From IMG/VR virus record IMGVR_UViG_3300021431_000009: DNA of 64,000 nucleotides. One strand, given 5' to 3'. The notes beneath the pieces are model-generated. The model saw only the letters and a program-made list of their open reading frames with translations, had not been told where the DNA came from and made no database searches. Origin of the DNA: an uncultured virus (IMG/VR IMGVR_UViG_3300021431_000009). Its lineage: Duplodnaviria > Heunggongvirae > Uroviricota > Caudoviricetes. This document shows positions 1 through 64,000 of the stretch, piece after piece (positions within the stretch are counted from its first letter, which is position 1; every line of letters starts with the position of its first letter). A program made the translations under genes and the position numbers.

Positions 1-2
1 AT

Positions 3-434
3 GCAACCAAAAAGACGCAAGAGGATGAAATCAATGCTTATCGTGAGAAACTCATCACTGAGAACGCCGCCACTTGTATTCCAGAACTTGTTAAGGGCAA
101 CACTAAGGAGGAACTCGATGCCGCCCTCAAGGAGTCAATCCGTCTGAGAGCTGCTTACCCCTCTCCGGGTAACGAGCAGAAACCTTATAGTGGCGACCCC
201 AACATTCAAAAGCAGGCACAGCAGCCCGGCTTCCAAGCTGAACCAGCTAAGTCTCCTACACCGAATGGTCAGCAGCAAGCCCCAGCAGCACCGCCCGCAC
301 CACATCGTCCAGCCGCAGACGCTTCTCAGGAGCCTACCGCTACAAAGACGATGCCGATGTCTGAGTTCGCACAGAAACGTGATGCTCTGAAGCAACAGCT
401 CGAAGCTATGTACGGAAATGGCGGCACATTGTAA
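3..434 (+). CDS. Capsid scaffolding protein, C-terminal part (5' truncated by window)
   Basis: Frame-3 ORF read by hand (ATKKTQEDEINAYREKLI...IPELVKGNTKEELDAALKES...Pro/Ala/Gln-rich linker...LEAMYGNGGTL*), immediately upstream of the major capsid gene; not in the ORF track. Confidence 0.7.
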   Translation, partial: ATKKTQEDEINAYREKLITENAATCIPELVKGNTKEELDAALKESIRLRAAYPSPGNEQKPYSGDPNIQKQAQQPGFQAEPAKSPTPNGQQQAPAAPPAPHRPAADASQEPTATKTMPMSEFAQKRDALKQQLEAMYGNGGTL

Positions 435-468
435 TTTCGAGTAATTAACAACAAAATTTAAAAGAACA

Positions 469-1467
469 ATGATTACATTTATTTTATCTTTTTGCGTAGG
501 TATTCTTGTACTCGCAACAGGACTGTTCTTTGGTGATACAACTTCCGCTGGAGTAAGTGAAGGTGGTTACGTGTCGATTCCACAGGCAGTTCGTGATTTC
601 TATTCTCGTGAGGTGCTGTTCCAGGCACAGCCTCGTTTGCGCTTCGCACAGTTCGCTAAGGTGAAACGTGATTTGCAGGCGGTAAGAGGAAAGTCTATAG
701 TATTTGTTAAGTATGGCAACCTTACAGGAGGCGGTCAGTTGGAGGAGAGTGATGTACTTACTCCCGAAGGAATGACCACTTCTGAGATTGTTATCCCCGT
801 TAAGGAACAGGCTAATTCTATTCAGGTAACAGAATATCTGCTGCGCACTTCATTGCTGGATGTCCTTGGTGACGCTTCTAAGCTGCTCGCTAATAACATG
901 GCAGTTGTGCTCGATGGACAGTTCCGTGATTGTGTACTCCAGACCACCAATGTCGTTTACGGTAATGGAGCCGCAAATCTTGCCGCTATGAGTGCATCGT
1001 CTGTATTTAACACTAAGACCGTTAAGGATGCAGTTGAGACTCTGGCTACACATAATGCTCCTCGTATCAATGGAGACTACTACGTATGTATCGCTCATCC
1101 ACACCAGCTCCGTCAGCTTCGTGATGATAGTAACTGGATTAACGCCAATACCTACATGGGTCGTCGTCAGCTCTACATCGGTGAGGTTGGTATGTATGAG
1201 GGCTGTATCTTCATTGAGACCACTCAGATGCCTAAACTGAACGCCGCTCAGATTGCTGCTAAGTATGGTGCAGGTGCCACAATTACTGAGGCATACGAGG
1301 CTGTATTCTTCGGCGACAATGCTTATGGTTGGGGTATCGCCCTTGACGTTGAGCTGCGTGACGATGGTGTTGTAGAACTCGGACGTAAGCATACCCTTGG
1401 TTGGTATGGTATCTGGGGAACCGGCATCATTGAGGGAGCCAACATTGTTAAGGCGCTCACTGCGTAA
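469..1467 (+). CDS. Major capsid protein (HK97-fold, N4-gp56-like)
   Basis: 332 aa; motifs GKSIVFVKY, YVCIAHPHQLRQLRDD, GEVGMYEGCIFIET, LGWYGIWGTG typical of this capsid family; follows scaffold and is followed by a terminator. Confidence 0.9.
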   Translation: MITFILSFCVGILVLATGLFFGDTTSAGVSEGGYVSIPQAVRDFYSREVLFQAQPRLRFAQFAKVKRDLQAVRGKSIVFVKYGNLTGGGQLEESDVLTPEGMTTSEIVIPVKEQANSIQVTEYLLRTSLLDVLGDASKLLANNMAVVLDGQFRDCVLQTTNVVYGNGAANLAAMSASSVFNTKTVKDAVETLATHNAPRINGDYYVCIAHPHQLRQLRDDSNWINANTYMGRRQLYIGEVGMYEGCIFIETTQMPKLNAAQIAAKYGAGATITEAYEAVFFGDNAYGWGIALDVELRDDGVVELGRKHTLGWYGIWGTGIIEGANIVKALTA

Positions 1468-1477
1468 AACCAGATAA

Positions 1478-1518
1478 GGGGCAAGGGGAATTTCTCCAAG
1501 CCCCACTCTCTATTTTAT
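1478..1518 (+). terminator. Rho-independent terminator after capsid gene
   Basis: GGGGC..GGGGAA/TTCTCC..GCCCC stem followed by T-rich tract. Confidence 0.6.
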
Positions 1519-1541
1519 TCATCTATTAAAAAGTAACAATT

Positions 1542-1856
1542 ATGGCAAAGAAAGAAGTTGAAGAAGCAAAGGTACAGGCTCAGGAAGCCGAGGTAGCCGA
1601 TGGAACACAGGAAGGTACACAGCAGCCAGCAAACGGTGGTGAGGAAGCACCAGAAGAGCAGCCGGCTAAGGCTAACAAGCAGCCCAAAAAGGCCGAGGTA
1701 GCCGAGGGTGTTAAGAAGGTTAAGATTCACACTACTGCGGATGTTGACGCCATTATTGCAGGCATTCCTTACGTGATTGCTGAGAATAAGGACGCTCAGG
1801 TTCCTGCTGATGTTGCAGCCATTCTCGTAAACGCTCGTAAAGCGTATCGTATTTAA
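1542..1856 (+). CDS. Hypothetical virion-associated protein
   Basis: 104 aa, low-complexity E/Q/A N-terminus, located between capsid and head-completion genes. Confidence 0.55.
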   Translation: MAKKEVEEAKVQAQEAEVADGTQEGTQQPANGGEEAPEEQPAKANKQPKKAEVAEGVKKVKIHTTADVDAIIAGIPYVIAENKDAQVPADVAAILVNARKAYRI

Positions 1857-1858
1857 GT

Positions 1859-2827
1859 ATGGCTCAAGAGGTAACTTTGAATGAAATAATGACAGCGGTT
1901 CGGGAGATAACTTTCGACCGCTTCATTGTTCCCGCTTTCGCTCTAAAGGAAATGGGTGAGGGCGTGTTCGTGACTATTGACAAGTCCTATACTCCAGAGG
2001 TGGAGGATGAAGAGGTGGTGAAGGGAAGATTCTATATGTATAGAAGAACAACCGATGCCACCACAGGAGAAAACACCGACGAAACGATTGTATCATTGGC
2101 TTTCCACGATTATCCTAACATGGAAAGTCTGCTCGAAGCATTGATAGCTAATAATATTGTATTATCATATACTCCGTATTTCCGAGGAGAGGAACCAACG
2201 TCAAGTCTCATTCAGATTGCCAATGTAGAGCTTACTACAAATCTTACACTTTTCAGACGTTACTTTTTCTCCGATGACGAAATCATAAAGTGGATTCAGT
2301 GGTATTATTGGCGCGTATTGGATATTCCCAATGCAGAAATAACCGACGAACTCGTAGGAAAGCTGATACGTCCAAGTGAAAGGCACATGGCCCTCTGGGT
2401 GTCCTACCAACTTGTAGGACGCAGACGTTTGTTTGAAATCGCAGCAGGTTCTATCGGGCAGTCATTTACTGATGGCTCTGACTATACCGGCTCCGACTTA
2501 TCTGATAGCACAGGCACAACGACTACAACTCAGATCGGTTCAGTGTTTACAATTACGGAAGACCCAACCAAGGGTTACTTCTATGAGGACTTTAGCCGTG
2601 TTGGTTCTGAGAACGTACTCGGTGACAGGTACTCATTTTGGTATCGCTTGCAGTTGTGGATTCGTGAGCAGTTGGAAGAAATGTTCGGGGATTACTCACT
2701 CCGCAAGGACAATGTTATTCCTGGGTATATCGAATTACAGAGAGAACTCGACTTCCGTTCATACTACGATTCATATCCATTTACGTTATCGCCTCTATCA
2801 CGAGGCATCTTGTCAAAGACCCCATAA
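1859..2827 (+). CDS. Putative head-tail adaptor/neck protein
   Basis: 322 aa ORF; function from position after capsid only. Confidence 0.45.
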   Translation: MAQEVTLNEIMTAVREITFDRFIVPAFALKEMGEGVFVTIDKSYTPEVEDEEVVKGRFYMYRRTTDATTGENTDETIVSLAFHDYPNMESLLEALIANNIVLSYTPYFRGEEPTSSLIQIANVELTTNLTLFRRYFFSDDEIIKWIQWYYWRVLDIPNAEITDELVGKLIRPSERHMALWVSYQLVGRRRLFEIAAGSIGQSFTDGSDYTGSDLSDSTGTTTTTQIGSVFTITEDPTKGYFYEDFSRVGSENVLGDRYSFWYRLQLWIREQLEEMFGDYSLRKDNVIPGYIELQRELDFRSYYDSYPFTLSPLSRGILSKTP

Positions 2828-2830
2828 GGT

Positions 2831-3274
2831 ATGCTCGTTACAAAGGCAAAATTTTTATCCTATCAGAACTCATTCTACAAGCACGTCATTGCGACACCTT
2901 ACAAGGTACAGCTTGAGATTACTACGGTGAAGAATCCTACTCCATCGGATGAGTTCTCTATGGATGCTTTTGTCGGAGACTCTCCAAGGGAATCTAAGCT
3001 GTATGAATTTCGGGCCTTATATGAGAAAGAGATTTCTGACAGGGAACGTGAGAAGTACGGATTACCCAAGGAGGTTAATGGTGTAGTGTATCTTTCACCT
3101 AAGCAGCTTGTGCCAAAGTTCGGTGACTATCATCTTGATTGGAATCGTACCAAGGTGCATTTTGAGGGTAGAGTTCAGGTAATAAACAAGGTGGTTTACT
3201 TAGAGGAATTTAGAGAGTATGGCAGTTGCGTGGGCATCCAAATATTCGTGAAGGATTCTCTTCGTGGAGGATAA
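2831..3274 (+). CDS. Putative head-closure/neck protein
   Basis: 147 aa, beta-rich pattern and position typical of head-closure proteins. Confidence 0.45.
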   Translation: MLVTKAKFLSYQNSFYKHVIATPYKVQLEITTVKNPTPSDEFSMDAFVGDSPRESKLYEFRALYEKEISDREREKYGLPKEVNGVVYLSPKQLVPKFGDYHLDWNRTKVHFEGRVQVINKVVYLEEFREYGSCVGIQIFVKDSLRGG

Positions 3275-3299
3275 CCTTTTTTCGGGTGTTTGTTTGGTG

Positions 3300-3381
3300 T
3301 TTGTTATTGTTACAAAAATAACCCTAAATTTGCCTATTTTCTGCCCTTCTGCCTGCAAAATTTTGCTTTTATGTATATTTG
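3300..3381 (+). promoter_or_regulatory. Tandem Bacteroidota-type promoter elements
   Basis: TTTG(3300)-N21-TAAATTTG(3325-3332), plus a second -7 element TATATTTG at 3374-3381. Confidence 0.6.
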
Positions 3382-3419
3382 CCCACAAATGAAAATTTAA
3401 CCCTTTAAATCAAAGATTT

Positions 3420-3665
3420 ATGACTACAAAAGTTAAGACCCACAAACGTAAAGGAAAGAACAAGGTTTCCGTTGTTAAGGAGCATACCCGTAAGGGCGGT
3501 AAGAAGATGAAGAAGGGAGCAGGCGAAGAGTTCACCCAAAAGCAGGTGAACGCTTGTGATACCTCGAAATGTTCTACTACTGACTTGAAGAAGGGTGTCA
3601 AAGGAAAGTGGGGCAAGGCATTTGCCCGTAAAGCAAAGAAGGAACTAAAAGAGCGCTCTGAGTAA
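3420..3665 (+). CDS. Small highly basic protein (VKxHxRK..VxEHTR motif)
   Basis: 81 aa K/R-rich; N-terminus nearly identical to that of 48709..49035. Confidence 0.7.
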   Translation: MTTKVKTHKRKGKNKVSVVKEHTRKGGKKMKKGAGEEFTQKQVNACDTSKCSTTDLKKGVKGKWGKAFARKAKKELKERSE

Positions 3666-4000
3666 TGAAACGTCATAAGGTAACAAGGCATTGTAGGTCT
3701 GGAAAGACTGTGACCTACTGGCGTGGTATGGAAGGTTCCAGACGTTTTGGTGACGGGTGTGAATTTGAGAAGAAGTTCTCTGCATCCCGCATCAATAGGG
3801 TCAATAAGGCCTACGATGACGCTGGAGTTGAACCACCAAAGGGTAAGGGAATCCACAAGGTCGCTTTCCATGAAAGAGCTGCCAAGATTATGGGTTCCAT
3901 GAAAAAGGCAGGCAAGAAAGTTAATCGTAATATGGCCTATGCCATTGCGATGAAACAACTTGGTAAAAAGAAATCCGTTCTTAAATCACATCAGAAATGA
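3665..4000 (+). CDS. Small highly basic protein
   Basis: 111 aa K/R-rich, TAATG-coupled to previous gene. Confidence 0.65.
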   Translation: MKRHKVTRHCRSGKTVTYWRGMEGSRRFGDGCEFEKKFSASRINRVNKAYDDAGVEPPKGKGIHKVAFHERAAKIMGSMKKAGKKVNRNMAYAIAMKQLGKKKSVLKSHQK

Positions 4001-4155
4001 GTAAATCCGTAATACCCAGACATAAATCTCCGAAGCACTTTCGTGAGCAAGACGAGGTAAAAGCCGCCTATGAACAGGTCGGCAAGTTTCCTCATAACAA
4101 TGTCAAGAGTTGGTATAGGGATATTTACGAGTTCTATCAGAATAATGAGTGCTAA
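3997..4155 (+). CDS. Small hypothetical protein (52 aa)
   Basis: MSKSVIPRHKSPKHF...YQNNEC*; ATGA overlap upstream and TAATG overlap downstream. Confidence 0.55.
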   Translation: MSKSVIPRHKSPKHFREQDEVKAAYEQVGKFPHNNVKSWYRDIYEFYQNNEC

Positions 4156-4637
4156 TGAAACTTCTTCCTATTGTTGCCAAGGTTGCCCGAATGAGGATGC
4201 CGAAATCTCGACTAAAACCTCCTCCGGGTTTTAAGGTTCCTAATGTGAAGGACTTTCAAGCAGATGTGCAAAGACTCGGAGAAGACATTGCTGAGGAGTT
4301 TAAGGAAGAGGTCATTGACAATATCGAGCAAAATAAGTTTGGGTATCAAAACGCGCCCTCTACTATTCTCAAGAAAAAGAGTGATACTCCACTTATTGAT
4401 ACGCATGAAATGGTAGATGCCATTTATCGTGAGGAAACTACGGTTTCAGTCGATGATACTCCACGTTCCGATAGTCCACTATCTAATCTTGAGCTTGCTA
4501 TTGTTCAGGAGTATGGTACAAAGGATAAAGGAATCCCTGCAAGACCCGTATGGAGAAATACCTTTGAGGAGTTTCGTGAAACCGCCCACGAGAGAGTTGA
4601 AGAGTTTTTAGCTACACAAAAATTCCCTAAGAAATGA
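4155..4637 (+). CDS. Putative neck/tail-completion protein (virion morphogenesis family)
   Basis: NAPSTILKKKSDTPLIDT and QEYGTKDKGIPARP motifs typical of phage neck/morphogenesis proteins; ATG at 4155 preferred over track start. Confidence 0.65.
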   Translation: MKLLPIVAKVARMRMPKSRLKPPPGFKVPNVKDFQADVQRLGEDIAEEFKEEVIDNIEQNKFGYQNAPSTILKKKSDTPLIDTHEMVDAIYREETTVSVDDTPRSDSPLSNLELAIVQEYGTKDKGIPARPVWRNTFEEFRETAHERVEEFLATQKFPKK

Positions 4638-5056
4638 AGAAACAAAAAAGAGTAAAACCAACTGAGACACTTGCCACACGAGGTAAGAAGGTTTCAATCA
4701 AATCCCATTCGAGGAGAACTCGCGGTGGGAGACGTGTTGTAGTTAGGAACTATACTCGCAAGGCAGGCGGTAAGAACAAATCCAAGAAGGTGAATAACCC
4801 CTCTTCGGGTACAGAATTTGAGACACTCAAGAATCGTTCTCCTTATGGGGAGCCCATAACCAAGAGACTTCATACTTTCCAAGGAGCATTTGAAGATGGT
4901 CTCTACAATATGAAGAAAACACTTGGCGACAAGGTTGCTGAACATAAACGTAAGGTGAAAGAGCACTTTGACAAGGATAAGGAATTGAACAAGGTGGAGA
5001 AGATTCTTGATAAGTTCTTACGTAAAAACGGTTATCAATATAAGAAATATCTATGA
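4634..5056 (+). CDS. Basic protein with SHSRRTRGGRRVVVRNYTR motif
   Basis: 140 aa K/R-rich, same motif family as 3420 and 48709. Confidence 0.6.
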   Translation: MKKQKRVKPTETLATRGKKVSIKSHSRRTRGGRRVVVRNYTRKAGGKNKSKKVNNPSSGTEFETLKNRSPYGEPITKRLHTFQGAFEDGLYNMKKTLGDKVAEHKRKVKEHFDKDKELNKVEKILDKFLRKNGYQYKKYL

Positions 5057-5355
5057 TGGAGCATATATTTACGAGGTTCGTTGAGGCTTTTTCGGTGGAG
5101 TTCATCTTCACAATAATCTTAGCCTCATACTTTGCTATCAAGGTTCTTGAGAGTTTCAATGGTAGCATGGCAATTAATTCCTGGGTGAAAAAGCTCACTA
5201 CGGTAGTGGTGGGTTTAGTTGCTTTTTGGGTGTTTGTTGCCGTGACAGACATTCCTAAAGAGACCTTGCTATCTTCTTATTTTGCGGCGTTGTTTATATA
5301 CGACTACGCAATTAAGTGGCTATTGAAGAAGTTCAACGTAAACTATAAGAAGTAG
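5053..5355 (+). CDS. Putative holin
   Basis: 100 aa, three hydrophobic segments, basic C-terminus. Confidence 0.55.
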   Translation: MMEHIFTRFVEAFSVEFIFTIILASYFAIKVLESFNGSMAINSWVKKLTTVVVGLVAFWVFVAVTDIPKETLLSSYFAALFIYDYAIKWLLKKFNVNYKK

Positions 5356-5356
5356 T

Positions 5357-6349
5357 ATGCTTACATCCATCAGACAAGTAAACGAGCAGTTCTTCCGCAA
5401 GTTTTTCGGGCTTTCAATTCCCATTGGTAATGAGGAAAAGACGATTCTATGTCGTTATGCTAAGAAGTCCAGCTTTGATTACACGGAGGAACAGGAGCAA
5501 CAGATCTATCCTTGCATAGCTATTCAGGATTATGTTCCAACACCGAAAGAAGAGTGGTACATTGATATGCACGCTTATTTTGGTGGCAAGACACTTGATG
5601 GCTTGAAAGGGTATCTTTTTTTTAGGCCAATATGGATGGAGTTCCGCTATGATGTCAGCATCGTTAGTAAATCTTATAATGAGTACATTGCGATGCAGGA
5701 TTTCTTCATGCGTAACTTTGCTTATGGTAAGAGGTTCATATTCAATCAATACTTCTCAGGAGAGGAGGCGGTTGGAGATATTGTTCCTTATAGTGTTAGG
5801 GCCACAGATGTTCCTCGTGTCGATGGAGTGTTTGAGACTAACTATGAGTTTACTTGTTCCGTATGGCTCTATCCAAGAAAGCCAGAAGAGGTTACATTGG
5901 TACAGCAGATTGTTATCAGAATGGAGCGAAATGATAAGGTGCTTGTTAATAATGAGGCCCTTGAATCCTATGAGGATGATACCAAGGTCGTTCCTATTTA
6001 CGGAGATACTGCTGTTCAGGAATACCCAGCCGAGGGAAAGGTTATCATTGTCAAATACGTCAACAAAGGAAAGGCGGACTATACAGTTACTTTCGATGGA
6101 GATTATCATACTCCAGAAGGTTCTAATCCGTCGTTTACTTTGCCCGAAGGTGGTTATGCAGAAGTAAGCTACTCTAATACATCGGGTGGTATTATCTATA
6201 TCCGAGGCGTTGTTACTGACAAGGACGGTCAGAAGCGCGAAATCATTCTTACTCAGGTCGATGATGTTTGGATTCTCGAAGATGCAATTTGGGATGATAA
6301 CGAGATTTGGGATGATGAATCTGAATGGAAAGATAGTCCCGATGACTAA
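5357..6349 (+). CDS. Putative tail terminator/completion protein with appended C-terminal domains
   Basis: YPCIAIQD...FRYDVSIVS...YEFTCSVWL tail-terminator-like pattern; ends in a Trp/Asp-rich repeat. Confidence 0.5.
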   Translation: MLTSIRQVNEQFFRKFFGLSIPIGNEEKTILCRYAKKSSFDYTEEQEQQIYPCIAIQDYVPTPKEEWYIDMHAYFGGKTLDGLKGYLFFRPIWMEFRYDVSIVSKSYNEYIAMQDFFMRNFAYGKRFIFNQYFSGEEAVGDIVPYSVRATDVPRVDGVFETNYEFTCSVWLYPRKPEEVTLVQQIVIRMERNDKVLVNNEALESYEDDTKVVPIYGDTAVQEYPAEGKVIIVKYVNKGKADYTVTFDGDYHTPEGSNPSFTLPEGGYAEVSYSNTSGGIIYIRGVVTDKDGQKREIILTQVDDVWILEDAIWDDNEIWDDESEWKDSPDD

Positions 6350-6363
6350 TTTCTCATAAAATT

Positions 6364-6395
6364 TTTGGAATTTTAAAATAAAATTGGTATCTTTG
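6364..6395 (+). promoter_or_regulatory. Bacteroidota-type promoter (TATCTTTG class)
   Basis: TTTG-N20-TATCTTTG. Confidence 0.8.
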
Positions 6396-6414
6396 CCGCA
6401 ACAAATATACAATT

Positions 6415-6621
6415 ATGGCAAATAAAAAAGAGCAAGAGGGAAAGGAGCAACAGGTTGCTACTCCCTCAGAAGAGGTAAAAACTAAGATGGTTCGCAATCG
6501 AGGCAACGGTAAGATTGAGCTTCTTATCAATGGCGCGGTTGTAGTGTTCCCACCAAAGAGCACGGTTGAGGTTCCTATTGACTTCAATGTGCCTAACGGA
6601 ATTGGTCTGTACGTGAAGTAA
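6415..6621 (+). CDS. Small hypothetical structural protein
   Basis: 68 aa directly behind a promoter. Confidence 0.6.
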   Translation: MANKKEQEGKEQQVATPSEEVKTKMVRNRGNGKIELLINGAVVVFPPKSTVEVPIDFNVPNGIGLYVK

Positions 6622-7112
6622 TGCGAGTTGGCTACACCATAGTAAGTTTGTACCAGCCGTCTCAGGAAGCTGAGTTCGCGAGGTTTCTCAAGGATACACT
6701 TATTCTTGAAGAGGGCTATGCGGACAATATTGCAAGAGTAGTAGCTGAGGGTGGAGTAGTAAATATCTTCACTCCTCGCGATTTACACGTTGCATTAAGT
6801 GGTTCAAGTTCTTATCAGTTCAAGACTACTTTTAGTTCTATTGAGACTACGGATAACCAATATGTTGTAGCGTCAGCCGTTGACTTCCGTCTTGAGGTGC
6901 CCTTTCAAGGCACTATTAAGGTTCTTGCTCCTACGGAGTATTTCATTACTACCGAAAGCCTTGCGAGAACTCTTATGTCTGAGGTAGAACAGGGCCTTCT
7001 GAAAGTTTATCCGAGATTTCCCGATATAGAAGGGGCTGATTGGATTCTTGATGGAGGTAGCTGGAATGATAACGGAGTTTGGATGGACGAAAAAGAATGG
7101 GAAGACCAATGA
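6621..7112 (+). CDS. Hypothetical structural protein with C-terminal Trp/Asp repeat
   Basis: 163 aa; ends WILDGGSWNDNGVWMDEKEWED. Confidence 0.6.
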   Translation: MRVGYTIVSLYQPSQEAEFARFLKDTLILEEGYADNIARVVAEGGVVNIFTPRDLHVALSGSSSYQFKTTFSSIETTDNQYVVASAVDFRLEVPFQGTIKVLAPTEYFITTESLARTLMSEVEQGLLKVYPRFPDIEGADWILDGGSWNDNGVWMDEKEWEDQ

Positions 7113-7483
7113 ACAACAGTGAAATTGTAAAGACGCTTACTCTCATGTGCGATAAGAATGACCCACAGGATAAGAAACTCCTGCTGCTTGCTGAACTTGT
7201 GGAGACAAGATGCTCTTCACTTGCCGAACATCAGGAGGAGCTACAAAAGAGCCTGCGTGATACGAATGTTAAGCTCGACAAGGTAACTCAGTTACTTGAA
7301 GAGAAACAACAGGAAGGAAGAGAGTGCCCGGTATATAAGAATAGAGAATCCTTTGAGAAACTTTCGTTCTTTATGAAGTACCCACGATTCTCTTTGCTTA
7401 TGGTTCTTGGCATTGCAGCGTTGCTCGCTGGGTTTATCAGCTCAGATATAATTCCCTATCTTAAACTTATCTTCGGAGTATGA
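7109..7483 (+). CDS. Coiled-coil membrane protein, putative holin/lysis regulator
   Basis: Coiled coil plus C-terminal TM segment, directly upstream of endolysin; ATG at 7109 overlaps previous stop. Confidence 0.5.
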   Translation: MNNSEIVKTLTLMCDKNDPQDKKLLLLAELVETRCSSLAEHQEELQKSLRDTNVKLDKVTQLLEEKQQEGRECPVYKNRESFEKLSFFMKYPRFSLLMVLGIAALLAGFISSDIIPYLKLIFGV

Positions 7484-8082
7484 GAAAGTTGATTGTAATA
7501 CTTGACCCAGCGCACGGAGCCGATGTTCTCGGTAAATGCTCTCCCGATGGTACTCATAAGGAATACAGGTGGAGCAGACAGCGCGTTGCAAATCTAAAGG
7601 CCCTACTCATGCACGAGGGATTTGAGGTTTATGAAACCACTACCTCTCAAAATGAGCCGGGTTTGACACGTAGAAAGAACTACGCTAACCAGATTCGTAG
7701 AGGGCAGAGAAAATTCTTGCTCTCATTACATAATAATGCAAAAGGTAAGGACGGCAAGTGGCACGATGCAAGTGGCGTTGCTATTTATACCACAAAGGGA
7801 ATTACCAAATCTGACAGGTGCGCGAAGATACTTCTCGACCAATTCAGTAAGGATTTCCCAGAACTACGGATTCGTAGGTATTCCGTTGGTGAACTCGATG
7901 GTGATTTTGAAGAGAACTTCACCGTCTTGACAGGTTCTGATTACATGGCCTGTCTGATTGAGTGGTTGTTTCAAGACAATATGGCTGATGTTGAGCGTCT
8001 CAAGGACGTGGAGTTTAACTCCCGCTTAGAGGCATCTTTGGTAAAAGCAATCGTAGGTATAGACAACTATTTTAGTAAGTGA
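7480..8082 (+). CDS. Endolysin, N-acetylmuramoyl-L-alanine amidase (Amidase_3)
   Basis: ILDPAHG, KE, LSLHNNA, CLIEWLFQDN zinc-amidase motifs. Confidence 0.9.
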   Translation: MRKLIVILDPAHGADVLGKCSPDGTHKEYRWSRQRVANLKALLMHEGFEVYETTTSQNEPGLTRRKNYANQIRRGQRKFLLSLHNNAKGKDGKWHDASGVAIYTTKGITKSDRCAKILLDQFSKDFPELRIRRYSVGELDGDFEENFTVLTGSDYMACLIEWLFQDNMADVERLKDVEFNSRLEASLVKAIVGIDNYFSK

Positions 8083-8083
8083 T

Positions 8084-8431
8084 ATGACAAAGAAGAGTAA
8101 AATGCTAATAGGTTTCCTTATAATAGGAATCATTGCCGTTCTTATCGGTGCATTATACTATGATGTGCAGGAACGGAAAAGGTACTATGAAGAGTACCAG
8201 CATACTCTTATGTCATTAAACGACAGCATTTCTACTCTTAGGGGAGACTTACTCCAATACGAGAAGGAAATTGCGAAACTTGATTTGGAACGTGACAGCA
8301 TACGTAAGGAAATTAAAATAATATTCAAGGACAATGAGAAAATTGACGCTCGTCTTGCTAATGGTGATTGGGATTACAATCTCAGGTTTCTCACAGACTT
8401 CCTATCCAGCGAAGATTCTGTTTCAGAATGA
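8084..8431 (+). CDS. Putative inner-membrane spanin-like protein
   Basis: N-terminal TM then coiled coil; follows endolysin. Confidence 0.55.
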   Translation: MTKKSKMLIGFLIIGIIAVLIGALYYDVQERKRYYEEYQHTLMSLNDSISTLRGDLLQYEKEIAKLDLERDSIRKEIKIIFKDNEKIDARLANGDWDYNLRFLTDFLSSEDSVSE

Positions 8432-8747
8432 CACCGTTGTAGCAATAACAAATGCACAGCTCGTTAAGGTAAATCGCGCCTTAAACGACTACGTTCATCT
8501 GAAAGAGGCATATCGTCTCACTCAGGTGGATTTAGCTGTTTCTGATAGTATGCTCAACTACTATAAGAAGAGTGTTCTGTCTCAGCAGGGAATAATTAAC
8601 TTGCAGGAGCAGAAATTCAATACTCAGACTGCCTTTTATGAGGAGTCGCTTAAACGTGAGAAGAAGAAAAGCAGAATGAAATCTATCGGTGTAGGAGTCG
8701 GTGGTACACTCTTAGGCATTGTCCTCGGAGTTCTGCTAAGTAAATAA
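8334..8747 (+). CDS. Putative second spanin-like protein (overlapping)
   Basis: Signal-peptide-like N-terminus, coiled coil, Gly-rich hydrophobic C-terminus; overlaps previous gene by 98 nt. Confidence 0.5.
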   Translation: MRKLTLVLLMVIGITISGFSQTSYPAKILFQNDTVVAITNAQLVKVNRALNDYVHLKEAYRLTQVDLAVSDSMLNYYKKSVLSQQGIINLQEQKFNTQTAFYEESLKREKKKSRMKSIGVGVGGTLLGIVLGVLLSK

Positions 8748-8772
8748 TTAATAATCAAAATTAAACAATCAA

Positions 8773-10482
8773 ATGGCAAACGTTGGATTATCTATTGTAG
8801 AAGGTGTCGCCAATGGTGCATCAGGCTACAAAAGTCCGTCAAAGAGAAACATTGGATTGCTGGGTCAGTTTATCAGAGGTGCAGCCCTAACACCTATCAA
8901 GATAACTAACCTTGAGGATTTTAATGTTATTTTCGGTGGGCAGAGTTCAAATTTCTACGGGCCTGGTATTGTACGAAGCATCTTCAAGGAAGCCGGAGAC
9001 GCCAAAGTTACCTTGTATCTGGCTCGTGTAGTCGGAACGGGTGCAGTTGTTGCTACGGGAACAGTTGCGACTGGTAACGACACAACTATGTCCGTGAGGG
9101 CAGGCTACAAGGGTTCTGATGACCCCGGTACTTGGGCAAACGGCATCGTTGTTAAGTTGTATTCGTACAGCTCGCTCGTAAAAGACATGTTTACTCTTAC
9201 GGTTACTTACGGTCGTAATGTTGAGACGTACAACTACGGTACTCTCTCAGAGATTCAGGTTGCCGTGAATAAGGTTAGCAAGTACATTACGATTGAGTTC
9301 TCAGGAGAAATCACGAAACTCACGTATGCTGCTATTACGGGTACTATCACCGCTTCTACATCAAGCAATGAGGTCACAGGTGCAGGAACTGCTTTCACTA
9401 CCGACCTTGCAGTAGGAAATGTTCTGTTCGACAATGATGGACATCAGGTAGGTACAGTTGCTAAGATTACCGATGCAACTCACCTCACTCTCACAAGCCG
9501 TGCAATGGTGGCCGTTTCGGGCGCTGCTAAAAAGCGCGTTGATACGGTTTATCAGGTTACTCTTGCCAATGGTGCAGAGGGAACAGTTGTTGAGTCTGAC
9601 TTCTATCCAGTTAAGACAGGTGCTACCCCACAGGGTCTTGCTTGTTTCGAGGGTTACGATGTTCAGATTCTTGCCGTTACAGAGTATCACTCTCTTACAA
9701 TGGCAAAGCAACTCAATGCTTTCCTCAATGAGTGGCAGAATCCTATCGGTGTTATCAATCTCCCGCTTAATGCAGACGAGGGAACTGCTGAGTTGTATGC
9801 TCTTGAGCTGCAAACCAATCAGCGTTCTTTCCTTGCAGGTGCTTACATGGGTTGGGGTAAGGTTCCCGATGAAGAGGGTAACGAGCAGTTGCTCCCAATT
9901 ATCGGTCCTGTCCTCGGTGCAGCTTACCTCCGCACTCCGTATGTGCAGGGTGACTTCATCCATATTCCACCCGGCGGCGAAGATTCTCTCTTTACGAATG
10001 TAACTGAGGTGATTCCTGCAAGACTGTCTCAGGCCACTATCAATAAGTGCGTACAGCAGTTCTCTTGCAATATCATTCAGTACATTGAGAACGTAGGCTA
10101 CTATGTAGGTAGTAGTCGTACTTACTCTACGAATGATTTGTATTGTAGCATCCACATTCGCTTGCAGACTTCTTACTATGTACGCGCTCTCTATGTTCTG
10201 ATGCGCTTCATGGAGCAGAAGGGTAACACCCCAGAGCTGAAGAATCGTGCATTGAAGGAGCTGAATCGTTACTTTAGAAACGAGTACAGCAATGGTGCTT
10301 TGGAGCGTAGTGTACCATTTGATACCGCTTATCAGGGTATCTGCGACCAGAGTAACAATCCTATCGGTCAAGACCGCAAGCTGATTAACGTTGACGTATT
10401 GTGGATTCCTACTGAGTGTGTTGAAAGCATCCGACTCTCTTTGCAGAGAAACGATGGAGTGTTGAACATAACAGAAGCATAA
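8773..10482 (+). CDS. Contractile tail sheath protein
   Basis: 569 aa; VGLSIVEG N-terminus, PIKITNLEDFNVIFGG, C-terminal INVDVLWIPTECVESIRLSL sheath motifs. Confidence 0.9.
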   Translation: MANVGLSIVEGVANGASGYKSPSKRNIGLLGQFIRGAALTPIKITNLEDFNVIFGGQSSNFYGPGIVRSIFKEAGDAKVTLYLARVVGTGAVVATGTVATGNDTTMSVRAGYKGSDDPGTWANGIVVKLYSYSSLVKDMFTLTVTYGRNVETYNYGTLSEIQVAVNKVSKYITIEFSGEITKLTYAAITGTITASTSSNEVTGAGTAFTTDLAVGNVLFDNDGHQVGTVAKITDATHLTLTSRAMVAVSGAAKKRVDTVYQVTLANGAEGTVVESDFYPVKTGATPQGLACFEGYDVQILAVTEYHSLTMAKQLNAFLNEWQNPIGVINLPLNADEGTAELYALELQTNQRSFLAGAYMGWGKVPDEEGNEQLLPIIGPVLGAAYLRTPYVQGDFIHIPPGGEDSLFTNVTEVIPARLSQATINKCVQQFSCNIIQYIENVGYYVGSSRTYSTNDLYCSIHIRLQTSYYVRALYVLMRFMEQKGNTPELKNRALKELNRYFRNEYSNGALERSVPFDTAYQGICDQSNNPIGQDRKLINVDVLWIPTECVESIRLSLQRNDGVLNITEA

Positions 10483-10486
10483 GATT

Positions 10487-10948
10487 ATGGCAAGACCACA
10501 GAAACCACAGGATGTGTATGTAACTAATGGTTGGTATCTCGACATTCCCGTTCCGGGTATCAATACTGACGGTCTTTTTGAGACCCTTGAAGGTGTAGGA
10601 AAGTCTGTTGGAACCGTTGAGGTCGTAGATGCCGGTACAAACCACAAGTACAAGTTCACAGACCAGCTCGTTGACTACAGCGACATGACTTTGACACGTC
10701 CGTATAACGGAAGTGCTGCCGACCGTGCAATGGAGGCCCTCGTAACCACGATGATTGAGACAGGAGTTAAACTTCCTGTTACCGCTATTAAGCTGCATCA
10801 TGGTTCTGAGGTATTCTCGATTCTCTTCGAGGGATTCTCTATTAGTGCAGCAAACTATCCTACAATGGACGTAGGCGGTCAGGACAAATTCACGGTGTCC
10901 TACACTGCTCACTGCGATGGTTGGACTATTCTGCCCGCAGGTTCTTAA
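10487..10948 (+). CDS. Tail tube protein (T4 gp19-like)
   Basis: 153 aa after sheath; FETLEG..YSDMTLTR pattern. Confidence 0.85.
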   Translation: MARPQKPQDVYVTNGWYLDIPVPGINTDGLFETLEGVGKSVGTVEVVDAGTNHKYKFTDQLVDYSDMTLTRPYNGSAADRAMEALVTTMIETGVKLPVTAIKLHHGSEVFSILFEGFSISAANYPTMDVGGQDKFTVSYTAHCDGWTILPAGS

Positions 10949-10980
10949 TCAATAATCATTAACAAACATCAAATCGAATC

Positions 10981-11862
10981 ATGGAAGGATTAAATTTTGA
11001 ATTGCCCGTAGGTCTCAGAATCAACGGTGAAGTTCACAAGGACGTAGAATTGCTCAAGACAAATGGTGTTGCTGAGAAGATTTTCACTAAGAAGCTCGCT
11101 GAAAAGCCTTTTACTTGGCAGGGAAACATTGTATCTGCTGCCGTAAAGAGTATCGGGCCTATTCAGATCGGTGCAGAGGTTCGTAAGAAGTATCTCGAAG
11201 ATGGCGCAGTAACTATACCACAGGCAGTGCTGGCTCTCCCAATTGCGGAGATAAACACACTGCTTGTGGAAATTCATCGCCGTGTATGGGTGTCATTCAT
11301 TCCAAAGCAGGAAATCATCTGCAAGTATTGTGGCCGTAAGTTAATTGCGGACATTGACCTTGACAAGATTGACTATCTCCCAGAGACCAAGGAAATGATG
11401 GAGACCATTACTGATTACGATACTATCGTGGTGGACTTGAAGGATGGTTTTGAACCGCCCGTTATCCCCAAGCTGACAGACAAGGCTGAGTTTGCCGGAA
11501 TTACTGATACGGTGTATAATCGTTTTGTGTTCCGCATCCCCACCTTACAGGATGCAATTCGTCAGGAGAAATATTTTTCTGATAGCATAGGCTTCTGGCG
11601 TAGAATTGCTATGGACTGTCTGCTCTCTATTGAGCGTGTGGAGAATGACGAGGTTGTCGATACTCTTCCCAAAGAGTTCCATACATGGTACGGACTGAAA
11701 ATCTTTAATGAATATTTGATGCAGAAAGACCTGCGAGATATACGCACAGCATTAATCGAGTATTTGCCGACTCTCCCATTTGCCTACTACGAGCCTTGCG
11801 GTTGCGATGAGCAGCGTGAGATTCCCATGACAATGGAGGCCAGCAATTTTTTCTCGGAATGA
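10981..11862 (+). CDS. Tail assembly chaperone (gpG-like position), Cys-containing
   Basis: Between tube and tape measure; CKYCG motif; ends at a T TTT TTC slippery site. Confidence 0.65.
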   Translation: MEGLNFELPVGLRINGEVHKDVELLKTNGVAEKIFTKKLAEKPFTWQGNIVSAAVKSIGPIQIGAEVRKKYLEDGAVTIPQAVLALPIAEINTLLVEIHRRVWVSFIPKQEIICKYCGRKLIADIDLDKIDYLPETKEMMETITDYDTIVVDLKDGFEPPVIPKLTDKAEFAGITDTVYNRFVFRIPTLQDAIRQEKYFSDSIGFWRRIAMDCLLSIERVENDEVVDTLPKEFHTWYGLKIFNEYLMQKDLRDIRTALIEYLPTLPFAYYEPCGCDEQREIPMTMEASNFFSE

Positions 11863-12152
11863 CGTTCAAGTCGGACGAGATTCGACTACTATACAGGGAA
11901 TACCCAATGTTCTGTCTTTGGGCAGCACCAAAGGGTATTCTCTTTCTCCCAAGACAAATTGCAGAGTCTGAGGATGAGTTCGGAGAATACGATTTAACGT
12001 CAAAGTTGTACGTCTTTATGAAGCGTCTCCACCAATCTTATTCGACGGTAATGTTGATGGACGCTGAGGAACGCGATAAGATTTTCAAGATGGAAATGAA
12101 ACTTATCGAAGAAGAACAGAAACAGGCTAAAGAAGCCCAAAACAAAAAATAG
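11859..12152 (+). CDS. Tail assembly chaperone, -1 frameshift extension (gpT-like)
   Basis: In the -1 frame relative to the upstream gene, directly before tape measure. Confidence 0.6.
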   Translation: MTFKSDEIRLLYREYPMFCLWAAPKGILFLPRQIAESEDEFGEYDLTSKLYVFMKRLHQSYSTVMLMDAEERDKIFKMEMKLIEEEQKQAKEAQNKK

Positions 12153-12155
12153 TAT

Positions 12156-14576
12156 ATGGCAAGAAGAGCAACGAGGGGTGACAATGCCCAATTTACATAC
12201 GACTTTGGCATAGCAATTGCGCAAAGTACAGTCAACAAGGTCGCACGTTTAACAGGCGTGACCCTTTCGTTGGCTTCTGCTTATTATGCCCTAAAGACTA
12301 CGGCTACCGAATACGTAGATACTCTTAGGGAGAATACTTTGCGCTTTGGTGGTATGCTCTCTACCATGAAAGCTATGCAGCAGGCACAGGACAGACTCAT
12401 TACGGGTATGTCTCGTTTTGATGTTCGTGACCAGATGAGTGGAATGAATCAGCTTATGGCTGCGGGTGTTGATGTCAAGAAGAATATGGACTGGATTGAA
12501 AAGGCTGCTCATGCTACGGGTAAGAGTTTCGACCAGTTCTCAGGCATGATTGCAAACGCTGTGCAGGGTAACTTGCAGGGCCTTGTTGATGCCGGCTTAA
12601 TGACACAACGCGCTACAAAAGCCTTTGCTAAATTCCAAGGAAACACACGCATGATGCAAGGTGCGGTGATGAATTTCCTACGGAATCATAAAGGTCTTAT
12701 GTCTGCTATCAAGAACGATTTTGTAACGATTGAGGACGGTGTGCGTAGGCTTAAGGCCGTAATGACATCGTTCTTGCAGTCGATTATTGGAAAACCAAAT
12801 GACCCGAATAGTCTTTATGGCTCCGTCGCACGGGTATTCAATATGATTGCGGATAAATTCGGCAAGGATGGTGTGCTCTCTCAGAACATGAAAATGCTTA
12901 GGCAGTATGGTGAGGGAGTAGGCATTGTTATGAGCTGGACTGTCCGTAAGATTGGAGAAGTAATGGTTTGGCTTGGCAGACAGGCTAAGAAGGCTATGAT
13001 GTGGCTTCTTGGTGATAGTGAGACCTTTGCCGAGCGTATGCGCTCCCTTGTTGTATGGCTTGAATTTTGGAAACTCAAGGTAGTTGATATTTTTAAGTCA
13101 GTAACAGGTGCAATCCGTAACTTTTATAAAGAGCACAAGGAACTTATCAAGGTAATTGGTCAGGTATTCCTTGCATATCTTGCATGGGGAGCTGCATGGA
13201 ACATCATTACTAAGGGTACTTTGGCTATTCAAGGTATGGTGTTTGCTTGTAAGGCCCTTAGAAATGCCATTCTTTCAGCAGGTGGTGCTTGGGTTATGTT
13301 CTCTAAGGGAATGACGGTTGCATTATTCAAGAGTGCGGCCAATAGGTCTTTCTTCAGGCTATTTGGTCTTACTCCTTATAAGGTAAATGCTTGGTTCTTG
13401 AACCTTGGTGCAGGTGCAGCATCTGCATTTTCAGCAGGATTCTCTGCGGTTAAAGGGCTTACGCTTGCTACATGGAATGGTATGCTTGCACTTATGCGGA
13501 CAGGATGGACAAAGGCTATCCGATTTATGATGCTGCCTTTCATATTGGCATGGAATGGACTTGTTACGGCTATTGTAAAGTGGTTCAAGTTCTCATATCT
13601 GCTTTGGAATAAGCCAATGGGCGCACTGAAGATGATTGGAAACGGCCTCAAGTTTATCACGGGTCTTTTTGGCAAGTTCTTTAAGTTTATCATAGGCGGA
13701 TTCAGATTCGTGATTAATCTGATTATGAATTTGCCGAAGTTTATCGGGCTTCTCAGGAACGGGATGCAGGCATTGTTTGCATTATTCGGAGTTTCAAATC
13801 CAGTTGGCTGGATAGTTACAGCGATTGCTCTTTTGGGAGTTCTTTATGCAAGGTGCAAGACTATCCGGGTATTTATGAATAACCTATTCAAGTTCCTTTG
13901 GGAGTCAGTAAAGATGGTGTGGAACCTTATCTACGGAGCTTTTGTGTATATTGTGTATGCAATAAAGAAGACATGGCAATGGTTGAAGGAATACATCTTC
14001 TTGCCTATTGCGAACTTCTTCAAGGCTGCGTGGGGTTGGATTAAAGATATGTGGAAGGCATTTATGAACACAGCAGTTGGAAGATTCATTAATGATTACA
14101 TCGTCTCTCCGTTGAAGACGCTGTTTGATTGGATGCTGAAGGCATGGAACTGGATTGTCAAGGCAATGGCTAAGGCAGTTGAATGGATTGCAGGTGCTAA
14201 TAGTGACCTTGCTAAGAACATCAATGCTTTGGCGGCTGAGAATGGGCTTCCACAATTGGCTGTTGCTGGAGGTACTTATGACACCAACGATTCCACCAAC
14301 TATCTTAACCCGAAAAATTGGGGAATCGGAGATATGATGCCTAAAGGTGTAGGTAATGAGCCACAGACACCAAAGAATCCCCTACTTTCTGAGCCATCAG
14401 GCAACTCTGGAAACGGAGGAGGTGGAACTACAAATAATATTTCATTGTCTAATGGAGCTGTTCAGATTATTGTTCCGAAGGGAACTGACATCGACGAGGC
14501 AAGACTTGCTCGAATGGTTCGTGACGAGATACGTAATCTTGACAGAGAAAATAGAATGAGAGGAGGCGATATATGA
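12156..14576 (+). CDS. Tape measure protein
   Basis: 806 aa, helical A/G-rich with Trp/Phe periodic repeats and hydrophobic segments; canonical position. Confidence 0.9.
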   Translation: MARRATRGDNAQFTYDFGIAIAQSTVNKVARLTGVTLSLASAYYALKTTATEYVDTLRENTLRFGGMLSTMKAMQQAQDRLITGMSRFDVRDQMSGMNQLMAAGVDVKKNMDWIEKAAHATGKSFDQFSGMIANAVQGNLQGLVDAGLMTQRATKAFAKFQGNTRMMQGAVMNFLRNHKGLMSAIKNDFVTIEDGVRRLKAVMTSFLQSIIGKPNDPNSLYGSVARVFNMIADKFGKDGVLSQNMKMLRQYGEGVGIVMSWTVRKIGEVMVWLGRQAKKAMMWLLGDSETFAERMRSLVVWLEFWKLKVVDIFKSVTGAIRNFYKEHKELIKVIGQVFLAYLAWGAAWNIITKGTLAIQGMVFACKALRNAILSAGGAWVMFSKGMTVALFKSAANRSFFRLFGLTPYKVNAWFLNLGAGAASAFSAGFSAVKGLTLATWNGMLALMRTGWTKAIRFMMLPFILAWNGLVTAIVKWFKFSYLLWNKPMGALKMIGNGLKFITGLFGKFFKFIIGGFRFVINLIMNLPKFIGLLRNGMQALFALFGVSNPVGWIVTAIALLGVLYARCKTIRVFMNNLFKFLWESVKMVWNLIYGAFVYIVYAIKKTWQWLKEYIFLPIANFFKAAWGWIKDMWKAFMNTAVGRFINDYIVSPLKTLFDWMLKAWNWIVKAMAKAVEWIAGANSDLAKNINALAAENGLPQLAVAGGTYDTNDSTNYLNPKNWGIGDMMPKGVGNEPQTPKNPLLSEPSGNSGNGGGGTTNNISLSNGAVQIIVPKGTDIDEARLARMVRDEIRNLDRENRMRGGDI

Positions 14577-15490
14577 TTGGAGCATTAGGAGCATCCCCTA
14601 TTAGCAGTGTAACTTCTGCGGGTCTTAATTCTTTTGTTTCACTTCTGAGCGCGAAGCCTTCCAAGGCGTTTGGTGCTGAGAGGTGGGCAAGAGCTTATAC
14701 TAAGACTCGTGGAATCATCATAAACAAGGAATTGCTGAAAGACAAGCCCATTGACTTGAATAAGGGTTATCAGTTTCAGTTCAATCCCCAGACTATTGAT
14801 GATGTGAAGACTACTCTCTATGAGCAAAGGGGATATGCAGGTCTTCCATACGTTGACCATGTTTGGAGTGGTGGAGGTGAGAGACTTATTACGTTTGAGC
14901 TTTTCCTTGACAACACACCGCAAAGCCATACCCCTGGGTTTAGACCTACGGAGTATGGTTCCAACCTTTCTGATGATTTGAGTGATGCGAATAAAGAGGG
15001 TTACGGTTATGACGCAAGTGGTCGTCTTACTACTAACGGTAAGAAGAATTATGTGGGTCAGGATTTTGTAGAGAACGTGGTTAGTGTCGGCAAATCCATA
15101 GCTAATCAAGTTACTTCTATTGTGCCCTCTGTAAAGCCATCAGGGTTTAGTTGGGTTAAGAATGGTGCTTACTCACATACGCGCATTAATGAAAGAGGTA
15201 TTCTTCCCGAAGTGGAGTTACTTCAATCATTTCTTTATCCGGCTCCTCTTGTGGGTGAGAGTACACCGAAATTTGCAGAAGGTGGCGTCGTTAGTAACAA
15301 TCAGTTCAGACCCCCTGCAACAGCAGTGTTATGTATTGGGCCTATGTATCTTGAGGGTGTCATAAAGGCTTTGCCGGTCAAATATACTCTCTTTGATGAA
15401 GACCTTACTCCTATTAGAGCAACGGTTAATGTAGAGTTTTCCGTATTTGAGTTTACTGAAGTTACACGATTAATTGAACAGAAGAAATGA
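14573..15490 (+). CDS. Baseplate/tube-initiator protein (CIS tube-like)
   Basis: FQFNPQTI...ITFELFLD...PIRATVNVEF pattern. Confidence 0.7.
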   Translation: MIGALGASPISSVTSAGLNSFVSLLSAKPSKAFGAERWARAYTKTRGIIINKELLKDKPIDLNKGYQFQFNPQTIDDVKTTLYEQRGYAGLPYVDHVWSGGGERLITFELFLDNTPQSHTPGFRPTEYGSNLSDDLSDANKEGYGYDASGRLTTNGKKNYVGQDFVENVVSVGKSIANQVTSIVPSVKPSGFSWVKNGAYSHTRINERGILPEVELLQSFLYPAPLVGESTPKFAEGGVVSNNQFRPPATAVLCIGPMYLEGVIKALPVKYTLFDEDLTPIRATVNVEFSVFEFTEVTRLIEQKK

Positions 15491-15798
15491 TTAGTCCTGC
15501 ATTTTATAATAAGAGAAACGTGGTCGCCGAGTATCTTGACGGCCTTGTTCCTCATTATGCTATTAAAGACCCTTCGGTAACTCTTGAATGGTACGACTAC
15601 ATATTGACGGTTAATGAGACCCTCTATACAGTCGCCGCAAAGATATTCGGTAGGGACCTTGAGTATATGTGGACGTATATTGCCGACAACAATCCCCCTC
15701 GTCATGTGGACGATTGGAACCCCGGTGATATTATCCGACTTCCAAAGGTTATTATTCGTGATTCAGATGTAATAAAACAAAGATTCCAAAATGTTTAG
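15487..15798 (+). CDS. LysM/tail-X-like baseplate protein
   Basis: ETLYTVAAKIFG...WTYIADNN...PGDIIRLP. Confidence 0.8.
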   Translation: MISPAFYNKRNVVAEYLDGLVPHYAIKDPSVTLEWYDYILTVNETLYTVAAKIFGRDLEYMWTYIADNNPPRHVDDWNPGDIIRLPKVIIRDSDVIKQRFQNV

Positions 15799-17110
15799 AC
15801 CACTACAACCAGCATTTAAAATTAGGGTTTTCGATGGTAAGCGAGTTAGCCTTGAAACCCTTAAAGGCACCAATGTCTCAGCAGGTGATAACTACTTAGA
15901 CATTGAGGCCTGTGTTGCGTTTCCAGTCACCTATGAGGAATCTGCTGATTTGCTTACACATTTGAATTTCACGGTTGATAAACACGCGGAGGTTTTACTC
16001 TACTACTTCTTTATAGGCCAATCTATTATCCTTTACGGTGGTTATTATGCAGACAATCAGAGTACAATGCGCCATGTTTTCTCAGGAACGGTAACAAGAA
16101 TACGTACCAGATTCTCTGATGAAGGAAAGGTGTCTTTCACGGTTGAATGTATGAACTACGGGTTCACACGTATGGGTAAGGATGTGAAGAACTTTGTCTA
16201 TCCCGATAAGAAATCTTCACGTTCCTTTGCCCAAAAAGAAACCATGTCCGTTAAGGATATTATTGAGGGAATCGCCAAGGACAATAACTTGCAGGTTGGT
16301 GCAATAGACCTCTCTACTGATGCCCGCAAAGTGAATTTTGATAAGATTTCCGTGCGTTATCAGAAGAATATGACTGATTGGAAATTTCTTACTCAACTCG
16401 CACAGGACTTTGGTTGTAGTGTTTGGATTGCCACTGAGGATGGTATTGACAAGCTCTACTTCATGTCACATGAAAAGGCGTTCAAGAAACAATCGGAGAT
16501 TTCATTCCTATACCCATTAAACGGTGTAATAAAGGATGTTCAGGATTCTGAAATACAGAAGTTTGAAGACCCTGCCTACAATCGTCCACGAATCTTGAAG
16601 GAGGTTAGCGTGGATGAAGATATTTCAGCAGCCTACTCTGTTTCTCGCTCTGCCATGTACTTTGATAAGGAAACGGGTGAATACAAAGAGTCTATTTCTA
16701 AGATTGAAGAGGACAAAGACGGTAATCGTACTATTACTTTCTATGAGCTTGACGAGAGTAGAGTCCAATATGTGCATGAGAATCTTCCAGAGATTGCCGA
16801 TGAAATCCGTGACAGTGAGCCGGCATCCTTACCTTGGGGAACACCAGACAATCCTCGTAACGCATCTTACTATTATGTTGCAGTTAGGCACTATGAGGAG
16901 CATCAGGCTGTCTTTGATAAGGCTTTCTTTGGTATAACCGCAAATGCGCGGTGTAATCAAGATCTGGATATTCACTCACAGAGAACCTATAAGATTAGAG
17001 GCTTACTTAGCTATCATAGCAAAGACCTCACTACTTCTTTCTTCTTGCGTAGTCTGAGACATATATGGGATGTGGATGGTAATTGGACCGAATTAGACTT
17101 TATACGATGA
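15791..17110 (+). CDS. Baseplate hub protein (gpD/late control-like)
   Basis: VFSGTVTRI, YQKNMTDWKFLTQLAQDFG motifs. Confidence 0.75.
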   Translation: MFRPLQPAFKIRVFDGKRVSLETLKGTNVSAGDNYLDIEACVAFPVTYEESADLLTHLNFTVDKHAEVLLYYFFIGQSIILYGGYYADNQSTMRHVFSGTVTRIRTRFSDEGKVSFTVECMNYGFTRMGKDVKNFVYPDKKSSRSFAQKETMSVKDIIEGIAKDNNLQVGAIDLSTDARKVNFDKISVRYQKNMTDWKFLTQLAQDFGCSVWIATEDGIDKLYFMSHEKAFKKQSEISFLYPLNGVIKDVQDSEIQKFEDPAYNRPRILKEVSVDEDISAAYSVSRSAMYFDKETGEYKESISKIEEDKDGNRTITFYELDESRVQYVHENLPEIADEIRDSEPASLPWGTPDNPRNASYYYVAVRHYEEHQAVFDKAFFGITANARCNQDLDIHSQRTYKIRGLLSYHSKDLTTSFFLRSLRHIWDVDGNWTELDFIR

Positions 17111-17529
17111 TAGATTTTGCAAAAATAACAGGCGACGTTGAGGGTCATCGCATTGAGGTGCAGATGCCAACAGGGGAACATTTGTATGCGCCCCTTTTAC
17201 TCATTGGTACAGCCACTACGTTTCCCACTGAGGATTGGATAAAGAGCAACAAGGATAATTTCCTTGCAGTTATTTCTTATGAAGGAAGTCGCTGTTATGA
17301 TTCTATGATTTTAGGGTTTTACCCGGTAAAGGGTGCAGACTCTACTTCATATAACACTACTGATAGAATGTTCAAGATGCTCGTTAAACTTGTTGACCAG
17401 CTATTAAAGGCTAAGACTAATACACAATTAGGCCCACAACCTTTTATGACTGACACGATACAGGTTCTTAATGACATCAAAAAAGAACTGAGCGAAATTG
17501 AAAAATTAATGTTGGACTTTAAAGCGTAA
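17107..17529 (+). CDS. Putative baseplate spike protein (gpV-like)
   Basis: OB-fold-like N-terminus after hub gene; ATGA overlap at 17107. Confidence 0.55.
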   Translation: MIDFAKITGDVEGHRIEVQMPTGEHLYAPLLLIGTATTFPTEDWIKSNKDNFLAVISYEGSRCYDSMILGFYPVKGADSTSYNTTDRMFKMLVKLVDQLLKAKTNTQLGPQPFMTDTIQVLNDIKKELSEIEKLMLDFKA

Positions 17530-17532
17530 TGT

Positions 17533-17811
17533 ATGGCACTTGTAAAAGCAACACTGAAATCCCAAATTGAAAGCGGTTTGAAGGCTATCTATAAAGCCCA
17601 AGCTGCCAAGGCTACTCAGGATGGAGCCGAACAAGAAGACCCCAATGCGGTCATTGATGATATGTGTGATAAGATGGCAAAGGTGTTTTCCGATGCTATT
17701 GATGCTTATATCAAGAGTGGCGACATCTATGTAAAGTCAGCCAACATTGTAGTTACTTCACCACATGGGCCTTGCTCGGTTACTCCGGCATCCCCAGCTA
17801 AAGTTGAATGA
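17533..17811 (+). CDS. Small baseplate-region protein
   Basis: 92 aa; position only. Confidence 0.5.
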   Translation: MALVKATLKSQIESGLKAIYKAQAAKATQDGAEQEDPNAVIDDMCDKMAKVFSDAIDAYIKSGDIYVKSANIVVTSPHGPCSVTPASPAKVE

Positions 17812-18179
17812 TTATGGCAAAAGGATTATCTACCCAATTTAACCTTGTAGAAGGTCGGTTTTTGCTGACTGAGGGAGTTGAAAAAGCACGAGACGGTATC
17901 AGATTTTACACAATTTTTGATAAATTTCGTGTTTATTTGTCGGACTTTGGAGCAAATTTCGTATCTTTGCTCCAGAAACCAGCATCTTACATTCAGGCGA
18001 ATAGTACAATTCTGCTTGGTGTGTATAGAAAAGGGGTTGAAAAGTACGTTCCGAATGTCAAGGTGAACACCATTGATGTGGGTTATCTCGCAGGTGACAG
18101 GAAGACGCACGTGATAAAGGTTGACTACTCCGTAAAGGAGGAAGATAAAACAGAAACGCATGATGTAACATTTGTATAA
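17808..18179 (+). CDS. Baseplate wedge protein, gp25/GPW-like
   Basis: DFGANF...EKYVPNVKV pattern; precedes baseplate J. Confidence 0.7.
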   Translation: MIMAKGLSTQFNLVEGRFLLTEGVEKARDGIRFYTIFDKFRVYLSDFGANFVSLLQKPASYIQANSTILLGVYRKGVEKYVPNVKVNTIDVGYLAGDRKTHVIKVDYSVKEEDKTETHDVTFV

Positions 18180-18181
18180 TT

Positions 18182-19702
18182 ATGGCCACAACGAAAGATT
18201 CTTTATTAAGGTACTTTGCCACCTTGGATGTGAATACACTTGAGCGACTCAAGAGGTATTCATCATTCATTATTATACCCGACGAGGACTTGCTTGTCAA
18301 TGCAACCATGTCTCAGATGATAGAAAAGGCACATGACTTGGCGGATTCATTATTCCCAGAGTGGACTGACAGAAGCAAGTCTGACTTTGGGGAGTTCCTT
18401 GTTGAATTGTTCGCTTTATACAGCGAAAAGGACTTTTGGTACATCAATGCGTTTGCCAATGAGGGAACTTTCCGTAAGATTCGTTCTTACAGCAATGCTT
18501 TCTCCAAGGCATCTACTCTTGGCTATGCTGCTAAGACGTGTAAAGGTGCATCAGCGCAATTCTCAGTTAAGTTTGCTGCGGGTGCTGCCATTACGTATGA
18601 AAGAGGTGAGCTTGTACTTGTCGCCAATGGTAAGGAGTTCAGTAACGACGAGCCGTTTACGGTTGCCACTTCTAATGCAGTAACTACCAAGACACTTACC
18701 TTGCATGAGGGAACTCAGATTGCAGAGGATGCCACATTCAGTGGTTATTGTGTGTTTATTCGTAAGCAAAACGTAGATATTGATAGCCTAAAGGTAAAGA
18801 TTGACAATGTTACCTATACACGAGTACGTAACTTTGGGGAATCAGGACAGGCATCGGCACATTATCTCGTGTTGCCAGAAGAGGATGGTTCATGCTCAAT
18901 CTTCTTCGGTACTAATGGTTTCGGTGCCACTCCAGCTCTCGGTAAGGTCATTCAGTTAGAGTACCGCACTTGTAATGGCTCCGATGGTAACATTGCCAAT
19001 GGTGAATTTGCAGAAGTCAAGGTCAATGATAGCTTGTCAGAGCGCGAGGCCACTTCTGCATCATTACTTGAAGACGCTACGGGCGGAACGTATGCTGAGA
19101 CGCTTACTTCCATAAAGGAAAAGGCCCCAATGTACTTTGCAAATAAGCGTGCAGCTATCAATGAGGCTACTGCGGAGGATATTCTTAATTCTTATGATTT
19201 TGTGGCTAAGAGTGTTGTATATACTCTTGGTAGCAACGTCTATTACAGCGTTATCCCAACATCAGGTGACTTGGAGCCTACTGCTACTGAGAAAACATTC
19301 ATGGTCAATAACTTTGAGCCGAATGTTGTTTTGGGCTTTACGGCTGAATATGCACAGAATGAGTATGTGAACTTCTTGTTCAAAGCCAATCCGTCAGCAA
19401 CAGGAATTTTGCTCGATGTTATTGTACTTTCAGGTTACTCCGCTTCTATCGTTGAGCAGTCAGTTAGACAGGTGATGGAGGACATCACGAATCCTCTTGT
19501 CTATGCTGAATATGGTAAGGGATTCTCAAAGGCAGACGCTGCTGTTCTTATGCAGTCTCGTGTTGCTGGATTGCAGAGTATCAGTTTTAAGATGCTGCTT
19601 GGTAGTGTTGAGGATGTTATTCCCGACTTTGAAATGCAGCCCACTGAAATTCTGAGAAAGATTAGTCAGGAACTTATAACGGTTAGAATAAATGCGGTTT
19701 AG
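18182..19702 (+). CDS. Baseplate wedge protein (baseplate J / T4 gp6-like)
   Basis: PEWTDRSKSDFGEFLVELFA, IFFGTNGFGATP, GGTYAETLTSIKEKAP. Confidence 0.85.
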   Translation: MATTKDSLLRYFATLDVNTLERLKRYSSFIIIPDEDLLVNATMSQMIEKAHDLADSLFPEWTDRSKSDFGEFLVELFALYSEKDFWYINAFANEGTFRKIRSYSNAFSKASTLGYAAKTCKGASAQFSVKFAAGAAITYERGELVLVANGKEFSNDEPFTVATSNAVTTKTLTLHEGTQIAEDATFSGYCVFIRKQNVDIDSLKVKIDNVTYTRVRNFGESGQASAHYLVLPEEDGSCSIFFGTNGFGATPALGKVIQLEYRTCNGSDGNIANGEFAEVKVNDSLSEREATSASLLEDATGGTYAETLTSIKEKAPMYFANKRAAINEATAEDILNSYDFVAKSVVYTLGSNVYYSVIPTSGDLEPTATEKTFMVNNFEPNVVLGFTAEYAQNEYVNFLFKANPSATGILLDVIVLSGYSASIVEQSVRQVMEDITNPLVYAEYGKGFSKADAAVLMQSRVAGLQSISFKMLLGSVEDVIPDFEMQPTEILRKISQELITVRINAV

Positions 19703-20345
19703 TAAGAGTATTCCAGAGGAAGTTCTGAGTAATCCGAACACCTCTAAGTTCGTTTCACTCCTCGATGCGTTGCAGGAAAACAAGCAGGAGGTAATCGCTA
19801 CAGCAATGAGGGCGAACAATCCTATCTTGTGCAACAATAAAAGGTGGCTGATAAGATACCTTGCGGATTATGGTCTCATGGATGTTCCAGAGTGTCTTCC
19901 CTTGATGTGCTTACAACAGCTTGCTCTTAACGTAGATGCTATTTTCCGTATGAGAGGAAGTTTGGCGGGTCTGAAATTACTTTGTGAGGCATCCGTTCTT
20001 GGCAAGGCTACGATTAATACATCTAACTTTGCCAAGGTATTCGATTTCTTGTTACCTAACTCGAAATACGATGGTATCTTGACGGATAGCACAGATACTT
20101 CCCTACATAGGTTCCTCGTAGATAAATGGCCGGTAAATGCAGCAAGGTCTATTACCATTACCTTACAGAGTAAGGCATATTCTACCATGACTGCAAAAGA
20201 GAGAAGTGCTTTTGTTGCATGGCTCAAGAGTCAGATTGACAGCTTCTTGAGTTTCCATCCAAGATGCACGATAAATTTGACTTTCACGAACTATTCTGCG
20301 TATGTTTATCCACAAGATTTTAATAACTATTTCAAAAATACTTAG
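19692..20345 (+). CDS. Baseplate wedge / tail protein I-like
   Basis: FRMRGSLAGLKL motif; follows baseplate J. Confidence 0.65.
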   Translation: MRFSKSIPEEVLSNPNTSKFVSLLDALQENKQEVIATAMRANNPILCNNKRWLIRYLADYGLMDVPECLPLMCLQQLALNVDAIFRMRGSLAGLKLLCEASVLGKATINTSNFAKVFDFLLPNSKYDGILTDSTDTSLHRFLVDKWPVNAARSITITLQSKAYSTMTAKERSAFVAWLKSQIDSFLSFHPRCTINLTFTNYSAYVYPQDFNNYFKNT

Positions 20346-20349
20346 AATT

Positions 20350-21654
20350 ATGGCACAGATTGTAGCAAAAGCATTTGATGCAACCAAGAGGATAGTGCGA
20401 AGTGTATTCCTCGGTTCCCCGAATTTGTTCACCACAAGTGACGTGAACAGACAGATTGAGGCGTTTAAATATCAGCTTGACCAACTTGACGACAAGGTTG
20501 GTGTATTGTCGGATATGTCGTGGAGTATTAGTGACCTCGGTAGCAATAACTACCGGCTTACACCAACTTTTACGTATCTCAAGACCAAGGGCTGCGACTT
20601 TACTTCTATCGTTGCTGCCAATACTCTCGACGTGGATTTGGTAGCCAATACTCCTTTGTATATTTGTCTTTTTGGGCAGACTGAGACTGTCACTTACTCA
20701 GATGATGCTACCCATGAGGTTGCTGGCGCCAAGTTTGAGGATAACACTTCAAAGCCTGCCGCCAATCAGATTTGCTATAAGGCTTCGACTGTTCAGATCT
20801 CCACCACGACAACTCCAGAGAGTGCTGCAAATCTTATTGCGGTGTTGGCAGTTATGAACATGAACTCAGACCAAACCAACTACACCTTTAAGAAGAACAC
20901 GATTACAAATGAGCAGTCGGCTCTTCTTGCAGGTTCCGAACAGCTTGAATTTATCCAGCACATGCAAGATGCGGTACTCAAGGTGGGTGATTCTTTCAGC
21001 ACTGCTATCAATAAGGTTGCATCACAGATACACGATTTTGTTACACCTTTTAATTACTCCTTTAAGACTGTTTCTCAGTCGGATGTGTTACAATGGAGAA
21101 ATAACACAGTTTATAGCGCAAACAATGACGTTAGCGTAGAATTGATAAAGGGTTTCTTGATTCTTACAGTCAAGAAAGGGAATTGGGAATTTAGAGACAA
21201 GACCACTGACTTTATGCCAGAAGAGAGTGGCACTCAGATTGACCTGGGGTGTATCACAGACTCTGATATGGTTGCAGCTCTTAATACTTTTGCCTCAAAT
21301 AATCGTGGCACCAGTAACGAGATTGACTTCGGTATTTGTGGTTACACTCACAGAGATGGTGAGGGTGCCAGCGAGGACTCCAATGGTGGTTGGTCTTTGG
21401 TTAAACTTACCTTGAAGAAGCGGCAGCCTTATGTAGGAACTCTTAACCCTAACTATGAGTGGGATGTTTGGCTTGAGATGGTTAATATGATATGGCCCTC
21501 GCTGTATGCTCCAAATGACCAAGCGGCTATGGCTATTGATAATATTGAAGTTAAGATAAATAGTGGTGGATACTATTGGCCTGAAGCCAAAAATTCTTTT
21601 GTTGTTACTAAGGAGATAAATGTGTTCCCGCTGATTCCTTTCTTGCAGCAGTGA
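20350..21654 (+). CDS. Putative tail fibre / baseplate-attached protein
   Basis: Last gene of the tail module, beta-rich; ATG at 20350 preferred. Confidence 0.55.
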   Translation: MAQIVAKAFDATKRIVRSVFLGSPNLFTTSDVNRQIEAFKYQLDQLDDKVGVLSDMSWSISDLGSNNYRLTPTFTYLKTKGCDFTSIVAANTLDVDLVANTPLYICLFGQTETVTYSDDATHEVAGAKFEDNTSKPAANQICYKASTVQISTTTTPESAANLIAVLAVMNMNSDQTNYTFKKNTITNEQSALLAGSEQLEFIQHMQDAVLKVGDSFSTAINKVASQIHDFVTPFNYSFKTVSQSDVLQWRNNTVYSANNDVSVELIKGFLILTVKKGNWEFRDKTTDFMPEESGTQIDLGCITDSDMVAALNTFASNNRGTSNEIDFGICGYTHRDGEGASEDSNGGWSLVKLTLKKRQPYVGTLNPNYEWDVWLEMVNMIWPSLYAPNDQAAMAIDNIEVKINSGGYYWPEAKNSFVVTKEINVFPLIPFLQQ

Positions 21655-21682
21655 CCCACTTGAGGTAGGTTTTGAGCGTGAT

Positions 21683-21713
21683 TTTGAGAATTAAAAACTT
21701 TGTTGTATATTTG
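21683..21713 (+). promoter_or_regulatory. Bacteroidota-type promoter
   Basis: GAGCGTGAT-TTTG-N19-TATATTTG. Confidence 0.75.
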
Positions 21714-21735
21714 TTCATCAAATTAAATTTGTGTG

Positions 21736-21769
21736 AAAGTCGGTGATTTTGCGATTGCCGACTTTTATT
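21736..21769 (+). terminator. Rho-independent terminator
   Basis: AAAGTCGGTGAT/ATTGCCGACTTT stem followed by TATT. Confidence 0.75.
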
Positions 21770-21840
21770 AGGCCCAAGAACTTCATGGCCAAATATATTA
21801 TAATATAATTATATAAAGGTTTAATTAGATAGTAGAATAT

Positions 21841-23391
21841 ATGATTATTGGAAGTAACATTGAGGCGACCGAGAGGGAGATACTTGACAAAGGTGTCACT
21901 CTTGAGACACTTACAGAGGACTTGACCTTACCCAATCCAGAGTATGCGGCTGTTGCACGTTTCGGGAAGGGAAAGTTCTATCGTAAGATTCCAACACACA
22001 TTTGTTATCTGAAAAAGGTTGACGGGTACTACATTATCCCGCGTTACTACTTTGGTGAGCCAGAAGGTGAATGGGGCAATAAAGGCAGAACTCTTACATC
22101 GGAACATCATATCAAGCTCCGTGATTATCAGGAGGAGTTCTTCAATAATAATGCGCTTACGATTTCCAGTACTACGGGTATCTTAATGGAGGCTCCCTGC
22201 GGGCATGGTAAAACTCTTATGGGTGTTTACCTTTCCTATCTTCGTGGAGTGCAGACACTCATTGTGGTTCCGACGTATTATCTTGCTAAACAATGGAAAC
22301 AGCGCATTGAGGAATTTACTACGGCTTCATGTGTTGTTATCACAAGTAAAGATACTGAGATTCCTACTGATATGGATTTTACGGTTATCGTGGCTGACTT
22401 GTTTACTTGTAGGGTTTTGCCGGATGAGCTGATTAGCAATGTGGGCCATGTTATCCTTGATGAAGCGCATCGTATGGGTGCAGAAACATATCTTCCTATT
22501 CTTGATGAATTACCAGCGCGTTATCGTACAGCGTTGACAGCTACATTCCGTAGAGCAGATGGGGTTCATCGTATTCTTAAATATCATTTCGGTGAGCACA
22601 TCAAGATGACCAATCGTTTTCCAAGGCCATTTGTTTACGGAGTGAAAACATCTGTTGTGTTGCAGGGAGTGGTTACTAAGAACAAGCCCCATTCTGCCTT
22701 TCTTGAATTTATGGAGGAACACTACAAGGGTTTCTACAAGTTGCATGAGACCAAGAGTGCGATTGCTTATGATTCCAAGGAAAACGGAAAACTTAAAGGC
22801 ATTCTTGATGCACTTTTGAAAAAGAAGCAGATAACCAAAAAGGCTTATGCCGAGGTTCGTTCTTGCTTGAAACGTGGCGAGGAAATGGCGTATGCAACGG
22901 TTGAATCTTACATTAACGACCATTCTGCAAGGCGCAAAGAGGTAATCAATATCATCGAGGAATGTATGAAGGCTGGTAGAACGGTCTTGTTCCTTTCCAA
23001 GAGAAAAGACACTCTCAAATCTTTGTATTCTTACTTTGAGAAGTACAGGCCCATGCTTATTGTGAGCGAGACCAATACTCGTTCCGAGGAAGATGAAGAA
23101 TACTTGCAGACGAAATGTCCACTTATCTTTGGAGTCAATCAATTGGCTAAAGAGGGTTTGGATATTGACCGCCTTGATACTCTGATTATTCATTTGCCAA
23201 TGGCTGATACGGAACAGGCTATTGGTAGAATATCACGTTTGTGCGATGGTAAGAAGCAGCCAATTGCCTTGTACCTTGTGGATAAATGTCCGCTTACTTA
23301 TGCGACTTTCTCCAAGGCTAAGAAAACCTTTGCAATAAACGCTGATTATAAAGGCGATATAACTACAACAATGGTAAAAGATATTTTGTAA
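21841..23391 (+). CDS. Superfamily 2 DNA helicase (UvsW/XPB-like)
   Basis: LRDYQ, APCGHGKT, ILDEAH, LTAT, EGLDI, QAIGRISR motifs. Confidence 0.9.
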   Translation: MIIGSNIEATEREILDKGVTLETLTEDLTLPNPEYAAVARFGKGKFYRKIPTHICYLKKVDGYYIIPRYYFGEPEGEWGNKGRTLTSEHHIKLRDYQEEFFNNNALTISSTTGILMEAPCGHGKTLMGVYLSYLRGVQTLIVVPTYYLAKQWKQRIEEFTTASCVVITSKDTEIPTDMDFTVIVADLFTCRVLPDELISNVGHVILDEAHRMGAETYLPILDELPARYRTALTATFRRADGVHRILKYHFGEHIKMTNRFPRPFVYGVKTSVVLQGVVTKNKPHSAFLEFMEEHYKGFYKLHETKSAIAYDSKENGKLKGILDALLKKKQITKKAYAEVRSCLKRGEEMAYATVESYINDHSARRKEVINIIEECMKAGRTVLFLSKRKDTLKSLYSYFEKYRPMLIVSETNTRSEEDEEYLQTKCPLIFGVNQLAKEGLDIDRLDTLIIHLPMADTEQAIGRISRLCDGKKQPIALYLVDKCPLTYATFSKAKKTFAINADYKGDITTTMVKDIL

Positions 23392-23873
23392 TGGCACAGA
23401 GATACTCCTCTCTTGACGAGGTTATAAAGGCCCATAATCTTACTAAAGACAGTCAGATGTCACCAGAGGCGGTGAAATATTGGGCTAAGATGGCAATGGT
23501 TACCAACAGCCTTGCCTATATTCTTGCTGATGCAGCAGAATCATTCCTTATGGATTGTGATGAAGCTCTTGGTAAGTTCGATAAAAATTTGGTGCAGAAG
23601 ACCAAGCAGAACTTCAAAGACCTACATAGATGCGTGGTCGCTGCAAGAGCGGCTGCAAAGAAAGCAGCTTCTCCTATCTACGAAACTACAAGTGGTTTTA
23701 CGGACGATGCTTGCATAGACTCTGATTGGTGGTACAATTTTGTGAAGCTCCTTGATGATAGGGTTGGAGTGAATCCACAAAAGACACAGATGCTCTTGGA
23801 GTTCTTATTGCAGATGCCCTCAGAGGGTGATGGACTCTTCAATCCTAAATATGAGGACTTCGTTTCTAAATAG
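23391..23873 (+). CDS. Hypothetical protein
   Basis: 160 aa, TAATG-coupled to helicase. Confidence 0.6.
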   Translation: MAQRYSSLDEVIKAHNLTKDSQMSPEAVKYWAKMAMVTNSLAYILADAAESFLMDCDEALGKFDKNLVQKTKQNFKDLHRCVVAARAAAKKAASPIYETTSGFTDDACIDSDWWYNFVKLLDDRVGVNPQKTQMLLEFLLQMPSEGDGLFNPKYEDFVSK

Positions 23874-23901
23874 TTATCTTTATAAAGAAACATGAGCATG
23901 A

Positions 23902-23933
23902 TTTGGCGAATTAAATAATTATCCCTATATTTG
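23902..23933 (+). promoter_or_regulatory. Bacteroidota-type promoter
   Basis: GAGCATGA-TTTG-N20-TATATTTG. Confidence 0.8.
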
Positions 23934-23953
23934 CAACATCAAATTTAAATAAC

Positions 23954-24169
23954 ATGGTACTAATAGGAATTTTTCGTGAACTCAGCAAGCTGGTAATGTT
24001 TACAGCTATTTGGGGTCTTCCTCTCTATCTTTCAAGAGTAACCGGCTCTTATGGTTACTTGTGGCTCTTCATTCTGAGCGTTCTATTCACTATTGGAATG
24101 TTCTCTCACTATGAAGACCTTGAAAAAATCGACAGGATTAATGAACTAAAGAAACTGAAAGATGAGTAA
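23954..24169 (+). CDS. Small membrane protein
   Basis: 71 aa, two hydrophobic segments. Confidence 0.6.
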   Translation: MVLIGIFRELSKLVMFTAIWGLPLYLSRVTGSYGYLWLFILSVLFTIGMFSHYEDLEKIDRINELKKLKDE

Positions 24170-24797
24170 GAGTGAATCTGAAGCTCGCAGAATACGTCGC
24201 AGGTATAAGACACTTGCACGTAAGGGCCGTGTACGTGAGGAGAAAGAACAAATGTACGCTGACAACAAAGGTCAGTTATACAAATACAAGTTCATCGCGC
24301 GTATATCCTCTTTTTATAATATAGTAGTTGGGTGCTTACATAATGGATTCCCTATCACAGTTCCTCATTTGTGGTATAATGCTTGGGCAGTATGGCCTTT
24401 CTTCTTTGTCCGTAAGAACTTGGATATGAAAGACCCCCTCCCCACACTTAACCATGAGAGGATTCATGTACGTCAGCAATGGGATATAATGGTTACGTTT
24501 GCTCCCTTGATTTTGGCTCTGTGCATTTACATGGAGATTAAGGGCATGGCTCCGTACCCACTAATAGTAATTCCTTTTCTGCCTACGCTATTCTATGGTG
24601 CGGCAATGGTGCAGTCCTTTATAAACCTAAAAAGGCGTGGAGAAGAAATCACGTTCAATGAAGTTCGTGCGAACACTTGCTTTGAGAGAGAATCAATTAG
24701 TAAGTCACTCAACTATGATTATTTGCACACCCGAAAATTTTGGGCGGTGCTTGCTTATACAGGTATCAAACTTTTTAAAAATTACGGAATAAAATGA
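24162..24797 (+). CDS. Membrane protein with HExxH zincin-like motif
   Basis: LNHERIHVRQQ and CFERES; paralog of 35362..35751. Confidence 0.65.
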   Translation: MSKSESEARRIRRRYKTLARKGRVREEKEQMYADNKGQLYKYKFIARISSFYNIVVGCLHNGFPITVPHLWYNAWAVWPFFFVRKNLDMKDPLPTLNHERIHVRQQWDIMVTFAPLILALCIYMEIKGMAPYPLIVIPFLPTLFYGAAMVQSFINLKRRGEEITFNEVRANTCFERESISKSLNYDYLHTRKFWAVLAYTGIKLFKNYGIK

Positions 24798-24865
24798 CAG
24801 CGACACAGATTGTTATTGCTATTGTAGTAATCGCTTTTGTTATTTTCGTTTGGAAAACAAAATAG
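24794..24865 (+). CDS. 23-aa single-TM micro-protein
   Basis: MTATQIVIAIVVIAFVIFVWKTK*; ATGA overlap with the upstream gene. Confidence 0.45.
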   Translation: MTATQIVIAIVVIAFVIFVWKTK

Positions 24866-24869
24866 TGTT

Positions 24870-25118
24870 ATGGCAAAGTTATTGTTTGACGAGAGTACTC
24901 CAAGAGAACAATATGAGGAGTTGTATAAACTTGGTGAGGGACAGTTGTTCAAGGTAAATGCTGCTGACTATGAAACGGTCATGCAACGTATTGAGGACTA
25001 CAAACCCACTGAGGGTGAGTTTGAGGTGTTTCCAGTTAATCCGGGTACAGACACCTACTCTCTTACAGGCCCCGACCATTGTGTGATTGTCAAGAATACT
25101 CTTAATGTAACAGACTGA
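24870..25118 (+). CDS. Hypothetical protein
   Basis: ATG at 24870, acidic 82 aa. Confidence 0.55.
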   Translation: MAKLLFDESTPREQYEELYKLGEGQLFKVNAADYETVMQRIEDYKPTEGEFEVFPVNPGTDTYSLTGPDHCVIVKNTLNVTD

Positions 25119-25130
25119 TAATCAGCGTGA

Positions 25131-25162
25131 TTTGGAGATTTCAAAATAATATATTATATTTG
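25131..25162 (+). promoter_or_regulatory. Bacteroidota-type promoter
   Basis: CAGCGTGA-TTTG-N20-TATATTTG. Confidence 0.8.
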
Positions 25163-25237
25163 TATTGTTCAAAAATTAACCCAATCCCACAACTTAATGG
25201 GTGCGGACATTATTAATCTTTTAATATTTATAAAATT

Positions 25238-26194
25238 ATGGTAATCGGAAAAATTAAGCCGACAGCTACAATCGTAGCACAATTCGCAGCAGGTGTTGAA
25301 GTAGAAGCTATTCAGCACGAAGGTAAAATGTATCTTCCCGTAGTTGGTATGGGTGAGTTTGCAACCAAGGACACAGGTGCTCCTGCACGTACTGCTGAGC
25401 CAGAGGTTCCTGCATCTAAGGGCGGTGACAAGAAACCTGCCAAGGGTGAAACTAAGGACGAGGCTGCAAAGACCTACACTGAGGACGAGCTGATGGAAAT
25501 GGAGACCAAGGAACTCCTCAAGCTGTGCAAGTCTATGGGTATTGACCCCGACGAGACTGAGGGCAAGAACACTAACAAGAAGCTCCGCAAACTGATTCTC
25601 GCTGCACAGGAAGACGGCGGTGACGATGACAAGAAGGACGACAAGGACGATGAGGATGACGACGAGTTGACCTCTCAGGTTGCTGACATCCTTGAGGACT
25701 TCGACGGTGGTAAGAAGAACAAGAAGAAGACCATCGCTGCTATCTGTGACCTCGCTGATGATGCCGACAAGGACGCTATCACTGAACTTGTTGAGAAGTT
25801 CGAGGACGACGCTGATGCTGACATCGACGCTACGGCTTCTAAGATTGCTGCCGTTCTGAACGGTGAGGAACCCGAAGAGGACGACGAGGAACCCAAGAAG
25901 GGTAAGAAGTCTGCCAAGAAGGACGATGATGACGAAGACGAGGACGAGGATGACAAGCCTGCCAAGAAAGGTAAGGGCAAGAAGTCCAAGAAGGATGAAG
26001 ACCTCGTAGCCGTTGAGGACCTTGAGGTAGGTGACCGTGTATCAGTATGGTGGGACGATGACAACCAAGACTGGTTCGATGGTGAGGTGAAGTCAATCTC
26101 TAAGAAGGGTAAGGTTGTGATTGCCTATGACGACGACACCGAGGACGCTATTGACCCAGAGGTTCACACTAAGATTAAGCGCATTGAGGACTAA
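25238..26194 (+). CDS. Highly acidic protein with Rho-N/HeH-like helix pair and C-terminal Tudor/SH3-like domain
   Basis: YTEDELMEMETKELLKLCKSMGI; D/E/K tracts; LEVGDRVSVWWDDDNQDWFDGEVKSISKKGKVVIAYDD; own promoter and terminator. Confidence 0.6.
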   Translation: MVIGKIKPTATIVAQFAAGVEVEAIQHEGKMYLPVVGMGEFATKDTGAPARTAEPEVPASKGGDKKPAKGETKDEAAKTYTEDELMEMETKELLKLCKSMGIDPDETEGKNTNKKLRKLILAAQEDGGDDDKKDDKDDEDDDELTSQVADILEDFDGGKKNKKKTIAAICDLADDADKDAITELVEKFEDDADADIDATASKIAAVLNGEEPEEDDEEPKKGKKSAKKDDDDEDEDEDDKPAKKGKGKKSKKDEDLVAVEDLEVGDRVSVWWDDDNQDWFDGEVKSISKKGKVVIAYDDDTEDAIDPEVHTKIKRIED

Positions 26195-26217
26195 TCTCCG
26201 ATTACCGGCGCAAATGT

Positions 26218-26250
26218 GAGGGTCGGGAGAAATCTCGGCCCTCTTTTGTT
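26218..26250 (+). terminator. Rho-independent terminator
   Basis: GAGGGTCGGGA/TCTCGGCCCTC followed by TTTTGTTT. Confidence 0.8.
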
Positions 26251-26275
26251 TATTATTCTAATAAAGGTTACTATT

Positions 26276-26719
26276 ATGCCAAAAGCAAAGAAATCAGCAA
26301 CTCCCCTTGACAATGAGCAGTTAGCTTTACAGGGACTTGAGTTCTACAATAAGAAAGCTGCAATCAAGGAATTGGAGGGTCAATGTAAAGTGATTCGTCA
26401 GCCTCTTGAAGACGCGGTTATGTCAGGCGGTCGTGAAACTGACAAGGGCAGTAAGGTTCTTGTTATTCCCTTTGCCGATAAGGACGTACATCTTAAAGAA
26501 ACATTGCGTGTGGGTAAGGTTCTTCTTCCCGAAGCGATTGATGTTCTTAAAGAGAATGGTCTTGAAGAGTGCATAGAGAATGTTCCAACGGTACGTGAGG
26601 ATGTTCTTGAACGTCTTTATGATGCAGGAAAGGTCTCTGACGAGGTTCTCAAGAAAATCTATGCCGAGAAATCTTCTTATGCGTTTAGTGTTGATGTAAA
26701 AGACCGAATGGATGTTTAA
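26276..26719 (+). CDS. Hypothetical protein
   Basis: 147 aa from ATG 26276; track start lies inside the terminator. Confidence 0.55.
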   Translation: MPKAKKSATPLDNEQLALQGLEFYNKKAAIKELEGQCKVIRQPLEDAVMSGGRETDKGSKVLVIPFADKDVHLKETLRVGKVLLPEAIDVLKENGLEECIENVPTVREDVLERLYDAGKVSDEVLKKIYAEKSSYAFSVDVKDRMDV

Positions 26720-27032
26720 GAAGAAAAACGTCAAGGTACTTAAAGTCGGTGACAGGCTCGTGGAGTGCTGCACTATCAAGGGCCTGGCCGACATTTTAGG
26801 TAAGTCACGAGACACAATTTCTCGTTATGAGACACTTGGCTATTTTCCTTTGGCTCCATTGCGTGTTGGTTCATACAGGTATTACCCAGTAACATTGGCT
26901 AACAGGCTAAAGCCGATTGTAGCTAAGTTTCCTATCAATAAACCACCAAGCGCAAATTTGCGTGTGGAAGTAAACAGAATATTTAACGAAGAAAGGAATA
27001 AATTATGCCAGCAGGAAAGAAATCCACAGTAA
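26712..27032 (+). CDS. MerR/excisionase-like HTH DNA-binding protein
   Basis: TIKGLADILGKSRDTISRYETLGYFP...GSYRYY. Confidence 0.8.
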   Translation: MFKKKNVKVLKVGDRLVECCTIKGLADILGKSRDTISRYETLGYFPLAPLRVGSYRYYPVTLANRLKPIVAKFPINKPPSANLRVEVNRIFNEERNKLCQQERNPQ

Positions 27033-27262
27033 GAGATACAGTAGAGGAACTCCGTAATGGCGGTTGTACTATCTACTATGAGAAATCCGTAACCAAGAAT
27101 ATGGGCAACTATGAAAGTGCAAAGGTTACAGTTGGTGTTACTTTGCCTATTTGCCCGACGAAAGCGGAAATTGCAGAAGTTCAGGAGACTATCGAGACGG
27201 CTGATGAAATTGTCACAAAGGAACTTGAAGTTCAGTTGAAGGAACTGTTAGACGCTAAGTAA
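27005..27262 (+). CDS. Hypothetical protein
   Basis: TKNMGNYESAKVTVG motif common in phage replication modules. Confidence 0.55.
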   Translation: MPAGKKSTVRDTVEELRNGGCTIYYEKSVTKNMGNYESAKVTVGVTLPICPTKAEIAEVQETIETADEIVTKELEVQLKELLDAK

Positions 27263-27263
27263 T

Positions 27264-28046
27264 ATGAATGTACTCTTGAGGCTAAAGAAGGATATGGTCA
27301 TTACGGGCCTTGTACCATTCAGGTACTTGCTCTACACGGCTCTTTTATCCGATGTCGTAGCGTATGATTCCGAGAGTGAGGGAATACGTTATGGTGTTTT
27401 TAGAGGTGAGCAGGACGACTTGTATGACCGCTTCTCTGATTGGACTTCTTCTGATGAAAGAAGAGACGAGGTTTACAAGGCCCTTAATGACTTATCGGAT
27501 GAAGGTCTCATATTCTTTGACGAGGAGGACAGAATCTACTTAGGTGAATTTCGCGGCAAGAAGTTCTTTACTTTCGAGGTCAAGAGTTCCATGTATGATG
27601 AAGCCTATAAGTTGTATGAAGAGGAACTGAAACGTTATGGCTCCTCTCATTCAGCCAAGGATAAGTCTCGTGCAAGGTACATTCGTGAGCGAGTGAACAA
27701 GCTTCTTGTTAATGGTGTTGAAGAATTGAGACCAAGTGACTTTACGGAGTTACACGGGTATTTATATGAAATTTATACCGGCGGAGAAATATACGTTATC
27801 AGAAGTAAGGCAGAACATTTCCAGACAACCAATATGCTCAAGGCGTATGACAGGTTTACGGTTTTTGCTATTTTGGTAGAGGGAACTTTGCACTATGACA
27901 AGTACAAGAAAGTGGGTGTTCCTACTCTTACTAATGTGGCGGTAAAGAAAGACGATATATTCCATGCACTATCTAAGGCAGGTGAGGGCAGTAAGGATTA
28001 TATGCGTGATATATCAAAGGCGGTAGATGAAAATTCAGAGTTCTAA
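27264..28046 (+). CDS. Putative replication initiator (winged-helix)
   Basis: wHTH-like EVYKALNDLSDEGLIF; directly upstream of DnaC-like loader. Confidence 0.45.
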   Translation: MNVLLRLKKDMVITGLVPFRYLLYTALLSDVVAYDSESEGIRYGVFRGEQDDLYDRFSDWTSSDERRDEVYKALNDLSDEGLIFFDEEDRIYLGEFRGKKFFTFEVKSSMYDEAYKLYEEELKRYGSSHSAKDKSRARYIRERVNKLLVNGVEELRPSDFTELHGYLYEIYTGGEIYVIRSKAEHFQTTNMLKAYDRFTVFAILVEGTLHYDKYKKVGVPTLTNVAVKKDDIFHALSKAGEGSKDYMRDISKAVDENSEF

Positions 28047-28669
28047 TGGATGCAAAGACAACAGAGTATCTACTATATTGTGGTATAAAGGTGGGGTGGC
28101 ATGATAAGACGCTCCGTGATTTTACCAATGACCCCGAAGCACTTGAGGCGGTTAAGAAGTATCTGAAAATTGCCGGTGAAATGTGTCAGAAGGGTATAGG
28201 TATCTATTTATGGGGCAGTAATGGCACAGGTAAATCCCACCTTATGAATTGTTCGTTCAAGAAGTTAATTGCAGATAACTACAAGTGTCGAATCTACTCG
28301 ATGGATGAAATCGTGGACAAGTTTACTTCTTCATGGTATTCAGACGAGGAGAAACAGGACTTGAATAATGTTCTCCGTAATATTGACTTTCTTGGAATTG
28401 ACGAGTTTGGTAAAAACGTTGATGCAGAGGGAAAGCCTGTATATCTTCCAGATCTTGTTAAGCGCGTAATGGAATCTGTTATCCGTTATCGTGTTCAGAT
28501 GAATAAGCCAATATGGTTTGCATCCAATACGGACCCGAAGTTTGTCAAGGATGTGTTTTCTGAGGACACAGCATCTTTGTTACGTGAGGCGGTTGTTCCT
28601 ATATGTGTAAGAGGAGAAGATTTCCGAAGAGAGATTCAACGTAAAAACAAAAAGCGATTCTTGAAATGA
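28046..28669 (+). CDS. DnaC/IstB-like helicase loader ATPase
   Basis: GIYLWGSNGTGKSHL Walker A, LGIDEFG Walker B, ASN, GEDFR. Confidence 0.85.
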   Translation: MDAKTTEYLLYCGIKVGWHDKTLRDFTNDPEALEAVKKYLKIAGEMCQKGIGIYLWGSNGTGKSHLMNCSFKKLIADNYKCRIYSMDEIVDKFTSSWYSDEEKQDLNNVLRNIDFLGIDEFGKNVDAEGKPVYLPDLVKRVMESVIRYRVQMNKPIWFASNTDPKFVKDVFSEDTASLLREAVVPICVRGEDFRREIQRKNKKRFLK

Positions 28670-29934
28670 CAGCAGCAGAAAAACTTTTCATTGCGTGTTT
28701 ACGAGGAAAGGACTCAAAGGTTCTTTCTCTCATACAACGTAAGTGGCTTGATGGTTCAGAAGTCAGGCAGTATAAATTTATCATGGAGTATTATCGTGAT
28801 TATGGTGAGGTTGTGGGCCTAAAGACGTTTTGTTCCAAGTTCAAATTGGACGCATCTGAGGCTGATGCCAGACCAGCACATTACCTTAATGACTTAAAGG
28901 AGAGGTTTATATTTGCATCTTTGTCTGAGAAAACTCCGAGAATCCTAAAGGACTTGAAGGAAGACCCTCGTGATGGGTTGCATAGGTTGCAGGAACTTGT
29001 GGCCACTCTTGCAGTGGATGCTGTTGAAAGTAGAGACACTCTTTATTCGGATGATATTGAATCACGTAAGAAAGATTATGAAGAGCGCATGAAGTCTATG
29101 GGTGTTACCTATTTAAGTATGGGTGCTCCCGATTTGGATAAAACGTTCTTTGGGTATCGAAAACAGGATTTGATTACCATTGGTGGTAAAGGTGGTCAAG
29201 GTAAAACATGGCTCATGTGTTTTCTTGTTCATCTTCTTGAGAGGGCAATTATTGAGAAAGAGGAACTGACGGAAGAGACATTCAATGATATTCTCTTTAT
29301 TACAAACGAAATGGGTGAAGAGGAAATCAAGGAACGTCTTGACTGCATCAGGTTCCGTTTACCATATAAGAGCTTCTTGGAGGGAACATTGTCAGCGCGT
29401 GAGCAGGGTCGTTACTATAAGGGCCTTGAGAAGTTGAAGGAGGAGAAATCCAAGATTCGCATTGTATATAGCTGCTCCACGATTGACGAGCTTGCAACAC
29501 AAATCGGGTTGTATCAGCCCTCGGCAGTATTCATAGACGGTTCTTATCTTATGGAACCCGGACGTGAAGAAGGGTGGGAGAAGATAGTGTATGTTACTCG
29601 AAACCTCAAACGTCTCGCAAAAAATACCAAGACACCTATTATCAATACTACTCAGTTAAAACGAGGTTCTTCAAAGTCGAGTTCTAAGTTCGCTCTTGAC
29701 GGACAGGATGATTTTGCTTATTCAAGTTCTTATTCACAGGACTCGGACATTGCAATTCGTATGTTCCAAGATGCGGACATGAAATTCCATGATATTGTTG
29801 GGTGTGAGGTTGTAAAGGGCAGACGTGTTATCAGTGGCACAACTCTTATGTTCCAGAATGACCTCGAATCCATGCTGCAATCAATAACATTACCAGCAGA
29901 AGATGCCAAGCCAGAGCGAAAAGAGGATTTCTAA
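28666..29934 (+). CDS. dnaB: Replicative DnaB-like helicase
   Basis: GGKGGQGKT, FITNEM, VFIDGSYLM, TTQLKR, QDSD motifs. Confidence 0.85.
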   Translation: MTAAEKLFIACLRGKDSKVLSLIQRKWLDGSEVRQYKFIMEYYRDYGEVVGLKTFCSKFKLDASEADARPAHYLNDLKERFIFASLSEKTPRILKDLKEDPRDGLHRLQELVATLAVDAVESRDTLYSDDIESRKKDYEERMKSMGVTYLSMGAPDLDKTFFGYRKQDLITIGGKGGQGKTWLMCFLVHLLERAIIEKEELTEETFNDILFITNEMGEEEIKERLDCIRFRLPYKSFLEGTLSAREQGRYYKGLEKLKEEKSKIRIVYSCSTIDELATQIGLYQPSAVFIDGSYLMEPGREEGWEKIVYVTRNLKRLAKNTKTPIINTTQLKRGSSKSSSKFALDGQDDFAYSSSYSQDSDIAIRMFQDADMKFHDIVGCEVVKGRRVISGTTLMFQNDLESMLQSITLPAEDAKPERKEDF

Positions 29935-30286
29935 TTTCGTTGAGGTTAATGGAATTGGGAAAATCCACTTAAAAGACCACACTATTGCCGATGTGTTCGT
30001 ATATGGGTATTTCAAGATGTTCAGATGGTACTTCATAGTACATCAGGATATAACAGACCCAGAACATCTTGTTGTCAGTGAAGCCTCCACAGGTTGCTGT
30101 TTGCAGGATAAAACGAACTATATGACGGTTGAAGATGCCCTTTATCATGAGCTTCCACGCATTCAGGCAAAGCAATATTATTTTGCTACAAGTGTTAGTA
30201 ACATTTTGGTTAAGTATCAAAAGAACCTATTAAAAGAAAATTTGGGTCTCAGGACTCTCGCAATAGACACTGCATTATGGATATAA
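29903..30286 (+). CDS. Hypothetical protein
   Basis: 127 aa ORF in continuous operon. Confidence 0.5.
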   Translation: MPSQSEKRISNFVEVNGIGKIHLKDHTIADVFVYGYFKMFRWYFIVHQDITDPEHLVVSEASTGCCLQDKTNYMTVEDALYHELPRIQAKQYYFATSVSNILVKYQKNLLKENLGLRTLAIDTALWI

Positions 30287-30654
30287 TAGACGAAAAAGGC
30301 GTTTTGTATATTGATTCACGTACACAATCCGTAGAAGAGGGAACCAAGGGAATTTGGATTTCCATTGGTCTTAGGCCCTTCTATTATAATAAGGTATTGT
30401 GGATAGATACTCTTAAGTTTGTGTTTGGCTCCTACGATAATCCTGGCGGGTTGGATGCAATGATTGAGGTATCATGTGGTGGTGTTGCTGCGAGTAAATT
30501 CGAGGTTAATGGTAGGGTCTCTATTGACAAACTTATCCAAGCGTACAAAGAAAAACTTGTTCGTCATAGGGCAACTTGTGGTGAGCAGGTAGTTGAGAAT
30601 TTCAAATCTAAATTTACAGTTCAGTTATGGCAGACAAAATTATGGGCGTTATAG
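30277..30654 (+). CDS. Hypothetical protein
   Basis: 125 aa ORF in continuous operon. Confidence 0.5.
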   Translation: MDIIDEKGVLYIDSRTQSVEEGTKGIWISIGLRPFYYNKVLWIDTLKFVFGSYDNPGGLDAMIEVSCGGVAASKFEVNGRVSIDKLIQAYKEKLVRHRATCGEQVVENFKSKFTVQLWQTKLWAL

Positions 30655-31034
30655 GATGGATTATCCTTATCGCCATTGTGCTTGGAGTAATATTCTTCAT
30701 TGCACAGCCGTTGATTTGGAGTCAGGACTATGCTGATTGGGTTGTGTATGCACGAGCGTTCCTCTTGCTCTCACTTATCAGCACGTTCGCACAACTTCGC
30801 TTGTTTAATGCGATTGTGAAGAACTCCTTGTTTTTAATCAAGTTGCGTGATTCGGTTTACAAGCTCACGGAGAAATTTCCTATGCTTGACCGAGGATTCA
30901 AGGCCCTCAATGGTACTCTTACCAGCAACAAGAGTTCAGTTGATGTCCTAAAGAAGTCTATTGACGCAAGCAAAGATTCCACTGAGAAACTATCTGAGAA
31001 AATAGATAGAATTAAGTTTAACTCAAAAAATTAA
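30627..31034 (+). CDS. Membrane protein with coiled-coil tail
   Basis: Two TM segments then heptad region. Confidence 0.55.
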   Translation: MADKIMGVIGWIILIAIVLGVIFFIAQPLIWSQDYADWVVYARAFLLLSLISTFAQLRLFNAIVKNSLFLIKLRDSVYKLTEKFPMLDRGFKALNGTLTSNKSSVDVLKKSIDASKDSTEKLSEKIDRIKFNSKN

Positions 31035-31237
31035 AGTAAAATGCTTAGTTACAACATTCATGTAAATGGCACTGTTGAAGACACCGAGAAGGGTTTCAAG
31101 TGCGGTATCGACATTTCCGTTTCAAACGGAGGTTCAGTAGAGAACATTGGTAAAGCTATTCAGTCTGCTGTGGATTCATTCCATGCTGCGGCTGTTGTTG
31201 CGCCGAAGAGTGAGGAACCTGCAAAATAAGCAGAGTT

Positions 31238-32176
31238 ATGCCTAAACGCTCACACGGAGTGTCCTTGATGGGAATCTTTAAGGACTTCTCTCCAGTTCAG
31301 TTAAGCAACGGACAAATACGTATGGAATGTCCTTTCCGTGAAAACCACACGGACGGCAGTGGAAGAATGTCTTTCTTCGTCAGCCCCGACATCAATGCGT
31401 ATCATTGTTTCAGTTGTGAGGCCAAAGGTAATTTGGTGAAACTTCTTACAACACGCTTCAAGGTCAACTACTTTGATGCAATGGGTCTTGTTCATCATGG
31501 TGAGCATAAACCAAAGCCCGTAGCTTTTGACCTTGATGTGATGTGGGATTTCAATAAGCCCCCAAGGGAGTTTATCAAAAGAGGTTACTCAAAGGAAACC
31601 TTGAGGCACTTTCGTGTGGGTATGACTGAAGATGACGAAATAATCATTCCTTACTATTCCGACTTTAAGCATCCAATTAATTTGTTGGGGTATCAGAAAC
31701 GTTGGTACTATCCAGACAGGCGGGTATTAAATTCCAAGCATTTCAATAAAAAGGAATACTTGTATAACTTAGATTTGTCTTATGCCTACGTTGTGTTAGT
31801 TGAAGGTCAATCTGATGTGTGGAGACTTTATCAGCACGGGTATAATGCTTGTGCTTTAATGGGAGCCAATATTTCTTCATGGCAAGTTGAGCAGCTTTCA
31901 AAGTTTGATAGAGTGTACCTTGCTCTTGATAATGATGAAGCAGGAAGACGCGGTGTGGAGATTTGTTACTTCTTCTTAAAGAACCATACTGATGTACGAT
32001 TGATTCCATATACTACAAAAGACCCCGGTGAATGTGCATCCAAGGATGAATGGATAGAGGCGTTCCAAGGAAATACTGACTATGCAGTTTACTCTATGGA
32101 AATGGCAATAGGTTGGGATGACTATCTTGATATGCGTGATGAAGTTTTACGAGAAATTAAGGGTCGTAGAGAATGA
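31238..32176 (+). CDS. dnaG: DNA primase (CHC2 zinc finger + Toprim)
   Basis: CPF..H...YHCFSC; VLVEGQSD; LALDNDEAG; KDPGE. Confidence 0.9.
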   Translation: MPKRSHGVSLMGIFKDFSPVQLSNGQIRMECPFRENHTDGSGRMSFFVSPDINAYHCFSCEAKGNLVKLLTTRFKVNYFDAMGLVHHGEHKPKPVAFDLDVMWDFNKPPREFIKRGYSKETLRHFRVGMTEDDEIIIPYYSDFKHPINLLGYQKRWYYPDRRVLNSKHFNKKEYLYNLDLSYAYVVLVEGQSDVWRLYQHGYNACALMGANISSWQVEQLSKFDRVYLALDNDEAGRRGVEICYFFLKNHTDVRLIPYTTKDPGECASKDEWIEAFQGNTDYAVYSMEMAIGWDDYLDMRDEVLREIKGRRE

Positions 32177-32208
32177 TTTGGAGTTATCAAAAATTATATG
32201 TATATTTG
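32177..32208 (+). promoter_or_regulatory. Bacteroidota-type promoter
   Basis: GAATGA-TTTG-N20-TATATTTG. Confidence 0.8.
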
Positions 32209-32283
32209 TGTAAACAATTTCGGGACGGGTGTTCCCATTATGCCAATGCAATGGCAATGTATAACAAATTAAAAACAAAGATT

Positions 32284-32952
32284 ATGCCAAGTAGAGACGA
32301 GCGTCCAAGACGCAGAGAAAGAGGTTCCGAGTCCTCACGTTCAGAACGTAAAACTCAGGGTTGGGGTGCAGTTGCAAAACGTCAAGCAGAAGTTGCTGAA
32401 AGACGAGAGGCAGCAGAAAACTCAGTTCGTGATTTCTGGCTGAAACCAGACGAGAGTGCAATCATCCAGTTCTTACAGGACGAGCCGTATTGTTTCGATG
32501 CCCACCAAGTGAAGGACAAGAAAGGCAATTGGCAAATCGTTCCCTGCCAGCTCAACAACAGCAGACATTGTGTACTCTGCAATGAGGGTGTTAAGCAGAC
32601 ATGGCGTGCTGCGTTCAAGATTATCGACTATCGTGGTTCGTGGGACAAGGACAAGAAGAAGTTCCTCTATGACAAGCCAGTCGAGAAGATTTGGAAGGTC
32701 GGTTCCACAATTGCCCAGCAACTCAAGCAGATTGTTGACAAGAAGGGTAAGGAACTCACTGAAATGGTATTCGAGGTTACACGTAGTGGTAGCGGAAAGG
32801 ATTCTTCTTACAACTTTGAACAGGCGTTTGACGATGACGACCGCAAGATGAAACCAAAGGATTGGGAAGAGCAGACACCTTCTGCTGAGGAACTCTGCCA
32901 GCCACCTACGGAAGACGAGATTGATGAAGCAGGTTACACTGACGAAGAGTAA
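32284..32952 (+). CDS. Single-stranded DNA-binding protein (gp32-like)
   Basis: DFWLK..IQFL, Cys/His cluster (H..C..C..C), EVTRSGSGKDSSY, acidic tail; start at 32284 (track start is inside the promoter). Confidence 0.75.
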   Translation: MPSRDERPRRRERGSESSRSERKTQGWGAVAKRQAEVAERREAAENSVRDFWLKPDESAIIQFLQDEPYCFDAHQVKDKKGNWQIVPCQLNNSRHCVLCNEGVKQTWRAAFKIIDYRGSWDKDKKKFLYDKPVEKIWKVGSTIAQQLKQIVDKKGKELTEMVFEVTRSGSGKDSSYNFEQAFDDDDRKMKPKDWEEQTPSAEELCQPPTEDEIDEAGYTDEE

Positions 32953-32966
32953 CTTCTTGTAGATAC

Positions 32967-32993
32967 GGGAGGTCATAATTGTGTGGCCTCCCT
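32967..32993 (+). terminator. Hairpin/terminator between SSB and polymerase
   Basis: GGGAGGTCATA/TGTGGCCTCCC stem, weak U-tract. Confidence 0.5.
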
Positions 32994-33006
32994 AAATTAG
33001 TTTAAC

Positions 33007-34893
33007 ATGAAAGAGATAAAGGTTTACAAAGGACACGTTGACTTAGTAGAGACTGCTGAGGAACTTGAGAGATTCCTATCTTCTCTTGAGGATAACTCTA
33101 TTCTTACTGAGGACTGGGAAACAACGGGTTTGGACTATGATGCAACTCCATTGGGGCTGTCATTGCATCAGCGAGGAAAGAACCCTACGTTTGTTCCCAT
33201 AGATTACTATTTCAGTAAGGGTCTCCCAATGGAGGTTGTTGCTGAGAAGTGCAACAGGCATTTCAAGCGTTTACGTCTTATCGCGCATAATGCAAAGTAC
33301 GATAGTATGATTAACGTTATGAACGGTATCAAAGATGAGAACTGCAATTTCATTGCTGATACGCTTGTTATGGTTCATCTTGTTGACCCGACTCTTGACA
33401 AACAGCTTGAGAAACGTGTTGCTCAGGATTTCGGTTATACCAAGAAGACCTTTGAGGAAATTCTTGCTGAGAAGTACGGAAGTAAGAGGAAACTGAAATG
33501 GTCAACTATTAATTGGGATAACATGGGTGACGAGCTTCTTCCGTTACTTGCTGGGTATGCCGGCGAAGATACCTATTGGGAAACAAGGTTGTATCACCAT
33601 TACAAAGAGGCTCTTGATGCAGACGCATGGAAAATCCACAATAAGATTGAAATGCCGATGATTAAGATTCTCCGTGATGCCAAGATTCGCGGTGTGCTTA
33701 TTGATGTACCTTTGTTACTTGACATGGGTACTCGTGCACAGGAACGTCTTGAGCAGGCAATGGATAATATCTATGAGACTGCGGGTTGTACTTTCAATCT
33801 TAATTCCCCAAAGCAAAAGCAACAGGTATTCTTTGACAAGCTGAAACTTCCTATTATATCATACACAAAGAGTGGTCAGCCTTCTACTGATGCAGATAGT
33901 GCTGAACAATGGGCGGAAATGGGTTATCCTATTGGTAAGGCCCTTGTAGATTATTCTGAGTTGCAGAAGTTGTTGTCGGGTTATATCAATGCTATTCCTA
34001 ATTTGGTGGACGAGCACAATGTTTTGCGTGGAGACCTTAATAGTTGTGGTACTCGCACAGGTCGTATGTCCTCAAGCAATCCTAACTTGCAGAATCAGCC
34101 CAACAATCACGATTTTCCAATCCGCGATGCTTTTATACCAAGACCCGGATACGTGTTTGTCAATTATGACTATTCACAGTTGGAACTCCGTGTGATGGCA
34201 CACATGAGTAAGGACGAGAAGTTTATGCACATCTTCCTTACAGGTGGAGACCCACATGGTGATGTAGCAACTCGTTGTGGTATTACACGTAAGCAGGCGA
34301 AAGTGATGAACTTTGGTGTGCTATATGGTATGGGACCAGATAAGTACGAGCGTACCTTTGATGTATCACACGAAAGAGCCTTGCAGATGATTGATGATTA
34401 TCACAAAACGTACACAGGATTTGCTCGTTGGAAGACATCAACGGAGAATTATGCAAAGAAGAACGGTTATGTGAAAAATCTTTTCGGACGTAAGCGTATT
34501 CTCAGTGAGGCTGCAAAGAATCCGTATAGCGGCACAGTTGATAAACGAAAGTATTTTGGTGAATTACGTCAGAGTGTAAACACCATTATCCAAGGTACAG
34601 GTGCTGATATTGTTAAGCTCGCAACTATTGCAATGTGCAAGGAGTTCGAGAGGAGACAACTTGATGCACACTTCTTATTGCAGGTACACGATGAGGTACT
34701 GATTGAAGCTCGTATTGACCAGATGTTTGAGATTGAAAAGGTCGTAATTGATTGTATGCAGAATACGGTCAAACTTGATGTTCCTCTTATTGCAGATGGT
34801 AAGATACTTGCAAAGTGGGGCGAAATGAAAGACGATAATATTCAGTCACTACCATTTAGATTTGATTACTCTTTATATAGTGGATTGTTATGA
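33007..34893 (+). CDS. polA: Family A DNA polymerase with 3'-5' exonuclease
   Basis: DWETTGL, HNAKYD, DYSQLELR, RKQAKVMNFGVLYG, QVHDE. Confidence 0.95.
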   Translation: MKEIKVYKGHVDLVETAEELERFLSSLEDNSILTEDWETTGLDYDATPLGLSLHQRGKNPTFVPIDYYFSKGLPMEVVAEKCNRHFKRLRLIAHNAKYDSMINVMNGIKDENCNFIADTLVMVHLVDPTLDKQLEKRVAQDFGYTKKTFEEILAEKYGSKRKLKWSTINWDNMGDELLPLLAGYAGEDTYWETRLYHHYKEALDADAWKIHNKIEMPMIKILRDAKIRGVLIDVPLLLDMGTRAQERLEQAMDNIYETAGCTFNLNSPKQKQQVFFDKLKLPIISYTKSGQPSTDADSAEQWAEMGYPIGKALVDYSELQKLLSGYINAIPNLVDEHNVLRGDLNSCGTRTGRMSSSNPNLQNQPNNHDFPIRDAFIPRPGYVFVNYDYSQLELRVMAHMSKDEKFMHIFLTGGDPHGDVATRCGITRKQAKVMNFGVLYGMGPDKYERTFDVSHERALQMIDDYHKTYTGFARWKTSTENYAKKNGYVKNLFGRKRILSEAAKNPYSGTVDKRKYFGELRQSVNTIIQGTGADIVKLATIAMCKEFERRQLDAHFLLQVHDEVLIEARIDQMFEIEKVVIDCMQNTVKLDVPLIADGKILAKWGEMKDDNIQSLPFRFDYSLYSGLL

Positions 34894-35361
34894 AGAAGTT
34901 TGCAGTTGTTTTAGGTATCTTAGTGATTGTTGTTCCTTTTATCGTAAACCCCTCATGGTTAGATGATAGGCAGAAGGTAATATTTGCTTGTGTAGAGGTA
35001 GCTATGATAACTTTGTTCGTATGTGTTGTGGCTAACTTGTATAGCAAGTATATTGATAAGTGGAGAAAGGAGTAAGGTATGAAACCAGAAATTCGTAAAC
35101 AGATTGAAGACGACTATGTTCGTGCAGTACGGCATACGGCCCAAAGGTACAATGTACCACAAGACGAGGTTGAATTAATATTTAAAGACCTAAAGTTATG
35201 AAGCAGCATACGATTTACTTGACATATCGAGTGGACTTTTCCTATGACGAGGATGAAATCTCTGAGGAAGAGGCGGTGAATTTGTTGGGTGAAAACTTTA
35301 TGGAACCTAACAATGATAATATCCAAATAGATAACAAAGAATTTTCTTATCCGAGTTTATT

Positions 35362-35751
35362 ATGAAAGTAGTATTTAATAAGGTAATTCCTTTTAGTGGA
35401 TTCTTGGCCATGTGCTTATGGCCTTTCATTTTTGTGCGGGAAAAAGCTGCCAGCAGATACACGGTGATTGTGAATAACCATGAGCATATTCATGCTGAAC
35501 AGCAAAAGGAAATGCTTGTAGTAGGTGTCATTCTTGCAGTTGCTTTTTACTTTTGCATAGGCTTGTGGTCATTGTTGTTCTTACCGATATTTCTTTGGTG
35601 GTATTGCATAGAGTGGTTTATCAGACTTTTCTTAAATGGACGTGCCTATAAGAATATCAGCTTTGAAAGGGAGGCGTACTTTAATGAGACTGACTTAACC
35701 TACTTGGGTGAGCGTAAACGTTTTAGTTGGATAAAATATTTAATAAGATAA
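35362..35751 (+). CDS. Membrane protein with HExxH zincin-like motif
   Basis: NNHEHIHAEQQKE, AYKNISFEREAY. Confidence 0.7.
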   Translation: MKVVFNKVIPFSGFLAMCLWPFIFVREKAASRYTVIVNNHEHIHAEQQKEMLVVGVILAVAFYFCIGLWSLLFLPIFLWWYCIEWFIRLFLNGRAYKNISFEREAYFNETDLTYLGERKRFSWIKYLIR

Positions 35752-35753
35752 CA

Positions 35754-36887
35754 ATGGCTAAGAAATTATCAAGTCTCAATGCAATGCTTGAGAAGTTTAA
35801 CTCTACGATGGGAGAGGGTATCATTCATACCGCATCCGAACTTCCGTCTTGTAGAAAAATCAAGAGTTCGATTCCAGCGTATAACTACGTAACTGACGGA
35901 GGCTTTCCAATTGGGCGTGTGATTGAGCATTATGGTGAAAATGGCTCTCTGAAGAGCTACACAGCCTATGATGCAATTGCACAATTCCAGCATTATGATT
36001 GGGGAAACCACAAGGCAAATGCTTTCAAGAGTTTCTCTTATTCAGGAACCGGTGCTGTACGTGAACTTGAGGGCTATGAGTTGGTTAAGGGGTATAAACC
36101 TAAGAAAGACCCAATTGTGCGTCGTGTTGCTTTGGTGGACATTGAAGGAACCTATACACCCGATTGGGGTAAACGTTTTGGTATCGACAATGAGGGTTTG
36201 ATTCTGATTAGGCCCACATTACTTACTGAGGCGGTGGATATAGTCCAGGCACTTCTTATAGACGAGAGTATCTCACTTATCGTATTCGATAGTCTTTCGG
36301 CAGTCGGCACTGATGATGAAGTTGAGAAGTCTATGGAAGACCAACAAATGGCTAGTGGAGCACGTTTTTGGAATAAGGCGTGTCGTAAATTCCAAGCGGC
36401 TATGAATGGAAATCCTCATGGAGAATCTACTCTTATTGTTATCAACTCAGCTTATCAGAAAACCGGCATTGCCTATGGCGACCCCGAAGTTATTCGTAAT
36501 GGTGAGCAGTTGAAACGTACCAAGAGCTTATCCGTGAGATTCCGTCCTCTCAAAGAAATCAAAGGTAAAACTGATGTAGGTGAACTTGCCGTTGGCAGAA
36601 ATGTGGCTATTGACTGCATGAAGAATAAGACAGGTGTGAATGGAAGACGTGCCACGTTCTTCTACGCATTTGTTACCTATGGAAATACCCCAGCGTACAA
36701 AACTGATGTTGAGGGCCAGATTATCGACCTTGGTCTGAAATATGGGCTTGTGGAGAGAAAAGGTGCTTGGTATTCTTATGGTGATGTACGTGTAAGCGGT
36801 ATGGACTCTTTCTCTTCGGAACTTGTGAAAACAGGTGCTATCAAACAATTGGAAGAAGATGTGTACGTTGAAATGGAAGACGAATGA
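35754..36887 (+). CDS. recA: RecA-like recombinase
   Basis: GGFPIGRVIEHYGENGSLKS, VDIEG, IVFDSLSA, KNKTG, GAWYSY. Confidence 0.9.
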   Translation: MAKKLSSLNAMLEKFNSTMGEGIIHTASELPSCRKIKSSIPAYNYVTDGGFPIGRVIEHYGENGSLKSYTAYDAIAQFQHYDWGNHKANAFKSFSYSGTGAVRELEGYELVKGYKPKKDPIVRRVALVDIEGTYTPDWGKRFGIDNEGLILIRPTLLTEAVDIVQALLIDESISLIVFDSLSAVGTDDEVEKSMEDQQMASGARFWNKACRKFQAAMNGNPHGESTLIVINSAYQKTGIAYGDPEVIRNGEQLKRTKSLSVRFRPLKEIKGKTDVGELAVGRNVAIDCMKNKTGVNGRRATFFYAFVTYGNTPAYKTDVEGQIIDLGLKYGLVERKGAWYSYGDVRVSGMDSFSSELVKTGAIKQLEEDVYVEMEDE

Positions 36888-37384
36888 ACTTACTTGTAGT
36901 TCCTTTTATTGAGACAACGATTCCCCTTAACCTTGAGGAAAACGAGCATGGTGTAGCACATCATGTCCTTGAGGCTAAGGGGATGCACAAAGGTCAGAAA
37001 ACTCATTGGTCTATTGAGATTATGAGTGTCAATGGCATTTGGTATGGGTGCTATGATGTCCAGACAAACACTGCTGGATGTTGTGGGCCTTGTACGAGAA
37101 CAAGTCCATTTGCTGATGTAGAAGAGTGCATAACTTATTACCATTGTCGAATTTGTACGTTCCTTAAAAGCAACAATAAGAGTGTTCCACTCAGACCTTC
37201 TTTTGAGGACTTTAAAGAATCTTATCCTTATAATTATGAGTAAAATGGCGCTTAAAGAGTTGATTGGAAAATATCACTCAGAGCTTGAAACAATAGTCAA
37301 TGACCTTGCTCAGAAATCTACAGGCGGTGAAGAAGCCAGTATTGTATTTCCTATGGGTAAAGTGACAATCAAATTAAGGTAACT

Positions 37385-38257
37385 ATGAAAGATGAATTTA
37401 CAAAGCAGTGGATAACTGACAATGCCTTGGAAATTATTCCGAGATATGAAAAAGGAGTTCTTACGTTGAGAGCCTTGCATTATCAGTTGGTGTCAATTGG
37501 AATGACTAACTCAATTAATCATTACAAGCGCGTGGTAAATGCAATGATTGAAGCTCGTTGGGCAGGACTTGTTGACTTTGACACATTCTCAGACCTCGAC
37601 CGTTCTATGATTGGTAGCACTTCTTTTTATCCGACTGATATTGAAAGTCGTTTAGACGAGGCAAAGAAGCAAGTACGCTTGTGGATGACTATCTATCATA
37701 AGAACCGTTGGGAAAATCAGGCGGTATATCCAGAGGTGTTTATTGAGAAAAAGGCCCTTCAAGGAGTTTTCTCTTCTGTATGTGAGAGGTGGAACGTTGC
37801 TCTCGGTGCTTGCAAAGGGTATCCGTCACTTACATTCTTGTATGAAGCATCATTGCGTATGAAGGAAGCTATCTATCAAGATAAGCAACCTATTATACTT
37901 TACTTTGGTGACTACGACCCAAGCGGAGAAGATATTCCTCGTGCAATTCAAGAGAACCTTGAAAAATTAGGTGTTCCAGAAGTGGAGGTGCGGAGAATTG
38001 CTCTTATGGAAAGTCAGGTAGTTGATTGGCACCTTCCACCAGCTCCAGTAAAAGTAGGTGATTCTCGCTCTGCTACTTGGGGAGGACTTGGGCAGGTTGA
38101 ACTTGACGCTGTTGAACCTAAGAAGTTACAGGCTCTTTGTGATTCTGCAATAGAAGAGGTCTTCGATAGTGGCAAATACTATGACCTCATGGAAGCAGAA
38201 GATTCTGAAAGTAGCGAGTTTATCCGTAGAATGAAAGATTTTGCAGCAGGATTATAA
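37385..38257 (+). CDS. Toprim-domain protein (topoisomerase VI-A/DUF2399-like)
   Basis: TLRALHYQLV, EVFIEKKAL, KGYPS, LYFGDYDPSGEDI, ELDA. Confidence 0.75.
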   Translation: MKDEFTKQWITDNALEIIPRYEKGVLTLRALHYQLVSIGMTNSINHYKRVVNAMIEARWAGLVDFDTFSDLDRSMIGSTSFYPTDIESRLDEAKKQVRLWMTIYHKNRWENQAVYPEVFIEKKALQGVFSSVCERWNVALGACKGYPSLTFLYEASLRMKEAIYQDKQPIILYFGDYDPSGEDIPRAIQENLEKLGVPEVEVRRIALMESQVVDWHLPPAPVKVGDSRSATWGGLGQVELDAVEPKKLQALCDSAIEEVFDSGKYYDLMEAEDSESSEFIRRMKDFAAGL

Positions 38258-38613
38258 TGAAGCATAAATTTGGGTATCTATCTCGTTTAGACGGGGAGAC
38301 AACACGTAAAAGGTCAGGAAGACAGGAATCACGTCTTGCCAAGCAGCTTAATGGGCATACTTCAATTAACTCAGGCGCTACATTTGGTCAGAATGACGTG
38401 ATTGCTGACTTCTGCGAAGTGGAAGCAAAAACCACTAAGCATGAATCTTTTTCCTTGAAGCTCTCTGATTGGAGAATACTACGTAAGAAATGCGCGGGCA
38501 ATAAAATACCTATCTTTGTTGTGGACTTTGAAAGCAGCAAGGACACCCTTGCCGTTCTTACTATGGACGACTTAGAATTTTTAATTCAACAAGCAAATAA
38601 TGTGGACGTATGA
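38257..38613 (+). CDS. PD-(D/E)xK nuclease, Holliday-junction resolvase-like
   Basis: QE..LAK, NSGA...DV...EVEAKTT. Confidence 0.7.
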   Translation: MKHKFGYLSRLDGETTRKRSGRQESRLAKQLNGHTSINSGATFGQNDVIADFCEVEAKTTKHESFSLKLSDWRILRKKCAGNKIPIFVVDFESSKDTLAVLTMDDLEFLIQQANNVDV

Positions 38614-39158
38614 ATCAAGTTCAAAGAAAATATCTTATAGATAAGATACAGAAAGCTTCTGAGGAGGCTATAAAAGAGATGCGGAAGTCTCTTCCACAGA
38701 AACCAGAGTTGTCAAGGTACTGTTTAATGGCCCTTCTTAATGGAGAATTAAAGATTAAGGGCAATTCCGAGCTTCTTCAAGTTCTTAAAAACAGGGCCTT
38801 AGAGAGTAATGGAAGTGTGTTCTCTCATGGATGGAGAAGTCAGGAAGACGGAGAAATCACATTTAGGCTGGAGGAATTTTTTGAAGTACCCATAGGTTAC
38901 ACTGAGGCTTACTCTGATTGGGTTAAGAAATCTTCTGCCATTAAGGACAAGATAAACCTCTTAGAGAAGCAGTCTGAAGGTTTGTGTACTCGTATTCAAT
39001 TGGCCTCTAATAAGACGCTTGAGCGTATGATAGCGGAAATTGATAATATGGGAGATATTAGCCTCATGGATTGTACTCTTAAAAGTCTTATGAGCAGTGA
39101 TGATGCTTTAGTAAAATGTTCAGGTGATATAAATATTAAGGAGTATGGAGACGTTTGA
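38610..39158 (+). CDS. Hypothetical protein
   Basis: 182 aa ORF. Confidence 0.55.
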   Translation: MNQVQRKYLIDKIQKASEEAIKEMRKSLPQKPELSRYCLMALLNGELKIKGNSELLQVLKNRALESNGSVFSHGWRSQEDGEITFRLEEFFEVPIGYTEAYSDWVKKSSAIKDKINLLEKQSEGLCTRIQLASNKTLERMIAEIDNMGDISLMDCTLKSLMSSDDALVKCSGDINIKEYGDV

Positions 39159-39303
39159 GTATATGGGCAAAGCCTTTACAAGAGCTAAAGGTAGAAGCTC
39201 TGAGAGTTGCTATGGGTGTTGGTTTGCTGAAAACGGTATTTCTTGCATCCCAAAAGGTGTGCCGGAATGTAAATCTGACATCTTTATAGAAGTAAAAGAG
39301 TGA

Positions 39304-39335
39304 TTTGGAGAATCCATTATTTTTTACTATATTTG
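39304..39335 (+). promoter_or_regulatory. Bacteroidota-type promoter
   Basis: GAGTGA-TTTG-N20-TATATTTG. Confidence 0.8.
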
Positions 39336-39339
39336 TAAT

Positions 39340-39540
39340 ATGAAAAATGAAAGTTACAAACCAAAGCGAATCACTGAGGGCTACCAAATGAAGAAACATC
39401 TGCATGGTGGATTCCGTATTGTTGAGTATTGGCGGTTCAGTAATGAGAATAATGTTCGTAAGAGGTGTGTGGCAAAGCATTTGAACTTAAATGAAGCCGA
39501 AGACATGATGTATAAGTTGGAGGCGAAACTTAATAAATAA
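39340..39540 (+). CDS. Small hypothetical protein, possibly leaderless
   Basis: ATG only 4 nt after the -7 element. Confidence 0.5.
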   Translation: MKNESYKPKRITEGYQMKKHLHGGFRIVEYWRFSNENNVRKRCVAKHLNLNEAEDMMYKLEAKLNK

Positions 39541-39561
39541 CATTTTTAATTAAATCCCACA

Positions 39562-40776
39562 ATGGCTTATTACTTTTTTAAGACAATGGCCGATAAAGGC
39601 CGTAACAGACTCCGTGCATTGACGGGTCAGAAACTTGAGGATGGAACACCTGTAGATCCAACTCTTAATGTTCAGTCAGACAAGACTATCAGAACAATCT
39701 ATCCTCTTGGAACAATGTTCGTGTCGAACAAACTTGCTCAGGCATCGGGTTATTATGAGGCTGGACAAATTTATCCAGTTGGTTTACGCGATGATGAATA
39801 CAAGGACTCCGCACATCGACCTACTGAGGAAATGCGTCGTGCGTATGAAGTCTTTATTGGTGCAGTCGGTGATGATTTCCGTAGCGAAATTCCAGATGAG
39901 GATGAAGATAGTTCACGTTCCAGAACTTCCTTGTTGAGCAAGATGAAGACTAATGAGAAGTTGAATCCGCCAACTATTAAGGAACACGGTTTCTATGTAG
40001 AGCAGGACAATTGGTATCTTCTTCTGCGTAACATTCAGAATCAGGTAAACACCATGATGATTGGCCCAACGGGTACAGGTAAAACAGAGCTTATTCTTCT
40101 TGCTTGTAAGAAACTTGGAATTAAGTGCCATGTTTATGATATGGGTTCTATGTATGACCCGGTTGCAGGACTTCTCGGTGTTCATCGTCTCAGCAAGGGC
40201 GGTGTAAGTACCTTTGACTATGCAAAGTTTACTCAGGACATTCAGGAGCCTGGAGTAGTTCTTCTTGACGAGTTAAGCCGTGCGCCAGTCACCAGCTTGA
40301 ATATCTTATTCCCCTGCTTGGACTCAAGACGCTGCTTGCCAGTTGAAATTGCAGGCGGTGAGGATGTACGAAACATCAATATCCACCCCGACTGTACCTT
40401 TATTGCTACTGCAAACGTAGGTGCAGAGTACACAGGTACAATGTCAATGGATAGAGCACTTGTAGGACGTTTCTTCCCAGTTGAATTGGATTATATGCCT
40501 AATGCAGAAGAGAGAAAGGTGCTTGTAAAGCGTTGTGGTATTCCAGACTCTACTGCAAAACTTATTGTGGATGTGGCTACGAATGTTCGTTCTATGTACC
40601 GCAAGCAGGAGTTGAGCGCGTCTCTTTCTACTCGTGAGACTCTCATGGTTGGTGAATTGGTTGCGGATGGTTGGCCACTCCGTAGGGCTATGGAACTTGT
40701 ATTCTTACCTTTGTTTGAAGGTACGATGTCTGAGGGTGAGCGTGGTATTATTGCGAAATCATTAATGTCAAGATAA
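39562..40776 (+). CDS. MoxR/CbbQ-NirQ-NorQ family AAA+ ATPase
   Basis: GPTGTGKT, LLDELSRA, FIATAN, MDRALVGRF, LSTRE. Confidence 0.9.
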   Translation: MAYYFFKTMADKGRNRLRALTGQKLEDGTPVDPTLNVQSDKTIRTIYPLGTMFVSNKLAQASGYYEAGQIYPVGLRDDEYKDSAHRPTEEMRRAYEVFIGAVGDDFRSEIPDEDEDSSRSRTSLLSKMKTNEKLNPPTIKEHGFYVEQDNWYLLLRNIQNQVNTMMIGPTGTGKTELILLACKKLGIKCHVYDMGSMYDPVAGLLGVHRLSKGGVSTFDYAKFTQDIQEPGVVLLDELSRAPVTSLNILFPCLDSRRCLPVEIAGGEDVRNINIHPDCTFIATANVGAEYTGTMSMDRALVGRFFPVELDYMPNAEERKVLVKRCGIPDSTAKLIVDVATNVRSMYRKQELSASLSTRETLMVGELVADGWPLRRAMELVFLPLFEGTMSEGERGIIAKSLMSR

Positions 40777-40777
40777 T

Positions 40778-42727
40778 ATGCCAGTAAAGAAATTACGTGT
40801 CACTGATTCTTTGGTTGATTCTCTTATGGAGGATTGGCTTGAGAGAGACGGTGAAACTTTCGTTCATGTCCGTAAGACAGGCAGACTTGGCTGGGAAAAG
40901 GAACTTGAGGAGGGTGAGAGTTACTCTGCGTATATTCTTGAATCTCCGACACAAGAAGACCTTATCAAGCGTGCTTATAGTCTGGCAAAGGATATGATTG
41001 TGGTAATGGACCCACCTTTTAAGGTTATTATCAGAATCTCTAATAGCGGTACAGGTGGAACTGATGGACGTTTTGTTTATGTTAGTACAAGCGTATTCGA
41101 TGACCCCGAACTCTCCGTTGGTGAGAAGTTAGATACTTTCTTAGGAATAACAATCCATGAAGGATGTCATTTGCTTTACACGGATTTGTCTTGGTTAAAG
41201 CGAATAACCATTCCTATCGTAATGAATATATGGAATGTTATCGAGGATGAACGTATTGAGAGACTTTGCGGTGACTTGAAACCCGGACTTGCTAATTTCC
41301 TTGAGAAGTCGAAGTACTATGTGTTCGACCAATATTATCTTGACGTAGTTGTTCCAGCAGAAAAGGCCCGTGAGGAAGAAGAGAAGAAAATGATGGAAGC
41401 TGCTCTTGATGATGTTCCACCAGTAGAGGAACTTGAGGAGAAAGCTGAGGCTGAACTTGCAGAGAAAAAGAAACTCTCCACTCTTATGCGATTCCTCAAT
41501 TGCTTTATGAAGATTATTCGTTACCCGAAGTATCTTAAAGAGGAAGAGGTTGTTGAATTTGCAAAGTATCTTGTAGAGGTTAAGAAAGTTGTTCTTCCTT
41601 ATCCGACAACTACTGAACAGGCAGTGAAAGCTGCTTATAGGGTATTTGATATTGTTAAGGAACTCTATATTGATAAGGAGCGTGAAGAGGATGAAGATAA
41701 GGAAGAGAAGCGTTCTGATGAAGAAATTGAGGCAGAAGCAATGCGTAAATTGTCTGCTGATGCAAGTGATGCAGCAGGTAAGTTACGTAAGGTGAGTTCT
41801 TCTATGCCCTCGGAATCTGCTCCGTCAGGTGATGGCCGTTTATCTGATGATGATATGGCTGAGGCTGTAAAGGCAAAAGGCGGGCTGCTTGGTGAATTGT
41901 GTGAAGGCACAGTTGAACTTGGTGGTGGCAGAGATACATACTTTACATGGGCCAAAGATAACGAGAAAATTTATCGTGAATGTGCTGCAAGAGTAAGAAA
42001 GCACGTTCCTGCGATGTCTAAGATAATGAAAGGTCATTGTAGGGAATACAAACTTATTCATAGGTCAATGCGTAGCGGTGTTCTTGATACAAGCAAACTT
42101 GTTGAGGCGGTACAGGGTGTTCCGACGGTATATCTCCGTGAAGGTGAAGTCCATGCTGACAGGATAGCCGTATGTGTTCTTATTGATGAAAGTGGTTCAA
42201 TGGGTGGTTCACGTATAAATGCAGCTCGTGATACTGCGGTACTTATTAATGAGGCTATCGGGGATATGCCAAATGTGGAACTTTACATTTATGGTCATAC
42301 AGGTGATATAAGGGACTATCGTTCTACGGAAATGGTTATCTATCGTGAGAAAGGTTATTATCCGAGGTTTGCTCTTGGTAGCGTAACTGCAAAATGTGAG
42401 AACCGCGATGGTATTGCTATTATTGAAACTGCGAAGCGTGTACGTAATCAGACAAAGAATCCAGTTCTTATGTTCGTGTTATCTGATGGAGCACCAGCAG
42501 CAGGTGGCTATGGTGGCGCTACTGCAATGGACCATGTGAGACGGTGCGTGAATGATGCGGAGAAAATGGGCTTTTCTATTATTCAGGTCTGCATTAATCA
42601 TAGCTATGACCCTGCAAAGATGTTTAAGAACTACGTTATTCTTGAGGATATGAGTACACTCGCTTTTGAACTTAGCAAGAAAATTAAGAAGGCTGCAATG
42701 ACACTTGCAAAGGTTCATATTACATAG
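40778..42727 (+). CDS. vWA-domain partner protein (CobT/NorD-like) with N-terminal HExxH
   Basis: IHEGCHLLYT, NVIEDERIE, RSGVLD, LIDESGSM (MIDAS), VLSDGAP. Confidence 0.85.
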   Translation: MPVKKLRVTDSLVDSLMEDWLERDGETFVHVRKTGRLGWEKELEEGESYSAYILESPTQEDLIKRAYSLAKDMIVVMDPPFKVIIRISNSGTGGTDGRFVYVSTSVFDDPELSVGEKLDTFLGITIHEGCHLLYTDLSWLKRITIPIVMNIWNVIEDERIERLCGDLKPGLANFLEKSKYYVFDQYYLDVVVPAEKAREEEEKKMMEAALDDVPPVEELEEKAEAELAEKKKLSTLMRFLNCFMKIIRYPKYLKEEEVVEFAKYLVEVKKVVLPYPTTTEQAVKAAYRVFDIVKELYIDKEREEDEDKEEKRSDEEIEAEAMRKLSADASDAAGKLRKVSSSMPSESAPSGDGRLSDDDMAEAVKAKGGLLGELCEGTVELGGGRDTYFTWAKDNEKIYRECAARVRKHVPAMSKIMKGHCREYKLIHRSMRSGVLDTSKLVEAVQGVPTVYLREGEVHADRIAVCVLIDESGSMGGSRINAARDTAVLINEAIGDMPNVELYIYGHTGDIRDYRSTEMVIYREKGYYPRFALGSVTAKCENRDGIAIIETAKRVRNQTKNPVLMFVLSDGAPAAGGYGGATAMDHVRRCVNDAEKMGFSIIQVCINHSYDPAKMFKNYVILEDMSTLAFELSKKIKKAAMTLAKVHIT

Positions 42728-42730
42728 CGA

Positions 42731-42762
42731 TTTGGAAAATTCAAAAGAATATTGTATATTTA
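42731..42762 (+). promoter_or_regulatory. Bacteroidota-type promoter (TATATTTA variant)
   Basis: TTTG-N20-TATATTTA. Confidence 0.7.
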
Positions 42763-42765
42763 CAT

Positions 42766-42835
42766 TGCTTTATGAGAATCGTGATTAGTCGTGAGAGAAG
42801 TAAAGCATAGAGGGAGGTTGTGGGATTCCTCCCTC
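42766..42835 (+). ncRNA. Putative two-hairpin small RNA / tRNA leader
   Basis: TGCTTTA..TAAAGCA stem, then GAGGGAGG-(TTGTGGGATT)-CCTCCCTC; lies between a promoter and tRNA-Lys. Confidence 0.45.
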
Positions 42836-42840
42836 AAATT

Positions 42841-42913
42841 CTGAGAATAGCTCAGTTGGTAGAGCACTGCACTTTTAATGCAGGGGTCGAGGGTTCGAGT
42901 CCCTCTTCTTAGA
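42841..42913 (+). tRNA. tRNA-Lys(UUU)
   Basis: Cloverleaf: CTGAGAA/TTCTTAG acceptor, CTGCA-CTTTTAA-TGCAG, GAGGG-TTCGAGT-CCCTC; no encoded CCA. Confidence 0.95.
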
Positions 42914-42931
42914 CTAAAACTTTTAAATATT

Positions 42932-43807
42932 ATGACAGAACGTAGAGGTTTAGGAAGAATATTGAAAGGAATATCCGATAAGGAATCTGCCACAGAACGC
43001 AAATCAGTTGTTGCCGATATTGATAAGGCGTGTTCTGATGGATTAACCATGTCGGGTTTCTTTTCAATGAAGAACATCAAGTTTCAATTAAAGAATCTTC
43101 TCTATCTGATGGATGAAGACGAGGACTTCAATAGAGATATGTTCTTTGTGGAGTTCCAGAAACTTTATTCATTGGTAATGGCCCCAGACAAAAGAGCTGA
43201 GGGAGTATTTCATCCGTCACAGTTACTGCAAGGTTGCCCACGTCAGATGGCTTATGACATTAGTGGAACAGAACCATCTGATAGAACAAAGCGTAGAATT
43301 GGTGCTGCATTGCAGAGAACATTTGACGTTGGAACATGGTATCATATTTATGTGCAGAATCTTCTCTATCAGCTTGGTTTGCTTGAAGCTGCTGAGGTTC
43401 CAGTAGTGAATAAGGAGAAATACTTGAACGGAAAAGCTGATGGTGTCTTTAAGAAAGAGGTGTTTGGTGAAAAAGTTGTTCTTGAGATAAAGACAATGAA
43501 CTCCTGGAATTATGGAAAGGCAGTATTCAAACCCTTTAAGAAGCATGAATTTCAGGCATCCCTTTATGCACGAGAACTTGGTATAAAGAAAGTCCTATAC
43601 CTATATATTAATAAGGACACTTCTGAAATGAAGGATTTTCTTATGCCTACAAATGAGGAAGAACTTGCAGAAGCAGATAAGAAAATGAATAAGGTTATCG
43701 AATCGGTTAAGGAGGGAGAACTCCCACCAAGACCTTCTGCTTGTACTGACAGACTTTGTGATTTGGCAGTCGATTGTCCGTTTGCAACATTATGTTTTAA
43801 AAAATAA
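42932..43807 (+). CDS. Cas4-like PD-(D/E)xK exonuclease with Fe-S cysteines
   Basis: FHPSQL..CPR, GTWYH, GKADG, LEIKT, QASLY, C-terminal C..C..CPF..C; track start overlaps tRNA, real ATG 42932. Confidence 0.8.
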   Translation: MTERRGLGRILKGISDKESATERKSVVADIDKACSDGLTMSGFFSMKNIKFQLKNLLYLMDEDEDFNRDMFFVEFQKLYSLVMAPDKRAEGVFHPSQLLQGCPRQMAYDISGTEPSDRTKRRIGAALQRTFDVGTWYHIYVQNLLYQLGLLEAAEVPVVNKEKYLNGKADGVFKKEVFGEKVVLEIKTMNSWNYGKAVFKPFKKHEFQASLYARELGIKKVLYLYINKDTSEMKDFLMPTNEEELAEADKKMNKVIESVKEGELPPRPSACTDRLCDLAVDCPFATLCFKK

Positions 43808-43812
43808 ATCCC

Positions 43813-44181
43813 ATGAGTAGTTTAACAAGACAGGTCGGTGGTGACCACTACACGGGTATGAAATATCAGCCCGTTGCATTTGCATCTAAGATGCGCTACA
43901 ACTTTATCCAAGGTTCTATCTTGAAGTACGTTTCTCGCTATCCTCTTAAGAATGGTGTGGAAGACCTTGCCAAAGCAATGCACTTTTGCGAGCTGGGTGT
44001 TGATACCAAGCCAGTTAATTTTGCGTTGCCTACTGATGAAGAGGCACAGAAGTACGTAAAGAAGAACGGCTTTGATAAGGAAATGGAGGAACTTATCAGT
44101 GACATTACTAATCAATTTTGGATTGGTATTGCTGACAAGATTCTCAAAATCAAGGAGAGAGTGTATGGTACTAAAAAGTAA
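43813..44181 (+). CDS. DUF3310 (SaV-like) protein
   Basis: QVGGDHY, GSILKYVSRY..KNGVEDLAKA. Confidence 0.85.
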   Translation: MSSLTRQVGGDHYTGMKYQPVAFASKMRYNFIQGSILKYVSRYPLKNGVEDLAKAMHFCELGVDTKPVNFALPTDEEAQKYVKKNGFDKEMEELISDITNQFWIGIADKILKIKERVYGTKK

Positions 44182-44186
44182 AGACT

Positions 44187-44630
44187 ATGCCAACAAAGAA
44201 GATTACTGAAACAGACCCACTCGGACGTTTCAGAAAGATGTTTGATATGATTGAGAGACCGAAGGGTGGTCTCCCAACTATGCCAACGAAAGTTTCCAAC
44301 TTGGCTTCTGAGGAACTTGGCGACATGATGGCACGTTATACTTCATGGCGTGAATTTACTGAGGATTGTCATGCGGATGCTTGCGCTGTTTATGCTCAGG
44401 TGAAGAGTCAATATGATTTAGCTTCTGACAAGGCCCTTTTACAAACAGAGGGTGAGACAGTTACTGAGAAGAGGGCGGCGGTTAAGAATGACCCAGACGT
44501 TGCTGCCCTTTATAAAAAGCTCAATGAGGCTGAAATCTACGTGGACTTGCTTGGTAAGAAATTGGATTCATTTACAAACGTACTTACTATGCTTAGTAGG
44601 GAATTAACAAGAAGAGGAGTTGCACAATGA
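44187..44630 (+). CDS. Coiled-coil protein (UvsY-like possible)
   Basis: Helical; TVTEKRAAV...LSRELTRR; lies in the recombination region. Confidence 0.4.
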   Translation: MPTKKITETDPLGRFRKMFDMIERPKGGLPTMPTKVSNLASEELGDMMARYTSWREFTEDCHADACAVYAQVKSQYDLASDKALLQTEGETVTEKRAAVKNDPDVAALYKKLNEAEIYVDLLGKKLDSFTNVLTMLSRELTRRGVAQ

Positions 44631-45045
44631 ACGGAAAAATCACTAAAGAGGATTGGCAGGGTACTCTCCGTACAATGGACGAGCACAATCGAAATGATGG
44701 CTGGGTTGCTTTGATTGACGATGATTTTATCTTCTTCGATTCAGACCCCTGCATTGATGGGTATTCTGCGATGTATGTAACACGTAGTGATGTAGAACAA
44801 TACATTGCGGAGTATGATAAGACTGAGTAGCACTATTGCACCAAGGAATCCATGTGACTTTGCAGAGGGTTCCTTGGTTCGTAGCGTTTATAGTGGGTTG
44901 GTGTATGTAATTACCCAGCACTACAAGAATGGTATGTGTAATATGTACCAACCAGATTTTCGGAAGAACGAGAATTGGAACGCTTGTAATAATCAGCATT
45001 TCATTCCCGCAGATTACATTAGTCCTGCAATACAATCATTAGTTT

Positions 45046-45468
45046 ATGCCTAAGAAGAAACCAAAAAAGCAACAGAAGATACAACGTAAGAAAAAGGTTG
45101 CAAAGGTACTCCTGCGTAAAAACAACGTAGAGGTTAAGAAGCCTACAAGTAAAACTGCGTGGAAATCATTGGAGCGTAGAGTTGCTGATATGTTCGGTAC
45201 TAAGCGTGTTCCATTATCAGGCAGTAATAGTGGGCATAACACCAATAGCGATTCTTTGCACCCGAAACTTTACATTGAATGTAAGTTACGTCAGAAGATT
45301 GCTATATGGCAGTTATTTGAAGACACTGAACGTAAGGCTAAAGCGGAAGATAAGATTCCTATTGTTGCTATTAAACAGAAAGGAGCAAAAGGCGAATTAC
45401 TCGTTATTAGGCCACATGATTTGCAGAAAATTGCAGAAATTCAACGTGAAGGTGAAAAAACTAAGTAA
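45046..45468 (+). CDS. PD-(D/E)xK nuclease, Holliday-junction resolvase-like
   Basis: WKSLERRVA, RVPLSG, SD, YIECKLR. Confidence 0.75.
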   Translation: MPKKKPKKQQKIQRKKKVAKVLLRKNNVEVKKPTSKTAWKSLERRVADMFGTKRVPLSGSNSGHNTNSDSLHPKLYIECKLRQKIAIWQLFEDTERKAKAEDKIPIVAIKQKGAKGELLVIRPHDLQKIAEIQREGEKTK

Positions 45469-45472
45469 AATA

Positions 45473-45504
45473 TTTGGTGGAATAAAAATAACTACGTATA
45501 TTTG
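45473..45504 (+). promoter_or_regulatory. Bacteroidota-type promoter for tRNA cluster
   Basis: TTTG-N20-TATATTTG, 9 nt before the tRNA. Confidence 0.8.
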
Positions 45505-45513
45505 CAACCGATA

Positions 45514-45585
45514 AAGGGAATAGCTCAGGTACAGAGCGCAAGACGGTTAATCTTGAGGTCAATGGTGCAAGTCCATTTTCCCTTT
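45514..45585 (+). tRNA. tRNA-Asn(GUU), atypical
   Basis: AAGGGAA/TTCCCTT acceptor, CAAGA-CGGTTAA-TCTTG (G at position 33), T-loop TGCAAGT. Confidence 0.75.
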
Positions 45586-45592
45586 TTCATAT

Positions 45593-45665
45593 CGCGGAAT
45601 GGAGAAGTTGGTATCTCGCCACGCTCATAACGTGGAGTTCGGCAGTTCGAGCCTGTCTTCCGCAA
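45593..45665 (+). tRNA. tRNA-Met(CAU), initiator-like
   Basis: C1:A72 mismatch, A11-U24, CCACG-CTCATAA-CGTGG, GGCAG-TTCGAGC-CTGTC. Confidence 0.9.
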
Positions 45666-45668
45666 CTA

Positions 45669-45745
45669 AGGGAGAACGCGCAACAGTTATAAGACCAGAC
45701 ACGGATGGCATATACCTTACATAAGGTAAGTTCGCAAGCTCCCTA
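45669..45745 (+). ncRNA. Putative structured ncRNA after tRNA-Met
   Basis: AGGGAG...CTCCCT closing stem, GCG/CGC and AAC/GTT extensions, internal TACCTT..AAGGTA hairpin. Confidence 0.4.
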
Positions 45746-45801
45746 TCCTACATTCAAGGTTACTGCATTGAGCAGATTGATTTTATCTAACGTAGCAAAT
45801 T

Positions 45802-46089
45802 ATGGAAGTACAGAAAGAAGACACCTTAAAGGTACTCAGATGTAAATCATCTACCGATGCAAACAAGCTCGCTGGGAGTATTCACTCTACGTATGTAGAT
45901 AACCCAGATGCACAGATTATCATCCGCGTTATAGGGGCGGGGTCGTTAAATCAGGCAGTAAAAGCCGCAATTATCAGTAACAAGTTCTTCGCTAAGAAGG
46001 GATTAGTTGTTGTTTTGCAGCCGTCTTTCCAAGACACTTCCGAGTCGATGACTGCAATAGAACTAAAAGTTTTACTCCGAAAGCAGTAA
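45802..46089 (+). CDS. spoVS: SpoVS family (Alba-like) nucleic-acid-binding protein
   Basis: KLAGSI...IGAGSLNQAVKA...PSF...TAIELKV matches the SpoVS signature. Confidence 0.85.
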   Translation: MEVQKEDTLKVLRCKSSTDANKLAGSIHSTYVDNPDAQIIIRVIGAGSLNQAVKAAIISNKFFAKKGLVVVLQPSFQDTSESMTAIELKVLLRKQ

Positions 46090-46104
46090 AAAGTTGCTAA
46101 AAAA

Positions 46105-46136
46105 TTTGGAGGATTCGGAATAAGTTCGTATCTTTG
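46105..46136 (+). promoter_or_regulatory. Bacteroidota-type promoter (TATCTTTG class)
   Basis: TTTG-N20-TATCTTTG. Confidence 0.8.
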
Positions 46137-46213
46137 CACCCGTAGCGGTTATAACAGCTAATCGCTTAACAAAAGAATACTGCTGGGTCTCTAAACTATA
46201 GGAGGTTACAACT

Positions 46214-46306
46214 ATGGCAAAGAAAACTGCTGCTAAGAAGCCTGCTGCAAAGCGTGGTGGAGCAAAGAAGGGTGGCGCTAAGGCTGCTGCTTCTAGCAAG
46301 AGCTAA
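46214..46306 (+). CDS. 30-aa Lys/Ala-rich histone-H1-like micro-protein
   Basis: MAKKTAAKKPAAKRGGAKKGGAKAAASSKS*; own promoter, AGGAGG 8 nt upstream, hairpin downstream; below track size cut-off. Confidence 0.75.
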   Translation: MAKKTAAKKPAAKRGGAKKGGAKAAASSKS

Positions 46307-46330
46307 GTCACTGCAACCGCAGTATCGACT

Positions 46331-46368
46331 GAGGGAGTCCATCGAAGGTGGGTTCCCTCCATTTGTTT
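46331..46368 (+). terminator. Terminator-like hairpin before queC
   Basis: GAGGGAGTCCATC/GGTGGGTTCCCTC followed by CATTTGTTT. Confidence 0.65.
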
Positions 46369-46383
46369 AAAATAGATAAGAAT

Positions 46384-47112
46384 ATGGAAAGAAAAGTATT
46401 ATTATTCTCAGGAGGTTTTGATTCAATGTTACAAGAATGGCTGATAAAACCAGACGTTCTTCTTTACGTGGATATGAAAACTTCCTATTCAGAAAGAGAA
46501 CTCGAAGCACTTGACCGATTGCCCGACTCATACAAAAAGCGCCTTGTCATTAAGGAACTTCCACTTGGTGAGTACGAAAGAGATAACAAGTATCTTCCCT
46601 ATCGGAATCTAATTCTCGGCACAATTGCTATGGAGTATGGCCAACACGTTTATTTTGGCTTCAACTACATGGATGATGCTCCAGACAAGGATAGAATGTT
46701 CCTTGACAAGACCACAAGTTTGTTCAAACACCTTAATATGCACTGCATAGGCGATATGGGTTGGCGTTCTACCAACTTTAGCTTCAATGCACCTTTCATG
46801 CGCCTTACGAAAACTGAAATGGTTGCTGAGGCTCTAAAGAAAGGTATGCCGGTTGAACTTATCCAAAATATCCGCACTTGCTATGATGGATTATCGCACA
46901 AGGGATGCGGTGTTTGTTATGTGTGCTTGCATAAGGCAGTCGCCCTACTCAACAATGATATTTACAAGGAGGGTTTGTTCGATTCTCCTATTACTATAGA
47001 GAAACTTGAAGAAAGAATAAGGTATGCCCAAGAGAACCCCGGTTCCTACAAAAAGAAGTATATATTCGACCTCAAGAAAGCCATCGAGAAGTTACGACTC
47101 TTCCAAAAATAA
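46384..47112 (+). CDS. queC: QueC-like 7-cyano-7-deazaguanine synthase
   Basis: LLFSGGFDS PP-loop, YLPYRNL, TKTEMV, TCY...GCGVCYVC. Confidence 0.85.
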   Translation: MERKVLLFSGGFDSMLQEWLIKPDVLLYVDMKTSYSERELEALDRLPDSYKKRLVIKELPLGEYERDNKYLPYRNLILGTIAMEYGQHVYFGFNYMDDAPDKDRMFLDKTTSLFKHLNMHCIGDMGWRSTNFSFNAPFMRLTKTEMVAEALKKGMPVELIQNIRTCYDGLSHKGCGVCYVCLHKAVALLNNDIYKEGLFDSPITIEKLEERIRYAQENPGSYKKKYIFDLKKAIEKLRLFQK

Positions 47113-48010
47113 AGCAGTTTGTTTCTTCTCGGCTTCTTCATCGAGCGACTTCCAACAGTTATACGACTTTGGAGTTCGGGAATCCCTTGTATCTTATTTC
47201 TATATCAAGAAGTCTTTGTCATATTGGGATAGGATGCTACCTAAATGGAAAGAGGAGGGTGGCATCTTTATGACAGACTCAGGCGCTTTCTCTTTTATGG
47301 GAATGTTCCATGAGGGTACTCCCGAATATGACAAAATGAGTACGGAGGAATTTTGGCTCCCATACCTTGAAGAGTATGTTGCTTGGTTACGCGCACATAA
47401 GGATTATATCTTTTGTGCAGCTAACCTTGATATTGATAAGCTCGTTGGTTATGAGATTGTTGATAAATGGAATAAGCACTACTTTGAGCCTCTTGAAAAA
47501 GAGACGGGAATCCAGATTGTCTATGTTGCCCATGAAATTGAACACGATTGGCAGTTCATTCGTAGATTCAAGGAGTATTGTCAGAAGTATCATTACGTAG
47601 GAGCCAACCAAACTCACAAGAAAAAATCGGGCCAGATATTCCAGATGGTTAAGCAGTACAATGTAAGGGTTCATGGCTTTGCGTGGACTGATTTACCTTT
47701 ATTGCGAAAACACCCATTCTTCTCCGTGGACTCAGTTACGTGGCTGGGTGGTATGCGTTTCGGTATCACTTATGACTTTGACGGTAAGAACTTTCGTTCT
47801 ATTGAATCTAAGAAGAAGTACATTCGTAAGGTACGTAAAGTTAGGTATCAGGAAGAGGGCCTTGACGTTGAGGGAATCAATAATGAAAACCGAATTGCTA
47901 TTAACCAGATGAATCTTCTTGGTTGGATGGGATTTCGTAGTGAGTACCTTAAAGTAGCAAATCTTAAATTACATAACAAGCCAGTAAGTTATTATGAAAG
48001 AAAGTGTTGA
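47024..48010 (+). CDS. TGT/DpdA-like transglycosylase, putative DNA 7-deazaguanine insertase
   Basis: FMTDSGAFS, ANLDID, VHGFA, SVDSVTW TIM-barrel motifs; adjacent to queC. Confidence 0.7.
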   Translation: MPKRTPVPTKRSIYSTSRKPSRSYDSSKNKAVCFFSASSSSDFQQLYDFGVRESLVSYFYIKKSLSYWDRMLPKWKEEGGIFMTDSGAFSFMGMFHEGTPEYDKMSTEEFWLPYLEEYVAWLRAHKDYIFCAANLDIDKLVGYEIVDKWNKHYFEPLEKETGIQIVYVAHEIEHDWQFIRRFKEYCQKYHYVGANQTHKKKSGQIFQMVKQYNVRVHGFAWTDLPLLRKHPFFSVDSVTWLGGMRFGITYDFDGKNFRSIESKKKYIRKVRKVRYQEEGLDVEGINNENRIAINQMNLLGWMGFRSEYLKVANLKLHNKPVSYYERKC

Positions 48011-48722
48011 GAAAAGAATGAAGCTCGTTCGTGATGCAGAGGATTCTGAAGCCCTCAAGAAGCATCTTTGTCCATTCTTTGAGAAAGGAGGACACCCGGA
48101 TTGCGTTACTTGCAGGCGAACAGAATCAGATCTTGACGAATGTCGTGACTACTACCTTGAGCGCATTGCACTGAATCCAATGGATATTTGGTGTGAGGAC
48201 TTTGACAAGTTACTTGTTCAGAAACGTGACAAGGTTGACCTTGAGGATGTTGTTGGTATTGGTATCAATTGCGACTCTTGCTATATGTCGGACAAATGCC
48301 CATTGTATAAGCGCGGGTATGTTTGCGGTATCAAGTGGGACACCAACAGGCCCAAGACTCCTATGGAGTTCATGGACTTTCTTATCAATGTTCAGTATGA
48401 GCGTGTGAAACGCACGGCGGTATTTGAGAAAATTGATGGAGGTGTTCCAGACGCTAACCTTTCTTCTGAAATGGACAGACTTACTGACTTCATCAATACT
48501 AAGGATGCAATGGGTCGTGAGAAATTTTCCATTAATCTTGAGGCAAGTGGCCCTGCTCGTAATGAAGGTGGTGGTATTCTCTCTAAGATTTTCGGCGGTG
48601 GAAGTGCGACTCCTGCTGTCGCTGCTAAACCTACGGTAGCGTTGCCAACTGAGACTGCTGAATATGTAGAAATTCCTGCTGAACCAGAAAAAGTAAAGAA
48701 GAGAAGACATGAAAACGATTGA
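47994..48722 (+). CDS. Cys-rich protein coupled to the TGT-like gene
   Basis: Two Cys clusters (CPF..CVTC..C; CDSC..CP..C); overlaps previous gene. Confidence 0.6.
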   Translation: MKESVEKRMKLVRDAEDSEALKKHLCPFFEKGGHPDCVTCRRTESDLDECRDYYLERIALNPMDIWCEDFDKLLVQKRDKVDLEDVVGIGINCDSCYMSDKCPLYKRGYVCGIKWDTNRPKTPMEFMDFLINVQYERVKRTAVFEKIDGGVPDANLSSEMDRLTDFINTKDAMGREKFSINLEASGPARNEGGGILSKIFGGGSATPAVAAKPTVALPTETAEYVEIPAEPEKVKKRRHEND

Positions 48723-49035
48723 TGTTAAAAAGCACAAGCGTAAGGGCCGTAATAAGGTTTCCGTTGTGCGAAAACACAAGAGGCTCACTCATAGGGTACA
48801 CAATGGTAGGCGTGAGGTATTCGTTGACGGCTTTTGGAAACACGATGATTACCCTAATGCACCGAAACCCGGATGGTCTTATGAGAGACTTGTGAAAGAG
48901 CGTGCTAATCTTGCAAAAGACTTGGAGGAGGGATTGCATGGCGCACAGATTCTTCCTGCACGTAAATTCGGGTTGCTCACAAGACGAATCAAGAAGATAG
49001 ACCGTATCTTAAAGAAAAAGAGACCCACAGAGTGA
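48709..49035 (+). CDS. Small basic protein, paralog of 3420..3665
   Basis: VKKHKRKGRNKVSVVRKHKR. Confidence 0.7.
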   Translation: MKTIDVKKHKRKGRNKVSVVRKHKRLTHRVHNGRREVFVDGFWKHDDYPNAPKPGWSYERLVKERANLAKDLEEGLHGAQILPARKFGLLTRRIKKIDRILKKKRPTE

Positions 49036-49067
49036 TTTGTGGGTTTCAATTTTTCTTTGTATATTTA
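49036..49067 (+). promoter_or_regulatory. Bacteroidota-type promoter (TATATTTA variant)
   Basis: GAGTGA-TTTG-N20-TATATTTA. Confidence 0.7.
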
Positions 49068-49089
49068 CACTATATTAAATTGATAATGT

Positions 49090-49557
49090 ATGAACGAAGG
49101 TATTAAGAGTTTGGCTCCCTCATTGGTGGGCAGCTCAATTGATTTCAGTTTCAGAAAGAAGGTCTCGGATGCCACACCCATTGATGAAAACATAGCATCT
49201 GAGAAAAAGCGTATCAGGAGAAATGTTGAGGCAGCTTTTGAAGCGGGTGGCAATTTGTGTGTCACTCTCTTGGCTGAAATGACATCTTTTTACTCTAAGG
49301 AAATTTACTATATGGCTGTAAGAGGTTCTATTGAAATGCGTAGATACCGGCCTCTTGTACTTGAATACCTTGAGAAGAGCGTTGAGGAGCGCATGGAACA
49401 TCTTATTGAGTTACTTTCTGAGAAACCAAAATGGCGCGGTGAAGATAATCGTGATGTGAAAGTTGAGGCCGTAAGGTATTTCCTCTCTACTTATACAGGA
49501 CGTATAAAGTTCTTTAAGCCCTATCTTACTAAAGAAGAATATATGATTGTGGTATGA
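49090..49557 (+). CDS. Hypothetical protein
   Basis: 155 aa behind promoter. Confidence 0.55.
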   Translation: MNEGIKSLAPSLVGSSIDFSFRKKVSDATPIDENIASEKKRIRRNVEAAFEAGGNLCVTLLAEMTSFYSKEIYYMAVRGSIEMRRYRPLVLEYLEKSVEERMEHLIELLSEKPKWRGEDNRDVKVEAVRYFLSTYTGRIKFFKPYLTKEEYMIVV

Positions 49558-49742
49558 CTAAGGTCATAGATATTGCAGAGAATACTCCGCACAAGGTATC
49601 TGTGGTTATTTGCCTTGGATGCCTAAAGAGGTTTGTTTCCGTTAGACCAGTGAAGACGCTATTAAAAGACCTTGAATGTCCACAATGCCACAAGCGAGGT
49701 TTTGTAATTGAAACAGGTGAAACAATAGACGAAGAGACATGA
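49554..49742 (+). CDS. Small zinc-ribbon protein
   Basis: CLGC...CPQC. Confidence 0.6.
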   Translation: MTKVIDIAENTPHKVSVVICLGCLKRFVSVRPVKTLLKDLECPQCHKRGFVIETGETIDEET

Positions 49743-50202
49743 AGACAGTATTTTTCCTTTTGGGCAATGTAATCTTTACAAAAGAGAACGCGCCTACTCC
49801 GAGAGCTGGGGACTTTGTTGCTTATGCAGGCAAACAATATGAGGTCCTGGCAGTAGTGTATGACTACATGATAAATACCATAAAGGTTTACCTCAAGAGT
49901 TAATGGTAGAACTGACAAAAGACAAGAAATCGCCAACGTGGATAATAACCACAACGGACAGCGAGGGTTTTCATCGTCAGATTAATCTTACACGAGAGGA
50001 GCTTGATGCTCTTGTTGTCCTATGGAGTAATACTTGCAAAGATGACATTCACATTACATATCACAGTAAACACCAATAAGGAGGCTATCAAGCATAAGCT
50101 CATGGAAGAGGTTGCTCTTTATTTGAAGAGGAACGGCTATAAGTTTGATGTTGGATTTGACCCTAACGAATTAGATATTGATAAATTAGGAAAGGCATAA
50201 TT

Positions 50203-50916
50203 ATGTTAGCAGTAAACACAATTTACCCCGCATTTATGGGAGAAGTCAATTGTCACGGTATCGGGGTTCCGTGTACGTTTGTAAGATTGGCTGGATGTAA
50301 TCTCCGTTGTTACTTTAAGACCAAGGGAACTCTTTGCGATACTCCAGAGGCTCTTGAAAGAAAAAGTGGTCGTTCAATGACCGAGGTTGAGATATTGAAG
50401 ACGGTACAGAACCTCAAACGTAAGGTGGTGTGCCTTACAGGAGGAGAGCCACTCATGCAGGATGTGTCGTTGCTCCTTGAGCTTTTGTCCTATAATGGGT
50501 TCTACACGGTTATAGAGACTAACGGCTCAGTCAATATTGATGGTTATCGTTATTACAAGAACGTTAGCTTTGTCATTGACTACAAGAGTAAATCATCAGG
50601 TGAAAAGGAGAAGATGATTGCTAAGAATTGGGGTCTCATGGATAAGGATGATTACATTAAATTTGTAATTGATACTGAAGAAGACTACGTTGAGGCTAAG
50701 ATGTGGATGGGTTCCAACCTTAATTTCAAAGGTAACATTGCTTTTGGATTATTTTGGGGTGCCGAAGTAGGCTATCAGCAGCTCATTCAGATGATGATTA
50801 AGGACAAGCTCAATCATGTGTTCCTTAATATGCAGACGCATAAAATGGCTTGCTTGTATGATGATTTTAGGGGAAATGATGTATTTAAGAAAATTTTTAT
50901 CCCGAAAAATTTGTAG
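50203..50916 (+). CDS. queE: QueE-like radical SAM 7-carboxy-7-deazaguanine synthase
   Basis: FVRLAGCNLRC...CDT, LTGGEPL, IETNGS, QTHK. Confidence 0.85.
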   Translation: MLAVNTIYPAFMGEVNCHGIGVPCTFVRLAGCNLRCYFKTKGTLCDTPEALERKSGRSMTEVEILKTVQNLKRKVVCLTGGEPLMQDVSLLLELLSYNGFYTVIETNGSVNIDGYRYYKNVSFVIDYKSKSSGEKEKMIAKNWGLMDKDDYIKFVIDTEEDYVEAKMWMGSNLNFKGNIAFGLFWGAEVGYQQLIQMMIKDKLNHVFLNMQTHKMACLYDDFRGNDVFKKIFIPKNL

Positions 50917-50940
50917 TTTATGATTTTTTGCGTATCTTTG
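50910..50940 (+). promoter_or_regulatory. Bacteroidota-type promoter (TATCTTTG class)
   Basis: TTTG-N19-TATCTTTG. Confidence 0.8.
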
Positions 50941-50985
50941 CAGCGGACAACTTCGCGAAGTGTAACAATTTAAATTAGAAACAAA

Positions 50986-51219
50986 ATGGCAAAAATTACG
51001 AACCTCACGATTCTTAATCCAGCTGATAAGACTCGTATGTTTTCGGTTGCAACAGGTAAAGGTGCCGTTGCTGATGCAGATGACCCCATCGTAACTAACG
51101 TAAAGGATTTCCCCATCGGTTCGCAGTACACGGATGTCACGAACAAGAAGTTCTACGTCCGCACTGCCAGTGCTAAGGCGGCTGCTGACTGGACTTTGGT
51201 CGGTCCTGCTGGCGCGTAA
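50986..51219 (+). CDS. Small putative virion decoration/fibre protein
   Basis: 77 aa; PIGSQYTD...FYV...ADW motif seen in fibre-associated domains; own promoter and terminator. Confidence 0.55.
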   Translation: MAKITNLTILNPADKTRMFSVATGKGAVADADDPIVTNVKDFPIGSQYTDVTNKKFYVRTASAKAAADWTLVGPAGA

Positions 51220-51240
51220 GGTCTAAGGCAAAACAAAACG

Positions 51241-51285
51241 GAGGCGGACTATATCATAGAAACGTGGTGTAGTCTGCCTTTAATT
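51241..51285 (+). terminator. Rho-independent terminator
   Basis: GGAGGCGGACTATATCAT/GTGGTGTAGTCTGCCTTT. Confidence 0.7.
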
Positions 51286-51311
51286 ATTTATTCACTTTAA
51301 GTTATTCGACT

Positions 51312-54300
51312 ATGATTTTTCAGCAAATATTAAATAAAGACTCAGGTCTTTCTACACGAGCAAAACTGAACTCGATGCTCTCCGCGCTGATTCAGAGTGA
51401 CGAGGGTGTTAATGCCGTGTGGGTATTCTTGAAGTCTCTCGAACAGGCCATGCAGACTCTCTCCAGCAAAGAGAGCAATGACGTGGCTGATTTGAGAGAC
51501 AGCCTTTCAGGAGCAAATGACTATACTGACAAGGCAGTGAACAAACTCTACACTTACGTCGATGCAATGAACGGCGGTGTAGGAGGTCTCATTGATTCTA
51601 CTTCTTACGACCCATCAGGTCTTCCTACTGACAAGCCTTGTACGCTCATTGCTTTGGGTTCGGGTACATTTACCAACTTGAAGGACGTGAACAATACGGC
51701 TATCACGGTATCACAGTCTAATTCTATCACGGTATTCTTCCGTGCGGCTCACATTACATATTGGAACTACAAGACTGAGGTTCTGACTGCACCGCCTATG
51801 GATGATACTCCTACAAATGGCAATACTACTCATGTTGTTAGCAGTGACGGTGTTTATGACTTCGTAATGGCGCATGGTATCGACAATGTTGATGTTGCTG
51901 ACGTAACCGGTTCCGACTATTTGAAGGACCGTATCGTATATTCGATGCGTAAGAACATGGGTACTGTTTCTGAACCAGACTATGAGATTATAGCTGAGTT
52001 CACCATTCCCATCGCTACAGCTACCAAGGCAGGTTTGATGCCGGCTTATATTGATGGCGTGTTTGATGTCAACAGATATGTGGGTAGCAACACTCCGTAT
52101 GATTCACTTTCTCAGGTACTCAATAACGCTGCGACACTGATTCCAACGGCTGTTCGCAGAGGTGGTATGAGCATCAAGTTCATACAGAGTTCTGACAATA
52201 AGTATGTGCAGTATCGCTACATGGGTAACTCGATTGCTAATGCAGACTTCACTAATACTGATAATTGGCAAGGAGTTGACGATGAACCTACTGCTGGAAG
52301 TAATAATCTGGTTAAGAGCGGTGGAATAATGCCAAAGGTTTCAGCACTTATTGCAGAACCGCTTGTAAATAATAAACTCTATATTCCTGGTGACTTTGTT
52401 GCTTACAATGGTACTATATTAAAGAATATTAGTCCAAGTATAGGTTATTATACTGCATCAAAATGGAGTAACGCAACAGCTACAGATGTTATAGATACTT
52501 TATATCTTCCTAAAATAGTTCCAGGTGGGAAAAACATTCTTGACCCACGTTTTTTATCGAGTGGCATTCAATTTAATAGTGCAGATGGCACATTTGCTGG
52601 CAATAGCAATTATAAATCTTATGTTTGTCTTCCAGTAAATGGTGGTGAAACGATAACACTTAGCCTTAACTATGGTGCGGGCTATTGGGTTGAATATGAT
52701 AGTAATAGAAATGTTATTAAAACAACACAAAAAGCATCAGGAGTCAATACGCTAACACTTGATAGTAACACTGCATTTATCTCATTTTCTATTGCATCTA
52801 ATGACTCTAATGTCATATTAACTTATTCTTCAACAACAGTGCCTTATGAGGATTTTTATCCTGTAGTTGATAAATCTTGGATTCCGAGAACTGATGATGT
52901 TGTAGCAATTCTAAATAGACTTGGTATTGTTGAAGATAATAACGTACTGAGACTAAGTTTGACAAGTGGAAAAAATCTTTTTGATAAGAGTAAGGGCTTT
53001 TATCAAGGATTTTTATATGCAACATCTGCAATAGATTTTAATACTAAACCTTACATAAGTGGAACTTATTGCAATACTCCACCTATTCCAGTACAAGGAG
53101 GTGAGAAAGTTACTTTGTCAAGTACCGCCCAATTGAACAATGTTTTCAATGTGCAGTATGATGCTAATGGCAATGTACTCACTGGTACAGCAAGTGATGA
53201 TGCACATAAGACAATTCAACTTCACGAAGATGCCGCATATATAAGATGCAGTCTAAAATACTCCGAATCTGCCAATTTCCAAGTTGAGTATGGTACCGCA
53301 TCTACGGAATATGAAGAGTATAGAGTTGTTGTTGCTGAGGAGGGATTGACTCCTACGGTAGAAGATATTGTGAATAAAAAATACAAAATAGCATCTTTTA
53401 AGGACTATCCTATTGGAAGAAATTTGTATAACAAAGCAAATGTAAGAAACAATCCACTTTATAGTGCTACCGCTCCTATGAGTGATGGCATTCCATATAT
53501 TAGTGGCACATACTGTTCCACCAATCTTATCCCAGTTTTCGGTGGTAGAGATGTAATTGTTAATTATAATGGTACAACTAACAGTACATATACTATTGCT
53601 TATGATGTAGATGGCAATATTGTTTTGGCTCTTCAGAACACTGCTGCTAACGCTAAATTCAAGCTACCAGAAACTGCTGCATGGCTAAGGGTTTCCTTCA
53701 AATACAGTGATAACGATGTACTACAGATTGAATATGGTACAGTTTCTACTGGCTATGAAAGTTATATTGGTGGAAGTTTTATTGATTATACGCAATTATA
53801 CTCAAAATGGGTTAATGATATTGTAAGCAAGCAAGTAGATGCAGAATTTATTTGTCCTTCCCGACTTTACGCTATGGCAGGCAAAAACAATCTGCTATAC
53901 TACAGACAGATGATTATTGGTGATTGTAATGTTCCAGTATCTCTTAGCCAAACTTCATTACTTAGGCTTTACAAAGAATATATACGTGTCTATGATGCCG
54001 CTGCAAAAAATATCACTACTACAATATCCACAAGAGGTACAATGTACCAAGGCAGAACAGCTGTTGCTTGTAAGAATGTAGTAGCACCTGCATCTGAGAA
54101 GACAATAAAGATACTTCCAATAGGCGATAGTATGACAGATTTGGGGTATTATGAAACTTGGCTTAAAGAATATCTTGGCGATGATAATGTAAATGTTGAA
54201 TATATAGGGAGCAAGGGCAATCCACCTATTATCTATGAAGCACTTAGCGGCGGTAATCTTAGTTGGATAACCGCAGACAAAGGTGCTGCATATATTGTTG

Positions 54301-55118
54301 AAGTATCTAACATGGATGCCTATCCGCACACGGGATATGGCCCAGTAACATATAAGGATAGTAATAATGTAGTGTGGGAATGTAAGGGAGCAAAACTTAC
54401 TCTAAGTGAGGGTAAATATTCAGGTAAACTAAAATTTGCCATATTCAACAGTGATGGAACTCCTGTTGACCATGCTGTTATTCCTGCAAGTGGTATTCTA
54501 ACAAAAGCAAATAGTAAGGCAGGTGATGCAACTATATCATATAGCAACGCAGTAGAGGTAAATTATAATCCTTTTTGGAATATTAACGATAGTGTTATTG
54601 ATATAGATAATTATCTCGCTAAATGGGGCTTCGATACACCAGATGTCATACTTATGCAATTTGGGTATAATGAGGGAATGTCGGATAGTGCCATGCTTAG
54701 ATATGCTATAACAGCTACTTCTCGTGCAAAAGCATTTATTGATTCCGTACATCAGCAGTTACCTAACTGTAAGATAATCTTTGGTGTAGAACCTTATGGT
54801 GCGGAAGTGTCTCATGTGTTTGGTCAAGGTGCAATTGGAACTAAAAAAGATTTTATGAACCAGTTTATGAAGCAGATGATAGCAACATTTGACAATGCAA
54901 CTTATAGTTTCGTTTATCTTGTTCCTACTTATGGAAAGATGAGTACTACCTATGGCTACGGAGCTTTAATACAACAGAATTTCTCCGTCTATCAAGATGC
55001 AAATATAACAACTTTGCAACAAGGGTTAGATGGTGTGCATCCACCTTATGACTACGGAGCAAAAGAAATGGCTTTGGGCTATGAGCCTGTTGTTGTAGAA
55101 ATAGCAAATTCGTTGTAA
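51312..55118 (+). CDS. Large receptor-binding/fibre-like protein with three beta-sandwich repeats and C-terminal SGNH hydrolase
   Basis: 1268 aa; repeats starting GKNILD/GKNLFD/GRNLYN; IGDSMT ... FGYNE ... DGVHP SGNH blocks. Confidence 0.7.
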   Translation: MIFQQILNKDSGLSTRAKLNSMLSALIQSDEGVNAVWVFLKSLEQAMQTLSSKESNDVADLRDSLSGANDYTDKAVNKLYTYVDAMNGGVGGLIDSTSYDPSGLPTDKPCTLIALGSGTFTNLKDVNNTAITVSQSNSITVFFRAAHITYWNYKTEVLTAPPMDDTPTNGNTTHVVSSDGVYDFVMAHGIDNVDVADVTGSDYLKDRIVYSMRKNMGTVSEPDYEIIAEFTIPIATATKAGLMPAYIDGVFDVNRYVGSNTPYDSLSQVLNNAATLIPTAVRRGGMSIKFIQSSDNKYVQYRYMGNSIANADFTNTDNWQGVDDEPTAGSNNLVKSGGIMPKVSALIAEPLVNNKLYIPGDFVAYNGTILKNISPSIGYYTASKWSNATATDVIDTLYLPKIVPGGKNILDPRFLSSGIQFNSADGTFAGNSNYKSYVCLPVNGGETITLSLNYGAGYWVEYDSNRNVIKTTQKASGVNTLTLDSNTAFISFSIASNDSNVILTYSSTTVPYEDFYPVVDKSWIPRTDDVVAILNRLGIVEDNNVLRLSLTSGKNLFDKSKGFYQGFLYATSAIDFNTKPYISGTYCNTPPIPVQGGEKVTLSSTAQLNNVFNVQYDANGNVLTGTASDDAHKTIQLHEDAAYIRCSLKYSESANFQVEYGTASTEYEEYRVVVAEEGLTPTVEDIVNKKYKIASFKDYPIGRNLYNKANVRNNPLYSATAPMSDGIPYISGTYCSTNLIPVFGGRDVIVNYNGTTNSTYTIAYDVDGNIVLALQNTAANAKFKLPETAAWLRVSFKYSDNDVLQIEYGTVSTGYESYIGGSFIDYTQLYSKWVNDIVSKQVDAEFICPSRLYAMAGKNNLLYYRQMIIGDCNVPVSLSQTSLLRLYKEYIRVYDAAAKNITTTISTRGTMYQGRTAVACKNVVAPASEKTIKILPIGDSMTDLGYYETWLKEYLGDDNVNVEYIGSKGNPPIIYEALSGGNLSWITADKGAAYIVEVSNMDAYPHTGYGPVTYKDSNNVVWECKGAKLTLSEGKYSGKLKFAIFNSDGTPVDHAVIPASGILTKANSKAGDATISYSNAVEVNYNPFWNINDSVIDIDNYLAKWGFDTPDVILMQFGYNEGMSDSAMLRYAITATSRAKAFIDSVHQQLPNCKIIFGVEPYGAEVSHVFGQGAIGTKKDFMNQFMKQMIATFDNATYSFVYLVPTYGKMSTTYGYGALIQQNFSVYQDANITTLQQGLDGVHPPYDYGAKEMALGYEPVVVEIANSL

Positions 55119-55146
55119 ATATAGTTATTGTAAAAACTCACTACAT

Positions 55147-55185
55147 AAGAGAGGGAAGTTTTAAGGCTCCCCTCTCTTTGTTTTT
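55147..55185 (+). terminator. Rho-independent terminator
   Basis: AAGAGAGGG../..CCCTCTCTT followed by TGTTTTT. Confidence 0.75.
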
Positions 55186-55190
55186 GAGGA

Positions 55191-55222
55191 TTTGGAACTT
55201 TCAAAATTAATTTGTATCTTTG
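55191..55222 (+). promoter_or_regulatory. Bacteroidota-type promoter (TATCTTTG class)
   Basis: TTTG-N20-TATCTTTG. Confidence 0.8.
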
Positions 55223-55256
55223 CAATGTAATTCCGAATTTCTTAAAGGACACCATA

Positions 55257-56285
55257 ATGGAACAGGACAATAACAAGAAAGATTTCAATGGAGGATTCCG
55301 TGAGTACCTTCAATCGAGTAAGGACAGTATGTTCGTTTTGGACTTGAGCGAATGTACGGTTATTGAGTGTGTCAATAAGATGTGCGAAATCAAGGAGCGT
55401 TCCCACCCGAAAATCAGGAGCAACTATCAGATGCTGATTAATAAGCTGACAAGTCTTGAGGAGCAATTCGGTTGTACCATTATGCCGGCAATGATTAGCT
55501 CCGTATTTTGGAATCACTTTATTCCGTTCCTTGCCGACCAACACTTAAAGTACTCAACCATTGGTCACGTTAAGACCAGCTTGATTTCGGTCCTTAATTG
55601 GAGTAGCAAGTATGGAGTGAAACTGAATCCGAGTTACTCCGAAGTGGATATTCCGAATTACATTCCGTCTAAGATTTCACTTACTCCAGATGAAATCTCA
55701 CATATCTACCATTTCAAGATAGGCAGGGAGGCATCGTATAGTTTCCGTATGAAGAAGGTTCTTAAAATGCGGAAGAACAAAATCGAGACTCTTGAGAAAG
55801 TACGTGATATGTTTGTATTGGGTTGTAATCTTGGGCAGCGCTATTCTGATTTAGTTCGTATCTCCCCGGAAAACTTTAAGAACGGTCAGTTCTCCATTGT
55901 GCAACAGAAAACAGGTAATAAGTGTTTTGTGCCAATTAACAGCTTGAGTATTGATGCGCGAATTACTTTTGCTATATTGGAGAAGTACAACTACCATGCT
56001 CCATATACGGGTGACATCAATAATTATAATAGCTATTTGCATGAGCTACTCTACCATATCGGTGAAGACTTTCTTGAGGAGGTTCACATTGATAATAAAA
56101 TCAACGGTGTAATTACACGTGAGACTAAGAAGAGGTATCAGCTCATTTCTTCCCACAGCGCAAGACGTTCCTTTGCCACAATTAACACGCTGCGTAATAT
56201 TCCTCGTAGTAAAATTCTGAGGGCCACAGGCCACTCCTCTGAAAAGGCGTTTGTACGCTATATTTGCTATGATGAAGAGTCTTAA
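55257..56285 (+). CDS. Tyrosine recombinase (core-binding + catalytic domains, no evident arm-binding domain)
   Basis: GQRYSD, QQKTG, SHSARRSF, TGHSS, VRYI catalytic residues; ATG 55257. Confidence 0.9.
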   Translation: MEQDNNKKDFNGGFREYLQSSKDSMFVLDLSECTVIECVNKMCEIKERSHPKIRSNYQMLINKLTSLEEQFGCTIMPAMISSVFWNHFIPFLADQHLKYSTIGHVKTSLISVLNWSSKYGVKLNPSYSEVDIPNYIPSKISLTPDEISHIYHFKIGREASYSFRMKKVLKMRKNKIETLEKVRDMFVLGCNLGQRYSDLVRISPENFKNGQFSIVQQKTGNKCFVPINSLSIDARITFAILEKYNYHAPYTGDINNYNSYLHELLYHIGEDFLEEVHIDNKINGVITRETKKRYQLISSHSARRSFATINTLRNIPRSKILRATGHSSEKAFVRYICYDEES

Positions 56286-56291
56286 GCATGA

Positions 56292-56323
56292 TTTGGCGCT
56301 TTCAAAATAAATTGTTATATTTA
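56292..56323 (+). promoter_or_regulatory. Bacteroidota-type promoter (TATATTTA variant)
   Basis: AAGCATGA-TTTG-N20-TATATTTA. Confidence 0.7.
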
Positions 56324-56352
56324 TATCAATAAAAATTTGAAAATCGTACAAA

Positions 56353-57588
56353 ATGGACGTAATTGAATTAGTGGTTTTGCTTTCCTTAGAGCAACCAAAA
56401 GAATTTGTTTTCCCCGATGACTTGCCAGAGTACCCCGATGCTGTTGGGGAACTTTCTGACGAATATAATCTCCCTTGGCTTTATGCACTATCTAAGAAAG
56501 GTACTATACGCACGTATCGTATCGAGGTGAAGCTCCACAAGGATAAGGCCGTTCTCACCACCTATAAGAGAGTAACTGATACAGGTGTATGGCAGTCTGA
56601 TTCCTATGAGTACACAGAAGGTGTTAATATTGGCAAGGCTAATGAGACCACTTTTTCTGAGCAGGCAATCAATGAGGCCAACTCAATGTATAAGCGGTTA
56701 CTCGATGCAGGATATTCAACCACAAAACCGAAAGCGGGCGAGAAGTTCAATACGGATGCCAATGGCTCCATGAAACCTATGCTCGCTATATCTTTCAACG
56801 AGAAGAAGATAAAGTTCCCATGTATTGTCCAGCCCAAGTACGATGGTGTCCGATGCCTTACTTTTGATAAGGACGAAGAGATACAAATTATCTCCCGAAA
56901 GGGCAAGCCGTACAATATTCCCCACTTAAAGGAATGGGCCGAACAACACAGGGAACTTCTTCCTCTCGATGGAGAGCTCTACAATCACAAGGAACTTACA
57001 TTCCAAGAGATTGTGTCAGCGGTGAAGAAGCAGAGTGAAATCACTCCAAAGATTCGCTATGTGGTATATGACAGGCCCGTAGCGGATATTACCAATGATA
57101 AGAGGTGGGCGTGGTTGCTTGAACAATTCGGTAAACAAAAGGAAAAAGACCGTTTGGCAGGTGTCACCTCTCCAGTCTATCTTTCAGACTCCACTATTTG
57201 TTATGACATGGAAGGTTTATGGAAGTACCATGATGAATGTGTGAAGAAAGGGTATGAGGGTGCAATCATTCGTAATGAAGATGGTCTATATGAATTTGGC
57301 TTCCGTAGTAACAATCTTATTAAGCTAAAAACATTCAAGGATTCCGAGTATGAAATCATTGATGTGATTGAGGCTACAGGTCGTGATGCTGGCACTGCAA
57401 TTTTTGTTTGCAAATGCGACGCAGGAGAATTTAATGTGAAACCACAAGGCACAAGAGAAGTACGTGCTGACTATTTTAAGAATCGAACCAAGCTGATAGG
57501 TAAAATGGTGACGGTGCAGTACCAGGAACTCTCTGATGATGGCATCCCACGTTTCCCATCGGCAATAGCAGTTAGAGACTATGAATAA
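56353..57588 (+). CDS. ATP-dependent DNA ligase
   Basis: KPMLA, QPKYDGVRC, LDGELY, EGAIIR, LIKLK, PRFP. Confidence 0.95.
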   Translation: MDVIELVVLLSLEQPKEFVFPDDLPEYPDAVGELSDEYNLPWLYALSKKGTIRTYRIEVKLHKDKAVLTTYKRVTDTGVWQSDSYEYTEGVNIGKANETTFSEQAINEANSMYKRLLDAGYSTTKPKAGEKFNTDANGSMKPMLAISFNEKKIKFPCIVQPKYDGVRCLTFDKDEEIQIISRKGKPYNIPHLKEWAEQHRELLPLDGELYNHKELTFQEIVSAVKKQSEITPKIRYVVYDRPVADITNDKRWAWLLEQFGKQKEKDRLAGVTSPVYLSDSTICYDMEGLWKYHDECVKKGYEGAIIRNEDGLYEFGFRSNNLIKLKTFKDSEYEIIDVIEATGRDAGTAIFVCKCDAGEFNVKPQGTREVRADYFKNRTKLIGKMVTVQYQELSDDGIPRFPSAIAVRDYE

Positions 57589-58279
57589 AGAAGAGTATCT
57601 CAGAAAAATCGAAGCATTGAATGATGCAATCTCCATTACGGAGAAAGAGAAGCATCGACTAAAGGAGCAATTTATTGAGGAGTGTTGCCCTTACAAAGTG
57701 GGAGACAAGGTACGTATTGTAACAAAGAACTATCGAGGTGATTCCGATGAGGAATTTGGTTATGTCGAGCGTATCAAGGCTTCTGATGATGGACGGTTTA
57801 TTCCAGACTGTGCTGCTTGTAAAAAGGACGGCACACGTCATGCACGTAATAAGGTGTATGTTTCATTTGATTCCGTAATAACTAAAATAATTGACGAAGA
57901 CGATATGAAATTAGAAGATTACTCAACTGAGGCTCTCAGGGAAGAATTAAAGCGCCGTGCTAATCTCGCTCGCGCTAATGCGAGAAAGGATGGCTCCAAC
58001 AAACCAGTCTATGTGACTACTGAGGGCGTTGTGAAGAAAGTGCTTAATGATAAAGGGCCTTTCTCACATAAGAAATGGCTTGTAGAGGTGTCTGAGGAGT
58101 TTGCCGAGGAGAACCAAATACAGCGTGAACTAACCTATGCACTCATGGGTGGTGCTTTCACTAAGGACACTGCACCCAAGGCAGGTGACAAGGTAGTTTT
58201 ACGTTGCCGACTGACAAAGGCACGTCCAAAATTTACTCAGGGACAGGCTCGTATTACTGATATTAATAATGAGGAGTAA
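57581..58279 (+). CDS. Hypothetical protein, possible fusion of two small genes
   Basis: Internal MKLEDYSTEALREELKRR resembles a separate N-terminus. Confidence 0.5.
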   Translation: MNKEEYLRKIEALNDAISITEKEKHRLKEQFIEECCPYKVGDKVRIVTKNYRGDSDEEFGYVERIKASDDGRFIPDCAACKKDGTRHARNKVYVSFDSVITKIIDEDDMKLEDYSTEALREELKRRANLARANARKDGSNKPVYVTTEGVVKKVLNDKGPFSHKKWLVEVSEEFAEENQIQRELTYALMGGAFTKDTAPKAGDKVVLRCRLTKARPKFTQGQARITDINNEE

Positions 58280-59192
58280 TGACTGAGGAACTCAAGAGAT
58301 ACCTTGACGAGCTTAATGAGAAAGAGGCTCGTTTTGGTGGTTACTACAAACGTCCATTGCAGGTTGCCTTACCAGACGGAAGTGAATTGAAAACTTTCGA
58401 GGCGAAGAAAAGGTTTGACTTGCGTCTTATGGATGGGTTTATTGAGAAGCAAGGTCTTGATTCCTTTAAGGAAATGGTCGTACACGAGTTGCTCAGGAAT
58501 CTTGTGGAGGTTCTTGATGAAGCGGGTATAATAGACTTTGAAGCCAAAGCAGGTCTTGACCATATAGAATTTAAATTGTCTTTAAGCGTTTTGAAGAATG
58601 GCAGCGACGAGTCTTTTGAAAGTAGGAGACGTAGTGCGGACGAACTACGGGACTGGCCCCTATGAGATAACGGACGTAAAAGGTCCATTCACTGAGCCGA
58701 GTTTCGTTGACAAGCTGAACAAGGGAAAAGACGCTCCACCGTCACCTCCCTATTTTTGCTATACGTGCAGACTGAAAGGCTCCAACAAGAAAGGAGAATA
58801 CTATCTCAATGGCTACGATGGTACTACACACAAAAATGTGTGGCGCGACGATAGAATAATAACCCAAGAGGAAGATCAACTTCCCTTATTAATTATATTA
58901 ATGTAATGGATATACGAATTAAAGAAGCATTGTACCTAAAGAACCTTGGCACCCAATATGTTGTTCGTGCAGGAACTATTGGAGTCGAGAAGAAAAAGGT
59001 TGTGTACTTCTATGACAATACAAGAACTTGTGCAGTGGGTTTTCCAAGGGATTTTTGCTTGGAGAATCCAATGTTCGCAGTAACACGTACTATTACTGAC
59101 AGGGAGGTATCGCTAAAGGATGTAATATCTATTGTCGATGAATTGTCCGACCCCGAATTACGTGAAATTCTAACAGATAAAATAAAAGCATT

Positions 59193-59864
59193 ATGATTGA
59201 CAAAAAGAAAACTGATGTTTATCTTGGCTTGCAGGTGCGTGACTACCTTGTTGAAAAAGGTGTTGAGACCCCTATGAAGCCAACAAAGGAAACTTTGCTC
59301 CAAGACCAGAAACGTATGATTGAGGATGCAGTAGCTATTATTATGCAGACTCTTGGTCTTGACCTTGAAGATGATTCATTGAGGGAAACCCCAAAACGTA
59401 TTGCTAAGATGTACGTGGAGGAAATCTTTGCGGGCCTTGACTATTCTAATTTCCCGAAGATTACTACCATAGAGAATAAGATGAAGTACTCTACATTCTT
59501 GCTTGAGCGTAATATTGCAGTGAAGAGTGTATGTGAGCACCACTTTGTTGCTTTTATGGGAGTAGCATACGTTGCCTATATTCCGGGTAATAAGGTAATA
59601 GGTCTCAGCAAGATTAATCGTATCGTGGAGTTTTTCTCCCGCCGTCCACAGGTACAGGAGCGTCTGACAGAACAGATTTTCCACACGCTTTGCTTTGTAC
59701 TTGAGACTGACAATGTAGCAGTTGTTATGAAAGCGGAGCACTTCTGCGTGAAACTGCGTGGAGTGGAAGATGTCAACTCAGACACTATTACTGCTAAACT
59801 TGGAGGAGCGTTCTATGAGAAAGCCGACCTGCGTAACGAGTTCTACCAAACTATCAAGTTATGA
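59193..59864 (+). CDS. folE: GTP cyclohydrolase I
   Basis: ETPKRIAKMY, SVCEHH, GLSKINRIV, RRPQVQERLT, HFCVKLRGV. Confidence 0.95.
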   Translation: MIDKKKTDVYLGLQVRDYLVEKGVETPMKPTKETLLQDQKRMIEDAVAIIMQTLGLDLEDDSLRETPKRIAKMYVEEIFAGLDYSNFPKITTIENKMKYSTFLLERNIAVKSVCEHHFVAFMGVAYVAYIPGNKVIGLSKINRIVEFFSRRPQVQERLTEQIFHTLCFVLETDNVAVVMKAEHFCVKLRGVEDVNSDTITAKLGGAFYEKADLRNEFYQTIKL

Positions 59865-60460
59865 AGACCATACAGGTAAGTGGCATCATCGTACACGAGG
59901 ATGTTCTCACCACCAAATTCGCCTGCGATTATCAGGTGTGTCACGGAGGATGCTGTTATGTTGAAAATGACAAGGGTATCGTCTATGAAGGGTGTGAAAT
60001 CACAGATGAGGAAGAAATCCTTATCGAAGAAAATAGGCCCTTATTGGTGGAGATTCTTACTCAGGACAACAGGGAAATCCCCAAGAAACTCACGTACAAA
60101 AAGGACGGAGTAAAGTACATCCATTGTGATAAGAAAGGTCGTTGTTGCCTGCATTTGTCTAATGGGTGTGCTTTGAGGGTTGCCCAACGTAAGGGACTGC
60201 TTGATTATGGAAATCCAATAGCGTGCGACCTTTATCCTCTTGTAGTTACCAAGATAGGAAGAACACACTTGCGTGTGGGCCACTACTACGATGAATTTCA
60301 CTTGTGCGATTCTGCTATTGAAAGGGGAAAGCGTGAGGGAATCTACCTTATTGATTTCTGCAAGGATGCCTTGATTAGACAATTTGGAGAATCATTCTTC
60401 AATAAACTAAAGAAACGTGCTGACGATTATAATGCTTCTCTTGAGGGAGAAAAGATTTGA
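59861..60460 (+). CDS. DUF3109-like Cys-cluster protein (Bacteroidetes type)
   Basis: FACDYQVCHGGCC, PIACDLYP, C..A...G, FCKDALIRQFG. Confidence 0.75.
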   Translation: MKTIQVSGIIVHEDVLTTKFACDYQVCHGGCCYVENDKGIVYEGCEITDEEEILIEENRPLLVEILTQDNREIPKKLTYKKDGVKYIHCDKKGRCCLHLSNGCALRVAQRKGLLDYGNPIACDLYPLVVTKIGRTHLRVGHYYDEFHLCDSAIERGKREGIYLIDFCKDALIRQFGESFFNKLKKRADDYNASLEGEKI

Positions 60461-60657
60461 TTTCGAGCATGAGGAAATTTCTATCAGAATGGTACAAACA
60501 CCCAGTGGACTTTCTGCGAGGATTTCTCTTAGAGGTGCTGCTGCTTGGGGGTTTAATAACTATGTGGGTGACTTCGATGATACGCTCACTGAGGTCATTC
60601 AGAAAGTGCTAACTTATAACGTAAAAGGGAGGAAAGACCTTCTAAACTATTATGCAA

Positions 60658-60810
60658 ATGGATTTCACTTATTGCAAAGGAAAGGGTTGCGGTTTACGAA
60701 ATAGCTGCACTCGTTATCTCAAGGGTTTCCAAAACCTCGGTAGTGCCAACCAGCATTGGATGGACAACTGCGATGCAGAGTCACGGGAATGTTATATTGA
60801 TGAAAGATGA
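60658..60810 (+). CDS. 50-aa Cys-rich micro-protein
   Basis: MDFTYCKGKGCGLRNSCTRY...C...C; fills the gap before 60807 with an ATGA overlap. Confidence 0.5.
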   Translation: MDFTYCKGKGCGLRNSCTRYLKGFQNLGSANQHWMDNCDAESRECYIDER

Positions 60811-61751
60811 CTATACAGAATTTAGATGGACAACTTATCGCTAATGATAGGGTCTTTGGTGTGGAGTTGCTCGCTGCTTTGGAAGAGCATCGTATTGAGC
60901 GTATAACTGCTGGCACTATCATGGTGGCAAAGTTCAACGACCGAGGTGTTCAGTATTTGTTCGAGGTCAGTTCTGACTTAGACGTTTCCAAGTTGAAAGG
61001 AGCTTCTCTCATGTACCCGCTTCAAGGCTCAAGAGTCCCTCTTCGGAGTCTTCCAGACGGAGTAACTAAGTCAATGATAAATGGCAAGACGGTTTTGCTG
61101 CGTGATTGTCGTTTACCAACAGGACTTGAGTATGATACATATTTAAATTCTTCAGCGGTATGAAACAGGAGCATTGCTTAGAAAAGAATAAGGACATCTA
61201 TGGTTGGAACGCCCTCTATGATGCAACTAAGAGTTCAGTGCTTTTAGCCGGCACAATCTTATTTTGCAATGTAAAGGGCGTAAGGGCCAAAAGAGCCATA
61301 ATGTTTGAACTCGATGAAGACGTTGACCTATTCTCGGATAAGTTGTTGGAAGTTGAAGCATTGCCAGGCTCTGTGATTGCTAACAACCCTGACGAAGATG
61401 GATGGTATGCGGATGACCTCGTAGCAAAGATTTCTCTTGCGTCTTGTAGGTTTCCTACTAAAAAGGAACTTGAAAAGTACGAAAACATGGTAAGCGTATG
61501 ATTATCATTCTATCACTTGGGTTGCAGATTCTGCAATTGGCTGCGGTTATCTTACTTGCAGTTAAATACGTACAGCTTCGTAATCAAAAGGAGAACGAGT
61601 ACTATACAGACTACGTGCATAATAATTTGGTGTTGCGAGTGTATAAGCCCGAATATGAATATCAGGCTGCCGGCAATATCTCTACAAAGTACCTACTCGA
61701 TAGAGGAAGACTATCTCCAATGTATGATTGGGTACTGATAGACAAGCGTGG

Positions 61752-61783
61752 TTTGGAAAATAAAAAGTAAATTGTTATATTTA
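61752..61783 (+). promoter_or_regulatory. Bacteroidota-type promoter (TATATTTA variant)
   Basis: AAGCGTGG-TTTG-N20-TATATTTA. Confidence 0.7.
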
Positions 61784-61818
61784 TGTTAGAATTAAAAATC
61801 CCACAAAACGTAACAGAT

Positions 61819-62124
61819 ATGGTAAGCAAGAGTATTGATGAAATGGCAAAAGCCACCTCACGAGTCTTGGAAGGCTTTCTCTGCGAGTATTGTGAGGTAA
61901 AAGGAATTGAAGAGAAAGAACTGAAGGAGCATCTTGTACTTGGGCATCACCCAGACGGCTCCCTTGATGTGAAAGAAGGAGAAATGGTTCTCTTTAGATG
62001 GTCTGCACTGAAGATTGAAAAAGAGAATGACAAATTCACAGCGGTTGGTAGTTTCTTCCTACTTGAGAAGGAGAGATTCCCAAAAACACTGAAGGCTATT
62101 CAAGAGCTAAAACACAAGAATTAA
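61819..62124 (+). CDS. Hypothetical protein
   Basis: Track ATG 61783 overlaps the -7 element, so in-frame ATG 61819 is preferred. Confidence 0.5.
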   Translation: MVSKSIDEMAKATSRVLEGFLCEYCEVKGIEEKELKEHLVLGHHPDGSLDVKEGEMVLFRWSALKIEKENDKFTAVGSFFLLEKERFPKTLKAIQELKHKN

Positions 62125-62519
62125 TGACGGTGGTTTTCCGAATTACGAGGCAGTCTGAGAAGTTTCGTGTTGACAAGCGTATCTTTTTCATGTATTATGG
62201 ATTAGGGTGTGTCACTGACTTCAAGGACTGTTTCGGTCTTGTATGCGTAGATTGTTTCTTTGAGAGAGCAAAGCGAGCTATTGTAAAAGACCCTGCGGGA
62301 CCCAACAAAAAGATGATAATCAACTATGAGTTCAATAAAAGCCACAACAGAGAAGAGGACTACAGAAATCTTCCATACGTAAAGGTTCTACCTTGTAAGC
62401 TCTCCTTTTTAGAGACTCTACTACTCAGGATAGACTCCATAATATCTTACCTAAGACTTTTTAATGCTCCCGATTAGCGGAGCCAGTTTTCATTATTTAT
62501 TAACTAAATTAAAGGCTTT

Positions 62520-63380
62520 ATGAAAAAGTTACTTTATCTTCTTGCGCTTTTCGGCGTTGCGATGTTCACATCGTGTAGTAACGAACTGAACGAGGATGTG
62601 GCTCCTCCACCGACAAATGAGCAGGCGAAACTTGTCACGTTTACATTCGGGCAGTTTACCCAACAGGCCATAACCCGCGCAAGTTTGTCTGAGGCGCGAA
62701 TGACTGACTTGTGGATGTTTGACTACATCGGTGACGAACTGAAACAGACAATTCACCAATCAAGTAGTGACGAAGGTTTCGGGTCAATCTCCGCTACAAT
62801 GTCTTATGGCAATCACACGTTATACTTTGTCGCTTCTCGTGGAGAGACACCTACGGTAAATACGGAGTTGCATAAGATTACGTGGGATAAACCATTGGAC
62901 ACTTTTTGGGCCACAACTACGATGACGGTGAGTTCTACATCTGGAAGTGCTGAGGCTATTTCTCTCCAGCGTGCCGTAACGAGGTTTAAAATTACCTTGC
63001 TCGATGAAATAACGAGTGAAATGGCTAAGATTTCAGTAACTCCTGCACGGTGGTACTACGGAATTGACTACGTTACAGGTGATGGCACTGATGCAATTGA
63101 TAGTCAACCGAGGACGGCAACTATTCCGTCTAACTATATAGGAACCAGTGGAACTTTGAATTTCTCAATATTTAGCTTCGTTCCTACAAGTGATTGGCAG
63201 ACGGATTTCTCTTGCAATCTTTTGGCTTCTGATGAATCAGTCCTTAGCTCCGTCACTCTTGAAAACGTAAGCCTAAAGAAAAATATCACAACATCTTATT
63301 CAGGCTACATTCTTAGTAGCAAAACTTTTACGCTTACAGTTGACGATACTTGGGGAACCGAGGAAACGTACACATGGTAA
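62520..63380 (+). CDS. Lipoprotein, FimB/Mfa2-like type V pilin
   Basis: Lipobox FTSC, ..ITR.. processing-like site, GNHTLYFVAS, DTFW, LQRAVTR, KKNITTSYSG. Confidence 0.75.
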   Translation: MKKLLYLLALFGVAMFTSCSNELNEDVAPPPTNEQAKLVTFTFGQFTQQAITRASLSEARMTDLWMFDYIGDELKQTIHQSSSDEGFGSISATMSYGNHTLYFVASRGETPTVNTELHKITWDKPLDTFWATTTMTVSSTSGSAEAISLQRAVTRFKITLLDEITSEMAKISVTPARWYYGIDYVTGDGTDAIDSQPRTATIPSNYIGTSGTLNFSIFSFVPTSDWQTDFSCNLLASDESVLSSVTLENVSLKKNITTSYSGYILSSKTFTLTVDDTWGTEETYTW

Positions 63381-63423
63381 GCAATATTGGTAAATAGTAA
63401 TAAACTAAATTAAAGACAAAATT

Positions 63424-64000
63424 ATGAAAAAGATTATTTTTATTCTGATGGCGTTAATCGCCTTCACATCGTGTGAGAAAACCATTCTCGATGACACTGA
63501 AACAACCAGCAGTAGTAAGGGAAAGGCAAAGGGAAATGTTACCCTTATGATTTCTACGTACAACACTCAGGCGTTTACTCGCTCGGCTACTGATGTATCG
63601 GAAGTTGTAACGAGGTTGAATGTGGGAATCTTTGATTCTGAGGGAACTTCCGTGAAGACAGTGGCACAGAAGAAGGGAGACTCTGAATATGGTTCTATGT
63701 CGTTCTCTCTGCCAGCAGGTACATATACGGTTGTTGCAATGGGTCATAACAAGGAGACTTCTGTTGCCGCGAATAGCATGACTGATATTTCATTCAGCGG
63801 AGGCCCTTCTGATGTGTTTCTCTACTATGGCACCATTGATGTGACGGAAGAACCGCAGACGTATAATCTCTCGATGAATCGTGTTGTAGGTATGTTCCGC
63901 CTTACATTGACAGATGAGAGTATTCCAGAGGGTGTAACAAGTCTTGCAGTTTCAATTGCGGGCGGTTCTATTCACTTGAATCCGTCAACAGGTTTCGGTG
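63424..64000 (+). CDS. Second FimB/Mfa2-like type V pilin lipoprotein (3' truncated)
   Basis: MKKIIFILMALIAFTSCEK..AFTRSA..LPAGTYTVVAMGH..DVFLY..MNRVVGMFRL; open to the end of the window, absent from track. Confidence 0.75.
   Translation, partial: MKKIIFILMALIAFTSCEKTILDDTETTSSSKGKAKGNVTLMISTYNTQAFTRSATDVSEVVTRLNVGIFDSEGTSVKTVAQKKGDSEYGSMSFSLPAGTYTVVAMGHNKETSVAANSMTDISFSGGPSDVFLYYGTIDVTEEPQTYNLSMNRVVGMFRLTLTDESIPEGVTSLAVSIAGGSIHLNPSTGFG

Follow-up and report, generated by a model that had tools for sequence, protein, structure and literature searches.

The window, by which we mean the whole 64-kb stretch of DNA analysed, is a segment of a Bacteroidota phage with capsid, replication, MoxR/CobS-like and CobT-like vWA genes, as assigned with Pfam and PHROGs. 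Among annotated relatives the nearest is Bacteroides phage BS162P1, whose host is Bacteroides salyersiae and which gave 69% over half of a 7-kb query. The locus described here runs in the order promoter, 66-aa open reading frame, moxR, vWA gene, promoter, hairpins, tRNA and PD-(D/E)XK nuclease gene, with the following features:

39304-39335, + strand: promoter of the operon of the 66-aa open reading frame, moxR and the vWA gene, recognised from sequence
39553-39562, + strand: putative primary target site, positions -9 to +1 of moxR, from motif match and covariation; predicted duplex -14.1 kcal/mol
39562-40776, + strand: moxR, MoxR/CbbQ/CobS-like AAA+ ATPase of 404 aa (Pfam AAA_5 and CbbQ_C; phrog_249)
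40778-42727, + strand: CobT-like vWA protein of 649 aa (Pfam CobT_C)
42731-42762, + strand: Bacteroidota sigma-ABfr-type promoter, TTTG ... TATATTTA, recognised from sequence (consensus as given in the accessible text of PMC7366714)
42766-42807, + strand: 5' hairpin (hairpin 1) of the candidate small RNA (sRNA), from folding; sequence variable among relatives
42810-42835, + strand: seed hairpin (hairpin 2), from folding, with an 8-bp stem, G-rich in its 5' arm and C-rich in its 3' arm
42818-42827, + strand: seed loop UUGUGGGAUU, 10 nt, covarying with the moxR leader
42841-42914, + strand: tRNA-Lys(ttt), from ARAGORN and Rfam; variable or absent in relatives
42932-43807, + strand: PD-(D/E)XK nuclease gene downstream on the sRNA promoter, used as synteny anchor (weak Pfam PDDEXK_1 match, below cut-off)

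An earlier note, made from the sequence alone, had placed a promoter at 42731-42762 ahead of a two-hairpin segment and a tRNA-Lys; the promoter motif, both hairpins and the tRNA were all found, and the second hairpin does expose the loop it described, with a computed unpaired probability of 0.82-1.0. Transcription of the candidate sRNA would start near 42766-42768, and in the window its 3' end would be set by 5' processing of the tRNA-Lys, presumably by RNase P. Folding of the resulting 74-nt segment gives -26.1 kcal/mol and leaves the loop open. The vWA gene ends 3 nt before the TTTG of the sRNA promoter, and no terminator was seen between the vWA gene and the hairpins. Rfam returned only the tRNA at gathering score for the locus, and no C4 family up to an E-value of 10.

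Several other features of the window deserve mention. The QueC-like gene at 46348-47112 and the radical-SAM gene at 50203-50916 (both Pfam) suggest 7-deazaguanine DNA modification. A SpoVS-family gene (45802-46089, Pfam), found a few kilobases downstream of the nuclease in most relatives, is preceded by a 135-nt non-coding stretch (45667-45801) that begins after a tRNA-Met and has an outer AGGGAG/CTCCCT stem with an inner hairpin, possibly another structured RNA. The tRNA-Asn(gtt) at 45513-45586, called by ARAGORN, was not found by Rfam at gathering score and may therefore be atypical. Two small basic paralogous proteins (3420-3665 and 48709-49035) have a common N-terminal repeat and are both kept in relatives, and a hairpin at 49019-49048 with CCCACA/TGTGGG arms overlaps the -33 box of the promoter at 49036, its seed-like sequence lying in the stem, not the loop. 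Among the remaining non-coding hairpins of the window, the match to a leader never exceeded 8 nt.

Relatives were gathered through the nuclease, and 68 of the 106 loci examined had both a moxR start and a vWA end. A promoter, recognised by its -7 box, follows moxR-vWA in 66 of these 68, usually with two hairpins behind it; L014 and L086 have no such box after the vWA gene. Conservation of this promoter cannot be credited to the RNA alone, since it serves the tRNA and nuclease genes as well. The start site would lie at the foot of hairpin 1 in most lineages, and the stems of the seed hairpins differ in sequence, mostly with 6-14 pairs. In L061 and L064 the seed sits in hairpin 1. The RNAs of L090 and L182 fold weakly, and 5 of 22 RNAs have z above -0.6. 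RNAalifold on 11 seed hairpins gave 8 pairs, 7 of them with double changes, a result of little weight given the poor alignment and the many cells that break pairs.

The tRNA behind the hairpins is Lys in the window and Arg or Cys in other relatives; none was called in BS162P1, G005 or L090, and in BS162P1 and L090 a U-rich tract follows the hairpin. The tRNA is thus dispensable, so that the proposal of a switch derived from a tRNA leader suits the lineages with tRNA-Lys, -Arg or -Cys but not the three in which no tRNA was called. Separately, an insert of ~600 nt interrupts the tRNA-Arg behind the hairpins at the anticodon arm in L022 (9200-9600), G007 and G008 (L031, L033). It reads like an HNH endonuclease gene, an impression from sequence, and Rfam found no intron in L022 or L033.

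We counted the complement of the loop, AATCCCACAA, on both strands of the window, as had been proposed. Exact copies lie on the + strand at 25183, 39553 and 61797 and on the - strand at 42818, so that all three complement positions given earlier were recovered. These four matches compare with a shuffle mean of 0.21, and four were reached in none of 100 shuffles, although the 10-mer was chosen post hoc and the comparison therefore overstates significance. If one mismatch is allowed, 11 matches appear where 5.79 are expected, a total reached in 4 of 100 shuffles. All three + copies are non-coding and lie upstream of starts, as claimed: at -9 to +1 of moxR, thus reaching the start codon, at -22 to -13 of the gene at 61819, and at -55 to -46 of an acidic gene. 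The partial copy reported behind the promoter at 3382 does exist, but we rejected it as a target site, since it is promoter-proximal DNA directly abutting the -7 box, which probably puts its C run ahead of the transcription start. The 25183 and 3382 copies are probably coincidences.

Each RNA was then compared with its own moxR leader, to examine the loop/target covariation in related phages that the note had put forward as a check. The 68 loci hold 21 distinct moxR leaders, 20 of which were used; that of L014 was left out because it has no promoter. Between own RNA and own leader, the longest Watson-Crick run is 8-13 nt in 17 of the 20 (mean 8.9 over all); two of the remaining three pair with one G·U and one, L022, with a mismatch. 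Control leaders, whose starts were placed less exactly, gave mean longest runs of 2.5 for vWA (n=20), 3.7 for the nuclease (n=20) and 4.1 for the SpoVS-like gene (n=19). When RNAs and leaders were permuted, the observed sum of 178 compared with a mean of 124 and a maximum of 159 in 20,000 permutations; the rows are related by descent, so this figure is descriptive and not a true p.

The matched sequences fall into ten seed/target types, including two from loci fetched afterwards, and seed and target have changed together in many lineages, as in these examples:

RNA GUGGGAUU, leader AAUCCCAC: window, BS162P1, L032, L039 and L057
RNA GUGGGGAUUGU, leader ACAAUCCCCAC: L004
RNA UUUGUGAGAUU, leader AAUCUCACAAA: L013 group
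RNA UUGGGAUUU, leader AAAUCCCAA: L005
RNA UGGGGUUUU, leader AAAACCCUA: L009, with one G·U
RNA AGUGGGUA, leader UACCCACU: L061 and L064
RNA GGAAUGUU, leader AACAUUCC: L071, a sequence unrelated to the other types
RNA GUGUUUUGUUG, leader CAACAAAACAC: L090
RNA UGGGGGUU, leader AACCCCCA: L176, later-fetched
RNA UAGUGUUUGU, leader ACAAACACUA: L182, later-fetched

L022, the exception to this compensatory pattern, has a central A·C mismatch between RNA and leader, and in L008 and L009 all 9 pairs are retained, one internal pair being G·U; with two internal G·U cases against one A·C, the comparison is not significant. In the nuclease tree, where 5 of 16 inner branches are starred and 8 open and which gives no order of type changes, several seed types belong to different supported clades, and L004 and L039, though sisters, have different types, each matching its own leader. 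In L005 and L088, an arm of the first hairpin (RNA offset 23-31) is also complementary to moxR -6 to +3, and L061 has a similar second pairing register; pairing in the L005/L088 clade may thus be bipartite.

A MoxR alignment then brought further loci, of which 70 previously unseen ones were analysed. Two of these, L176 and L182, belong to the family by synteny and MoxR identity and gave the new matched pairs above, of 8 and 10 nt; neither matched the -7 pattern used. Among 19 distinct, more distant moxR-vWA loci with a vWA end, for which starts were guessed, a single one had an 8-nt match, and this lay in coding sequence 210 nt downstream. The match of the in-family loci and its lack in the distant ones indicate that the element is confined to this phage family. 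The loop-target pairing first proposed from one sequence is thus backed by covariation across the family, and moxR is the constant predicted target.

Further observations concern the genes themselves. In L060 and L063 moxR, and in L014 and L090 the vWA gene, matched as two separated pieces, which suggests inteins, introns or inserts. A separate MoxR group (L234-L252), 55-60% identical, lies in Cryptobacteroides/Muribaculaceae MAG contigs, with up to three per MAG; its vWA gene is often displaced by kilobases and there is no hairpin complement. MoxR relatives in Bacteroidales MAG contigs were rejected as family members, being other elements without the complement. A prophage search among species genomes by nuclease alignment gave 18 pattern hits and no confirmed case.

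Next, we asked how far the predicted target set extends beyond moxR. Ten relatives were taken whole, with genes called by a simple script, and the leader count covered BS162P1, MT835482 and the seven that remained once G006, which has no promoter RNA, and the near-duplicate genomes G007 and G008 had been set aside. Of 1,099 non-moxR leaders in these nine relatives, 4 contain a complement of at least 9 nt to the loop of their own genome, against 0.29 in shuffles (none of 500 reached 4) and 0.63 expected from the genome-wide rate. Own loops gave 5 sites in 10 genome-loop pairs and loops of foreign seed type 1 in 60. These sites of at least 9 nt, on transcripts separate from the RNA, occur in three of the nine genomes, one in G003, two in G004 and one in G009; the other six have none, and lowering the threshold to 7 nt shows no enrichment of secondary sites in most genomes taken singly. 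A family of ~400-500-aa proteins (43-92% identity among the pairs listed) carries the tag of its own genome in 4 of 12 genomes (G002, G004, G007 and G009), in three spellings, and partly in G003. Its gene is absent from the window, and the rest of the source phage genome may hold this second conserved target gene. In the window, the features concerned are:

61797-61806, + strand: candidate secondary site at -22 to -13 of a 101-aa gene, from the motif; unpaired probability 0.87-0.99
61819-62124, + strand: 101-aa protein of unknown family behind a promoter at 61752-61783 (no Pfam or PHROG match; Atlas uninformative)
25183-25192, + strand: doubtful site at -55 to -46 of the acidic gene, from the motif; 45 nt from the start and partly base-paired

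The 61797 site has some support as a secondary target: in G003 the homologue of the 61819 gene (36% identical) has, ~32 nt before its start, a 9-nt complement of that genome's own, different seed, while the other six of eight members of the gene family lack such a site. The 25183 site, by comparison, has no counterpart of at least 8 nt in the nine relatives tested and is a doubtful member of the proposed regulon; nor did the description of its acidic gene as Tudor-like hold, Pfam giving only a sub-threshold EAD7 match and PHROGs nothing. The leader of this gene (25163-25237) forms a hairpin of differing sequence in several relatives, with 25183 overlapping such a stem, and these hairpins resemble the autoregulated leaders of single-strand-binding proteins. 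Pfam, PHROGs and Atlas gave no name for the secondary target proteins. Judged by these sequence sites, the extra targets are best taken as real but lineage-specific, so that the idea of several phage mRNAs as targets is supported, but that of a fixed regulon of three or four genes is not.

Taken together, these comparisons argue that the element is a real, conserved and co-evolving RNA-leader pair of gut Bacteroidota phages, with moxR as its core predicted target and a small, variable regulon. We consider RNA pairing of some kind highly probable, and we favour, as reasonably likely, repression of translation by a ~74-nt RNA that acts in trans and covers the initiation region. In this mechanism, host RNA polymerase would make the two-hairpin RNA from its own promoter behind moxR-vWA, and the 3' end would come from cleavage at the 5' side of the tRNA behind it or, in tRNA-less lineages, from a U-tract terminator. 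The open G/U-rich loop, computed as unpaired and complementary to the initiation region, would pair with the C-rich tag at about -15 to +1 of moxR. For all 10 nt of such a loop to pair, the stem would have to fray. The duplex of 9-13 bp would block the 30S subunit and dampen MoxR, and perhaps also the closely following vWA protein. This fits initiation in Bacteroidia, which uses unstructured, A-rich leaders without a Shine-Dalgarno sequence (SD), driven by A at -3, -6, -12 and -13 and by low structure in the accessible part of PMC9976891, and the leader-binding sRNA GibS, described in part of PMC7366714 as repressing SD-less Bacteroides mRNAs. Some lineages placed the same tag before one or two further genes, as the enrichment indicates, which would give a small, changing regulon; the distance of these sites implies action in trans. 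As the operon promoter and the sRNA promoter are of one class, the RNA would, speculatively, most likely be a ceiling or timer on MoxR as it accumulates.

Expression data at the locus are limited to RNA contigs. In run X2, whose sample is possibly the source of this DNA and in which carry-over of DNA is possible, an RNA contig covers 42683-42945, the end of the vWA gene and the tRNA included, at a depth of 4.1 and without differences; it shows no discrete RNA. In X4, from another study, RNA contigs cover parts of moxR and vWA; none lies over the hairpins among the pieces listed, a gap that carries no weight, and this run too shows no discrete RNA. High depth over 42725-43006 was rejected as an sRNA signal, as it stems from tRNAs of other organisms (loose ends at 42847-42848).

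The X2 contig, which bridges the vWA end and the hairpins, together with the lack of a terminator between them, would also fit long-range pairing in cis, in which the moxR-vWA mRNA has the hairpins as its 3' tail and folds back 3.3 kb onto its own initiation region, while the promoter serves only the downstream genes. That moxR is the sole constant target agrees with this, as does L014, which lacks the promoter but has a matching hairpin 9 nt behind vWA. The enriched, covarying sites at least 20 kb away need trans action, however, and the start site placed at the foot of hairpin 1 in most lineages also speaks for a separate RNA, so that we hold pairing in cis to be an unlikely substitute; with no terminator in between, it may work alongside trans action.

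The sign of the effect could also be reversed, with a C-rich tag that weakens the leader until the RNA binds, or a duplex that recruits a factor or the ribosome. Few of these leaders contain CCC (2-9 of 95-138 per genome), which displaces favoured adenines, and phage sRNAs can activate, as the available text on PreS describes for dnaN (10.1101/2024.10.31.621285). The duplex would, however, cover the ribosome footprint up to the start codon, and structure in the leader lowers initiation in Bacteroidia, as far as the accessible part of PMC9976891 describes it. The 61797 site is, moreover, already open (0.87-0.99) and the moxR site only partly paired (0.25-0.92). Activation or stabilisation is accordingly rather improbable, and repression by the trans-acting RNA remains our preferred reading.

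The alternative offered in the earlier note, a protein operator (DNA or RNA) with the hairpin copy as decoy or another operator, draws on the position of two window copies 14-20 nt after a -7 box, where repressors frequently bind. A protein would need re-specifying ten times to follow ten matched yet different pairs. The motif is always sense in leaders and antisense in the hairpin, a decoy for an RNA-binding protein would have the same sense as its target, and in G004, G007 and G009 the sites follow start codons, not promoters; an operator is thus very improbable. Coincidence, with a terminator-like or processing hairpin whose loop happens to match, gains something from the short motif, its post hoc choice and the two window copies already set aside, but covariation across lineages and in later-fetched loci, and the single 8-nt match in coding sequence among the 19 distant loci, largely refute it for moxR and leave it barely credible overall. 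Inversion of the moxR-vWA segment by a tyrosine recombinase (one is encoded at 55257-56285), with the 39553 and 42818 copies as covarying inverted repeats flanking both genes, is exceedingly improbable, as all 76 loci that contain both vWA and the nuclease, many of them near-duplicates, show them in one orientation, contigs of four runs (2 DNA, 2 RNA) show no joints, and the copies match over only 8-13 nt with G·U-type differences.

With a predicted target, natural compensatory pairs in ten types and a cultured member, BS162P1, on Bacteroides salyersiae, repression by the trans-acting RNA is directly testable. It could show how short loop seeds control SD-less mRNAs without Hfq, provide orthogonal RNA/leader pairs as a ready set for Bacteroides genetics, and point to a dose-sensitive function of the phage MoxR-vWA pair, of which little is understood. 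A phage MoxR is needed to overcome one defence system in E. coli, according to the accessible part of PMC13716836. A bolder picture, to which we give only a small chance, is an addressing system of Bacteroidota phages, whose hosts disregard Shine-Dalgarno sequences: short tags before chosen starts would be read by a hairpin RNA re-keyed per lineage, insulating co-infecting relatives as in P1/P7 heteroimmunity; pairing might license translation, and the system would set the timing of a MoxR-vWA chaperone with a possible role against host defence.

Few phage-encoded regulatory RNAs have been described, by the account in the available text of 10.1101/2024.10.31.621285, and our literature search found no regulatory RNA of a Bacteroidota phage and no description of this one ('BS162P1' gave 0 hits). 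The searched supplement files of PMC10690425 contain none of the four seed strings or two dataset numbers looked for, and the hairpin may be listed as an unnamed candidate in the remaining ones. The accessible part of 10.64898/2026.09.22.753630 makes no mention of MoxR or vWA.

Among known systems, the candidate shares with other RNAs some of its properties. The spacer RNAs of E. coli tRNA precursors are likewise by-products of tRNA processing with a base-pairing role; they act as sponges that bind sRNAs, whereas the partner of the candidate would be an mRNA leader and its tRNA is dispensable. In the available text on PreS/LPR1 of phage lambda (10.1101/2024.10.31.621285), an unpaired seed is complementary to a motif common to several targets, and the candidate also combines an unpaired seed with a motif before several genes in some lineages; PreS is Hfq-associated and acts mainly on host genes, whereas the sites found so far for the candidate are on phage genes, and Bacteroides has no obvious Hfq according to the accessible part of PMC7366714. 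According to the same source, the sRNA GibS of Bacteroides thetaiotaomicron acts in trans and represses SD-less mRNAs by binding around their start codon, the position also predicted here; GibS is host-encoded and 145 nt long, with a long unstructured 5' seed, whereas the candidate is phage-encoded, with a short loop seed that changes with its target. A further likeness is to c4 of P1 and P7, in the accessible part of PMC5320573 a phage RNA of ~77 nt, cut by RNase P from a precursor, whose loops pair with phage mRNA and partly cover the ribosome-binding site, with a variable loop setting specificity in immunity. The candidate is also phage-encoded and of similar size, with a loop complementary to a phage mRNA initiation region. 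By that account c4 has three stems and two loops and is itself an RNase P substrate, whereas the candidate, which has no Rfam C4 match, has two side-by-side hairpins with one seed and would either remain as the 5' by-product of tRNA cleavage or be ended by a terminator; c4 acts in immunity, and the candidate lies behind its own target operon, with moxR as predicted target. As loop and target have changed together in many lineages, the candidate is probably a new phage regulatory RNA that blocks translation.
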